A stretch of 64,000 nucleotides of DNA from Styela clava (lineage: Eukaryota). Where the stretch lies: NCBI RefSeq assembly GCF_964204865.1, contig NC_135251.1:20770001-20834000 (forward strand), in the 5' to 3' direction. The notes beneath the pieces are model-generated. The model had not been told where the DNA came from and did no database searches. It worked only from the letters and a program-made list of their open reading frames with translations. Below, piece by piece: positions 1 to 64,000 of this stretch. Both the position numbers and the translations under genes were made by a program. The first letter of the stretch is position 1; the number at the start of each line of letters is the position of its first letter.

Positions 1-135
1 AAAATTTTTCTGCTTCACACTGTTTCCCTCTGTTTTGCGCTCTTTCGCGCTGTTTTCCCACTGTTTTGCGCTGTTTCCCTCTGTTTTGCGCTGTTTTGCG
101 GTGTTTCGCGCTGTATTCAGTAACTAGTAAGACCG
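1..135. repeat. Short tandem (CTGTTTTGCG / CTGTTTCCC) array ending in a probable transposon terminus
   Basis: About 10 units of ~10 bp, followed by gctgtattcagtaactagtaagaccg. The other end lies outside the window. Confidence 0.55.
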
Positions 136-1381
136 CTTTTAAATTGCTGACTTCAGGAGTCAGGACTTACACATGTTGACTACATACTGTACCGTTCTGG
201 TACCACTGTACCGGTATTTCCATTCTCGCATATAATGATCAACCAATTAGTATTGAAATTTTTTTTTTTCTGTTTTTGAATCAAATATATCTTTTAGTGT
301 TGGCATTGTTTGTGATAATAAAATCCCTCTCTCTCTCTCTTTGCAGTGAAGGAACGAAAAGGGAAATAATGAGACGCAATTACAGAACTACGCAGAACTA
401 TAAAAAAAAAAAAAAAAGAGACGCAATGAACCCGTCCTCCTAAGCAGCAAGGATCTGGCGTTGCGCAGATCAAGTAATATCTGAATATACCTGTATAGTG
501 TATACTGTATACCAAAGTGACTATCACTTTGCTGTATAGGCTACATAGCTTTTTTTTTTTTTTTTTGTGCCAAATAAATTCCAATGCCAAATGGAATTTT
601 CGTATTAATATTTTGGTATCAAATCATTTTATTATAAATATATAAATTGATAGTTTTTTGTTTCCATGTTTTTGTTTATCGTTTTTCAATTTAATCCCAT
701 TCCCCCCAATACATCTGTACATAGGCTAAATAGTAAAAATAAAAATAAAGACAAAATTCATACCATTACCATGATGTCATTAATTTAATATAATCCAATA
801 TCTGAATATATGTCCAAAAAAGTTGAGTTAATCCCCATGTAATCTACTCAGCAGTTAGTTGAATATAATTTTAATTTACAGGTAATCTGTTTTTTTTTTT
901 TTTGCTAGTTAGCATGAAAAATACAAGAATACAAAAATTAGACAGAGAATATGGAAAAATCCACGCTTTCATATTGGGTTTTTCCCATTCGCCATCTAGG
1001 CCTATGTTTCATAGTCGAAACCTCATCCTCTTTTGAGAATGATGTACAAATAACATACTTTCAATAATTTTCAGAGTATGGTGTTGCATATAAACTTACA
1101 TCATGATTGACCTATGTAAAAGATCATCCATGCACCATGTGCTCATATAACAATAATTTCCACCTATTTCATCATATTTTACTGAATTTCGATATTCCCA
1201 AATTGTTGATTTTCCGCATATTATTGTGATTAATTTTGATTTGCATTCCGAATCGTTTGCTATAATAGTATTTTGATTAATATCTATGCAACACTACACT
1301 ATGCAACACATACCGTATCTAGGCTACATAGCTATAAGCTAAGCGTGTATTATACGTCGACGTACATCAAAGTTTACTGAA

Positions 1382-1911
1382 TATGGACCTTTCCCCGACC
1401 TTTGACCCCCAAAAAATTCTTCCCATACTCTACCATTGCAAAATTTTCGGGGCTATTTTAAGAATGCTTTTGCGAGTTGGCGCCTGTAAAATAAGGTATG
1501 TTTTTCAAACCATCATTATGATTCATCGCATACAACAATCCGTTTTTTAAAAGTACCGGTGAAGAATTTTAGCCTAGTCTAGCACAGCTATTTCTACGCT
1601 GATTTTTTATTACTGCAATTAAATTAAAACTCCTAGGAAGACAGAGTGATCAGAGCCATTATGCTCTGGAGTGATCATTGAAATATCTGATCCATACTTA
1701 AGTTTCCGAAACACAACTGAAAACTAACGAATAGAGTTCAAAAACGCGAAAACGAGGTGATGTTTACGACCACGCTTGAAAATCTGTCTGAGTGAGAAAA
1801 GTGTCCGAGCGGGCGTGAAAAGGGAACATTGTTACGTCACTTTTTGCATCTTGCTGATTGGCCAATGTCATGAAGTAAACAAGGAAGTCGATGCTTGAGG
1901 AAAGGTCCATA
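1382..1911. mobile_element. MITE with TIR TATGGACCTTTCC
   Basis: tatggacctttcc at 1382 and ggaaaggtccata ending 1911. Confidence 0.65.
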
Positions 1912-2032
1912 GTTCGTGCACAGTGGTTCGTGAGTCACTTCACAGTGGTTTCGCAGTTCGCTCACGGCCGGTTCGCCACGCATGACTGATGCGTTTCTAC
2001 GTCGTCAGTTTGCGATACTTTGAAGCCTACCA

Positions 2033-2850
2033 ATGAGCATATATACAATGAGTGGAAACTTGCAAAGATTTGCTCATTTTGGTATTGTTCCCTGCATTTT
2101 TACGTCGTCCAGCTAAATGGTTCGTTGCATATTAAGAAAACGCATTGCTCGCTGCCAAAATCCCTTGCTTCAGCCGAGTCGGGTGCGAAATTGGCCGTAT
2201 TGAGGTCTGTAATTCTTCAATACATATTTGGTTTTGGGTTTCGAAGTATGGTACGCTGAAAGCATACAACTATGAGCATATGCTTATTGAGAATGCATAT
2301 CTATTATTAGGCAGAAAACGTATCTACAGAACAGAATATGAACCAGTCGCCTAGAGGGGTGCGGTTATTTATGTATTTATTCATTGATATAACATGGGAT
2401 TTACATATTTATCCATGGGAGAGGAAAGCCGAGAAGAATGCCTAAATATATGGCGAACCACGGCCTCTCACAATCATAGCTCTGTCCTCCATATGAATCA
2501 CATGGCTCTGCGAGCTATTCGTTTACCTATTAAAAATACTGATTTTAACTATAAATTACTCTGGGATATCTTGCCTTTGAAAACAAAAGCCAGAAATTGG
2601 AAGAAAATCAGGGAATGAAACGTGTGTATTATGTAATGGAGAACCTGAGTTTGTTTCACATATTTTCATGTATTGTAAATTACAAAAAATATTTATGAAG
2701 AATTTGTTTTAGATATATTAAAATTGATTAGAATACATTTTGTTATCAATATGATTCTTGCATATCATTTAATTTTAACGATCCTTTATATAGTCATAAA
2801 GATACTGTTGATTTGGATGCAATTATACTTTTGTTATCAATAGTGAGAAA
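2033..2850 (+). repeat. Composite block (unknown repeat, SINE tail, LINE fragment) duplicated in inverted orientation at 5436-7712
   Basis: 2033-2306 matches the reverse of 7432-7712; 2325-2382 matches the reverse of 6232-6288; 2395-2850 matches the reverse of 5436-5886, including the SINE/LINE junction. Confidence 0.85.
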
Positions 2851-3262
2851 TATTTCAGGACTGCTATTAACTATGTGAGCTATTTTTTCTGCAATTCAAA
2901 ATACATCTTGCGTCTGCTATTTACTATGTGAATTAATTTTTCTGCAATGTAAAGTATTTCCATAACTGCTTTTACTATGTGGGCTGTTTTTTCGGTACTC
3001 TTGTAGTATGTGTACCAGGTTAGGTTACGATTCTCCTTATTTTTGTTCTATTAAAAGTTCGGGAATTGTCTGTGTTACACAAGTGAATATCCCCTACCGA
3101 TAGAATTTAGTCCATTTACACAACTTGATATAAAATAGGCGAACAAAATTAGTTACCTTCATATTGGTACACATACTTCTGGAGCACCATTTTTTTGTAA
3201 TGTAAAATATTTAATATGTGAACTAATTTTTTTGGAATGCAAAATATTTTCTACAGCTTCTG
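2848..3262 (+). repeat. Degenerate ~51-bp tandem repeat interrupted by a MITE
   Basis: Recurrent aaatattt...ctgctatt(a/t)actatgtga...ttttttctgcaat units. Confidence 0.6.
2994..3188. mobile_element. MITE family with TIR GGTACTCC.GTAGTATGTGTACCA and internal GTTAGG motifs (also 30179-30311, 46246-46466, 56222-56423)
   Basis: Four copies share the TIRs and the internal aataggcgaacaaaattagttacctccatattgg. The 30179 copy has the 8-bp duplication CAATTTAG on both sides. Confidence 0.8.
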
Positions 3263-4293
3263 TATTTTTCATATGTCACTTTTCATTTCATCGAAAATAC
3301 ACATGGTCTGGCACATTGTTCATTCTTTTTGGAGATTTTGGTAAATTTACAGATGGAATAAGACCGACATTCAGCTTTTTTCTGTTTTACAACTGTAATA
3401 CAAATTGAAGTATGTAAACCCAGTTGGTAGACACCGGAACCATGTGTACCAGGTTAGGGTCTACTACATACAAGCATTCCCAAACTTTTCAAGCCGCACC
3501 CCCTTTTTAGAATTTGTGAAGTCTTGCGCCCCACCTCAAAATAGTTAGCTAACAATAATAAGCTACAAATAACAGTAAGGCATAAGTACGTTTTATTGGG
3601 AAAACAGTTGAAAATACATGGATGGAACGAAATAAATGACAAGTTTTGATATGCAAATATTTACAAGTTTTGATATGTATAAAATTAGCCAAGTCCAGAA
3701 GTCAGTATTTTAAACTAATAGAGAGAGAGAGTTTATTTCGTTCGTCAAACCATGAACATATATAAATTATAATAAAAAAAAGAGATGCTCAGGTGTTTGA
3801 CTGGGAGACAACGTTACAACATTTGGGGTCATTTAACAGGTTCGGTGTTAAATTCTTCAATAGCTCTCATATACCGTATTCACTATATACATTATTCACA
3901 AGAATTTTTGATTTGGAAAGTACTAAATAATCATGTTTTGTCCTAAGATCATCATTTATTCAGCTGATAAGTTGACATGTATTGCATATCAACTGCATAA
4001 AAATGGGTTAGCAAGGATACCTATTATTTGGAAAATTTATCTACTAAAAATTAATGTGATAGGACATGGGTTTTTTATGAGCAAAGATGAGGAAAATTCT
4101 ATTATTATAGCACTTTAATTATGAACATTTGATAATAGTAATGAAATCATGAGTATATTTCTTTATACACTATAATTTGAACACATCAAATTATAATACT
4201 TGATTATGACTGGCAAGTGATTTGGAGGATAGTGACACACATTAATACATGATCAGGATTTGACCCTTCTCCAGCAGATATATATATATATAT

Positions 4294-4712
4294 GAAATAA
4301 AGTGCTCATGTACATATCTATATTCGGCTACAGAGCACGTATCATAGAATGAATTTTAAGGCGAAATATTGATAATATACCGAAATAGCAATGATAAACA
4401 ATAGGTTATTTTTAAATAAGTATTACCGGTACTAAAAAATAAATAAAGTGCTCATATACATATAGATATTTGGATACAGAGCAAGTATCATAGAATAAAA
4501 TTCAAGGCAAAAAATTGATTAAATACCAGAATAGCAAGTATAATAAACATTAAGATACTTTTAAACGAAGTATCACTAAAAAATAAATAATGTGGTCCTG
4601 TACATAGATATTTGGATACAGAGAAAGTGTCATAGAATTTAGGGCGAAATATGGATGCAAGTATGATAAACAATTTGATATTTTTATAAAAAGTGTTACT
4701 AACAAATAAAAT
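4294..4712 (+). repeat. ~145-bp tandem repeat, three copies
   Basis: aaataaagtgctcat.tacata...gatatttggatacagag...tcatagaat recurs at ~4294, ~4441 and ~4584. Confidence 0.8.
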
Positions 4713-5887
4713 AATAGATTATGGAGTTCCAGCAAGTGTGCTCATAACAAATAAAAAGATAGCAATTCATTTACCACAGTGAATTAAATTCATTACACAT
4801 TACTACTTGCTATAACACGGCGGGCACATGATACTCATCGTGTTTTAAACTTTTTTAAAGGTTTTGCTCGCTCTCCAGAACTCTCCATTTTTTATTTGTT
4901 TGTATTGTCAGATTGTGGACTTTTCAAAATAAACTATCTATATCAATGAATACAATATCCCAGGTCACCACTTGGCTGGTTCATATTCTGTTCTGTAGTT
5001 AAGTTTTCTGCCTAATAAATGGTATGTATTCCCAATAAGCATTACAGTATGCTCATTCGTTCACTCAATGAGTGATTTTAATTACGGTTAATATAAATAA
5101 GTTCATATTCCATGTTGCATCCATGATTCAGTATTTATTTTGTTCAATTCCAGTAGTAATCCATACCATAATTAGGTTATTTTAATAAATGCATTGATAT
5201 AAAACAATAAAAATGAAATTAGTAAATATAAAATACATATCATAAACATATAATTTTCTTTTTGAAATAACGCTTTACATAAATTTTTCAATTCCCTCTC
5301 AAATGGGTTGTTTATTCTATAATTCTCTATATTTTTCTACATATTATGGCCATTTTTATCTGCTTTTTGAGAAAGGCAAAATGGGGTGTTTTATTTTCGA
5401 ATATAATAGAATTTCTCATGGTCAAAATTTTATATCTCACTATTGATTACAAAAGTATAATTGCATCCAAATCAACAGTATCTATATGACTATATAAAGG
5501 ATCGTTGAAATTAAATAATATGCAAGAATCATATTGATAACAAAATGTATTCTAATCAATTTTAATATATCTAAAACAAAATTCTCATAAAAATTTTTTC
5601 TAAATTTACAATACATGAAAATATGTGAAACAAACTCAGGTTCTTCATTACATAATACACACATTTCATTCTCTGCTATTCTTCCAATTTCTGGCTTTTG
5701 TTTTCAATGGCAAGATATCCCAGAGAAATAGTAAAAATCAGTATTTTTAATAGGTAAACGAATAGCTCGCAGAGCCATGTGATTCATATGGAGGACAGAG
5801 CTATGATTGAGAGAGGCCGTGGTTTGCCATATACTTAGGCATTCCTCTCGGCTTTCCTCTACCCTTGGATAAATATGTAAATCCCAT

Positions 5888-6231
5888 GCGCGGCGGTGTG
5901 GCTCAACGGGCTAAGCGTTAGGAATACGCTCGCCACCGCACCTCTAATTACTCTGCATGGGTCCGCAGGTTCGAATCCCATGCAGGGATGGTTATGTGCA
6001 AGAGGATTGCTGGACTCCTCGCCGCCGTTGGGTGATTCACGTAACCGCTGGTCGGTTACGGCTTCCTCCACTAACAAGTCCATGCTTCCGAAAACAAACA
6101 ATATAACTAATCCCATGCCCGACTTGGAATGGTAACCGGACGAGAGGCCGTGGTTCGCCATATGGATAAGTCGTCTTATCGACTTTCCTTTCCCCCGGGA
6201 TAAATATGTAAATCCTTATCCTTATTATCCT
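5888..6231 (+). mobile_element. tRNA-derived SINE, full length
   Basis: Pol III A box TGGCTCAACGG (5899-5909), B box GGTTCGAATCC (5968-5978), and an (ATCCT)n tail. About ten related copies or fragments occur in the window. Confidence 0.9.
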
Positions 6232-6289
6232 AATAAATACATAAATAACCGCACCCCACTGGGCGACTGGTTCATATTCTGTACTGTAG

Positions 6290-7430
6290 GATAAATAATC
6301 CAATATTCATTTTTCATATGTCCATTCCATCAGTGTTTGAGGTGTTGATCGCATCGGCATACAATTCATCAATTTTTAGTATATTGAGTTAGATTATGTA
6401 CAATAAACGTAAAAAATTAAATATATTAGACATGTTCATTTTAATACATACTAAATTTATACACACTAGATTTATAGTTCAAATACAATTCCTTAGTATT
6501 TCAAATTCTCTGACAAAATTTGGTGATTTTCTATTTTTTTCAATGTTGAGTCTGTAGGTGATTGCAGTTTTTATTTGTTCGATAACTAGGTGCTGATTAT
6601 GGGTATTACTTTCGAATATAACAGAATTTCTTTGTATCCATATTTTATATCTAGTGATTGAAATTAAATAAACATCTTGTAATGTTGGAATGTAACAAAT
6701 AGCCCAAATCCAATAAAACACAAGTTTCATAATTTTTCAAAAGTCTGGCATTATTTAAATTCCTAACAGTATTTTCCATAAAATCAAAAACATAATCAAA
6801 ATATTCACAATTCATAAAAAGATGGCTAACAAATTCTGGTTCTTTTCCACATAACACACACATATCATTTCCTGCTATATTTCTTATTCCAGGTTTTGTT
6901 TTTACTGGTAAAATATCCCACATTAACTTGAAATTAAAGGTTTTCATATAGTTTGCCAGAATATTATTATGAATATTCTCACATGCAATATTTAAATTAC
7001 AATTGCGTAGAAAAATTAATCTGTCCCCAGTCATAGAAATAACAATTTTTTTATAAATAGTTTTATGCATATCTTCTTTTATATCTGTACTACTTATGTT
7101 ATGCTTTCTTAAAAATTCTAATATTAATCTATACTCACTTTGAGGACAAAATCTATGTAAACATGTATTTTTAGTTCTAATCCCCCAAAATGTACTAAGT
7201 TGTTGTCCAATATTGTATTCAACAAAGGACATACAAATATGATTGTAATCCTCATTATAATCACATTCTCTAGCTTTATAATAATCCAAGACACTAATTA
7301 TGTACATGCACATTGTAAAAATGGGTATGTTAATAATATCATAACCCCCCAAATTTTTTGGTTTGCACAAATTCCCTATTTTCAGTAGGCCTATGCTTCT
7401 TCCATTGAATACAAATTTTTCCACGTTTAC
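6290..7430 (-). mobile_element. L1/Tx1-type LINE, 3' part of ORF2 plus 3' UTR
   Basis: ORF 6651-7424 has LCKPKNLGG, WDILP and the zinc knuckle CVLCGKEPEFVSHLFMNC; a frameshift leads into the RYKIW...RN C-terminus. Confidence 0.85.
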
Positions 7431-8173
7431 TATCTAATAGATATGCATTCCCAATAAGCATATGCTCATAGTTGTATGCTTTCAGCGTACCATACTTCGA
7501 AACCCAAAACCAAATATGTATTGAAGAATTAAAGACCTCAATACGGTCAATTTCGCACCCGACTCGGCTGAAGCAAGGGATTTTGGCAGCGAGCAATGCG
7601 TTTTCTTCATATGCAACGAACCATTTAGCCGGACGACGTAAAAAATGCAGGGAACAATACCAAAATGAGCAAATCTTTGCAAGTTTCCACTCATTGTATA
7701 TATGCTCATTGAGCCTACGGAAGAAGATTTCCGTTAAATTGATTTGCGTATTTGGAATGGTTTTGTTGGTTAAACACCTGGAAAAATATACAGAGGCATT
7801 AGGATAAAGTAGGGGGTCGTGGCATCTGTCAACCATCTCTGCGTCGGTACCATAAGTTATCAAAGTGGAGTAGGGGCAGAGTATTTCTGCTGTTCTGTGA
7901 TTGCATCGTTGGATGATAATATTAATTAAATGTTTATACCAGAAATATAGCACAAAAGCATAAATTCAGATACTCCCAAGTAGGGATGGGCGATATAGAA
8001 TACCGAATCTGGAGGATTTGAATCCCCGAGAACTCGGTTTTCGCCTCTTCGGCGCCGTGCGTCAATTTTTGTATTTCGGATAATTTATTACACAGGGGCG
8101 AGCGTTATTCTCTCGCAACGAAATCTGTCTCACGTGATTATACCTGTGTTTTCTTGCAAAGAGCCCACAAACG

Positions 8174-8329
8174 CGTTTGCGGCAGATATCAAACACAGTA
8201 ATCCCAGCTTGAATATTCAGAACGCGAAGATGGCGTTATTGCACCATTTTAGCGTTTGCGGCAGATATCAAAAACGTAATCCCAGCTTGAATATTCAGAA
8301 CCCAAAGGCGGCGTTATTGTACCATTTTA
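8174..8329 (+). repeat. ~79-bp direct duplication, probably inside a hAT-like element starting near 7981 (TAGGGATGGGCGA)
   Basis: cgtttgcggcagatatcaaa...gtaatcccagcttgaatattcagaac...ggcgttattg.accatttta occurs twice. Confidence 0.7.
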
Positions 8330-9028
8330 TTTCTTATCATTGGTGCCGACTTTATTTTTTTTTTTTATACCAAATGACTTTTCGAGTTCTCCCGGAAAAT
8401 GATGAGTACCCGACTTACGAAATACGAAGATATAACGCAAAACAATGCGCTTTGTCACATTTATTTTGCCCTCCCAATAAAATACATATATCTGAGTCGC
8501 TGATGAATCCGTTCCTATCGTCCAAGCGCGACACACGCTTGGTCGAGTGTCGGGCGGTATTTTAGTCGACGATAAATTAAAAGAGTTGCGATGATAACTG
8601 AAAATTAAAATTTGGTAACAGAAATGAATTTGTCTCAAGATGTTATTTTATGAGTTTTGCTCCGAGAAGAAATCGTTTTCTGTTAAAGGCACAAGACATT
8701 CAAACAATATATTAGACACTTTCGTATGTTACGCGATATCTCACGTAAGCGCGGTTGAATCTGCTCCAAATTTTGCATGTGCATTCATCATATCTCGGAC
8801 CAGAAGCCTATCGATTTTGAATAAATTATGTCGTATAATTAACGAGGTATTAATTAAAAAATGATGGGACAAACGGTGTCGCTACGGAGTCATAGCGGAT
8901 GAATCGAAGCCGCAGTTTCTGTTTTGGGAGATCCCCTAAGTTTCGATCGATAAGTTTTCGGTCTCTGACCGATATTCTCGTTTATGGTCTTTTGAAATAC
9001 CGGTCATAAGTTATTTTCAGTTACATTG

Positions 9029-9122
9029 CAGTATTTGGTGCACCAAGATGGCGCACAACCAGAACATAGTAGTTGTGCCAGGTTGGGTTCAGGTTGTGCG
9101 CCATCTTGGTGCACATACTTCG
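9029..9122. mobile_element. Short palindromic MITE (second copy at 57379-57488)
   Basis: gtgcaccaagatggcgcacaacc ... ggttgtgcgccatcttggtgcac; the ends are related to the GGTACTCC family. Confidence 0.75.
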
Positions 9123-9915
9123 GCAACAGGGATGATAACTTTTTCGTGGCTTTGGAGCCAGGCCACACAAAAGGGGCCAGGCCACGGACAAAATTGGGGC
9201 AGGCCACGGACAAAATGGGAACTTTATTGGAACAGAAAAAATTAAAATTCTATATCGAATTTATTACGAATGTGCCCACAACGGCTTCTTATTGGCAGCG
9301 GTGGAATTTTTTGTATGCGTGTGTGCGCTTATCTGCATATTCAGTACGTATTCGTTATTGTGTATGACCTTATTACCGATAAGTCGATCGCGATCTATTT
9401 TGAAGATTTTAGTCGAAAGCAGGTTGGCTACTCCTGATTTATATAAACTGTGAGATCTTGTGTGTTAGAATCAACTTCGTCGATCATTATATTCAATTCT
9501 TATGGGTGTCGTCTGCTCGTCTTACAATACAACCATTGAAAGATTGGTAATTTTGTTATTTATTCGTTGACTACTGGGTTGGGCTCTGGCCTAACCGACA
9601 AAGAGAGGACTCGTGTTGTTGGGTTAAACTCTAATTAACCGAAAGTTCGTGTTTTCAACTAAGCTCCGTTAGGATTGGTACAGACATCCCCCAGAAGCAT
9701 CCATTTCAACTAGGATGTCTGATTCGGGTCTTTTATTTTGAATCCTGGTCTTCCAATTTTCGCAATTTCAAACCTTGGTTTATTTTTTCCAAAATGATGA
9801 GTTTACTTTCTTATTATACATTGAAAAAAATAACGAAATCATTATTACCTATAATGATTGCGGACCGAATTTTTTTCAAAAGTAAAAAGAGGAGGATAGA
9901 ATTAACATATTCATC

Positions 9916-10566
9916 CAGCGCAACGGTGCACAACCTGCGGTCGTACGGCCGCATGCGGCCGTCGCGAAAAAAAAATGAGGCCGTCCACATACAAAATCCT
10001 ATGAAAAAAAAAGGTTAAAAATATTCGATTTGGCGGCTATGCTGGCGTATATTGAAGCAAAACAGAAGCACTGCAAAAAAGTCAGACGACACGATGCGTC
10101 ACAATCTAGATGGTGTATTTGCTGCCAGTTACCTCACTTTGCAAGTTTATCTGCCCACATGCAAGACCAAAGGAGTCATTAAATTGCTACAATTCTTTGC
10201 AAACTTTTATAGAATAAATTCATAAGAATATTTGACATTTCATTATACTTTTGGGGACAATAAAATGGGGGCGACCGCCCTTCCCCGACTTTCGATTTTT
10301 TTCAAAATTGTGCAACCATTATGCAACTTGCTGAATATATCTGCTCTAGAATAGGTCCACCGAAAAAAAAAATCCTTTTAAAATGCGAATATTATACTTC
10401 CAAGTAGTCCTACATACTTCATAATTTGGCAGAGTGCACCTCGCACGGGTCAAATACGCGGTTATGACGTCATAAAGCCAAATCGCGCTATTAACCTCCT
10501 GACGGCCGTATTGTATAAAAATAAATGCAATATGGCCGCCAATAGCAAAAAGGTTTTGCACCCCTG
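9916..10566 (+). mobile_element. Internally deleted hAT (Charlie/Buster-type) element retaining the transposase C-terminus
   Basis: Ends gtgcacaacctgcggtcgtacggccgcatgcggcc and aaggttttgcacccctg. Internal PHFASLSAHMQDQRSH* (~10132-10182) has the typical Q-x-Q-x-SH* terminus. Confidence 0.7.
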
Positions 10567-10692
10567 ATCCAGCGGGAAGAAAGCCAATAGGACGGTTTAA
10601 TCATATGGCGAACCACGGCCTCTCGTCCGCGCGGGTACCAGTCCATGTCAGGTATGAAATTAGTTAGTCAGTTATTTTTTGTTTATGGATGC
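10567..10692 (-). mobile_element. SINE 3' fragment
   Basis: catatggcgaaccacggcctctcgtcc is the reverse complement of the SINE tail. Confidence 0.75.
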
Positions 10693-10959
10693 AGTTCGCT
10701 GTCTCCACAACTTACATTTATAATCCGTGCACAGATTTTGAACAATTGGTTGGGATTTAGAAGTCATCAAAAGAGAGAGAGAACACATAAATGAAAAGCA
10801 TACATACAAATAAATATTCATTGTTTTTTGGTAAAGACTGGGGGAAGCGATACGACGATACGGTCATCTAAGTTAGGTCCCCCCAAATTTACTGTTATCC
10901 ATAGGATTCACAGTTATTGGATGACTATATTGTAGTATTAAACAAATTATATTATGAAA

Positions 10960-12345
10960 AGATAAACAAACATATGTATGATGAACAAATAATTTTCAAT
11001 ATGAAGCATGTTTCTATATGAAGAGTTGGTATTATACTCAATGATTATCAACTTCAAAAATTAATGAGCATCTCTCTATTATGGATGATTCAAATAGTTA
11101 TTGCATAAGTAAAATCAGGCTACTGCAGATGGCTATAAAATTGGGAAAATATTCATTTTATGATGAGGGGAAAAAGAATCCTAATATTGCATTCACAAAA
11201 ATAGGATGCAACCTGATGTATGAAAATAAATTACAGCACTATATAAATAGGAGATTTGATTTCAACTCTTACTATTCATAATAAATATCACTTATCAGTG
11301 TGTGACAAATAGGAACCAGGATTCCACCATAACGTTACATCTTCGGACAGCACCTAATTTAAATTAACCTTTTATTCAGGTTTCAGCACCCGTTTCATAA
11401 TATCTTATTACTTCGTTTCAATATTAGAATCTTTATAACAGTTGAACTTAAATTAAAGTTATAATCGAAACAAACAGCGATACCAATTAATAATATCATA
11501 ATAATTCCAATTGAAGTTATCAAATATGAGGGTAACATTAGACAGTATATCGTAGTCACACATTACAAAAAGTAAACAAACAATCATATGTGTGACGAAC
11601 AAATAATTGAAAGGTTGGACTTCACTATGTTAAAGTAACATGTTAAAGATCTTAGGTTTTACCCATTTGTTCACCTCCTCACAGTGGCCGCAATTCTATT
11701 TACAGTAGCCTATATATATTATATATATTGAAATTGCATGGGGTTATGGAGAGTTATTCAAGTTATGTTATATAAATATGAATGGATTGCACCTAATTTA
11801 GTTAGTTATTAAACTCAATGATTATTAACTTTGATAATATTAACTCCAATGAGCATTTCTATATTATGAATGGTTCAAGGCGCGACGCGTTCAGGCGCGG
11901 CGGTGTGGCTCAACGGGCTAAGCTTTAGGAATACGCTCGCCACCGCACCTCTAATTACTCTGCGTGGGTTCGCAGGTTCGAATCCCATGCAGGCATGGTT
12001 ATGTGCGAGAGGATTGCTGGACTCCTCGCCGTCGTTGGGTGGTTCACGTAACCACTGGTCGGTTACGGCTTCCTCCACCACCAAGTACATGCTTCCGAAA
12101 ACAAACAATATAAATAATCCCATACCCGACTTGGAATGGTAACCGGACGAGAGTCCGTGGTTCGCCATATGGATAAGCCGTCTTATCGGCTTTCCTCTCC
12201 CCCGGGATAAATATGTAAATCCTATCCTATCCAAATAGACATTGCATAAGTAGTGGCCAACGACTAACATACCGTAGTGGCCAAATACTATTCATTTTAT
12301 GATCAAGGGAACAAGAACTAAAATATTGCTTTTACAAAGATAGGT
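10960..12345 (+). mobile_element. Highly decayed LINE ORF2 C-terminal fragments, present twice, one interrupted by a SINE
   Basis: catatgt(a/g)tga(t/c)gaacaaataatt occurs at ~10971 and ~11585, and attcattttatga...aatattgc..t.acaaa.atagg at ~11150 and ~12290. The translation LGKYSFY..NP resembles LINE C-termini. Confidence 0.45.
11894..12232 (+). mobile_element. tRNA-derived SINE, full length (same family)
   Basis: Colinear and highly similar to 5888-6231. Confidence 0.9.
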
Positions 12346-12346
12346 A

Positions 12347-12636
12347 CCGCGTTTCCCCGAAAATATGACCTACCCCGAAAATAAGACCTAGCCTGAATTT
12401 TGAAAATGTCTTATTTTAAAGGGAGTGGCTTATATTAAACTTATTATTAAAGAAATCTCTCCTACACGTTTTGAATGATTGATGAAATCTATGTTTTGCA
12501 GTAATTTTAAATAAAAACGTGTTATTTATAAGTAAATGGTTATCGGTTTTCATATTTTGTATATTTGAAAATTCTCGTATTTCTCTACTTTGTAATTTTG
12601 TAATTTTGATCCAGTCTCATTTTCGGGAAAACACGG
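12347..12636. mobile_element. pogo/Tigger-type MITE
   Basis: TA|ccgcgtttccccgaaaat ... attttcgggaaaacacgg|TA. Confidence 0.8.
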
Positions 12637-13106
12637 TATTACTTATAGGTAATTATAAATATATTATATATATACAAGGTAGTATGACTTTATAGTGTAA
12701 CCCGAGTTTGGCTAAAAAAATTCAGGTTTCCAAAAATACTCTGAAAACTATGAGTTCCAGGTTCGGGTAATCCCGGGGGTTTGGTTTTTGGTAAACTAGG
12801 GGTGACACCTCTCGTCGCCCCCCGACCTTCCCTGGATGCCTCATTAGATTTTTCTTCGCAATAGGGCGATTCCACAACCACGATTGAGTTTTCAGGCATT
12901 GAGTTTGAAGCGTCGCCTACTGACCTATATTGCGTCAAATTGAATTGTGTAATTTATACAAGGACAGGCCCAGCACCATATCATAGAGCATCTGAACGTG
13001 GTAAAGATGCATCTGCGGTACCGCAAGACGATAAGCAGGTACCTGGGTACAGAGGTATGTGACCAATGATGCCTGGATGTGGTGTAACATGATGCAGTGA
13101 TGTGAA

Positions 13107-13928
13107 TTCTGGAATTAGAAATGCAGAAGTTTAAATATTGCATGTGAGAATATTCATAATGATATTCTGGCAAACTACGTACAGATATATGAAAACCTTT
13201 AATTTCAAGTTAATGTGGGATATTTACCAGTGAAAACAAAACCTGGAATAAGAAATATTGCAGGAAATGATATGTGTGTGTGATGTGGAGAAGAACCAGA
13301 ATTTGTTAGCCATCTATTTATGAGTTGTGAATATTTTGATTATGTTTTGGATTTTATTGAAAATACTGTTGGGAAATCAAATAATGCCAGACTTTTGAAA
13401 AATTAATAAACTTGTGTTTTGTTGGATTTGAGCTATTTGTTACATTACAAGACGAGATTTAGATATTATTGTTTTTTTAATTTCAATTACTAGATATAAA
13501 ATATGGATACAGAGAAAGTCTGTTATATTCGAAGATAGTCCCCCTAATCAGCACCTACCATCTAACAAATAAAAACTGCAATCACTTACAACAGACTCAA
13601 CATTGGAAAAAATAGAAAATCACCTAATTTTGTCAGAGAATTTGAAATACTAAGGAATTGTATTTGAAATATAAATCAAGTGTGTATAAATTTAGTATGT
13701 ATAAAAATGAACATGTCCAATATATTTAATAATTTACTTTTATTGTACATAATATAACTCAATATACTAAAATTGATGAATTGTATGCCGATGCGATCAA
13801 CACCTCGTCCTCAAACACTGATGGAATGGACATATGAAAAATGAATATTGGATTATTTATCTTATGATTGATCGAATGGTTATATACTTTTGGTTATATT
13901 TTATTAAATTATCCCATAAAATAAAAAA
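13107..13928 (+). mobile_element. Second copy of the same L1/Tx1-type LINE 3' end, with A-rich tail
   Basis: Reverse complement of 6290-7010, with stops; ends cataaaataaaaaa. Confidence 0.85.
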
Positions 13929-14465
13929 TGCAGAAGTATCGGTACTAAAATATAACTGTGGGTATGATTGGCCGATATAGTACCACATTTCTCTTTCATA
14001 ACTGATGAGCTTGTACCTAAACACAGTAATATCAATACGAAAATCAGTTCCTCAATTTGAACGTACATCAGGACATCGAAGTGCAGGAGTTCTTTTCACT
14101 TCTGTATTGAGATCAAATATATTTAAGACAATAATTGCACATTTTTTAAACCTGTGTCTATGTGTATGTATCTATTTTATGACTTTATGATGTAAGAAAG
14201 AAATATGTTTTTTAATTATAATACCTTAAGAGGCTAGGTTAAATCAATATTTAGAACGTTAATAAAAAGTGTATATTCTTTTACAGTTTTACTGGTTTTG
14301 GGGCAATACTGAATAATATTTTCTTATTTTTCGATAACTATTTTGTATCATTGGCTAAAAGTAAACTAAAGACACCTCATTTAAGTACTGATTTTGGTGA
14401 ATAAAGCAATAGGATAGGAGAAAGAATTTTTGGATCTTATGTAGTTTCGTACCTAACATACTTCT

Positions 14466-14827
14466 AGTAGGCGTAGCATACCAATCTTTTTACGTGTCAA
14501 TCCTGACCCTCACCTGACCACACCATCCAAAAATGAGGTCACTACGACATCACAATGACATAATAGAGCCCTTCAAACTATACGAACTGTCATCTAAGAC
14601 GCGCAGACAAAAACCCGAAATCGAATAGCCATTTCTCTCGTTTCTCGTCGCAACGATCCCGATGTCAGCTCTTTATCGTCGGCGCCGATGCCATTTACTG
14701 GCGATCGGATGAGTATCTTGCAAGCTCTATGACGTGATTGCGACGCCATAGTGACGTAATTTTTAAATGGCGTAGTCAGGTGAGGGTTAGGATTGGCATG
14801 TCAAAAAATTGTTATGCTACGCCTACT
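14466..14827. mobile_element. MITE with ~100-bp imperfect TIRs, about 330 bp upstream of the RIPK1-like ATG
   Basis: agtaggcgtagcata...aatcctgaccctcacctgac versus gtcaggtgagggttaggatt...tatgctacgcctact. Confidence 0.8.
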
Positions 14828-15160
14828 CGAATTTTTATGGATAGGAAAGGAGAAATCTTATAAGATATGGCTTTATTATTCGATGAACATTGGGAAGATA
14901 ATGGATGTGCTGGGCAATCAGGATCGCTTTCAATAATCGTCAAAGTCAAATAATAGTTATTGATTTACCTAAGCTTAAATATTGGAGTTAGGAAAAGGTA
15001 CACAGTGGGTCACTTACTTCTTTTTTCATGCCATGAGTAGTTCACAAACTCTGAATGGATATTCTGTCATAATTCATATAACATTTTTATCCTTTCAATT
15101 CTTGTAATCTAGAGATATGTTATGGTTTTAATAATAAGCTATTAGCACTGGCAAAAAGCA

Positions 15161-16669
15161 ATGGCGCATGGTTCATCAACCCAAGGTTTCCATGAGTTTA
15201 AATACGGGGATTTCACAGACAAAGTTGAAATTGGGGATGGAGATTATGGTGTCGTATATGCAGCTAGGCACCGTATGTTCAATAAAGTTGCTATTAGAAT
15301 CATATCGCGCCAACATCATGTCTCAGAAGGAGAGCGAAATTCTTTAATAACTGAAGCCAAAAAGTTGTCTTCGATTGTATCTGGGAATGTCATTCGTTTA
15401 CTGGGTACAGTTATAGAGCCGGGGCATTTATGTCTCGTGTTTGAATATGCTGAATATGGATCGCTCACTAAACTTTTGCAACGGTATGATATTCCTTGGC
15501 CCTTGAAAACTCGAATATCGCATGAAGTTGCAATGGGAATGTGTTTTCTTCACCAGAAGGACATCTTGCATCTATTGTTAAAGTGTACAAACATACTTGT
15601 CACTGGCAATGTTCAAGTCAAAATAACTGATATAGGTCTCAGTGGAAACATAGAAATGAATAACTGGACAAGATGTGGTAGAATTTATAGCCAAACCTTG
15701 CGATCAACACAAAGAAGATCTGGGGGCAGCTCGATAAGTCATGTACCCCCTGAGCTTATCAGAGATGTAAATGCTGCTGCTGACAAATCCGCCGACGTAT
15801 ATGCATATTCTATCGTCCTGTGGCAGATTCTAACCAATAAGATACCGTATGAAGGTAAAGATACAGGTGCAATTTGTGTTGGTGTTTTGGAGGGCGAAAG
15901 ACCGGATATCTCAATTATAAGTCGTGAACATCCGGAAGTGTTATCTGATGCTATGAAAAAATGTTGGCAGGACGAGAAACAAAACAGACCCACATTTGAG
16001 GATCTTGTTCGTCGAATTGGGCCAGTGTCTGCTAATTGTGAGGATGCTTCAAGAAAGGCTGCCCTCGAGTGTCAAAAAAATGTTCAAGATTTTTATTTTC
16101 CTGACTCGGAAATAGCAGCGCCTACAGGAGATCAGCAGCCTGCAAGGCATCACCATAGGCGATTGGATGCTCCATCTCATATCGGGAGAGCTAATGCAAA
16201 TGATGGCGTTGCTGTACCAATGCAGAGAAACGATGACACAGTTCCTTTCCAGAATTCAGCATCTTCACAGCCAAAGCCTGTTATGGTTTCATTGATTGTT
16301 CCTGTAACCGATCCTCAGATGGAACTCAGTCGCTCAGTGTCGGTACCACCTCCAGATAATAAAGCTCCGCCAATTGCACCAAATCCAACATTATCAGAGG
16401 AAAAATATTCGAAGTTTGTTGGTGTTGATGAACTGTATCTAGTCGCCGAAGAACTTGGCCGTCATTGGCGAAGATTCGGTCTTTACCTAGGATTTAGTGA
16501 TGCCCAACTTGATAATATTGAGGCCAATTTTCACAAGCATGGATTCCCAGAGATTACTTATCAAATGCTAAGAAGATGGAAAGAAAGAAATGGAAATGTT
16601 ACAGTGGGGTTTCTTTTTAACACACTTCGTGATGCTGACTTATTGCATGTTGCACAAAAATTGGCTTAA
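15161..16669 (+). CDS. RIPK1-like protein: N-terminal kinase-fold domain (predicted pseudokinase), Pro/Gln-rich linker, C-terminal death domain; intronless
   Basis: 502-aa ORF. Kinase subdomains GDGDYG, VAIR, HLLLKCTN, DIG, PPE, DVYAYSIVLW, CW..RPTF. C-terminal LGRHWRRFGLYLGF...YQMLRRW closely resembles the RIPK1 death domain (LGKHWK...LGF...YQMLQKW). Orthology is not proven, so no symbol is given. Confidence 0.9.
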   Translation: MAHGSSTQGFHEFKYGDFTDKVEIGDGDYGVVYAARHRMFNKVAIRIISRQHHVSEGERNSLITEAKKLSSIVSGNVIRLLGTVIEPGHLCLVFEYAEYGSLTKLLQRYDIPWPLKTRISHEVAMGMCFLHQKDILHLLLKCTNILVTGNVQVKITDIGLSGNIEMNNWTRCGRIYSQTLRSTQRRSGGSSISHVPPELIRDVNAAADKSADVYAYSIVLWQILTNKIPYEGKDTGAICVGVLEGERPDISIISREHPEVLSDAMKKCWQDEKQNRPTFEDLVRRIGPVSANCEDASRKAALECQKNVQDFYFPDSEIAAPTGDQQPARHHHRRLDAPSHIGRANANDGVAVPMQRNDDTVPFQNSASSQPKPVMVSLIVPVTDPQMELSRSVSVPPPDNKAPPIAPNPTLSEEKYSKFVGVDELYLVAEELGRHWRRFGLYLGFSDAQLDNIEANFHKHGFPEITYQMLRRWKERNGNVTVGFLFNTLRDADLLHVAQKLA

Positions 16670-16725
16670 TCAGTTTGTAAATAAATGTAACTGGGAAGGA
16701 TGGATTAGCACTGATTATATTATGT

Positions 16726-16930
16726 ATATGGTGACCCTTAAAAAAACAGAACCCATAAGTTTGTTGATAACTTCTACAGAATTTGAACAAAACGTCCTAG
16801 ATTCCTGAAATGATTTGGTACAAACCTACACAAACAGAAGTTCAAGTATAAACAAAATCAAATAATTTACTCCATTTTCACAGAGTAATTAGGAAATTTA
16901 TGGATTCTGTTTTTTCAAGTGACCTTGTAC
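16726..16930. mobile_element. Tc1/mariner-type MITE just downstream of the RIPK1-like stop codon
   Basis: ggtgacccttaaaaaaacagaacccataa versus ttatggattctgttttttcaagtgacc. Confidence 0.65.
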
Positions 16931-19900
16931 ATTATGGCATTGCCTCAATAGCATATGCTTTTGTGGTATCAATTAGACTTTTTTGAATATTGAATAGGAA
17001 GCGAACGTTACATTTTTAAAAAATAAATAAATTTTTTATTGATTGATTTGATTAATAATTTTTTTCACGGTAGCAAGTTCACTTTCTCAATAATATTTCT
17101 TCAAGAAAAGTTCCAGAATTTTTTATCCAAATATTTTGTAACCCTTTGTCATTAAATTCTCTGTAATGACATATTTTCTTAAACATATAATGTCTTTGAT
17201 TATTGTATCCACTCGTAATCATGTATACCTTTCTGATTTTATTGTATATTTGATATAATTTTTTTGTTTGTTTTAAATACATTGTTCACTAGTTTTTATG
17301 CAATGTTCACTTAGTAATCTCCTTGATGAAATTTAGTAATTTGAAAGTTATAATTTTTTTTCTAATTATCGAAAATCACTGGCGCTAGTTAATTCTCCCT
17401 CTTTATTCAACTGCTATAATAGTAGATATATTCGTAAGCTTTCAAAGCGATCGAAGTCTAACTACATCGGACAAAACAAGATGTAACTGTGAAGACAGAT
17501 CATAAAAATTCTTAGGACCGAATTTCCATCCTAAACTAGAAAATATGTCTATATTGGTTTATCATTTTTTACGTTAAATGTCCTGCTTTAGGGTATAGTT
17601 CTAAAAATTTTTTCCAATTCATATGACAAGTAGATAGCAGATATCATAAGAATTATTATGTCCCGTCCTTTTTTCATCTGTTATGGAATGAGTATTTTTG
17701 CTCTGCCTGTCTTTTTTGGCTCTGTCAGTGGCTTTGACAAGATGTGTTTTTCAGCAATTCCTAACAAATATATCTATATCTACATAATCCATGCTACTCT
17801 TCTGGTATGTGTTCTTCAGGTACCAGGATGTGTTGATGGGTGTCTGTTTACTTAGAGTAAACTTCCTGTTCCTAACCTATTATCCACCAGATGATGCATT
17901 GTGTTTAAGAATGGCAGGGAGTGTTTGAAATTAAACTTAATGAGTGAATGGTAGCAGTATTGTATATATTTTTTTAAGTCTTATAATTTTGATGTCCTAG
18001 TTATGTTATGAATCTTTTGTAAAAGCGTAAGTCAAAAATCTCCAAATATCCCAGTTTCAATTATGGCCATGGAACAGCTCAAATATTTGGTCACCAATTT
18101 GGTTGGATGTCTCTTGAATTTGTGGGAAATTTTGTTATTAAATTCAAAGTTGCAAGATAAAACCTTTATTGTTAGGTTTATTATGTCTTCAAAATTTTGG
18201 ATTTTGTTGATTTCGGTACTATCATTTATATATTGCAGTATGTCTACTGTGGTGATGTGTCGCAATATGTGATGATGGATCTGGAGATGTGATTTTGTCT
18301 ATGTGTCAATTTCAATATAATACAACTGCAATAACAATATACAAATAAAAAACAGGAACTATAAAAACGGACTAACTTTATAGACATTCTGATAAACCAG
18401 CATGAATAGCCGAGACAACAATAGCCAGATGTTTCTTATCACATAGTTTTCTAGTTTTCAATCCTGAAAATCTTTGTTTTTACAATGATGCTTGTGTGCC
18501 TAAAGTACTTTATAAAGAATATGACTTAATGAAAGCTTACAAATATGCTTGCTATTTTGTGGAGGAATATCATGGTATTCTTCATTCTCCAGGAATGCTA
18601 TTGGGTAAACGTGTAGGCTATATGATTTTCTAAAATTTATGTGGGTGCTACACTGCAACTAGTGTTTTGTTCGCTAACTGTCATATTTTATTGATGAAAT
18701 TTTCATTCAATATTCTGAAACTCATTATTCAACAAATTGCTGCTCAGAAGTAATTCACTTTATTTTGAACCGGTAATTTCTCAGCCTGTGTTTTAGCTGT
18801 GATGTAGGCACATTTATAAATGAATATATATTTCGAATTCCCAAGTATATTCTTTTACAAAGTTTGAACCTGAATTCAATAACTGAAGTTTTGTGCGACT
18901 TTGTGTGTTTTCAAATCTATATTTGTTTCAATTTTTTTTGTCTTCATTTTTCTTGTATATTTGTCACTATCCATATAGTTATTACCTTGACAGATAAGAT
19001 GAAATGAAGTTACTAGGCCTACTACTAATTTGGTTCTACAACACTGGTATAAAAACAGTAGCAAAAATCTTGCTTGTGAATTTGTTGATTTAAATTCAAT
19101 GAATAATAAAGCAAAGTATTAGATTATATATATATTATATATATAACAGCACTGCTTAACAAAGGTATTGTTATAATCTGTTTTATTCATTTGGATTTTG
19201 TGTCACTTATGTATGAACATTTGTTTTTTTTTATCAATAAATGCAAAATTGTTGAAAGCCACTGGTCATACCAACTATTCAATCAGTGTATTTTATTAGT
19301 TTTTCTCTATCATGTGTTTGTAAATGCATATATTTCTGTATACTTATCTACAATCTGATAATATACAAACTTGCAAAAAAGGTGAAATGAAAATCGTTCA
19401 TGTTTTATTCATTTACAATTTTCTTACCTTATGCTGATTTTTGTTTCTCTGTTTCAATTGGATTTTTAATGAAATATTTGTCCAAGGCAAAGTTACAAAA
19501 TCTCAAATAAGACTTTGATCTAGTAGTCTCTACATTTCCTTACATTTTAACTTACTTCCCTATTGTTCTTGGAGAGTCCACAATTTTTTTTTCTCACTAT
19601 TGGAAACAAAATTCAACAATTGATGACCATTATTCATGTGCATGCTATCATTATTTTTGTCATTGTTGAAGTATGCTTGTCTGGAAAAGTATGACTTTGG
19701 TCAGAAGAAACGCTATAGAAATGCATTCGTCGTAGTGCCGCAGGACTCATGGGGTCACCATGAATATTGTCCATAGCTTGTGTTGGTGAATTGGTTCTTC
19801 CATTACTCAGAAAAATGTTGAGACCCTGATTATATGTTCTTACTGAGTTTTGTGTATTCAAATTTTTTTTTTTTCGATTCCCTTATTTTAGAATTCATAC

Positions 19901-20026
19901 TATTTATTGTCTAATTGTGAAACAATTGTCAACAATCTTGTTCATCGACGTCAACTGCAGTGAAGGTCTGTGGAAAATTAACTAGCGTTTGAAATTTCAA
20001 TGAAGAATTTGTTAGTTCCTACTGCA

Positions 20027-21577
20027 ATGGATGGGTAAGCTATTATTTTCAATTTGTTAATCGAAAATCTTGCACTACTGACCCATGTCCAGATTTCACC
20101 AAAGGTTTCTTTCTGTTCTGTTACATCACTCTTATGCATACAAACTGATTATTTATGTTCCCTCCCTGTAATGTCAACATCCATACATCTGCAAGCCTGA
20201 CATGGATTGTCGAATAATCAAAGAATTACCTTGTGTAATATTATGGTCATCTTTTACTGAGATAGTATGAATATATATCAATTTGTCATCCTTAGCATCT
20301 TTGGTGGCACCTTGCTGTTTGGTGCAAAGCTTTCTGGTACATTTCACTGTTAGATGCATGGAATTATATGTATCTTTGAGTATTTGTTCGATTTATTTAA
20401 AATTATTATTAATTTTTTTTATTTTAGAGTTCGTATTGAACTGGGAGATATCACACAACACAATATAAAACAATTGAAACTCTTGAATCAAGTTATTTTT
20501 CCAGTTTCATACAATGACAAATTTTATAAAGATGTTCTTGATGTTGGAGACTTGGCAAAGCTCGGTAAGATGATGTTTTTTCATTCAAATCACTAATGTC
20601 CAAAACTGATAATTTATACCACACAAATTATAAGCGAATTGGCATATTTTGATAGTTAAATTTTCCTTATTTTCATAAGAGACTGAAGTTATATGGCGCG
20701 GCGATGTGGCTCATCATGCTAAGTGGTAGGAATACGCTCGCCACTGCACCTCTGCGGCTTCCACCACCATCAAGTCCATGCTTCCGAAAACAAATAAGTA
20801 ACTAATCCCATACCCGACATGGAATGGTAACCAGACGAGAGGTCGTGGTTCGCCATATATTAAGCCGTCTTATCGGCTTTCCTCTCACCCTGGATAAATA
20901 TGTAAATCCCATCCTATCCTTATATTACACTTGAAAATCTGTGTATTTGGCATTTGAAAATACTGTTTTTCAGCATTTTTCAATGATATAGTGGTTGGTG
21001 CAGTATGTTGTCGAATAGATAATTCAAAAGGAAAAAGGAGATTATACATAATGACGCTTGGTTGCTTAGCACCTTACAGAAGACATGGTGTTGGTACAGT
21101 ATTGCTCAACCATGTCTTCAAAATATGTGAAGCTGATAAAAATATTACAGCAATATTTTTGTGAGTATTTTATTTCCTGTTGTTTAGAAACAAATGTGTA
21201 TTCTCAAAGGTTTGGGCTGTTTATTTTTTTTTCAAGAATACCTCGTTAATTTTGGAGAATTCTAGTTTAATATTATCAACTATTCAACCTATTCCACACT
21301 TTCAATAATGCTCCTCATGCCAAGACTATTCTAACCTTGAATATGAATTCATGACATTTTTTGTTTCAAGCGCTTCTACTAACTCCTGTTTATGATTATT
21401 ATTTTCAGACACGTTCAAGTCAATAATCAATCTGCTCTGGATTTCTACATGAAATTCGGTTTCGAAATTGTTCAAACTGAAAGCCATTATTACAAAAGAA
21501 TAGAGCCTTCCGATGCCTATGTATTAGAAAAAAAGCTTGAGAACTGTGCTGGAGCTACATTCAATGGGAAGCCTTGA
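20027..21577 (+). CDS. NAA50: N-alpha-acetyltransferase 50 (NatE catalytic subunit)
   Basis: Exons 20027-20034, 20428-20564, 20974-21160, 21409-21577, all GT-AG and in phase. They join to MDGVRIELGDITQHNIKQLKLLNQVIFPVSYNDKFYKDVL...LYIMTLGCLAPYRRHGVGT...LHVQVNNQSALDFYMKFGFEI...YYKRIEP, near-identical to NAA50. Confidence 0.96.
20695..20921 (+). mobile_element. SINE copy with internal deletion, in NAA50 intron 2
   Basis: Head joined at cacctctg|cggcttcc to the tail; the B box and core are missing. Confidence 0.85.
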
Positions 21578-22323
21578 TTCCATTCAGATTGCTCAGCACT
21601 TTTCATTTGATTTATGTTCCAACTCCAGTGGTTTGGTTGAAGCTCTTCCATGCATGTTACAACAGTCTTAAATATAAAAATATTTAGTTTTATAAAAACA
21701 ATGCCTTCAGTTTTGGTGTGTCGTATCTATTTAGAAAATTTTTGTCAGTACGTATGCAGCTCTGTGCATGCCAGGGAGTGTTCTCATCATTGAGTTACAT
21801 TTCATTCTTGGCTATTGCTATGTAAACTGTGTTGACAAACTGAAAATACATTAGCAATTGGCTTTTAAACAAAATTCCTAAATTAGGACATGCTAAAATC
21901 TCTTGTTATATGAAAAATTTTATCTTCAATGGTGCAGTGTACAAGTTTTACAAAGTGTGAGAAAGAAAAATGCCTTGAATAATAAAATGTTTGTTCTATT
22001 CTGTATGTGTGAAAATCCCATTCTAGAAAAGTCATTTTTATTTGAACAACCCCTGCTGTTCATCTTTTCCAGTCAGCATTCCAAAGACATTTATGGGTCA
22101 ATTGGGGTTGGGTATCAATTGTAATGGCATGGGACAAAATATTTCATTCATATTCACTCCTATAAACGTCTGTGTTTGAGTACAAGCCTAATTATGATTG
22201 GTCAAATGCAAGCAAAAAAGATTTTTACATAGAACTTGAGTGTTTATAATATTTTAAAATCACATTGAAGGATTCTTGTTGGCCAAGGCCTAGATGCTAA
22301 TGATCTTCAGTTATATTCACTTG

Positions 22324-22554
22324 TTGGACACGTAGTGGACATAACAATCGTTTCAAAATTTTGTTGTTATTGTTATTATTTGTCTCCGTTAACACGTTTT
22401 GAAGAAATCGCTTTTCTCTTCGAATATTGGACCAATTGCTTTGAAATTTTCAGTGGTTGAAGATGAAAAATTACTCCAGAAGGCTATTACTTTTTTTTTC
22501 GCTATGACGTCATCCAAATTATGTGTCCATATATTTGAGCATAGCTCTCTTGTT
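22324..22554 (-). mobile_element. Helentron-associated (DINE-1/HINE-like) non-autonomous element; second copy at 48943-49180 (+)
   Basis: Two colinear copies starting AACAAGAG, with the subterminal inverted repeat ggacacgtag/ctacgtgtcc. Class assignment is inferred from structure. Confidence 0.65.
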
Positions 22555-23385
22555 TTATAAGTGTCGTCACAGTGTCACTAATTCATAGGTCTATATGAAT
22601 ATATACATTTTCGTGAGAACTCATGTGGGAATTGATAGTGTGCCTTGAAAGGTTTCATATTGAGTTTAATGCTTGACCCTGCTTGCAAGACGTATAGGTA
22701 ATTGTGCACTGTACTCGCTTGTATTGAGCCCAGTGTTTGTTTGAACTTGGAACGGACTAAATATTTTATTTTTCTTGTATTTTAAAGTGAATCGCTTCAA
22801 ATAAACGTCCTTGGAATTACAGCTTGGTTTATTTAGCGTTGACAGTGAGATACAAAAAATTGGATGTGTTTTTCGCATATTAGTAGTATATATTTACGAT
22901 TAAAACAGCTTGAACGGTAGAGCGAAAAGGCCGCTAAATGGTGGGAAAGGAAAACGGCGGTAAATCCTAAAGAGTAACAATTCCACCAGATTTTAACTGC
23001 CGGTCGTTTATTGATATTGGTGAATGTAAGCAATTGTCAACTTCAATAATTAAAGCGAATAGGGGCTTTCATATTTGGCTAAAAGAAAGGGAAGGATGGA
23101 AACAGTTTAATGGTTTCATCACAGGCGGGTAGTCGCGCACGGTTTGAAATGTTATGACTCCTAATACAGTATATGGAGACTCGATGCACCTCTGGGAAAA
23201 CCGCGGTGTTGTCAGTCTGGCTTCGAAGACTAAAAGACACTGAAATAAGAAAATTACGCGAGTGCGAACCGGCGAGAGAGTTCATGAGTTTGGGTTTGCT
23301 TGTGCTCTTTTTGATTTTCTATTCATTAGCGACGCGGGAAAATTCTTGATGAGATAACAAATGCTGGTATTTATTTTACCAAAGC

Positions 23386-26300
23386 ATGGCGATGTTAGAC
23401 AATCCAGACTGGCTCTTGGATCACATTCGCCATTCCTTCATTACAAGCGATGACACAGGAATGTGCGAAATGGTTCTTCAGGACAACGATATGATGACAC
23501 TGTCACAACACAGGTTGAGAATTAAAGAGTTAAAAGAAGCTAAGCGCATTGAAAGGGCGAAAAAGAATCAAGTAAGTTTAAATTTTCTAGTAAATTCAAA
23601 CAATAAAAATTTCTGAAATTGATGTCTCTTCGTTCAGACGTTCTGGTATTATTGCAAATTTAGCTTTTGATTTCTTATGAACAGTCATTGTTGAGGTAGG
23701 GGAACAGCTGTTTTATTTGATAGGTATCCTATTTCTGTATTTATCTTGAGTACGGTATCTTAACTTCTGAACTTGTATTTATGATAAAATAAATGCAATA
23801 ATGGCTTAGTTCATCTGGATCTATATGATAAATATTGTGTCATTTCGCTTATTTCTGTTTTTTTAGTAAGTTTCAAAATAATATCTTAACATAGTATATT
23901 TTGTATAGTGGGTCAAACGCTAAAGACATAGAAACTCGTTGTTGTGTATGGTCCAGTATGGAATGAAGGATTGATTGACAAAAGACCCAATAATAATAAT
24001 ACAAGATATTTACAGAATATCATTGATATTCCAGAAAAAAGGTTTACCTGAATCATTTGGAAGATCAACACCTGTTGGATCTCCTCGAAGAACACCATCA
24101 GAATCGTCAACTACTTCATCTTCTAATCCTGTTATCGATGCTGATTCATCTGAAGCACTTTCTCCTCTTGCTCCATCACCTGATATTCTTTCTGGTTTGA
24201 AATTTTTCATGAGGCTTTTTTACCTTCATGAGCTACTACTGATACATGAGGAAGTACTATATGTTGAAGGACAGAATTGTTTTCATTGTATAGAGGGTTT
24301 TGATGGCCCAGTCTGGATTTCATGGCCTTTTTGAACGAGAAATCGGCTGTGCAATCAGAAATTCTCACGTGCAAATCTGAATTCCCGGCTTGCAATTATA
24401 GCTCACAGCGTGCAAAACAACTGTGCCCGCGTGCAATGATTTTCGACTTTAGATACTGTTCAGTACATCCCCGTAAAGTTATTGGATAGAAAATATGTTG
24501 AATCAGAACAAAATGGACATTCGACCTTTGACCCCGAATATTATTACTATACTTCGTCACTAATTTTGAGAGTGTTTGTGCAACTTTAGATAGACTTTAG
24601 GTACATCCGTGTAAAATTATTGTATAAAAAATATGTAGAATCAGAGCCGTAACTGACCAGCGCCGGCAAGTCTGGCGATCTTTTCGTCCATAACTATTCT
24701 CACGGGATTCCTATCATTCAACACGATACGCCATACCGCTAAGCAATTTTGTAATACGGTCTTTATTGCTTCGCATTTTTCGATCAGGCGAAATCTTGCA
24801 AGCTAGTATATAGTCGACAATTGTGGAGCTACAATTTGTTGGCATCTTTATATTACTGGATTATTAATTTAAAAGCCATTTAAATCAATTTTCATTGGTG
24901 AGCAATTGCAACTTTTCGGCGTGCAAAATTTAATTTGCTGGCGTGCATTTTTGCGGAGTGCTAGCGCCCTCTGGTGTGCACCTGCCATGGAATCCAGTAT
25001 GGTTGATGGCCAAATCTGATAAATGGTTATAGATGATACTACTGGTGTTGAAAGCATTTTTTTCCAAATAGGCGATTTCACTTTTAATCTGTCGCAACAA
25101 AAGAACATGGTAGTATAGATCAATATGATACGTATGGAGGCTAAATATAAACAAGCTATAACTTTCTTATTTTCACCTTATCTGAACAAATTTTTTTTCG
25201 ATATTTAGTTTTGCCTGTATACCTAGTTATTGTTTTGTCAACTGTTATTTTTGTCATACCACAGAAATTTAATAATTGAAACATTTATAAATATAACTAA
25301 TTGGACAAAAATATTATTTGTTCCATTATAAACGATTATGTTAGTAATAGTCAAATATGATACAGCAGTATTTTTCAATAATCATTGTATCTGGAAGTTG
25401 AACCTACATATTCTGTACATCTACAAAATCCTAAAAATCCATCATTTTTACGATTGGTTTTGCATTTTAACCGAGTTGATGCACGGCATGAAAGCTAAAC
25501 AAATGTATTATTCTACAGGTTGGGATTTTGGGGTTCGTAGACGATCAAACACCGCTCAGAAACTTGAGAGAATTCGTAAAGAGAGACAAAGTAGAGTCAA
25601 AGTAAACAATGTGCCTTGGAGAAAAAAGAACCCAAAGATAACCGAGGTATACTTTAGATTTCTATGGCGCTTGAGGCATAGAGGCAATTCAATATCAATT
25701 CTATTTATGAATTTATTTGTGCTTTGCAATAATAGGTTGGTTGGTTGGTTAATCAGTCGAGAATAGTAAAATATTTGTGAAATTTCAATTAACATTTTCT
25801 GTAAAGTATAGAATAGCCATCTATTTATAAACCATTTTGAAATTACTATAGCACAATAGCTCTCTTTACATCAGGGTTTCCCAAACCACGCAATGGCTTC
25901 ACCAAGGGTCCATGACGATATGAAAAGAATGTGATCGATCTTTAATGATTGATTGCAATGCGTCCTTTGGTTGAGCATTGCCGATGAATGCCTGAATCCA
26001 TTTCTGTCAGGAAAGACAATTAAAATTTTATTGCCTCTTGCAAAAACATACTCGTATTAGGCAGCATTTCCAGCTCTCACCAATATGATGACAAATACAG
26101 GAAACTTTGATTTACATGATAAACTCAATATTTCTATCATCCACCATCATTTGATGTTTATTATTTCTGTATCATTTCTATCCTGAATTAACTTAGGAAC
26201 AACTAAACACAATGTTTGAGAAGAAAAGATTGAATGATGATGAAGTTTTCACGAGTGATGATATTTCCACAACGTTGAGCAGAGTCAAGTTCAGTGCGAA

Positions 26301-29300
26301 TGTAATATCTTCAACAACTTTACCTAGCAATAGTGAAGAAACAAAACATTATGGTTTTGCTGTGAAAGACGATCACTCGAATTCTCCTACGGTTGATGGA
26401 TTTGTGTTACAGATACCAGTACCTCATCTCTCAAATCATATATCTACGAACGGTCTGCCTGAAATCATAACTAGTAATGAAGTTGGGACTTATTCGAAAA
26501 AGAAAAACGCCATTTCTGCATTGTCTACTTTATTAATAACGCAGTCTACGGATCAGTATGATAACCCATTTCGCGAATATTCGAAATTTGATGGTCCAGG
26601 ACAAACAGCTGGAGTAAAAAAAGTGGATATATTTGTTTGGCCGTATGGTGCGGAGAAACCAAGATTTGCAATGTTGGTGTCGGTACTAGCACAAAAGGCA
26701 AAGGTGGGTCAGCTACAATGGCATACGCAGTTCATGATTCCATATTTTTTAAAATTTCGATGTATTTTTTTAACTTCTCAACTGCAACACTTCATTCTGA
26801 GGTTAACATGGGCTATCTACAGCCAGCGGACTAAATTCGGCCGTCAGGTGATTCAATCTCGCCCTGCAAAAGGCTTGTTAGACTATGATCGTAGCATGTG
26901 TAAGTTGTATTTTAGGTTACCACATACTTTCATGATATGGGGGACTTTACTAACAAAACTTTAACTTGTTTTCTCGCTCACTCAATTCGACGGCGTGCTC
27001 TCCACACCGTTTCTTTTGTCTTGTGTGCTTGTACTTTCCATGTTACACTTCTATGGCCTGCCAGTCTGTGTGGGCAAAATATTTGGCACTGTGCCCACTC
27101 CTGTTCTAATACCTCATTGGCTACGAAGTATATATATATATAGATCCCTTTGGTAAATTATGGTTACCGTAAGTCTGGGAAGATCATTGGAGTTGGTGAT
27201 GTTGTGAAGAAATCGCTTTTCCCTGCAAGGCTGCAACCACTGGACTAATTGTTTTCAAACTTGAAGTTGAAGATTGATTATTAAAGGCTAGGCTATTCCA
27301 TTTTTTGGTAATCTTGTTCCGAGGCCTATGGGGCCCAGTATTCACCCCAAATTTTGATGTTTCATTGTAATTCACAGAATGCTTTTTTGACATTTGACTT
27401 CATGCCCATTAATTTATGTGTTGCTGTCTTGTTTTGTTTAATCAGTTTATGATTTAACCATTTTTTAAAGGGATGTGTGTTTCTAAATAAAGTATATCGG
27501 TAATGTCATCAAACCATCTTCCCTTTACACGAAAATATTATTCTTCTAATTTTCTGATGTGAAAGATTTATTTATTTACTGTATTATCTGCTTCAGTAGA
27601 TTTGAAAAAATAACCTAATCGTATTCAACATAGAAGTCACCTGAGCACCAAGCAAAGCCCTTTTGATGTGCTTCACCTTGTCTGGATGAATTCAATTATT
27701 TTCAACGTTTCTTGATATAAAATATTTTAGTCCGGCATATACCATTTCAATTGCAAATTTATGTTTATCAGGTACAAGATGTCATAGGTTTAACATGTTG
27801 GAAATATCTTGTTGAGAACCAAGAGCCTCCGTTAACAGGAAAAACTGTACAAGTGGGTTTGTTTATATTTCTTATGTAGTTTCATATTGTTTTGCTTGAT
27901 ATTACATTGTACATTGCTGTATTATAATAATACAGCTGGGTCATTTTTAATTACTATATGAAAATTATTTTATTGGAATTTAGGTAACTAGTTACAGTAA
28001 TGTAAAGATAATTGGAATATTCAGGTAAATTTAATATTGGTGATATTCGATAAAATTAATAGCCTATCTTACTTAAAAATATTTTCATTCGAAAATTTCT
28101 GATTATAATTTATAAGCATTCAATAACTGACAGTCAGGCATAAAAAGATATTTTTTTCCGAGTTCTGGCAATGGTTGAAATCCCATGCCCACCACATCAC
28201 CCAGATTCTAATAGCTGGGTAGGCAATGCCGAACCTGAGAGATTATTGATCATTAAAAAAAAGCCGCTTGTATATCGTTAGATATCCATGGATGCTTTTA
28301 TATGGCCTTGTTTGAAACGATAGGTGTGAATAACCATCATATAATTAAACTCAATTTCTGTCCATGTGATTCCTGCATATTTTAATTGTTGAACATGAGC
28401 GAATCTAGAATAGATTTAAAAAAGTATTTTAGAATGTATTTTGAATGGTTAACTATTCGATTTTGGTCATTCTTAGTTGTACATATTCAGAGAGTCCGAA
28501 AATAAGATTATAGATATAATTAAGGCTTGGTGATATTTCTGTAAATTATTTTACAAGTGAAAATGAATATTTTTGTTGAAATTTAGTTTCAAAATACTTG
28601 GCAGATGGTGATATTATAATGTCATCTTTCAATGTATATACTGGCATTGAACAATAATACATTTGTGGTATAAATGGTATATATATACTTGTATTTTGGT
28701 TTGGTGGAAGGCTGGCTGGCCCACAGAAATAATATTTAATACTTGGTTTCATCAAATTTTACCAAAAGTAACAATTTAAATTAAATAATGACAGCTAATT
28801 AATGTCACTTCAATTTGAATAGTTACATGTTTTGCATAGTTTTTATGTTTGTGTAAATAATGTTGGATTTGTTTATGTATTCAATTTTGCTTTAATTCTA
28901 ACTAATTGGGAAAAATAATAACTACTTCGTTTGAAAACCCATGTTTCATTATGGTAAAATTGTTTTCTGTTTTTGCTTCTCGCTAATCATGGGCTTCAAA
29001 ACTAATAAAAATCAAGATGACATTGATTTGAAAAAAAACTGTCTTGAACACTCCAAGTTTGATTAGGAATGCTCATCCATATCTAAAATAAAGATACCTA
29101 CCGTAATTAATAATTCACTATGTTTGGGCAATAATCTGCAAAAGGTCCTTTTACAGATAGGTTTTTTTTTAGAAGTGTGAATTGAATGCTTGGAATACTT
29201 GACCTACTTTATGTTTTACTACAAATAAAACAGTTTGAATTAAAGATTGATTCTTGAACTGTTGAATATTGTTCACACAACAAAACAGTGAATCTCTGCG

Positions 29301-32291
29301 CACTTTGTTGTGGGTCTAATCATTCAACATAAAAGCCAAGCACTGTAAGCACACAGTAATAATTCTTTTATGGTATGCAAGCTTTGAGTTGAAAAAAGTT
29401 CATCTATTTTGTTGAATTCCACTTTTAAAGAATTTTACTTTTAAGTGCTGCTTTCTTGTCTGTGTTGAAATTGTCAACAAATTGCCAAATTGTGACAATA
29501 GATTACAGGTCTTGGTATCTCTGCCAAATGAGCCCTTTCAAGTCGGGTGCATGATTTACAAGGAGTATGAAAAACATTTATTGAAATAAATTAATTTTCA
29601 GAGATTCTCACTTCATATAGCAGAGGATGATGGTACTGTCGATACAGATTTTCCTCCTCTCGATCCAACAGAACCATTTTCCAAGTTTAGTTTTGCTACT
29701 TTATCACTGGTAGAAAAGAAAATTACATCTGATGAAGATGATGACGATGAAAGTGGAGTTAAAGAAACTGTTTTTGTTAAAGTAAGATATAAAAATAAAT
29801 CATGTGTAGGAATGTGTCCAGATTAAGGAAAAACATTTTCCCCATAACGGCTTTATCGATTCTGTATATTAAAATGGTTATCATGCATATGTGCAACAAT
29901 TTTATGAACATTAAAACAAGATTATTTTTTAAAATATAGAAGGATGCTAATGCTAAGGAAGGTTATCGAAAAACAAATTGATTATTTGAATGCATATGCA
30001 GTTATTTGCATTCGAAATCAGCGATATTCGATTATAGCAATTTGCAAATATATGATTTTAGGTAAAAAATTGAATTTGAAATTTATAAGCATTTGACTTA
30101 TGATGATTCTAACTTCTGACACTGCAAAAAAAGGAAACTGATCAAAACAATGTAAATTAAAACTATGACCCAATTTAGGGTACTCTCGTATTGTGTGTAA
30201 CAGGTTAGGGTTAGGCCAATTTTCCTTATTTTTACACAACTTGATGTAAAATAGGCGAACAAAATTCGTTACCTCCATATTGGTACAAAGTACACACACT
30301 TCTGGAGCGCCCAATTTAGAATATGTTTGATATTCAAACATGCTATTTAAGTTGTTCAGTTTTGGCCATCTCTGGTATCAGGTGATTCTAACGTTATCAC
30401 TTGGTATATCAATATTGTGGAAAAGTTCATCGTTTCACAGTTACTTTTGAGAAATCATCTCCACCTTATATACCATTTTGATTTAGTTGTATTTTCAAAA
30501 TATAACATAGCTTGCGCCTCGGAATAGAATAATTACTCATCGATCTCAAGATCGGTAAGTATGTTGATAGGTATTTGTCTGTTTGTTTGTTTGTCTGTTA
30601 GATACACGCGATATCTCACGAAAGCGAGGTTCAATCTGCTCCAAATTTTGCATGTGCATTCATCATAGTTCGGAACAGAAGCCTATTGATTTTCGATGAA
30701 TTATGTCGTATAATTAGCGAGTTATTAATTAATTAGTGATGGGACACACGGTGTCACTATGGAGTAAGAGCGCTGTTTTGGAGGATCCCCTAACCTCCGA
30801 TCGACAAGTCTTTGGTCTCCGACCGATATTCTCGTTTTATTTTTAATATGATTGACTTTTACAGGTAAATGATTTTGGCGGATCGTCTCTTGTGAGAGTT
30901 GATGATTTGAGTATTACAATGGGAGAAATTCTAAAGAAAACACTGAAGAAGCGAAAAGGGCAAACTTACACCGGAAGGTGTGAATTTCTATGCAATACTA
31001 GTTTTAAGTATTTGAATTTTTTCAATCTGCTTTATCAAACCTATAGAAACGCTCCCAAACCTAAGCTTTTGCTTAGTAGGGTGTAAGAAAGAACGTTTTT
31101 GATATTTCTCGAATACAGTGTATTTGGTATTATATATCTGCGACACCTAATGTTTACGCTGCTATTCTAATCATATGTGTTGGAGATTTTAAATCTCACC
31201 CATTTCATAATCCAGAGTTAAGAATCTTGGAACGCTATGCCATGCCCAAAATATTATGTTCCTCCCAAATCCAGTAATTCCGTGACTTCTTGTTATGAGC
31301 TTTGTAAAAATACACCCATAATTTTTTTATGTTCTTTTTATTGCTCTTATCCAAATTCTGGATATAGCAGAGTATAAAAAACATCCTAATACAATCTTTA
31401 TCAATGTTAAACGATGTTGCTCAAACATATTTGTTTTAAATTAATCGTTTTGTCATTTCATGTTTGCTTTCTCATTCTAGGTATCGACTGGAATACCAGG
31501 ATAGAGTCGGTGTTGCGGTTGATGAAGATCAAACTTTAGAAAGTACTGGTACTATGGAGTTTTATTTAGTTCGAGAACACAGTTCCCGAAATAATTATAT
31601 GTCGAATACTTTTGATGGAAGCATAAAAACAATGTCAAGCGGGCTCTCACCGCCTAATGAAGACGAATACAAATTTCCGCCAACACAGAGAACACCTTCA
31701 CAAAGCGATAACTCTTTTATATTTGTTCCAACGATGGAATATGTCACATTCAGATTCTATCAATCGCACAAAGTCAGGCCAGCGACGCCTGTCGATTTCT
31801 CTGTTGGTCCCAGCCAGGTTGATATTGAACCTGTGGATCGCAGAGAGACAAGATCGACTTTCGCTATTTTTTTATCACCTAGAAAAACACTTTCTATTCG
31901 GGTTTCTATGTTAGCATATTGCGCAATACACGATTCGAAAAATCGTGCAAATTCACTTTCAGTTTCACCGTCTTCCTCTTCCGGTTCTTTTTCTTCTTCA
32001 ATGTCTTCTTTTGTAAATCAAGACACTATTTCAACAAAATCAACCGATAAATCAATATTCAAACTTTATTATAAATTATCTGAAAATCATACGGACTTTA
32101 AACATCTCACTCTTGAAGGGCCGAGTGATGATGTACAGGACGCCGTTGAAAGAGTTCGAAACGTAATGATGCTCAATGGAGACAGAAATTTACAAGGAAT
32201 TTTTGAAGCAATCAAATTTGGAATACCTCAGTCAACTTCTTCGGTTAGCAATAGCACTTCTGCAAAAAGGAAAGGCAGCATTTTTCGGTGA
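23386..32291 (+). CDS. MAPKAP1: TORC2 subunit MAPKAP1/SIN1
   Basis: Exons 23386-23571, 24035-24194, 25519-25646, 26197-26703, 27772-27852, 29602-29781, 30865-30977, 31481-32291. SIN1 motifs: [71 protein letters not shown] (CRIM), [15 protein letters not shown] and EFYLVREHS (RBD), plus a divergent PH domain. Confidence 0.94.
26803..27102. mobile_element. Decayed hAT-Charlie MITE in SIN1 intron 4 (similar element at ~36306-36611 in MYORG intron 2)
   Basis: gggc..ctac.gc...ac.aa.t.ggcc start and ...gcccactcctg / ...aaccctg ends. Confidence 0.55.
30533..30836 (+). mobile_element. Second HINE-like family with (GTTT/GTCT)n microsatellite; partial copy at 8711-8983
   Basis: Shared acgcgatatctcacg...ctccaaattttgcatgtgcattcatcat...gaccgatattctcgttt. 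Confidence 0.7.
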
Positions 32292-33588
32292 TATTCAGAA
32301 AATAAGGCACATTCGCAACTTTATTCAAATTTTGATTGTTCAAAGATTATGGGTTGGGAAGAATTTAACAAGAATTTGTTTCGAATGCTAGAATTCGGAA
32401 AAACTGAAAATATGGTTTTCATCAAAAAAATTTGACTCTTGCTAAAATCACTACTCAAATTTAACAAAAACTCTTTCATTGTAATGTATTACAAATAAGC
32501 TTTTTTAACATAATCAAATTGTTGGCTAACTGTTTTTTTAAACTTATCATGAATTCTCATTGTTACGTTCAAGTCCTCAGTTATTTTGGTGCATTATTTG
32601 AGAATAGACCTATTTATTCTTCGCCAGGCATGTTGAATTTATTAACGAAGGTTGGAATTAATAAATACTCGTATAGGTTGCAACCTTTGTTAGATTGAAC
32701 ATATCTTCAAGTCAATATTTTTGCAGTATATTATTTGAAGATGCCATTTACATCTTCTATGTATTGTGGCACGGTTTTACCAATACAAATTTTCACGCAA
32801 TGCCCTTTTTTATATTGGCCTGTTCGATCATTAATTTTAAACTGTTGGATGTGAAAGCGAACTTCCCAATCAACAAATTTTGCACAATGGGTTTATCTTT
32901 CAAGGTGCTATTAAAATGAGAACATTCTTCCACATGGTGCTTTCTGCGAAACCTGAAAATTAAGAAATTTTATATGTAATGAGGGATGGGCTTTATGACG
33001 ATTATTTCATAATTATCATCTGTTTTAGAATATGTCCAGATGGAAAATTCATCAAATAATAGGAATTTGGCACATCAATATCAAATTTTACATTTTGCAC
33101 ATTTTTATGGTTGGTAACTTAGAATAACGGAAATTTAGAAATTTCTGATTTATAAAGTTGAAAATTTGCAACACTCTGTATTTCAAGCGAGGACCTGGTT
33201 CGTGATCCCAAGTATTTTGTGATTTGAAATGGAATGATCATCTCAAAGAATAGTAGGAAACGAAGGCATGCTGTAATATATAATTGTTTTAATTGGCTAA
33301 TTCTAAAGAAATGCATGTCTTTTTCTGATGTCAAATATTAAAAAGTGTTTTAGTTCTTGTTATAAAGTGAATTATTTCATAGCCTCTTTTGCGAAAATAA
33401 TATTGTTATGAGTATTCGATTTTTGCTCTTCGCAAAATGGCTTTTGTGTCCCTTTTTGATTATTGAGATTTTTTACTTGCTCAATTAACTAACTGCTCAA
33501 TCGCACATTTTCTACCTATTCGGTGCAATAAGAAAATCAATGAATGAAGTGATCGGTGTCCCAGTATATCACGATGAATCGGAAATCT

Positions 33589-34214
33589 GGATAGGATTTA
33601 CATTTTATCCTGGGGATAAGAAAGACGTTAAGTCGGCTTAATCATATGATGAACTACGTTCTCTCGTCCGGTTACCAGTCCATGTTGGGTATGGGGTTAG
33701 TTAGCCAGTTATTTGTTTTCAGAAGCATGGACTTAATTAATGTGTGTCTATCGGGTCGGTTTACAATCCATAATTACATGCTGAGGTTATATTAACCATT
33801 ACCCACAGTAGGTATTTTGATCAGTTACCCGTACCCTTTCTGTATCTGCTAATGGATAAGCCGTCTTATCGGCTTTCCTCTCCCTCGGGATAAATATGTA
33901 AATCCTAATGCGGCTGAAAGATTCAACTTGTTAGTTACTCCTCCAACTTAGGAACTTTTGTTGAGAAAGAACGTGATATGATTAGGTTAATTTGTCAGCT
34001 TTTTCTTCTCCAGATGAATATGAACGTTTTACCCGACTCCAGTAAGGTATGCCTGTACATCGGGAGTCTGCGCGGCGGTGTGGCTCATCGTGCTTAGCGT
34101 TAGGAATACGCTCGCCACCGCACCTCTGATTACTCTGCGTGGGTTTGAATCCAACGCAGGGATGATTAAGTGCGAGAGAATTGCTGGACTCCTCTCCGCC
34201 GCAGGGTGGTTCCA
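33589..34214. mobile_element. Cluster of SINE fragments: 33589-33735 (-), 33852-33908 (+), 34070-34214 (+)
   Basis: Direct match to the SINE tail and head sequences. Confidence 0.8.
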
Positions 34215-34430
34215 CTTAGTTATAAATTCGTAAGTGCTATCCATGTCACTGATTTGTCACAATTATTACTTAATGCCCTTCAATAAAATCCGGGGTACGT
34301 CGATGGCTGCATGCGTACATTATCATGTTTGCGCATTGATTAGTCAATATTTACCAAAATAGTAATTACGCGTAAGGTTATCATTCTGGCTTCGATACAG
34401 ATATATAACTGCCGCTGATCTTCTTTGGTC

Positions 34431-37400
34431 ATGAAGCTTTCGAAAAGAACTATTTCTTTTTTGGTAGCAGTTGTGTCTTTGGTGATCGTTTGTTCTGTAG
34501 CTGTTCTTTGCGTCATCCTTCTCCCAGTTGAAGAAGAGCATAGTCCCGATTTGTCTGGACGGGATTTTTCATTTCGTGTTACAACGAGTGGCGAAATAAT
34601 ATGGACGGATACAAAAACGGGGAGCAAGAAATTAGGTATACAGTCAAACATTCGCGGACAAAGCGACTGCAAAGACAGTGTGTGCCATCACGGTATACAT
34701 TACCTGGAAGATAAATCGCCTGGCGAAGTTGAGGTGGGTGCTATCGAGTTCAATTGCTTTGGGATGGGAAGAGAAAAGCCGATAGGACGGCTTAACCATA
34801 TGGCGACCCACGGTCTCTCGTCCTGTTACCCTTCCATGTCGGGTATGGGATTAGTTGGTTATTTGTTTTCGGAAGCATGGACTTGATGGTGGAGGAAGCC
34901 GTAACCGACAAGTGGTTACGTCAACCACCCTACGGCGGCGAGGAGTCCAGCAATCCTATCGCACATAACCCTTCCCGCACGGGATTCGAACACCTTTATA
35001 TAAATTATATATATATATTATTCTACTAATCCACTCTTGTGGTGATTTCTGATTAAATTTCTTCCGTCAATAAACATCACAGCAAAATTAGGTGAAAATA
35101 ATTTGATACGAAGATGCTGTTTATTCGGGAAAACCTCACATATGAGGAGTCAAAATAAGCTCAGCAGCGACCTCAAATATACAAGTAAAAATTCTTTAAT
35201 TTTCATTAATATGGGCTGTAAATAAACAGTCAGTGACTATACTAACATTTGCTTGTGAGTACCCAATAAGCAATAACCCATCGGAGATATCGTGTTTTTA
35301 TACAGTGTTACGAGGTCTTTTCATCTAAGGACACCACGGAGGAAAATCTCGAAGTACAAGATTGTGTATTTTTTGAAGAGGCTGAAGACAACGAGAAAGT
35401 CTACTGGTACGGAGGTTCTGAACTGTACTTGCAGCGCTGGCCTATAAATGAGGTTAACAAAAGAGCCTTTGAAGTGTATCTATCAACTGACCTACCTTGG
35501 AGACATGGCAACGTATTGGAACGATATTGGTTGTCTTCTAACGGCGCGGCGATTTTTGTATACTCGAACGTTCCTTTGTCAGTCAGTCAAACTGCTAACG
35601 AGACAATTTGTTTTCGTGCAGCATATAATAATACTTATTATTTTGGACTCGATTATTCTCCATCGTCTACAAACGATACCTTTTCAAACACAAAAACCGA
35701 ATTACGATACGCTGTGTGTCTCTCTAATGACGCTACGGCTACCCACGAGGCAATGCTCGAATCAAGAACGAACAATAGCTCTGGATTTATAGACAGGCCA
35801 ACAGGTCTACCTGATACCAGAATGTTCCAGGATCCAATCTGGTCAACATGGGCGAGGTAAGAAAACGTAGCCTATATATATATATATCGTAAATGACCTT
35901 ACATGGAAAATTAACTATCAAACTGGCACTGTAATCTGGATAAATATTGTTGCGACTTTTTTAAGCAAACCTACAAATTAAGTATTTTAGTGGAAGGCAA
36001 ATTATTTACTGATCTCATTCAGAATACAATGTTTGATACAAAGCTCCTGTCAGTTACAGTTGGTGCTCATGAATTTGATTTGTTAAACTTATCGTTCAAT
36101 CTTAAAAGCATAACTGTCAAATCTTGGAATGGCGACCATCGCCTCAAAGTGCGAAGCATTGTCAATCAAAGCATTTCTTAAATTTTGAAAAGCAGCTTTT
36201 CGTCTTGCCTTGTACAAGAAAACCGTTGTAAACATCGAAAACGGAACATCTCCTTGTCCTGTCGTTATTTTCCGTCCTTTGCTTACTTAAAATAAATGTC
36301 TCTACAGCTGACAAGGGCAAACTACGGCACTCAGACCAAATCTGGCCCGTTGGGTCATTCGATACGGCCCGCCTGATCCTGCCACAACCAAACTAAAACC
36401 AAATTTCAATGTTCTAGCAAAAAAATAGCTCATAAATTCGTTCAGAATGCGATAAAATTTAGTTTGGCACGAAGCTTATTGTTTTCCACTCTTGCTTATG
36501 TAACACTGTAGATAAAATTCTGTTAATAAAATGTAACTGTTTACGTCACACTTACATGGGTCACTCACACTCTAGGGGTGAAGAGTTTTGGCCCATGGTT
36601 TGAAAACCCTGCTCTAAAGTATAGCCAAATCAGTCACATATGAGAGCTTCATAGATGATAGTCAACGTAGTCATACCCACCCAATTGTGCCTCTTTGTGT
36701 ATCAGTAGTCTTGAAATTTCTGAAATTCATTGCGATTGAAAATAATATTTTTTTGAAGGTACAAAGAAGACATCAACCAGAGCATAGTCGAGAATTTCGC
36801 AGAGGAAATTATTGGATATAATTTCACAAATGCTCAACTAGAAATCGATGACGGATATGAGACGTATTACGGCGACTTTACATTCGATGAAACAAAGTTT
36901 CCAGATGCTGTAAAAATGATCAAATATCTGCATGACAAGGTTTGTCTACTATCGAATCATAGGTAGTTTTGTGTCTTGGGTGTCGCAGCTATAAAACGTC
37001 TGGTTGCATATTACATTTATTCATTGTGAAATATTTTCTATGTGTTTTTTTTTGCGTTGAAAAATACATCATATACTTCACTTCAATTGGAAATGTTTTC
37101 TTTATGTGATCCATTCTAATGTAGGGTCGCTGAGTAACACATGATTATGAAGTCATTTATATTGTACGATCGTCATAATTATGGTTCCCAATGATGTAAC
37201 CGTTTTGTTCATTGTTGTATATGTAGGGATTCAGGGTAACGACTTGGGTTACACCTTTCATTAACCAAAGATCCAAGAACTTTATACCTGGACGAACCAG
37301 AGGATATTTCATCAAATCATCAGAGACTGACAATTCTCCGGATTTAGTAGTATGGTGGAACGGAATTGGTGCTGTCAATGATTTTTCAAACGAGGACGCA

Positions 37401-40397
37401 TCGACGTGGTAAGTTCAGCATCAAGACGGAACGATTATTTTATTGAAAAACCTTCATCAGTTTAAAAAATAATGCATTTGTGGTTTTCTGCTTTTACCAA
37501 ATTTTAAATCATGTCATAAAATCATAAATGAATAAATAATTGGTAGAGACAAAGTTAACTCTTTGAACCCTGAAAGCCGCTAAAGCGGCTTTCCCGAGAA
37601 AGTCTTCTGACGCTGAAAGCCGCTTTAGCGGCTTTCGCATCCCGTAAGAGATATGCAACTTTGACACCTCATATCTCGCGAACCATTCATTATATTTAAA
37701 CAAGTTTTACATCGTGTGAAAGATAATCTACAGGACTAAGTATAATTTTAAAATTGAGATAAAATATTGTGATCATCTTATGAAAATTGGCAAAATTAAA
37801 AAGCATAAAAAACTGCTGAAAATTGCTCAAATCTAATTGACAAAACTTCAATTTGTTTTCGATTAAACCTGGTACATTATCGACAAAATTTGTAGAATTT
37901 GAAGATAGCTTTCCAGTGATACCATTAGATTGAACTTATGTTGCACCATTCGAATTTTAGAAGCATTTTTATTCGTGATTTTGTATGTCGCAAGATCGAG
38001 GCGACGTCAAGGTGACGTAAATAACGACCTACCACATTTACGTCGTTACGCAGCGACGTTAAGCAATTACGTTGGCACGTAGCCCCTTACGTTTCATATG
38101 AGAAACACGTTTCCTCGCATGCTCGTAAAGTCATTTACTTAAGTTCGTACTCGTGAAGCGACTAAAGACTTGTAAACGATACACGGGGAAATTTACGCAT
38201 TACATCCAGCCTCAAAATCTGTTCGACTAAAATACACAATACGCAGTGTTATTGCCGTTTTAATTGCATAAAGATATGAAAAATACGAATAGCAAAAATA
38301 AGGATTTCTAAAAACGGAAAGATGGGACATATCGATGGATGCATTGTTTAGCGCCATTGCTGAGTTTTATTGTGCCATATTTTCTTCTTCCGATAGGTGA
38401 ATACTATCCAATATTTCATCTGGACAAAGCTTTCGTTTAAAATCCATTGTAAATATAGCGATATCAGGAATGTAGCGTATATGCAGTAATTTCGAAAATC
38501 TAATGAGGCCGCAAAATGTAAAACACTGACCAGGTGAGCTACTGGTGCCACCATGTCTTCCGTGTACCCGTTATCAGTTTTTTTTTTATTCAATCTTCAT
38601 GATATCCAACGGTGAATAATTAGCCTTGATGTTTCCGGCGAAACCTCATAAATGCATGAGGATCAAATATTTCGTTTTGGCCATTCATTTCCGTCCAATA
38701 TCCAAATAGTAAACGTATATAGAATGGCCTTTATATTCTAGCAATTTTACTACGTTCGATCAAAAATCGTCTGAAAGGGTTTTATCTGCGGCCGAGGATA
38801 TGATACTGATGCAATGATGACACAATCTGAACTCAAGCTGTGAACGACCAGATGTGCAATTGCGCAATATATCTCACGCAAAGAGTTACGCACGAAACGT
38901 CGCATGAACGTTATCATGACAATGTCGTCGTCGCCCTTTGCGTAACGACGCAACGCGTCGTTACGCAAACTTGGCGTCAAAATAGTTGATCAATTTTGTT
39001 CGCAAACCATTTGAATCGATAGTACAAATTCTGCAATAAAATGAGTTATGCGTATGTTAAGAACGTCATCCGTATATTCTCCGAAAGGTAATTTTGTATA
39101 CTTTTTGTATACTTGTATACTTTTCAAAATTTTACCTATATTGATGATACATTTCTAAAAAATGTATTAAATATTACCCAAATACAAAAAAATAGTAGAT
39201 GGGGCTAAAAATAGGCTTACACATCTCATCAAAACATCTCGTGAAAAATAATGCCAGGTAAAATAAAAGACTAGATAAGCTTTTATATGACATATTACAG
39301 ACCATCTGATATCTAATGGTTTACAAGTTATTTTGATTTGAAGTTAGGGATATTACAATTTTTTTTTTTGACGCGTCAAATCGATGCGACGCCGTGGGAG
39401 GTCAGGGTGAGAGAGTAGCATCGTTCTGGGGATTCAGAGTTCAAAGAGTTAAGACTGCATTTGCTATTAATAAAAATTGTCAATATACATTATTGTTTCC
39501 TTATTTGTGTATTAATTTGTGTATTATGCCCTCATTGCATTCAGGTATGAAAAGTTATTGCAGGACGTAAAGAAAGATTATGGAATAGATTCATTCAAAT
39601 TTGACGCTGGCGAAACAAACTACGTACCTCGTAAAGGGCACACTAAGAAAAAAATTTACAACCCCGGTGACTACACAACATATTATTCAATGTCTGCTTT
39701 TAACCAAGGAGGAAACATGATGGAAATGAGATCAGCCTGGAAGACACAATCATTTCCATTTTACATGAGAATGATGGACAAGGGTTCTAGATGGGGTGGA
39801 TTCAAAGGCATAAGAACTGTCATTCCCACAGCGCTGACTTTTGGCATCATTGGATACCCTTACGTGCTACCTGATATGATTGGAGGTAATGCGTATGGAA
39901 ATCTCAAACCTGATAAAGAATTATTTATTCGGTGGCTTGAACTTACTGCTTTTCTTCCAGTAATGCAATTTTCTATTACGCCATGGGATTACGATCTTGA
40001 GGTGACGGCACTTGCAAAATTTTATGTTGACCTCCATCGAACTGTGATATATGATGAGATAATGAGAGTTTCACAAAAATATGTCGACGGTACAGGTAAC
40101 TTTATGCCTGTAAGTCCAATTTGGTACTGCGCTGCACTCGATGAAACAGAAGCTTTTGCTAGTAGCGACCAATTTTTAGTTGGTGAAAGGTATCTTGTTG
40201 CTCCAATTGTAAATGAAGGAGCAATAAAAAGAGACGTGTATTTGCCGAGGGGGAAAAACAAAGAGCCTATACTATGGCGTGACATGTTACATCCGGAAGA
40301 AGACATTTTTAGAGAAGGGGGGCAGTGGGTGAAAGATTATCCGGTGGAACTTCATGAAATATCCTGGTGGGAAAACAGCAAATTTGCAGAAAAATGA
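34431..40397 (+). CDS. MYORG: Myogenesis-regulating glycosidase-like (GH31, type II membrane protein)
   Basis: Exons 34431-34733, 35306-35856, 36759-36939, 37227-37408, 39545-40397. N-terminal TM helix; motifs WYGGSE, GNVLERYWLSSNG, PIWSTW, LEIDD, KFDAGE (nucleophile Asp), RMMDK (acid/base Asp), LPDMIGGNAY, DQFLVG. Invertebrates often carry several paralogs. Confidence 0.9.
34761..34991 (-). mobile_element. SINE copy (5'-truncated) in MYORG intron 1
   Basis: Reverse complement of the SINE from B box to tail. Confidence 0.85.
37559..39448. mobile_element. Non-autonomous piggyBac-type element in MYORG intron 4
   Basis: TTAA|ctctttgaaccctgaa ... ttcagagttcaaagag|TTAA; duplicated subterminal palindrome aaagccgct(a/t)(a/t)agcggcttt; no transposase ORF. 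Confidence 0.88.
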
Positions 40398-41596
40398 TTT
40401 ATATATTAGAGATGTTCAAACTTATATTTTAAATTAGTATCTTTATGACGAAGTATGTTTAAGATAAATGTACGAGAGAGAAAAAATGCACATGTACTTC
40501 TATGTCGTATAACCAAACCGTTTATTTTTCATGACATGCGTTTCAGCAGCCTCTTTAGAGTCAAAGTTGATCGACTCGCAGTGTTACACAGATACCCGTT
40601 AAATAAAAAAAATGGAGATCGGCTCAACGTGACTCATTTTCATCCCACTGCTTGGCTTATCTTTCAATATGATACCGTCAATAATGTATGTTAAAACTTT
40701 CAGTTTGAATAATACTATGGAATATATTGTTTCAATGCCTGTCCGTAAGTTACAAGCAGTTACCATGATTAAAAACCAGGTTATTGAAATGGTTCCTATT
40801 CTTGCTATAATAAATAATCAAATGGTTCGAACGAACTGGTTCGATTTTCAATTGTCGTAGGTGTCGTTAGACTCATTTTCGGGACGACTTATATATTCAA
40901 CAAATTACCATTTATCACTTCTGGTAGAGGGGGCTGATTCATTTTCAGGTATTTTTACAACTTCGGTCCAAACAAGACTATAGGCAAGCAACATCTAATA
41001 GGTAAAGTGGTAGTAATTTCATTCGAACTAAATTCATTTCCTATTCAAACTTAACGGGTTTATTAATAAGACCACAACACCCTAAATGTCAGTTAAAGCT
41101 AATTGCAGTATCAGCATATTGCTCAAACGCAGAAAATTAAAATCTCTTGAAAAATATTAATTACTGTTATTTGTAACATCATCGGTAGCATCACTGTTTC
41201 ATGTGGTAATCATAGCTTTTACTATCTGACGTGCATCAATTTACTGCTATTTTCTGTACAATGGGTCCACGGTTACCGATTGCTTCCGTTCAGAATGTAG
41301 TTAATTCTAATAAAAATATCGGGAATGTTTCTGAAGTTGCTTGTCGCACTGTGTATTTGACTAGAGCGCTTTGTTACCGTTCAAATTATGGTCTACTCTC
41401 ATTAATTTTAATATTTCTTTTACACTCGGTAATATGAAAAAAAAATTGCAATTAATCAATATATCGTCATATCTGAGGGTTTTTCGACAATACACAGATA
41501 TAGAGCATCTATGAACAACATTCTTTGTGAAATATAATTTGTAATATACAAAAATGCATTTTTTGATCTCTTCAATTAAACAGGAAGACATGGAAA

Positions 41597-43200
41597 TTAA
41601 GATAAAATTATCGGTTCGAAGCAGGCGATAGAATTCGTGTATATCTCCAAGGAACCTTTTGTAATCACAATATTGCCATTCTGAACTTCAGTTGCATTGC
41701 TTCAGTTCTTCTTCTAGATTTTTATCTTCTGATGGTGTAGATTTGAAAATATATGAAGTCGTCAACATCATAACTTGTACACTTCCATTTTTCGGTACTA
41801 CTTCTTTAACTTGGCTTGTTATGTGAACCAACAAGATATTTAGCTTTGAGACGTCTGACGACGTCTAAACTTTGATACCATTGCATTGGATTTCTTATTA
41901 CTCCTCTGATAGCGTATACATTGGGAAATAGTTTGTACATGTTGTCTCCTGTCATAACAATTCGTTGGTTTGGTAGCCAAACTGTAACATGATATTCTGT
42001 CTCACCCGGAGTGTGTATAAGTTCTATATCAACACCTATATCGAACACAGAGAAACTTAAAATATAGGGTTTGAAAAGAGTTTCAGGCGTAAAAAATGCT
42101 TTTGACACTTGGTGTAAGGCATAATACAAATAACTTGAAAGCAGAATTTGTTTAGCTGATAAGTTTCTAAATTTTTAATGCAGAAACAGACGTGTCTTAT
42201 TTTTAAAATTCAAGTACCCGAGATTTTGTATGAAGCTCTTCCACTAAAGGTCACTGTCAGTATCGTCCGTGGCAATTTAACTTTTCCTGGACGTCGCCTG
42301 TCTCTAGAAAACGGACAACGATTTCTAGTGTCAGGCACCAAACTGCCTTATAGATCTTGAATGCAATGCAAAACCTAGAATATAAAGAAATAGGCGTTGC
42401 TCAAATTCCTTGATTAGTAACTTGATTGAATAATCATACTCTATTTTTCAAGAATTTTTTTTTGTAAGTTGATGGCTGTAAACATCAATGGTAATGTTAG
42501 GAAAATCTTCCGCTTGCTTTTCAATCACGTGCCTTGCTCCGCCATGGTGGTCTGAATTCAGAATCATAGATTCCTTGTCAATGTCAATAAGAATAATGTT
42601 CTACGCTACGACATTAACTAGCATTGCCATAAAACCGTGCACATTTAATTACGTATCCCTAGTTTTGATCATACCTATGCTATTCGATGTTTCCTCAAAA
42701 TACTTCAATGAAATGTACGATTATACGATTTTTGTAACATACTAATAGTAATATATGGCAACTGGCATCCTGGAATTGACCAGAAGTTTATACGTGCAGC
42801 TGGCGTTGCATGTCCTTCTGCGCCCAATACCGATATAATGTGTGCGCAAAGTCTCTACAATGCAACGTTCTGAATTGTAAATAAGAATATCAGTACAGAA
42901 CTAGAACATAACGCTCACTGAAGTGAAAGGAGTATATTATATAGTTGCTTGTACTGGCTTCCTTGTTATCTTCCGATATTCGCTCATGATTTCTTCCATG
43001 CTTGTTGGGCTTTCCGTTGTATCAACAATAATTCGTCATTTTCTAAAAAAGAGGGGATTACACGCCCGGGCCTTTCGCCCCGAACAAGCAGTCATTGATA
43101 TCGAACAATGTGTAAGAAGCTGCTATTATTTAGAAAGACCGGGATCTTTGCATTTCGGCGTTGCCAATTATCACACCACCGCATAGACATTTCAACCCGC
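41597..43200 (-). pseudogene. Degenerate inverted paralog of the neighbouring alkyl sulfatase
   Basis: Minus-strand remnants of each exon: NVYAV (~43170-43195); IIVDTTESPTSMEEIMSEYRKITRKPVQA then stop (~42930-43035); DHHGGARHVIEKQ...IDVYSH (~42465-42552); HSRSIRQFG with stops (~42215-42380); ELIHTPGET...GDNMYKLFPNVYAIRG...LVGSH then stop (41806-42040). This is joined almost directly to the C-terminal EVQNGNIVITKGSLEIY...CFEP. Confidence 0.88.
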
Positions 43201-44707
43201 TATAGGCATTATTGATTGAAAACACCGTCATAGTGTTTTACCTTAATACGATACAAACATTCATTTTCATTCTAAACCCCGGCTATGATGCTATCTGTCG
43301 ATGAGCTTGAGGCAACTTTGATTGTTAGCTTGAGGAAACAAAGTATCCAACTTCTGTATCAAAGCAAGTGATCTTGACATTACAATCGTTGGTGTGTGTG
43401 TGTGTGAAGACAAGCAAGGCCAGTAAATGATTTATATATTCGGCCGTACATCTTCACGGAAATATCTCGACGGTTAGTTTCATATTATGACCTCAACAAT
43501 TTTTTTATCGTTCCGTTTAGATTTTGAGTTTCTTCGTCAATGGTCCTTTCCATGTTCGAGGTCATGCCTACGATAAAGCGAATAGATTTTTATGCAGTAT
43601 AACTGTTTGAGTATGCCAAAATATTTGCCATGCTCCGGATAGTTATTTCGGAAATAGAAGTAGTAATAAACGCTGAAATAAATTTCGATCAAGAAGGTGC
43701 TTTTGTCATTTCTCACTCACTGTATTATAAGTACTACAATAAATATATTGATTTTGAACAAAGATTTTAATTTCTGATATTGACTTCGAGTTGAATCCCC
43801 AAATTGCCAAAACAACCTTTTCATTCCAACACGATAAAACTTTTCAATAAATGGACATTAAAATGGTGTAATCCATCATTACAGAATAATTTGAAGCAAA
43901 TAATATTGTTCAAATATTTGTTGAAGTGTGAAAAGCATTCCTGTAGAAAGGTTTACAACTCGGCTACTGTTTGAATGCATGCGTGGTACCGGTACCAATT
44001 ATTATCAATAGCCTCGCAAAATGCCGGTCGATATTATTTTTCAAAAAGGTAATTCAAAAATGGGAACGCAATAGCAGGTTGTAAAATTATATGAGCAAAT
44101 GACATTTCACACAATTTGTTGTATCATTTTTTCATCACTCGTAATGTCTGCTATGGCTTCAGTGCTTCAATAGGATTTTCATATTTATCCCGGGGAAAAA
44201 AAGAAAATCGAGTTAGACGGTACGACACCTTCGTAAGTTAAATCGAAAGATGCACGGTGAAAGTAAACGTGCATAAACTTAACTGTGGAACGAGAATATA
44301 TGAGTCGCCTGAATGTTACCGAAACTCTCCAAATGCAAGCTCCAACCTCCTTAATAACTAATCACGTCCCTACAAAATACGTTGTGCTGAAAATGAGCAC
44401 TTAATATTCGCAAAGGGAATCTTATTTGAAGCCCAGCACATGAATAAAGCGGATGGGATGCAATCACAAAAGCCTATCGTGCAAATCGTAAAATGTATTT
44501 AAGAACAGTCGGACCCGCATAATGCGACGTCGATATTACAAAGCGGGAAATTTACTTAACGATTTCATGTGCCCTAGCTCGTAAAAAAGCTTTAGTGTGA
44601 AAAAGTAGTATAAAACCACAGATCTAACGTTTCTGGTCGCTCAATTTTTGCTTCGATGCGCTGCGTACTTTATTCTCATCTGTATAGTTGCAATACAGTA
44701 AAGTAAA

Positions 44708-47700
44708 ATGTCTGACAACTTTGAACACATAAAAGAGCCATTGGCAAAGATAACGGATCAAACATACGGATCCAAGAAGTTGGTCGAGTTCACAAAAAAT
44801 GAATTTTTGCCCAGGCAAGTTTTTAAAGTCGGCGACAATGTATATTCGGCAGTTGGTTGGGCGCTTGCAAACTCGATCATGATCGAAGGTAAGTTCCTAT
44901 ATATTGTTAGTAACATGTCTAAGTATTTATGCTTTAATTTATACATTTCTTAAATTGTGAATATCCGAAATAATCCAGTATGTGATTCAGACTTTGCTGC
45001 AAGTTTAGGTCGATAACTCTTCACGTCACGTTTAGGGGTAATATATAAGAATTTGCAATTACTTTATGTTAATTTATTACAATTCTTTGTGTGGATGCCC
45101 TTTTTAGGAACTATATATCCCAGCGGTTCCCAAACTTTTGTTCGTGCAGCGCCAATTTATCAGAAAAAAAAATTGGGGCGCACCCAAACGAAATAAAAAT
45201 TGCTGCCTTTGAATAAAACTCAATTTTGTGATCGTTGATGTGTACTTTATGCCTTTTAAAGTTTGTAAACATGTATGCCTATAAGGAATAAAGGCAAAGG
45301 GTAAACTCTATTTTCTCATCTCTGCCCAATTTTCTTTTGGATTACTAAAAAATCACTCATGATCGATAAACTCAGTTCAGAAATAAATAAACTGCAGCTC
45401 GCGATTGCAGCAAGTAGTGTCTATCTCCATTGTTACGTAACAATAGATGCAGACCCTACGTAACAGAAAGTAAACGAGATAGGAAGTTAAAATGAATTTA
45501 TTGATTCATATGCACGTTATTTTAAATAGACAACAACGTCATAATAAATATAATATGTAAAATTTTCAATCGTATATTAGTTATGTTTAACACAATTCTG
45601 TTAGGGCGCACTTAGCAAATCACACCCGTTGGGAACGCTGTTATATACCACTATCAGTCCCCACCAATTGACAATGGCTAAGAATTGAAGTTCCATTTGA
45701 AATGTGTTTCGCTAATTATAAGGCGCTATGTTTCGAATTTGTGTTCCAAGTCCATTAGAAAATATGAAGCATTTATCATACATCAAACCACATTTTTCAA
45801 AAACAGGCAAGGATGGTATCATCATAATAGATACGACGGAAAGTATGCAGAGCATGCAAGAAATAATGGTTGAATTTAGAAAAATTACTTCGAAACCTGT
45901 GAAAGCAATCATTTACACTCATTTCCACGGAGGTAGGAAGATTTGCAATTAATGTTATCATGTTATTATTAACTTCAAATCTCAATGTAGCTTTAAAATA
46001 ACCCTACTTCGAAATCAAACATCTGCATTTTAAATTATAGATCATCATATTGGAACACATTATGTTATCGATCGACAGAAAACTGAGTTCCCCGATATTA
46101 ATATTGAAATATATGGACACGAAACAACAGCGGAATTATATTTTGATACAGGTGGGCATCTATAAATATAACTATCTGACATTGTATACTCATTCCTAAC
46201 ATGATAAAATTTTCAATATGATTAAAATCTCTCTTATTGCCTAATGAGTACTCCCGTAGTGTGTGTACCAGGTAAGGGTTAGGCCATAATTTTATTCCGA
46301 TTTTTCTTCTTTTAGTTCTAGTACGAGTTCGGGGACTGTCTGTGTTAGCCAAGTGAATATACCCCCTGCCCATAGGTTTCAGTCCCTTTACACAACCCAA
46401 TCTACAATAGGCGAACAAAATTAGTTACCTCCGTATTGGTTGGTACACACACACTCCTGGAGCGCCACCTCATCTACTTCTACGACTTCAATTTCATCAA
46501 AAAAAAATCATGTATGAATTAATCTTCCAGTGCTGACAAGGGAAATTGGACATGCAAGATCAACAAGACAATTTGCGATATTGCACAACGATGTACCGAA
46601 TACTGGAAAAGGCATTGGGCCTTTTGGATCTCACCATCCACAAGATGGACTTAATATTTACATGCCAACTAGAACGTTTTCTGACAAAGCTAAATACAAT
46701 GTTGCAGGTAGATATGTCTAATAACTCTAATGCATGGTATAAAAACTTTTTTTAGATTTGTCTAAAAACATATATATCTGATATGACACTGGGCTGTAAA
46801 TCGGAAGTTCTGTTCATGGCTTCCATCACTTATTTTTAACCATATTTCATGAGATGCTCCACATATCTGCTCCAGACAAGGCTCTAAGCCAGTTTGGTCA
46901 ACTTTTTCTACGAACTAATATGAATTATGATATTGATCATTTCTGTAATTCCTTTTTTTTCTATCTGACAAGAGTAATGATGTATCAATATATAAGTATT
47001 ATAAATCAAAATCTAATTTCGATTACAACCAGTGGTGGGATTTAGCCGGTTCGCACCGGTTCTATAGAACTGTCTCACGGAATTTTATAAGATCAGCGAA
47101 CCGGTTGGCATTACTGGTTACTGCCAATGACTTTTCGTAACAGAACCGGCTGAAAAATATGACTTTTGTGATCGAACCGGCTGACAAAAAATTTGATTTC
47201 CACCACTGATTACAATACATTGATTAGGTAGGCCGTAGGGTGGTCAACGATGATAGTCGTAAAAGTGCGACTATAAAGAATTGTTTGCGTGTGACTATTT
47301 CGCAAAGGGGACACTCTATAATCTACGAAATGTAAAATATTTCTACTTCCATTATGTCAACGATGCCAATTCACTCATCCCAATATTCATGTCGAAACCC
47401 GTTGGTGTTTAAGCTAACAGCGTACATAATTTATGAATGTAGCTCACGAAAATTGATTAAGCTAAATTTTTTTTACGTGTCAGGCATCGAATTTGAACTC
47501 ATACACACACCTGGAGAAACCCCTGATCAAATCACAGTATGGCTGCCAAAGGAAGAAGTTGCAATGCCGGGTGACAACATTTATAAAACCTTTCCTAATC
47601 TATATGCAATCAGAGGCTCGCCTCCGCGAAATGTGAGAATGTGGTATCAAAGTCTAGACAAAACCAGAGTTCTGAAGGCGAAATATCTTGTGGGATCCCA

Positions 47701-48685
47701 TACCAGACCAGTTATCGGAAAAGATGAAGTTTATGAAACCTTGACGGTGTACAGAGATGCAATAAAATACATTCATGACCAAACATTACGGCTCATCAAC
47801 AAAGGCTATTATCCTGGGCAAATTGTTGCTAATGTCAAACTACCCGACTTAGTCGCTCAACATCCGTTCTTGCAAGAACACTACGGCACTGTCGCATGGT
47901 CCGTGAAAAGCGTTTTCAATGATTACCTTGGGTGGTTCAGTGGAAATCCGCAAGATTTGCACCCGATGACTGAAAATGAGCGTGCTACACGGATGGCTAG
48001 GTTAATAACGTATGCTCAAAGTCAACAAATCTGCGCGGCGGAAGTAATGCTACGTGAAGCTGAAATATCTCACAAAAAATCGTATGAGCATTATTTGTCA
48101 AAGGGGAAGTATCTTGTGACTGAAGACAAATGGGCTTTGGAACTAGTTGATACCGTACTTCAGCTCGGTAGCTTAGAAGAAGCTCTCAGCAACACAGCTC
48201 GACAAGTGAAAATAAGTGCACTTAGAGCACTAGGCGTTGAAGAAATAAGCGCAAATGGCAGAAATTATTACTTGACCTGTGCATTGGAATTAGAATCGAA
48301 CATTTCGCTGGATCAAACGAAAAAGGCCATCTCCATAACAATAAAAAGGACCCCCATTGAGAAAGTCCTTGAAATGTTAAGTCTCAAAGTAAAAGGTTTG
48401 GAATGTCAGCATCAAAAATATACGATTGGTCTCACATTTTTAGATCTGGATAAAGATTTCATATTGACCCTACGGAATAGTGTATGTGACGTCATTGAAG
48501 CAGGTACGGAAGATGAAAATCCACAAGTCCGGCTGACAATGAGGTCTGATGTGTACAAATCAATAATGAATGAAAACAAAAATTGGGAGGAAGAAGTCAA
48601 GGCTGGAAACGTTACAGTGGCGAGCGGAGCATTGGAAACCTACATGAAATTTTTAAAATGCTTCGACCCCCTCAACTATGATTGA
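44708..48685 (+). CDS. Alkyl/aryl sulfatase of the SdsA1/BDS1 family (metallo-beta-lactamase fold, dimerisation domain, SCP2-like C-terminus)
   Basis: Exons 44708-44888, 45807-45932, 46041-46151, 46531-46707, 47484-48685. The HFHG|DH (HxHxDH) zinc motif is split by intron 2. Other motifs: IDTTES, HTPGETPD, GDN, NLYAIRG, VGSH, HDQTLRLINKG, EHYG, YLGWF, NGRNYYL. Confidence 0.92.
45121..45640. mobile_element. hAT-Charlie MITE in sulfatase intron 1
   Basis: cagcggttcccaa ... ttgggaacgctg. Confidence 0.7.
47030..47208. mobile_element. hAT MITE in sulfatase intron 4
   Basis: cagtggtggga ... ttccaccactg; 8-bp TSD attacaac/attacaat; internal (A)ACCGG repeats. Confidence 0.85.
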
Positions 48686-49369
48686 TACTTTGAGATTGGA
48701 AAACACAACAAACAATTTTTATAATTTCTCTATGAAGTGGAAAAATATGATCTAATAACAGAATCCATCACCGCATACTATTCATATATATAACCTCTAA
48801 TTACTGAAGACTAAGTGATATTGGCATGAATTCATATCATACCCTTTTGAATTCGATCATACAACGCGATTCATCATATAAGATTATGTTTAATTTGTGG
48901 ATAACATCATTCAATCATTAGAAAGTATATTATCAGATCAGTAACAAGAGAGCTATGCTCAAATATATGGACACGTAGCGCCACCTAATGGCAATAATTT
49001 TGATGACGTCATAGCAACAACAAAAAAAGTAATAGCCTTCTGAAGAAAATTTTTAACTTTAACCACTGAAAGTTTCAAAGCAATTGGTCCAGTAACCAAA
49101 GAGAAAAGCGACTTTTTAAAAACTTGTCAAAGAACAAGAACATAATATTGAAACGATCGCTATGTCCACTACGTGTCCAAAAATAATATCTTGACTCGTA
49201 TATATATTAAGAGCATTCTAATTTGAAAATGAATCGAGATTTATCGAATGAAATTAAGTTTACCTTGATGTTTGAATATTAAAAGCTTGATTGTACAATA
49301 GCCTATATTGAACAAGTTACATTTTATCAGATATGTTGTTGTTTTCGCATTCACCTTAAAGTAGTAAGT

Positions 49370-50041
49370 AACCCGAACAGTTTGGGGCTTGGGCCGCGAA
49401 ACATTTACAAATGTACCATACATTTTCGATTAGATCGGGAAATCGTGGCATTATCATGACGTATCAACAATTATGAAACAATGTAAACAATTCATAATTT
49501 AGGTACGCCCCCACATGTTGGAAAGTGTAAGTATGCTACTGGGCAGATAAATATTTTGTTGAATTCGGTTGACATTAACAAAGACGCCGGTTTCTGTGGT
49601 TCTCATTTTTATGTCCAATAAGTTACATTTGAAACAATAAATAAACCAGGTTTCGATTTTTGTAAGTCACAAAATGAAAATGGATAACTTTGGAAAAAGA
49701 AAAGGTAACGAAATAAATGAAAAAAGGGAAGGCTCGAAAAGTTGTAATGAGAAAATATGAATCTGATTACATCAAATATGGTTTCATTGAGGCAGGAAAT
49801 GATTTTGAGCCAAAAGCATAATGTGTTGAGTGTTATTGTTACTTTGCGTGTGAACTTGTCTCCTATCAAGCCTCGACTCGATCTAATAATATCCAATATG
49901 CAAGCTCAAGTTTCGCATAAATAGTAGATTTCATGATTGTGGATACATTGTTTCTTTTCTCATTCATTAACATCTCATTGCGGGTCGCACAAAAACGCCA
50001 ATAAAGGTGGGTCGCGAACTGAAAAAGTTTGCGAAGCACTG
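49370..50041 (+). mobile_element. Deleted hAT (Buster/Charlie) element with a remnant of the transposase N-terminus
   Basis: MRKYESDYIKYGFIEAGNDFEPKA*CVEC at 49747-49831 resembles the RKY..Y..GF...P.C..C BED-finger start; right end gggtcgcga...aagtttgcgaagcactg. The left end is approximate. Confidence 0.7.
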
Positions 50042-50400
50042 GTCTAGTCTCGATAACAGTCTTGGGACGACGAAATGACCATCGAGTTATTTGATTTATA
50101 CTTAAATTCTGGAAACACAACTAAAAACTGACAAGTAGCATGCAAAACCACGAAAAATTGGTAATATAAACCATGCCTGAAAATTTTTCTGAGTGATAAC
50201 TGGCAAAAGTGTCTCAGTGGAAAACATCCATAGGATTTTTAAATTTAGTTGTATTTCTACTAAAATTCATAACAAACATTGTAATGTAAGTGAGGTGACA
50301 GGCGTTCTCAATGTCGTTGAGATTAGTCGATGAAAATGATTTACATAATGCAGGAATTACCGGGAACAATAAGCCTGGCACGTATTCAAATAATTTCACT

Positions 50401-51126
50401 TTATTTGCATGTTATTAGGAAAACTCTTTCAAGTCCCCACTCGGAATCCTCTTCGTCCACTTTATCCCAAGTAAAATATTCGCCGAAAAGTTCGGTCATG
50501 TCCGCATCCGTAATATCGAATGGGTTATTGATCCAAGTTCTCTTTTCGCCAAAATACATTGCACTCAGCATGTATTTTGCTTGTTTGTCTAAGACTGACC
50601 GCATAATTTCGACGTATGGTTTTCTTGAGGCAAGCTCAATTGTATTCAAGCTTGCCGAATCCCACACCGCGTCGAACAGTCCACCAGCGATATCCGAATT
50701 GAATTTAAAATAATCTCCTTCATATATAACTACATTCGCAGTTTTTCCGGTATACACTCGAAAACTGTGATCTTTTGTTGAAACCGATTTTTCGAATTCC
50801 ACTGAATTTTCCTCAAAAAATTCCAAAATGGCGTGTTCAGAACATTCTAATCCAACCACTTCGTACCCTTCGTCAATCAACCACTTTATATCTGGTGACT
50901 TTCCGCACAATGGAAGAAATATTCTCTTTCGAATGGCGTTTGGTAAAAGAGATTTGATGTGCTTTCTAAGCATTGGGCTGGCCTGATCAAATGGATTGTC
51001 TTCGTCGCCATGTTCGCAAATATCACCGCCTTTGCTACCTTTACTTTTAGAACGTTCGTAATCCTTTTTCCACCATTCATTCCACTGATCTATGGTTAAC
51101 AACTTGTGATCTTCCGATTCTGCCAT
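50401..51126 (-). CDS. TPMT: Thiopurine S-methyltransferase family protein, intronless CDS
   Basis: Motifs RIFLPLCGKSPDIKWL, GYEVVGLECSE, GDYF, FDAVWD. The likely start is MAESEDHKLL (51126), matching TPMT length; the ORF is open to 51252. Confidence 0.87.
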   Translation of the reverse strand: MAESEDHKLLTIDQWNEWWKKDYERSKSKGSKGGDICEHGDEDNPFDQASPMLRKHIKSLLPNAIRKRIFLPLCGKSPDIKWLIDEGYEVVGLECSEHAILEFFEENSVEFEKSVSTKDHSFRVYTGKTANVVIYEGDYFKFNSDIAGGLFDAVWDSASLNTIELASRKPYVEIMRSVLDKQAKYMLSAMYFGEKRTWINNPFDITDADMTELFGEYFTWDKVDEEDSEWGLERVFLITCK

Positions 51127-51567
51127 TCCTGCTGTTTGTAACAAACGGTATATATTATGAAACAACGCTTGAATACGGATACGGGCATACGAATCGCTGG
51201 TCAAAATATAGTCACTTTGGTCAAAACATAGTTTGCTGATCGAATCTTCCATTGATTACTAGGCGCTGTTCCTCTGTAAAGTCATGTTAAATATATCTGT
51301 ATAAAATATGTAGGAAAATGATTGTTTAAGTTAATGTATATATTTAAAACATGTGGTCCACAAGTGATAAACTTCTCATAGAAAACTAGGTCGAAAAGGA
51401 GTTGGAAATTTGATCTGAGAATTTACATTGGGAACACATTTCTTCGCATGACGGCGTAGCGCTCGAGTGAACGCAAGCCGGCTATTAGGTTTCTGAACCC
51501 GCATCACATCACGTATTGCTCCAGGCGTGCACCGCAGTTTTAGCGTTTGCAAATTTGCACATTCAAT
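51127..51567. promoter_or_regulatory. Probable bidirectional promoter region shared by TPMT-like and POLB
   Basis: Divergent start codons about 440 bp apart, with a CpG-containing patch at ~51445-51550. Confidence 0.55.
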
Positions 51568-54500
51568 ATGATCAAACGAAAAGCGCCAACAGATAATCCT
51601 AATTCTGGAATTACAGATTTTTTGACAGGTAACGTTGTCATACGGTAAGCTTTTGGTGAATTGAGTTGCTAGTCGAATGGAGAAATTAGATGAAATCGCA
51701 AATGCTGAAATGCGAGTTACCTAGCATAGGCTATAACGAGCATAATTCTGCGATGGTTTTGTTTTTGATAAGAGTGTAAGAACGATGAAATAAGCCAGAT
51801 AAATGAATAACTGAACCAGGTATTTCAAAAACCCCATTCTGCGATGACATTCGAGGCTAAATAGCGTCTTGGGGTTTTCCTCAGTGCACATTTTTTAATC
51901 CATCAGATTCTGAGATAAGCTAGCCTCGAATAATGAATAATTAACAATTGGATAATCATTAAAAATTGATTGTTGGGTTACTCCGCTTAATTACAAAGAA
52001 ATCAGACCTAGACTATAATTTTTTCTGTTCAGTCTGAACCTTCAACCAACACTTTGTTGACGTTTAAAGTTTTTTGTTGTCACTTTTTGCTATTGGTAAT
52101 TCAGTGCTGGATTTTTTGTCAGTCATTCAAATTGTGAATTAATTATGAACTATTATAATACCTTCACCTTCTTTTTTGATTTCAGAACTTGCTGATTATG
52201 AGAAAAATGTCAACAGATCATTTCATAAATCAAATGCATATCGGAAAGCAGCAAGTGCCATATCAAAATGTAACGAACCAATAAAAAAGGGATCAGATGC
52301 TCGGAAACTGGTCAGAAAAATTTTGTACCACAATCTAAGAAAATAGACGACTAGGCCTATAGGCTAATAAAACGTTATTAACGTTGGTACGAAAATTACC
52401 CAAAGTTTATTTTTTGCATGAATCAAACCATTTCGTCGTTTTATAAATTTCATATGACAATTCTGAAATAAATTTTTTTTAATATATAAAAGGTTCGAGG
52501 TGTTTATTTATAATATGTATTATTTGCAGGAAGGCGTGGGTGCAAAAATCGCTGAAAAAATTGATGAATTCCTTACCACTGGAAAACTTCGCAAGATTGA
52601 GAAAATTAGATCAGATGAAACATCTCAAGCAATATCCCTTCTCACAAGAGTATCAGGAATTGGGTTAGTAGACCTATTTCAATTTTTTAAGAAAAAATAA
52701 ACTTTTGTTGGGAAATGTAATCGTATAAGTTCAGGGTAGTATTATTTTAATTGCTATTTAGAAAAGTTTCCCTAACATTTCAATCGGTTTCAAGTCGAAA
52801 CAACCCGTGTTTTTTATTAAAGCCTGTAAGAATCTATTTAAACATAGCTTGCATCTTTAATTGTACTCTGCCTTTTGCCCATTACTTTATATCTTTCTAA
52901 TTTTGAGTGTTTTTTTATTATTCTCCATTTACTTTAACTGAACAACTTATCGATAACCTTTATTTTCTAACAAAACTATAGTCCTGCCGCTGCGAGGAAA
53001 TTGGTTGATGAAGGTCTGACAACGCTTGAACTTTTACGAGAAAATATAAGTAAACTAACACATCATCAACAAATTGGACTCAAGTAAGTCTGCTTAGAAA
53101 TTGTTCAGTTACCCTAGTTCTTTTGATTATTGTTTAAATCCAGTACAGAGTTTGTTACTTAGCTTCAATTTAGGTTTAAAAAGTAACTGAATGTAAGAGA
53201 TTGTAATATGTAAGTAATAATTGTAATCGAACAAGGAAATGTAATTAATTGAATTTCTTGATCCATTGTTTCTCACACACACACACACACACGGTGATAT
53301 TTTTTGTTGGTGTTTATTTGATGACCTATTTTGGAAATAAGTTTAGAAGCAACTTTTTTTACTAGGACATGTGTGAACCGATATCAGAGTTTTTGTTTTA
53401 CGAGGTTAACATTGTTTTGAACCAGGCTATATTGGCTTTTTGTAATATTAAGGAGGTCGATTGAACTGACTGCCAAAATTGTTGTTTTATTTAAACATGT
53501 CTATGATATCATTGTTCCTCATTAAATGTACATGAACTCTTCGTTCAAGGTACTTTGAAGATTTCGAAAAAAGAATTCCAAGAGCGGAGATGGAAGTACT
53601 TGAAGTATGCTATTCCATATTTCCAAACTTTCTGTATCAGATTCTCAGTTTTATTATATCTCTACATTTAAATTAAACATTTTTCTTTCTTGTGATTCAC
53701 ACACATGCTGTTGTCGGTCAGAATCTGGCCGAGCAAAAACCACGTTTTGCAGCCAATTTTTAGGTTAGAGTATTGGACACAGTAAATTGACAATTCCTGC
53801 CTGCTTGATTTGTTATTGAAATTTATTATTAAACATAAACTACAATTTAGAACCAACAGCCTTAGCAGAGATACCTATATACTGTATATACATGCCGAAA
53901 GGTCACCCCACCGTATAGGTCGTGCTATTAGTTTTGTGTTAAAAAAGTTTAATTTAGAGTTGACTCGCACATGAGTCGCACTGAAAATCTAGGGATTTAA
54001 AAGCCCTTTCCCTAGCTTTTTTGCATAGATAACTTCCTATTTTGTTTTTTTTGTAGGGCATAATATATTCAAAATATGTTTACTTGCAATTGCAATAGCC
54101 GAAAATTTTCAATTTTGTTCCGACTTGGTGGCGATTTGCACTTGTGTCAAGCAGATTAGTCGCACCTTATAAGAAAATAATTGCGTCTTATCTGCGAGTA
54201 TGTACGGTAGTCATTTACTAGCACTGTTTCGGCTATAGTTTTATATTGAAGGTTAAATGAAAAATAGTTCTAGTAATCTATCTAGTCAATAATCTGTTGA
54301 ATAATTCTATTATTATTTTTAGAAAGTAGTCAATGAAAGAATACAAGAATTGGATAAAGAATACAGAAGTCAAGTATGTGGAAGTTACAGACGTGGGGCA
54401 TCATCTAGTGGTGATATTGACGTGTTACTTACTCATTCCTCGTTTTCTTCAACCGATAAGCAGAAAAGGGTGAGTTTTGCAACAAGAAGATGATAGAAAC

Positions 54501-56854
54501 GCTATATTATGCTATCTAATCACGATGAATGCTTTTGTATTGAGCCATTTGAGCTGCTCCTGTCTTGATTTATTTGTGGAAACATGCTTGGTTCTTTCAA
54601 TTTTCACTGCCTCAACAAATAACTCTGCATAGTGCATACCATTTAAATTCTGATGTTATGGTGACACAGGAGGGTTTACTTGATTTAGCCTATTGAAATT
54701 TTTTTTTGCCTACGAATTTCGCAACTTTAATTCATTTCTAATTTGAAAAGTCAGATCAGTAAAAATTTCTATGTTATTACAGAAGTAAAATCACACTTAA
54801 TCAATTCATAATATGACAAGTTGCCGAAGTGGGGCTTAATGGTAATATAAATGGTAACTATTAGCGACATTGTCATTTTTTCTCAGAAGCACATCTCTCT
54901 AAATTTAGTTTTCACTTTTGATTATCAGGGTGATTTGCTGGAAAAAGTTGTAACGGATCTTCAAAGCATAAACTTTGTCACGGATATACTTTCAATGGGA
55001 CAGACAAAATTTATGGTAAGTGGTTTAGATAACAAATTACATATTTTATTTGGATATAATTAGCAATCAAATAGTTCTCATGGGATTCAAGTACATTCTC
55101 AAAAAACTATTCAGACAAATTGGTACTAAAGTGACCAAATTTTGCTAACACATGAGAGAAGCCTGTATTACCACTGACAAACTGTTTAAAGTGGGTTAGT
55201 GTGTGTCAAGACTCCTGAATTACATCTGTAGTTAGTTATCTTTATTTTAGCTACAACATCCTTTTGCATTATAAGCCTGGGTTATCTCATTTAACCCCAA
55301 CTGATTATTAAATATTTATTTTTGTCACCTTTTTCTCATTCTGACATGTTAAAATTTTACTGTGGAGTTTTAAATCTTGAGTTTTAAAACTTAAATATGG
55401 TTCGAACTAGATTTAAAAACTTTCTCTGCTTATAATAAATTTTCATAGAAGGAAGTTGCCAGTATCATGGAAAATGGTGAGTTACACCATGTATAAAATC
55501 ATGGTTACCTTACAAGTCTGCATATTTTATTACTAACAGGGGGTTTGCTGCTGGGAGGACTTCAAGTCACTTGATGAATCTGGGGATTCCCATTCAACAT
55601 TTCGAAGAATTGATATAAGGTTAGTCTGGTTTAAAAAGCACAGCATAATAGTAAATATACTATATATATCACACTATTAAACAATACAAATTTATTTAGT
55701 AAATTTATTGTGTTGAGTTTTTCCACAAAACTATTTTCATACATTTTTGTTCTTGGTGTGAATATTTCAAATTTTATAAACGCTAATTAAGGTGCTGTTT
55801 TGTGATGAAAAGTATCTAGAATACAACATGTGTAGAAGTTGTTAATAAGCATTGTTGATTCTGAACTGAATAAATATAATTTTAAACAGGTTGGTACCTC
55901 AAGATCAGTTTCCCTGTGCAATGTTGTATTTCACCGGGAGCGATTTATTCAACAAAAGGATGCGAACATTAGCGTTAGAAAAAGGATTCACAATAAATGA
56001 GTATTCAATACGTCCTCAAGGTTCAACTGGTAAGAATCATTTTATTCTGACAACTGTGGATGGCTGATTAAATTTGTAGAATGCTAAATGTAGGATAGAT
56101 CCCTTAAGTGAAGTAAGATCAAATTCACTTTGAAACAAGAAAACTGATCTTTGTGTTAAGTTACAGTTGACCACTGAGGTGCCAAGCACTAATGAGACTA
56201 AATTATTGTAGTGTACAATTGGGTACTCCTGTTGTGTGTGTACCGAGTTAGGGTTAGGACATACTTTTATTTTGATTTTAGTTCTATTACGAGTTCGGGG
56301 ACTGTCTGTGTTAGCCAAGTGAATGTATCCCCTGTCCATAAGTTTCAGTTCCTTTGTACAACTTGGTGTTGAGAAGGCAGACCAAATTAGATAACCTCCA
56401 TATTGGTACACATCTGGAACACCTCGAACTGTGCATTAGTGAATAATACAGATTTACGTGATACTAGAAGTGGTTCATGTAAATGCAATCAGGAAAAATT
56501 CGACCGGTATTGCTGAAATATTCACCATTCAAATAGAAGATCATTATTTTTTTACATTTTATAAAAAATATCCATTTTGGCGTTATTTTATTTGTTTTGA
56601 TAGATTTTGTTCCAATAATTAAAAATGCCATTTACAAGTAGTAATTTGTCAACATTCCTTATCTTGTATTGCACTTACTATCATTCAGAGTTGTATCTTG
56701 ACTGGAAGACAATATCAAACATTTTTGAACACAAATAATATTTGTGTTGATCTATTCAGGTATACCTGGTGAACCTCTTCCTGTCTCATGTGAAGAAGAT
56801 ATATTTGATTACATCGATATGCCTTATGTTGAACCAAGCAAACGAAGTGAATAA
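51568..56854 (+). CDS. POLB: DNA polymerase beta
   Basis: Exons 51568-51628, 52186-52310, 52530-52663, 52982-53083, 53550-53604, 54323-54469, 54929-55015, 55540-55619, 55890-56029, 56760-56854. Motifs [26 protein letters not shown] (lyase Lys), GSYRRG, GDIDVL and RRIDIR (catalytic Asps), LYFTGS, GFTINEY. Confidence 0.96.
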
Positions 56855-57606
56855 ATATGATGATTCGTTCAGATTTGTCAATTATCTCATGTCTTCTGCT
56901 TGAAGATGAAATATTCTGAGGTGCTATCCACTGGGCGAGTAGTCATGCATCCTGATTCCATGATTACCTCTTCAGAGCATTTAATTTCTGGTTTTAAATG
57001 TTCTTGAATGATTTGATCTTTGACTTTTTATGCATATATAGTTAACGATGAAAAAATCGCTTTGTTTAACTACAGTATGCAATGTATTCATACCTTTTTT
57101 ATTATTTTTTGTGTTGCATCATTGTATTCTACGGTACTTGTGTTGAGAATAAAATGTGCATCATACCTTTAACATGATGGAAATAATTATGGGAGCAATG
57201 GTTATTAACTGTTGAAGGTGTGTGCTCACAGATATAATTTTGATTTTGAACAAAATTGGATTGAATGACAAATCTTAGTGATGAGTGATTAGTTTTTACT
57301 TTCCCATAATTTGATGGTAGTCAGGCAAGGTGACGTCATTCGCTATATGACTTTGTTTGCATTACCTTGGGCCTTCTTTGGTACTCCTGAAGTATGTGCA
57401 CCAAGATGTCGCACAACCTGAGCCCTAATCTGGTACACAACCTGAGTTTAGGTTGTGCGCCATCGTGGTGCGCATACTTCAGGTCTCCTGTGTAGTCGTT
57501 CTTGAATTTTGTCGTGTTTCGCGTGAATGGGTCTTCTATTTTTAATCGCTTGTATCGTTGTTCTCGGGTCTTGGGCCACCCTGTTTGTGCTGGACTGGGT
57601 ATTGTG

Positions 57607-58794
57607 TAGAGATGTACCGATACCACTTTTGTCGCCGATACCGATCCGATACCAGCTAAAAAACGCCGATACCGATACACCGATACTACAAAAGGCCGAT
57701 ATTACCGATACTGTGTAGTGCAGACGGGTTAAAACAATGGTCTTTGAGCGTTGTTTATAGTACACAATATTTCAGATCGAAAAAAAAGATATATATGTCG
57801 CATAATATGAAATTAATGATTGGTATCCATATGCTTTAACTGATTAAGATACATTGTACAGTAACGCTAGTAATCTCGATGTTCAATTGAAACTCATAAG
57901 CCGGGATGTCCAATATGAATTTAATGTTAATATCGTGACCTTCAAAAATCGTTATTCGTGTTTAAAAGAATATCGAATATCACCCACACATTCTAGAGCC
58001 GCCGTCCTACGATCAAATTAAAAGCATTTTTCAAATATTTCATTTCGTCGCTAATCGTAATCGTCGACGCAATAAGTAAGTCAAAGCCAACATGAAAGAA
58101 TATCAATCAGCACCGACCAAAAGAAGGCCTACCAATAACCGTCGAGGACGTTTTTTTACTTTACTATTTTATAATATTATACAATTGCTATCATATATTT
58201 TGTGATAGTCTAGGGCTAGGCGGTCATGTCAATATATCTATATAATTAATACCTGCGTAGAGGGATAATTGTGTCGGAATTTAGTTTATTGATGTCGACG
58301 GACTAAATGACACTCGTACTTGACGACAAACAGTCAAAATTTATACCCGTGCCAAAAGTCCATGTGCCGTTAATAAGGACCCCAATTCCACTGTATGATT
58401 TAAAACTGGGCGTCTAATTGCTTTTTGTTATGTGCCGTGTTGATATATTTCTTCATAAATACTATGTAATATTAAAAATTTCAATATAAAAATTTGACAG
58501 CGAAAATAGCCAAATTAGTTGAGCTAATTTGGCTGATAAATAGCTAAAAACACGTGAATCCTATTCTCTCGCGGGGGTGGGGACATGTATGGCTCATAGC
58601 TCACGATCTCTCCAGACGAAAAATAAATTAAAAAGTAGTATTCCAACTTATCTTTAAAACATTCTGGACCATATCAAAAAGGTAAATATATCGGAAATAT
58701 CGGCCTTAATCTCACCGATACCGATACATGGCCGATACCGTAAAAAATGGCCGATATTGCCGATACCCGATACCGATACATCGGTACATCTCTA
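57607..58794. mobile_element. Non-autonomous hAT element, recent insertion
   Basis: Perfect 15-bp TIR TAGAGATGTACCGAT, perfect 8-bp TSD GTATTGTG, and subterminal CCGATA arrays at both ends. Confidence 0.92.
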
Positions 58795-59548
58795 GTATTG
58801 TGCGTCACGTTTTCTGACACCACGATTATTGTCGTATTCTATTTTATTACGCGTTTGAGCTCCTTAAATGGCTTTTAAATTCAAGTTATTATCAAATTTA
58901 CGTGGTTGAATGTTCGTATTATTCCTGCGACTAAAAATTGAGCATTATAACACAAGGATCGATGATTGACTGACAGCCGTCATAATACATTTGATGGAGA
59001 TTTGGAAATATTTATAATGACGACCTAATGCATTTCGATGGAGCATTTCTAGAGCGTCACAAGGAATTTTTCGCGTTGGGCCAAATATTAAGCCATCTCA
59101 TAACTTTATCATGATGAATTTTAAATTATTGAATGCCCGTGGACGCCTCGAGTACATCACTGAGCAGCACAGCCTTGATAGTGAGAACCACTGCTGGAGG
59201 CTAACTTTGTGACCCATTTAGGTATATATTTACTAACGTTAAACGTAGCCGGATGATGGCGACCCTTGTGAATTTTAGAAATGGGGCGATTCAGGTATAT
59301 GCTGGATTCAGCGAATCCGACTTATTGGTCATGAATCGAATTTTCGGAGTCCGGGACGTCATAATAAAAGAGCTAAAAACACGTTGCCGAAATTATTGCA
59401 ACAGTGATAGCTCGTCAAAGTATGCCGTACCTCGTGTCTTCTTGGCAAACATTGCCCTAAAGACCTGTTGGACTATTTAGTAGTGTATTCGTCCTCTTGT
59501 TTTTGGTCACAATACAAGAGCGAGTGTCGTGAGTTAACAGCTTCAGTT

Positions 59549-59751
59549 GGTGACCGTACATTTGAACCCACGTACATTTGAACCCATGTCTTTATCCACG
59601 GGTTCAATCAATATGCAGGTGCTGAAACCCATGGGTTAGGGTTAGTATGGGTTCAACAATCCGTACAACGAAAAAATTTCCATAGGTGCAATAGTATGCA
59701 GGTGCAATTGTCATGGGTTCAAATGTACGTGGGTTCAAATGTAATGGAACC
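59549..59751. mobile_element. MITE with 9-bp TSD (Mutator-like) and internal GGGTTAGGGTTAG
   Basis: TSD GCTTCAGTT at 59540-59548 and 59752-59760; TIR contains tacatttgaacccacgtacatttgaacccatg. Confidence 0.85.
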
Positions 59752-60253
59752 GCTTCAGTTGTGAGCTGACTTTCACAATGTATTTATTGTTGAAACATGA
59801 TAGTATGATAAGGCCATAAAATTATTTTAACAATATTCAACTCTCAATGTTCGAAATTAATAAGACTGAGCGAAAGTCGGACTTGATCTAGTCCTAGGGA
59901 ACGATAGATTACGGTATTGAGTTTGATAAAACGGTAGTGACTCGGATCATTTGGTATTTCAATTCACGTTAAAGGCTGGAATCATCGCCGAAAGATCTAG
60001 AAAACCTAGGATAGTCCGGGCACCGTTACCATGACAGCACAGGTAGCTGTTCCACAGTTCCAACTTCGGGATACCGTATGACTTTCGGGTAATTGCTGGT
60101 CAAATATTTTGTTTTGGACTTCGTCGACATATATTTGAGCGTATGGCATGAAACATTCGTTTGCCTAAGTCTGGAATTATATCTTATCCGTGATATCAGT
60201 TAGCGGTCAAAATTGTTTGAGTAACGCCTTTTTGAAGCATTGACGTTGCGACT

Positions 60254-60512
60254 ACTTAAACATTTAAAGACTGACGCTTCTTAACAGTACTTGAGTTACG
60301 GCGAAATGCCACTTGAAAATTTAACGACTGGCGATTTTTAACAGTATTGAAGTTACGGTGAAATGCCATTCAAACATTTAACGACTGACGCTTTTTAACA
60401 ATACCAATAGTAGGCGTCAGTCGTTGAATGTGTAAGTAGCATTTCACCGTAACTTCAATACTGTTAAAAACAGACAGTCGGTAAATGTTTTAGGTATAAT
60501 TTCACCGTAACA
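60254..60512. repeat. Foldback array: ~59-bp unit, about 3 forward copies then about 2 inverted
   Basis: catttaacgactgacgctttttaacagtattgaagttacggtgaaatgc units, mirrored after ~60410. Confidence 0.8.
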
Positions 60513-60624
60513 TCATTGTTTAAGTGGCCGCCTCATATGTCGTAGCCTACTTAGGGTATCTCATCGTCTAAATCCGCCCTACTTATAGTACATTCACATA
60601 ATTGTATTGATGTTTACCTATACA

Positions 60625-61011
60625 TATGCTTACCATTAGTCCCGTTTTAGGCTGGACAGTCCCACTTTTCAACGTCTTGTCCCGGCGTCCCGACCGATCA
60701 GCCAACCAGCTTTGGAGTTCAGCCAGTCAGCATAGTACACGAACATTGGCATGTTTAATTTGTTACGTGTAAGCCCCGTACGCCAAAAGGGTACTTAACG
60801 TTAACGTAAATCTTTTATATTTTTCAAACCGAAACCGATATTGAGACAGACAGCGCATGAACGCTCGATGACAATATGGTCAATGAAGTCAGCCGGGATG
60901 GTTTTAAATGTAGGCCCCTAATGTAAAATCGGTAAATTCAAAGTTGAAAAAATTACAGCTATGGTCTTTGTAGGCGTCCCGCTTTGAGGTCAGAAAAATA
61001 TGGTGAGCCCA
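60625..61011. mobile_element. hAT-type MITE with GTCCC subterminal repeats
   Basis: gcttaccat ... atggtgagc ends; repeated gtccc(g) motifs at both ends. Confidence 0.6.
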
Positions 61012-61922
61012 CCTATACGGGGTTGTAGAGAAATTAACGGGCGATGGGGGAACCAACTCTCTAAAATCGGATGACCCCACAGTTCACTGAATATATTCGT
61101 GTATTCAGAATTTGATTCTGAAAAATATGCTCAAAGACGGGGCCCATATGGCGCCCGTCAAATATATTTTATTATGCACAAATGCGCACAAAATAATCGT
61201 GGGTTCACTATCGCGAGAATGCAAATGTTTGAAAGGACCTTTTCTATTGGTCATCAAAAAGCCCATGCTGGAAATATTGGAAGGCGATCATACTGCTTTA
61301 TTTGTCAATATTGCCGCGCCGCCGTGGGCTATGGAATGATCCATAATTATCGGTAGTGTCGCTTGTAATCAAGAAGAATTACGTGCGCCTGACTGTAAGC
61401 AATTTTCTAAATACAGTACATTTTAAAGAACATACAATGGAGTTAGAGAACACGTTGCAGAATTAATCAAAAACTACGCTGCGTGGAAAAATTGATGTCC
61501 ATGAACCGCTACTATGTAAAACTGCGATTAAAATGAACTTAATTACTGTACAAAGAAAATGAATTTGGTGTCAGATAATAGTTACTTAATTTGGAATGGA
61601 ATATTTAAACTATGTGCATAATTTATCATAAGTATTACTCATATTGATGATATACTCTTACAGTTATTTTCCCTAGCGAACTCAGTCGGCAACTGCGCCT
61701 AGCATTTCATTATCAAGCTTTGATTCAAAGAGTGACTAAACGCTCGATCATTTCCTCACTCCGATGAAAAACGAGAATGTTTACGAGTAAAATGAGATCA
61801 ACATGAGCCATTCAGCCGTGTTGTGAAAAAAGTTCGGAATGTCGACGTGTTTATTACGCGTGCTCGCATCAGTTGGCAACGTTTTAGTTACTTACATAGC
61901 TAGCAGTGGCTGAGTCTTCGCT

Positions 61923-63413
61923 ATGTCCAGCTTACCTCCGCCCGTTTTGAAGCCGGAAATTCGGTACACGAAGCTTTTTATTAATAATGAATGGGTAGAT
62001 TCGGTTAGTGGCAAAACCTTTTCCACTATTAATCCATGTACCGAGGAAAAAATATGCGATATCCAAGAAGGTGACAAGGCTGATGTTGACAAAGCCGTTG
62101 TTGCAGCAAGGAAAGCGTTCGAGCTCGGGTCGGAATGGCGTCGGATGGATGCTTCACAAAGGGGGCTGTTGATGTTTCGTCTCGCCGATTTGATTGAAAG
62201 GGATCGAGTGTACTTGGCGAGTTTAGAAACGCTCGACAATGGGAAGCCTTATTATATGTCTTACAATGCAGACCTCCACTTGACCATAAGTTGCTACAGA
62301 TATTATGCGGGATGGGCGGACAAGAATCATGGAAAAGTAGTTCCCATGGACGGAGATTTTTTTGCTTACACCAGGCACGAACCCATTGGCGTTTGCGGAC
62401 AAATTATTCCATGGAATTTCCCCTTATTGATGCAGGCTTGGAAATTAGCCCCAGCTTTAGCGGCGGGAAACACTGTGGTGATGAAAACAGCTGAACAAAC
62501 ACCGCTTACCGCATTGCATATTGCTGCATTGATCAAAGAAGCTGGATTTCCCGCCGGGGTGGTAAATATAATTTCAGGATATGGACCGACCGCTGGCGCT
62601 GCTATTTCTGAACACATGGATGTTGACAAGGTCGGATTCACTGGATCTACAGAAGTTGGCCATTTGATAATGCAGGCTGCCGGAAAATCGAATCTAAAAC
62701 GGGTCACTCTCGAGCTTGGTGGAAAAAGTCCAATGATTGTTCTCGCTGATAGCGATCTCGATTTTGCGGTTGAAACTTGCCACTTTGGATTATTTTTTAA
62801 CATGGGACAATGCTGTTGCGCCGGATCAAGAATTTACGTTGAAGAATCCGTTTACGACGAATTTGTAAAACGAAGTACCGAGCGTGCTAAAAAGCGAACA
62901 GTTGGAGATCCATATGACGAAAGCATCGAACAAGGCCCACAGATTGATCCTGAGCAATTCGCTAGGGTTACCCGCATGATTGAGGAGGGCAAGCAGTCGG
63001 GAGCTAAACTTATGTGTGGCGGCAAGAGATGGGGAACAAAGGGATTTTATGTTGAACCCACCGTTTTTGCAGATGTTCCCGACGACTCTTCAATTGGTAC
63101 TGAAGAAATTTTTGGGCCTGTTCAGCAAATCATGAAATTCAAAACCATCGACGATGCTATAAAAAAAGCAAACACAACAAAATATGGATTGGCAGCGGCT
63201 GTGATAACGAAAGATCTCGACAGGGCGTTGACAATTGCAAACAGCGTCAGAGCAGGTACGGTGTGGGTGAATTCTCACAACACTTTTTCAGCGGCAATGC
63301 CGTTTGGTGGATATGGTATGTCTGGGCAAGGACGAGAACTTGGCGAATATGGTTTGGCAAACTACACTGAAGTTAAGACGGTCATGATTAAAATTTCCCA
63401 AAAGAATTCCTAA
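61923..63413 (+). CDS. Aldehyde dehydrogenase, ALDH1/2 class (most similar to ALDH2), intronless, no mitochondrial leader
   Basis: 496 aa. Motifs [29 protein letters not shown] (general base Glu), GQCCCAGSR (catalytic Cys), EEIFGP, PFGG. Confidence 0.93.
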
Positions 63414-64000
63414 TTGTACGTGGACGATGGCAAATCATTGCAAAACAATTGGAACAATATGTACCCTATATATATCCATTAACCTATATATAAGCATTAA
63501 CAATATGTATATATATAAATCGATACAAATTGAAAGCTGTCACGGAATTTGTAGCAGCTATTTTGTTGAATTCTTGTTAATAAAAACTTAATTAAAAGTA
63601 AAACATCATGCATACAGTCTGTTCGAAGGAAATTGTTTTTTTGCAATCGTGCACAGCGCTGGAAAAATATGAATGCAAATTTTGCTGAACCCAAATCGTT
63701 TAATTAGTTTGTTGCAATTTGAATTTGGCGAGTCTTGACCCGCATTAATCATTTGAAACGTACGTGTTATTTTTTCTCATAGCATGTTAATAAAATTTCA
63801 ATTGTTCACAGGAACAGGCATAGCTAATCCATTAATCATATAAAACTTGTTATTTCTGATTGTATGTTAATACGATTCAATTATTCACCGGTTGGCGTGA
63901 CAACGTTGCTACTCGCCAGTAGGACTTATACCCGTCAATTCTGGTCATATGGCACATCCTGTGTTTCACACATATATCGCAAAATAAAATCATTTCTCAT

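Follow-up and report, generated by a model that had tools for sequence, protein, structure and literature searches.

The 64,000-nt stretch of Styela clava DNA analysed here (the window) carries, at 15161..16669 (+), a single-exon coding sequence that translates without a break into 502 amino acids and a stop codon, in agreement with the uninterrupted 502-codon frame claimed in a first-pass annotation made from the letters alone. On the 502-aa protein Pfam places a kinase domain at residues 22-285 and a Death domain at 424-501, and translation, Pfam, PDB matches and RefSeq together describe a RIPK1-like pseudokinase followed by a linker and a death domain. XP_039260181.1, annotated 'RIPK1-like [Styela clava]', belongs to the same 90% cluster as the protein and is identical to it at 494/502 residues; this is the same gene, and its automatic name is silent on the loss of catalysis. 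A look-up in a protein atlas ranked RIPK1 clusters first.

The coding exon likely starts at a splice-acceptor-like TAG that follows a pyrimidine tract at 15110..15112 (+), 48 nt upstream of the ATG, since contigs from two studies start at this motif (X11 at 15111 and X14 at 15110). The interval 14855-15076 lacks cover in X5, X9 and X11, and 15111-17600 is covered by contigs of three runs, each belonging to a different study. The stretch at 16670..17600 (+) is continuous with the coding sequence in probable RNA contigs (X11 record 7 spans 15111-17600) and is likely 3' UTR, the end of which was not found after 16669 in these contigs, the X11 record reaching 17600. That nine of the runs are RNA is a guess, and the contig cover of the gene is a weak hint of expression. 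Single-exon genes are common in the Styela genome, for example those of ZAK-, Tec- and Syk-like kinases and ALDH.

A high-copy MITE-like element with 125-nt inverted arms lies at 14435-14850, 300 nt upstream of the gene. The neighbours in the window (SIN1, GH31, alkyl sulfatases, TPMT and ALDH) are unrelated to it; they include, at 41806-48685, a tandem pair of alkyl-sulfatase-like genes with a metallo-beta-lactamase fold. TPMT (50401-51255) lies 34 kb from the RIPK1-like gene, and in human TPMT and RIPK1 are both on 6p, which could be chance.

A kinase domain without its catalytic residues

The kinase domain comprises residues 13-290 (15197..16030, +) and is predicted from Pfam, a structural model and Foldseek to keep an intact kinase fold. 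Its best PDB match is human RIPK1 (E 5e-44), followed by RIPK4 (4e-41) and by RIPK3 and RIPK2 (6e-29). Alignment to human RIPK1 bears out the two substitutions on which the first-pass annotation was built: the beta-3 (VAIK) Lys, human K45, is replaced by R46 (15296..15298, +; codon AGA) in a VAIR motif encoded by GTT GCT ATT AGA at 15287-15298, and the catalytic Asp, human D138, by L139 (15575..15577, +) in the HLLLK of the catalytic loop H137-L138-L139-L140-K141-C-T-N144 at 15569-15592. The D-x-G motif said to be retained is seen as D157-I-G159, from which a lengthened activation segment runs to W169-T170, at the position of human W165-S166 (15629..15670, +); S166 is an autophosphorylation site of human RIPK1 (excerpt of PMC11275223). 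The Gly loop, likewise described as retained, keeps its three glycines, but as GDGDYG (15233..15250, +) it has Asp at residues 26 and 28, the positions of human S25 and G27 respectively; S25D blocks RIPK1-dependent death in mice (excerpt of PMC11275223). As for the remaining subdomains, 31 of the 34 positions with a conservation of 90% or more among 26 active RIPK-like kinases are present, the exceptions being 46, 139 and 191, and the retained residues include the alphaC Glu, the catalytic-loop His, Lys and Asn, and the DFG Asp. An earlier model from a 4-sequence alignment had a poor C-lobe (pLDDT 56); a model from a 55-row alignment gives a complete kinase fold (pLDDT 88.7, pTM 0.88), with the human RIPK1 kinase as its top Foldseek matches, but it inherits its shape from mostly active kinases and thus indicates foldability rather than the state of the pocket. 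With two of the three diagnostic residues (VAIK Lys, HRD Asp, DFG Asp) lost and the fold kept, the protein is a pseudokinase by sequence definition.

Three relatives with the same architecture, P0002, P0005 and P0031, were found among the best 150 matches of a search of 1.84 billion representatives, with kinase identities to the window protein of 43%, 46% and 32%. The four form one clade (support 100/99) in trees from which the catalytic columns had been removed; these had 38 rows, or 31 when seven redundant rows were left out and death domains were added. The position of the catalytic Asp is occupied by L, R, R and R in the clade and by D in 26/26 active relatives, and that of the beta-3 Lys by R, R, R and K (Arg in 3/4), against K in 26/26; P0031 further lacks the catalytic-loop Asn and the DFG Asp. 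The tip of the Gly loop (position 28) is charged in 4/4 clade members (D, E, R, E) and in 0/26 active kinases. Of the 34 conserved kinase positions the four retain 31, 30, 31 and 27; surface residues such as F18, S49 and I228 are invariant in the clade, and the position of human S166 holds Ser or Thr in 4/4. From their place in the clade, P0002, P0005 and P0031 would be tunicate proteins; word-index searches, which are insensitive (two gave 3 hits each, one of these missing 2/4 of its own inputs, and a third gave the query alone), returned no named tunicate ortholog besides that of Styela clava. On this comparison of sequences the loss of catalysis is old and not a young accident.

Residual or atypical kinase activity, for which the alphaC Glu, the catalytic-loop His, Lys and Asn and the DFG Asp of the window protein might be cited, is very improbable given that the catalytic Asp is absent in 4/4 clade members, usually in favour of Arg, that the beta-3 Lys has become Arg, that the Gly-loop tip is charged, and that P0031 lacks the Asn and the DFG Asp as well.

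The first-pass annotation had named assembly error and young pseudogene among the conditions under which its reading would fall. The RefSeq allele XP_039260181.1 carries R46 and HLLLK likewise, and neither the X9 contigs (15228-15980; 6/6 differences listed) nor the X7 contigs (15257-15980; 2/2 listed) differ at the R46 or L139 codon. X5 and X11 also cover these codons, with 75 rows of their differences lying outside the comparison; no cover was found in the X18 raw DNA reads or in X13. Assembly error is ruled out by the RefSeq allele and these two independent contig sets, and a young pseudogene by intact distant relatives with the same losses, conserved in a clade of four with kinase identities of 32-46%. 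Among the allelic differences listed in the kinase domain, at least 10 are non-synonymous and at least 3 synonymous, small numbers which fit neutrality and reject an omega of 0.2 or less at p<0.01; none of the 11 variable amino-acid sites, again small numbers from the listed differences, falls within the 73 conserved of 278 positions (Fisher p 0.038). For dN/dS, X14 and X15 yielded only short near-identical pieces and no close sister species. A decaying retrocopy, or an error after all, would suit the single-exon coding sequence and the near-neutral allelic ratio; against it stand the many ordinary single-exon genes of this genome, the agreement of a second assembly and the contigs, the avoidance of conserved positions by variable sites, and the intact distant relatives. 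This explanation is already largely refuted by the sequence comparisons, and we consider it scarcely credible.

Descent of the clade

Trees place the clade within a 22-row group of RIPK1-type and RIPK2/3-type proteins (support 91/91 and 95), within which its further placement is not resolved. When the clade is joined exclusively to vertebrate RIPK1, p-AU is 0.033 (LG+G4) and 0.35 (mixture model); it is 0.38 when all RIPK1-type rows are included, 0.48 and 0.69 for a union with the RIPK2/3 type (not rejected), and 0.30 and 0.24 for one with the other RIPK-like kinases of the genome. At 10 type-separating columns (40 cells) the clade shows the RIPK2/3-type residue in 16 cells and the RIPK1-type residue in 8.

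Insertions and motifs point the other way. Among 58 rows, the spacing from Asp to Trp in the activation segment is 9, with W-S, in 11/11 vertebrate-type RIPK1 rows; it is 11-12, with W-S/T, in 5/5 clade rows, and 6, with W-K/R/C/H, in 32 other rows, Trp being absent in 10. Vertebrate RIPK1 and the clade share an alphaE-to-His spacing of 7, against at least 8 in the other scored RIPK-like rows, although two outgroup kinases have 7 as well. These indel and motif characters favour descent from RIPK1, while the trees cannot separate RIPK1 from the RIPK2/3 type; on balance of the sequence characters the clade probably descends from RIPK1.

It has also to be considered that the clade might derive from a RIPK2/3-type gene combining kinase and death domain, such as those of amphioxus, Lingula and sharks, RIPK1 proper having been lost in tunicates. 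Joined with the 7 RIPK2/3-type rows, the clade has a log-likelihood 0.6 lower (LG+G4) or 2.9 higher (mixture) than the free tree, and two shark proteins, P0054 and P0117, resemble RIPK2, carry a death domain and give no RHIM match. Such an origin, which we hold possible but doubtful, is opposed by the activation-segment insertion and W-S/T of the vertebrate-RIPK1 kind, which gap-blind trees ignore, by the short alphaE-to-His spacing and the non-Phe residue in the middle of DFG, also vertebrate-RIPK1-like, by the RIPK2/3-type rows forming a clade of their own that excludes the four in all three free trees, and by RIPK1 being the best match of both domains. The biology would be the same, and the question bears on the name and not on the mechanism. 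What stands of the 'RIPK1-like' assignment is that kinase and death domain both match human RIPK1 first, with a RIPK1-type signal in motifs; orthology as against the RIPK2/3 type is left unsettled by the trees. P0054 and P0117, from shark and chimaera, end in a death domain instead of a CARD.

Measured against RIPK1 as defined by an N-terminal RIP-type kinase, a RHIM and a C-terminal death domain (excerpt of PMC12119088), the window protein has the kinase and a death domain closest to that of RIPK1, and lacks the RHIM tetrad as well as Lys45/Asp138 and Arg603. Being without RHIM and catalysis it fails the strict definition, and it is therefore filed as a RIPK1-derived pseudokinase and not as RIPK1. 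It shares with vertebrate RIPK1 (PDB 4NEU for the kinase, 6AC5 for the death domain) the order of kinase, linker and death domain, the best match of both domains, and the activation-segment insertion with W-S/T; it differs in lacking K45, D138, the RHIM and R603, in having Arg at K599, in being about 170 aa shorter and in having a single coding exon. Amphioxus RIPK1 and RIPK1b and the RIPK1-like proteins of a hemichordate, Lingula and Owenia also combine kinase and death domain and belong to the same 22-row group of the tree, but unlike the window protein they keep the Lys, the Asp, Arg603 and mostly the RHIM.

The linker and the death domain

The linker (residues 291-420; 16031..16420, +) is poorly conserved, with 17-22% identity within the clade, contains 4 Lys and has no RHIM. 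A RHIM profile built from 23 relatives, which scores molluscan proteins outside the training set at 15 bits, gave no match in any of the four clade members (4/4), and neither a Pfam RHIM nor the tetrad was found in them; a genome-wide RHIM scan was silent everywhere, controls included, and carries no weight. Each clade member has 3-4 linker Lys, none clearly conserved. Candidate counterparts of the caspase-8 site (D324) are Asp residues at 336/344/338/329, and there are candidate Lys for the ubiquitin site (K377), the alignment being unsure in this region. Linker residues 373-389 (16277-16327) differ in a second allele seen in X9 and X11, with about 12 differences packed closely together.

The death domain (residues 421-502; 16421..16666, +) is recognised by Pfam Death (E 9e-14), and its best PDB match is RIPK1 (E 6e-11), with FADD at 3e-6; identities within the clade are 34-54%. 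It had been described as well-formed, which applies to the core: L443, Y467, M469, L470, W473, L485 and L489 are retained in 4/4. Its surface, on the other hand, has lost a conserved Arg, human R603, in place of which stands L441 (16481..16483, +), as seen in the clade comparison, the equivalence being fixed by a peptide in the excerpt of PMC8238200 together with the alignment to PDB 6AC5. This position reads L, H, K and E in the clade and Arg in 20/22 active relatives, and a second conserved surface residue, at the D456 position (20/22 active relatives), is lost in 4/4 clade members. R603 (mouse R588) mediates FADD binding, and R588E in mouse abolishes binding to FADD and lowers that to TNFR1 (excerpt of PMC11256114). 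At the position of human K599 the protein has R437 (16469..16471, +), Arg in 4/4 of the clade; K599R/K584R blocks homodimers of the death domain (excerpt of PMC5900707), but this Arg weighs less because 6/22 active relatives also have it.

The clade-wide loss of the RHIM and of death-domain Arg603, as read from the alignments, is new beyond the first-pass annotation. With the RHIM gone and Arg603 replaced throughout the clade, the co-immunoprecipitation with FADD/TRADD homologues proposed there may well be negative. The mouse alleles Ripk1 K45A, D138N, K584R and R588E hit the same positions, which in Styela are altered naturally, in combination and of old. Mouse R588E is embryonic-lethal through RIPK3/ZBP1, acting by RHIMs, and the window protein has no RHIM.

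Candidate partners in the genome and possible function

A search for an active RIPK1-like paralog, as the first-pass annotation had advised, was carried out with four active RIPK queries (fish-type P0003, amphioxus P0020 and P0014, vertebrate-type P0055), with 61-78 candidates scored for each, exon by exon. The window gene was the top match every time, and no active paralog combining kinase and death domain was seen by the four queries, by a Death-family scan or in 128 flanking frames searched exon-wise. The Death-family scan, in which 12/51 candidates matched, mostly death-domain caspases, missed the intron-split death domain of a FADD-like gene, so that the genome search is incomplete and a paralog may be hidden. 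Within this search the window gene is likely to be the only RIPK1 counterpart of Styela.

Six RIPK-like kinases have an intact HxD and no detected death domain. L003 (G000 C10:21.45 Mb) joins such a kinase to five Mind-bomb SH3 repeats, L006 (G000 C2:19.69 Mb) is its kinase-only sister, and L045-L047 and L050 (G000 C13:15.04-15.07 Mb, C1:7.93 Mb) are multi-exon genes with HLDLKSDN that form their own clade. These four, which came out of an inspection of 18 further kinase matches by motif, each lie near Sushi-domain exons and may be receptor-type or co-duplicated; neither Death nor CARD was found near them in 128 flanking frames of at least 62 aa, and their beta-3 exon was not located. The remaining inspected matches presumably belong to other kinase families, to judge by their motifs. 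The genome also has FADD-like, caspase-8-like, MLKL and TNFR-like genes; the FADD-like gene (L070/L089; G000 C4:6.114 Mb) retains its own death-domain Arg, and no TNF-receptor death domain was seen in the flanks examined.

IRAK-M/IRAK3 pairs a death domain with a pseudokinase in innate immunity and acts beside active IRAK paralogs. The window protein had been likened to it as a scaffold-only or decoy regulator. The scaffold part of this proposal is plausible from the sequence; the analogy with IRAK-M is not supported, because it needs an active paralog to damp and none with kinase and death domain was found in the incomplete search. Moreover, IRAK-M has the opposite domain order and belongs to a different family.

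The reading preferred here, to which we give an even chance, is that of a RIPK1-family protein devoid of the ATP-anchoring Lys, the catalytic Asp, the RHIM and the FADD-binding Arg, likely the sole counterpart of RIPK1 in Styela, acting as a non-catalytic scaffold. Its death domain, the surface of which has been remodelled, would bind a death-fold partner that evolved along with it, and the kinase fold together with the lysines of the linker would form a platform for ubiquitin and for kinase-independent signalling to NF-kB and survival, the one job of mammalian RIPK1 that would need neither catalysis nor RHIM; the protein would be unable to start RIPK1-kinase-dependent apoptosis or RHIM-dependent necroptosis. 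K45A and D138N mice develop normally, and the Ripk1 null dies after birth (excerpt of PMC5900707); NF-kB activation depends on ubiquitination and not on RIPK1 kinase activity (excerpt of PMC13079931). It follows that a lineage without RHIM necroptosis could drop catalysis and keep the scaffold. A scaffold agrees with the clade-wide loss of catalysis while 27-31 of the 34 conserved kinase positions are retained, with both domains being far better conserved than the linker (32-46% and 34-54% against 17-22%), and with the presence of FADD-like, caspase-8-like, MLKL and TNFR-like genes in the genome and of probable RNA contigs from three studies. Arguing against it, the loss of Arg603 speaks against ordinary docking on FADD or TNFR1 (given the role described in the excerpt of PMC11256114), the C-termini of non-mammalian RIPK1 required the RHIM for NF-kB in human cells (excerpt of PMC12119088), the allelic ratio is near neutral, the trees do not group the clade with vertebrate RIPK1, and no linker Lys is conserved.

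The altered death-domain surface may instead suggest an inhibitory decoy or cap, which leads back to the IRAK-M idea along another path: the death domain, dead on one face, would join FADD, caspase or receptor death-fold assemblies, halt their growth and damp the pathway. The loss of Arg603 and of the D456-position residue in 4/4 with the hydrophobic core retained, the abolished FADD and lowered TNFR1 binding of mouse R588E (excerpt of PMC11256114), and the many death-domain caspases that would need restraint all fit such a role; yet no active kinase and death-domain paralog to compete with was found by the four protein queries, and a complete kinase fold, retained across such divergence, is more than a decoy would require. 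We regard it as rather unlikely.

Less likely again would be a pseudokinase that is itself the working part, binding and tuning an active RIPK-like kinase, as KSR does for RAF, or holding MLKL, while its death domain serves for localisation. In favour of this are the six catalytically intact RIPK-like kinases without detected death domain, MLKL, the clade-invariant kinase-surface residues F18, S49 and I228 and the Ser/Thr at the S166 position in 4/4; the basic residue of the alphaC-beta4 loop that is used in RAF/RIPK2-type dimers is absent in 4/4, a point read from the sequence. In a broader formulation, it is tentatively conceivable that in tunicates, the invertebrates nearest to vertebrates, RIPK1 shed all that it is known for (catalysis, RHIM and FADD face), and that fold and core were kept through rewiring to a different partner, such as the expanded death-domain caspases, an active RIPK-like kinase or MLKL; if so, the RIPK1 kinase fold would prove to have a role, hitherto unrecognised, that is independent of catalysis.

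Pseudokinases with death domains are already known, as is natural catalytic loss in a RIP kinase: feline RIPK3 has a mutated catalytic residue (excerpt of PMC12119088), but that loss is recent and concerns RIPK3, which keeps its RHIM and has no death domain. The same excerpt describes tunicates as lacking RIPK1 under the definition of kinase, RHIM and death domain; for Ciona only RIPK2 is listed, and earlier urochordate RIPK1 candidates are cited as being without a death domain (excerpt of PMC11507063). Styela and Ciona MLKL have been tested, with no upstream kinase named in the excerpt of PMC11476962. The present gene fills a gap here, since the 2025 survey saw no tunicate RIPK1 because a RHIM was required, and tunicate MLKL lacks a known upstream activator. 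The literature searched, with subscription papers outside its scope, held no account of a kinase-dead tunicate RIPK1. A 2016 review of necroptosis evolution, a 2019 pseudokinase census and a 2003 list of Ciona cell-death genes may already include the gene. Separating the scaffold from the kinase role of RIPK1 is a standing question, approached hitherto through engineered mice and inhibitors; a long-kept RIPK1-type protein that is kinase-dead, RHIM-less and Arg603-less is a natural compound mutant that points to the function remaining, and the sea squirt gene allows one to ask, in a natural setting, what RIPK1 still does once its enzyme activity is gone.

Several further features were observed during the genome search. 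Single-exon caspases with a death-domain prodomain, five of them confirmed by Pfam, are clustered at G000 C6:18.78-18.85 Mb (L033-L038), with C17:3.04 Mb (L043), and the cluster adjoins an adaptor-like ORF with CARD and Death, possibly forming a lineage-specific death-fold pathway with candidate partners. The FADD-like gene has an unusually long, repetitive linker between its DED and the intron-split death domain. L021 and L022 (G000 C13:10.39 Mb) are tandem single-exon genes, which we take from their motifs to be JAK-like.
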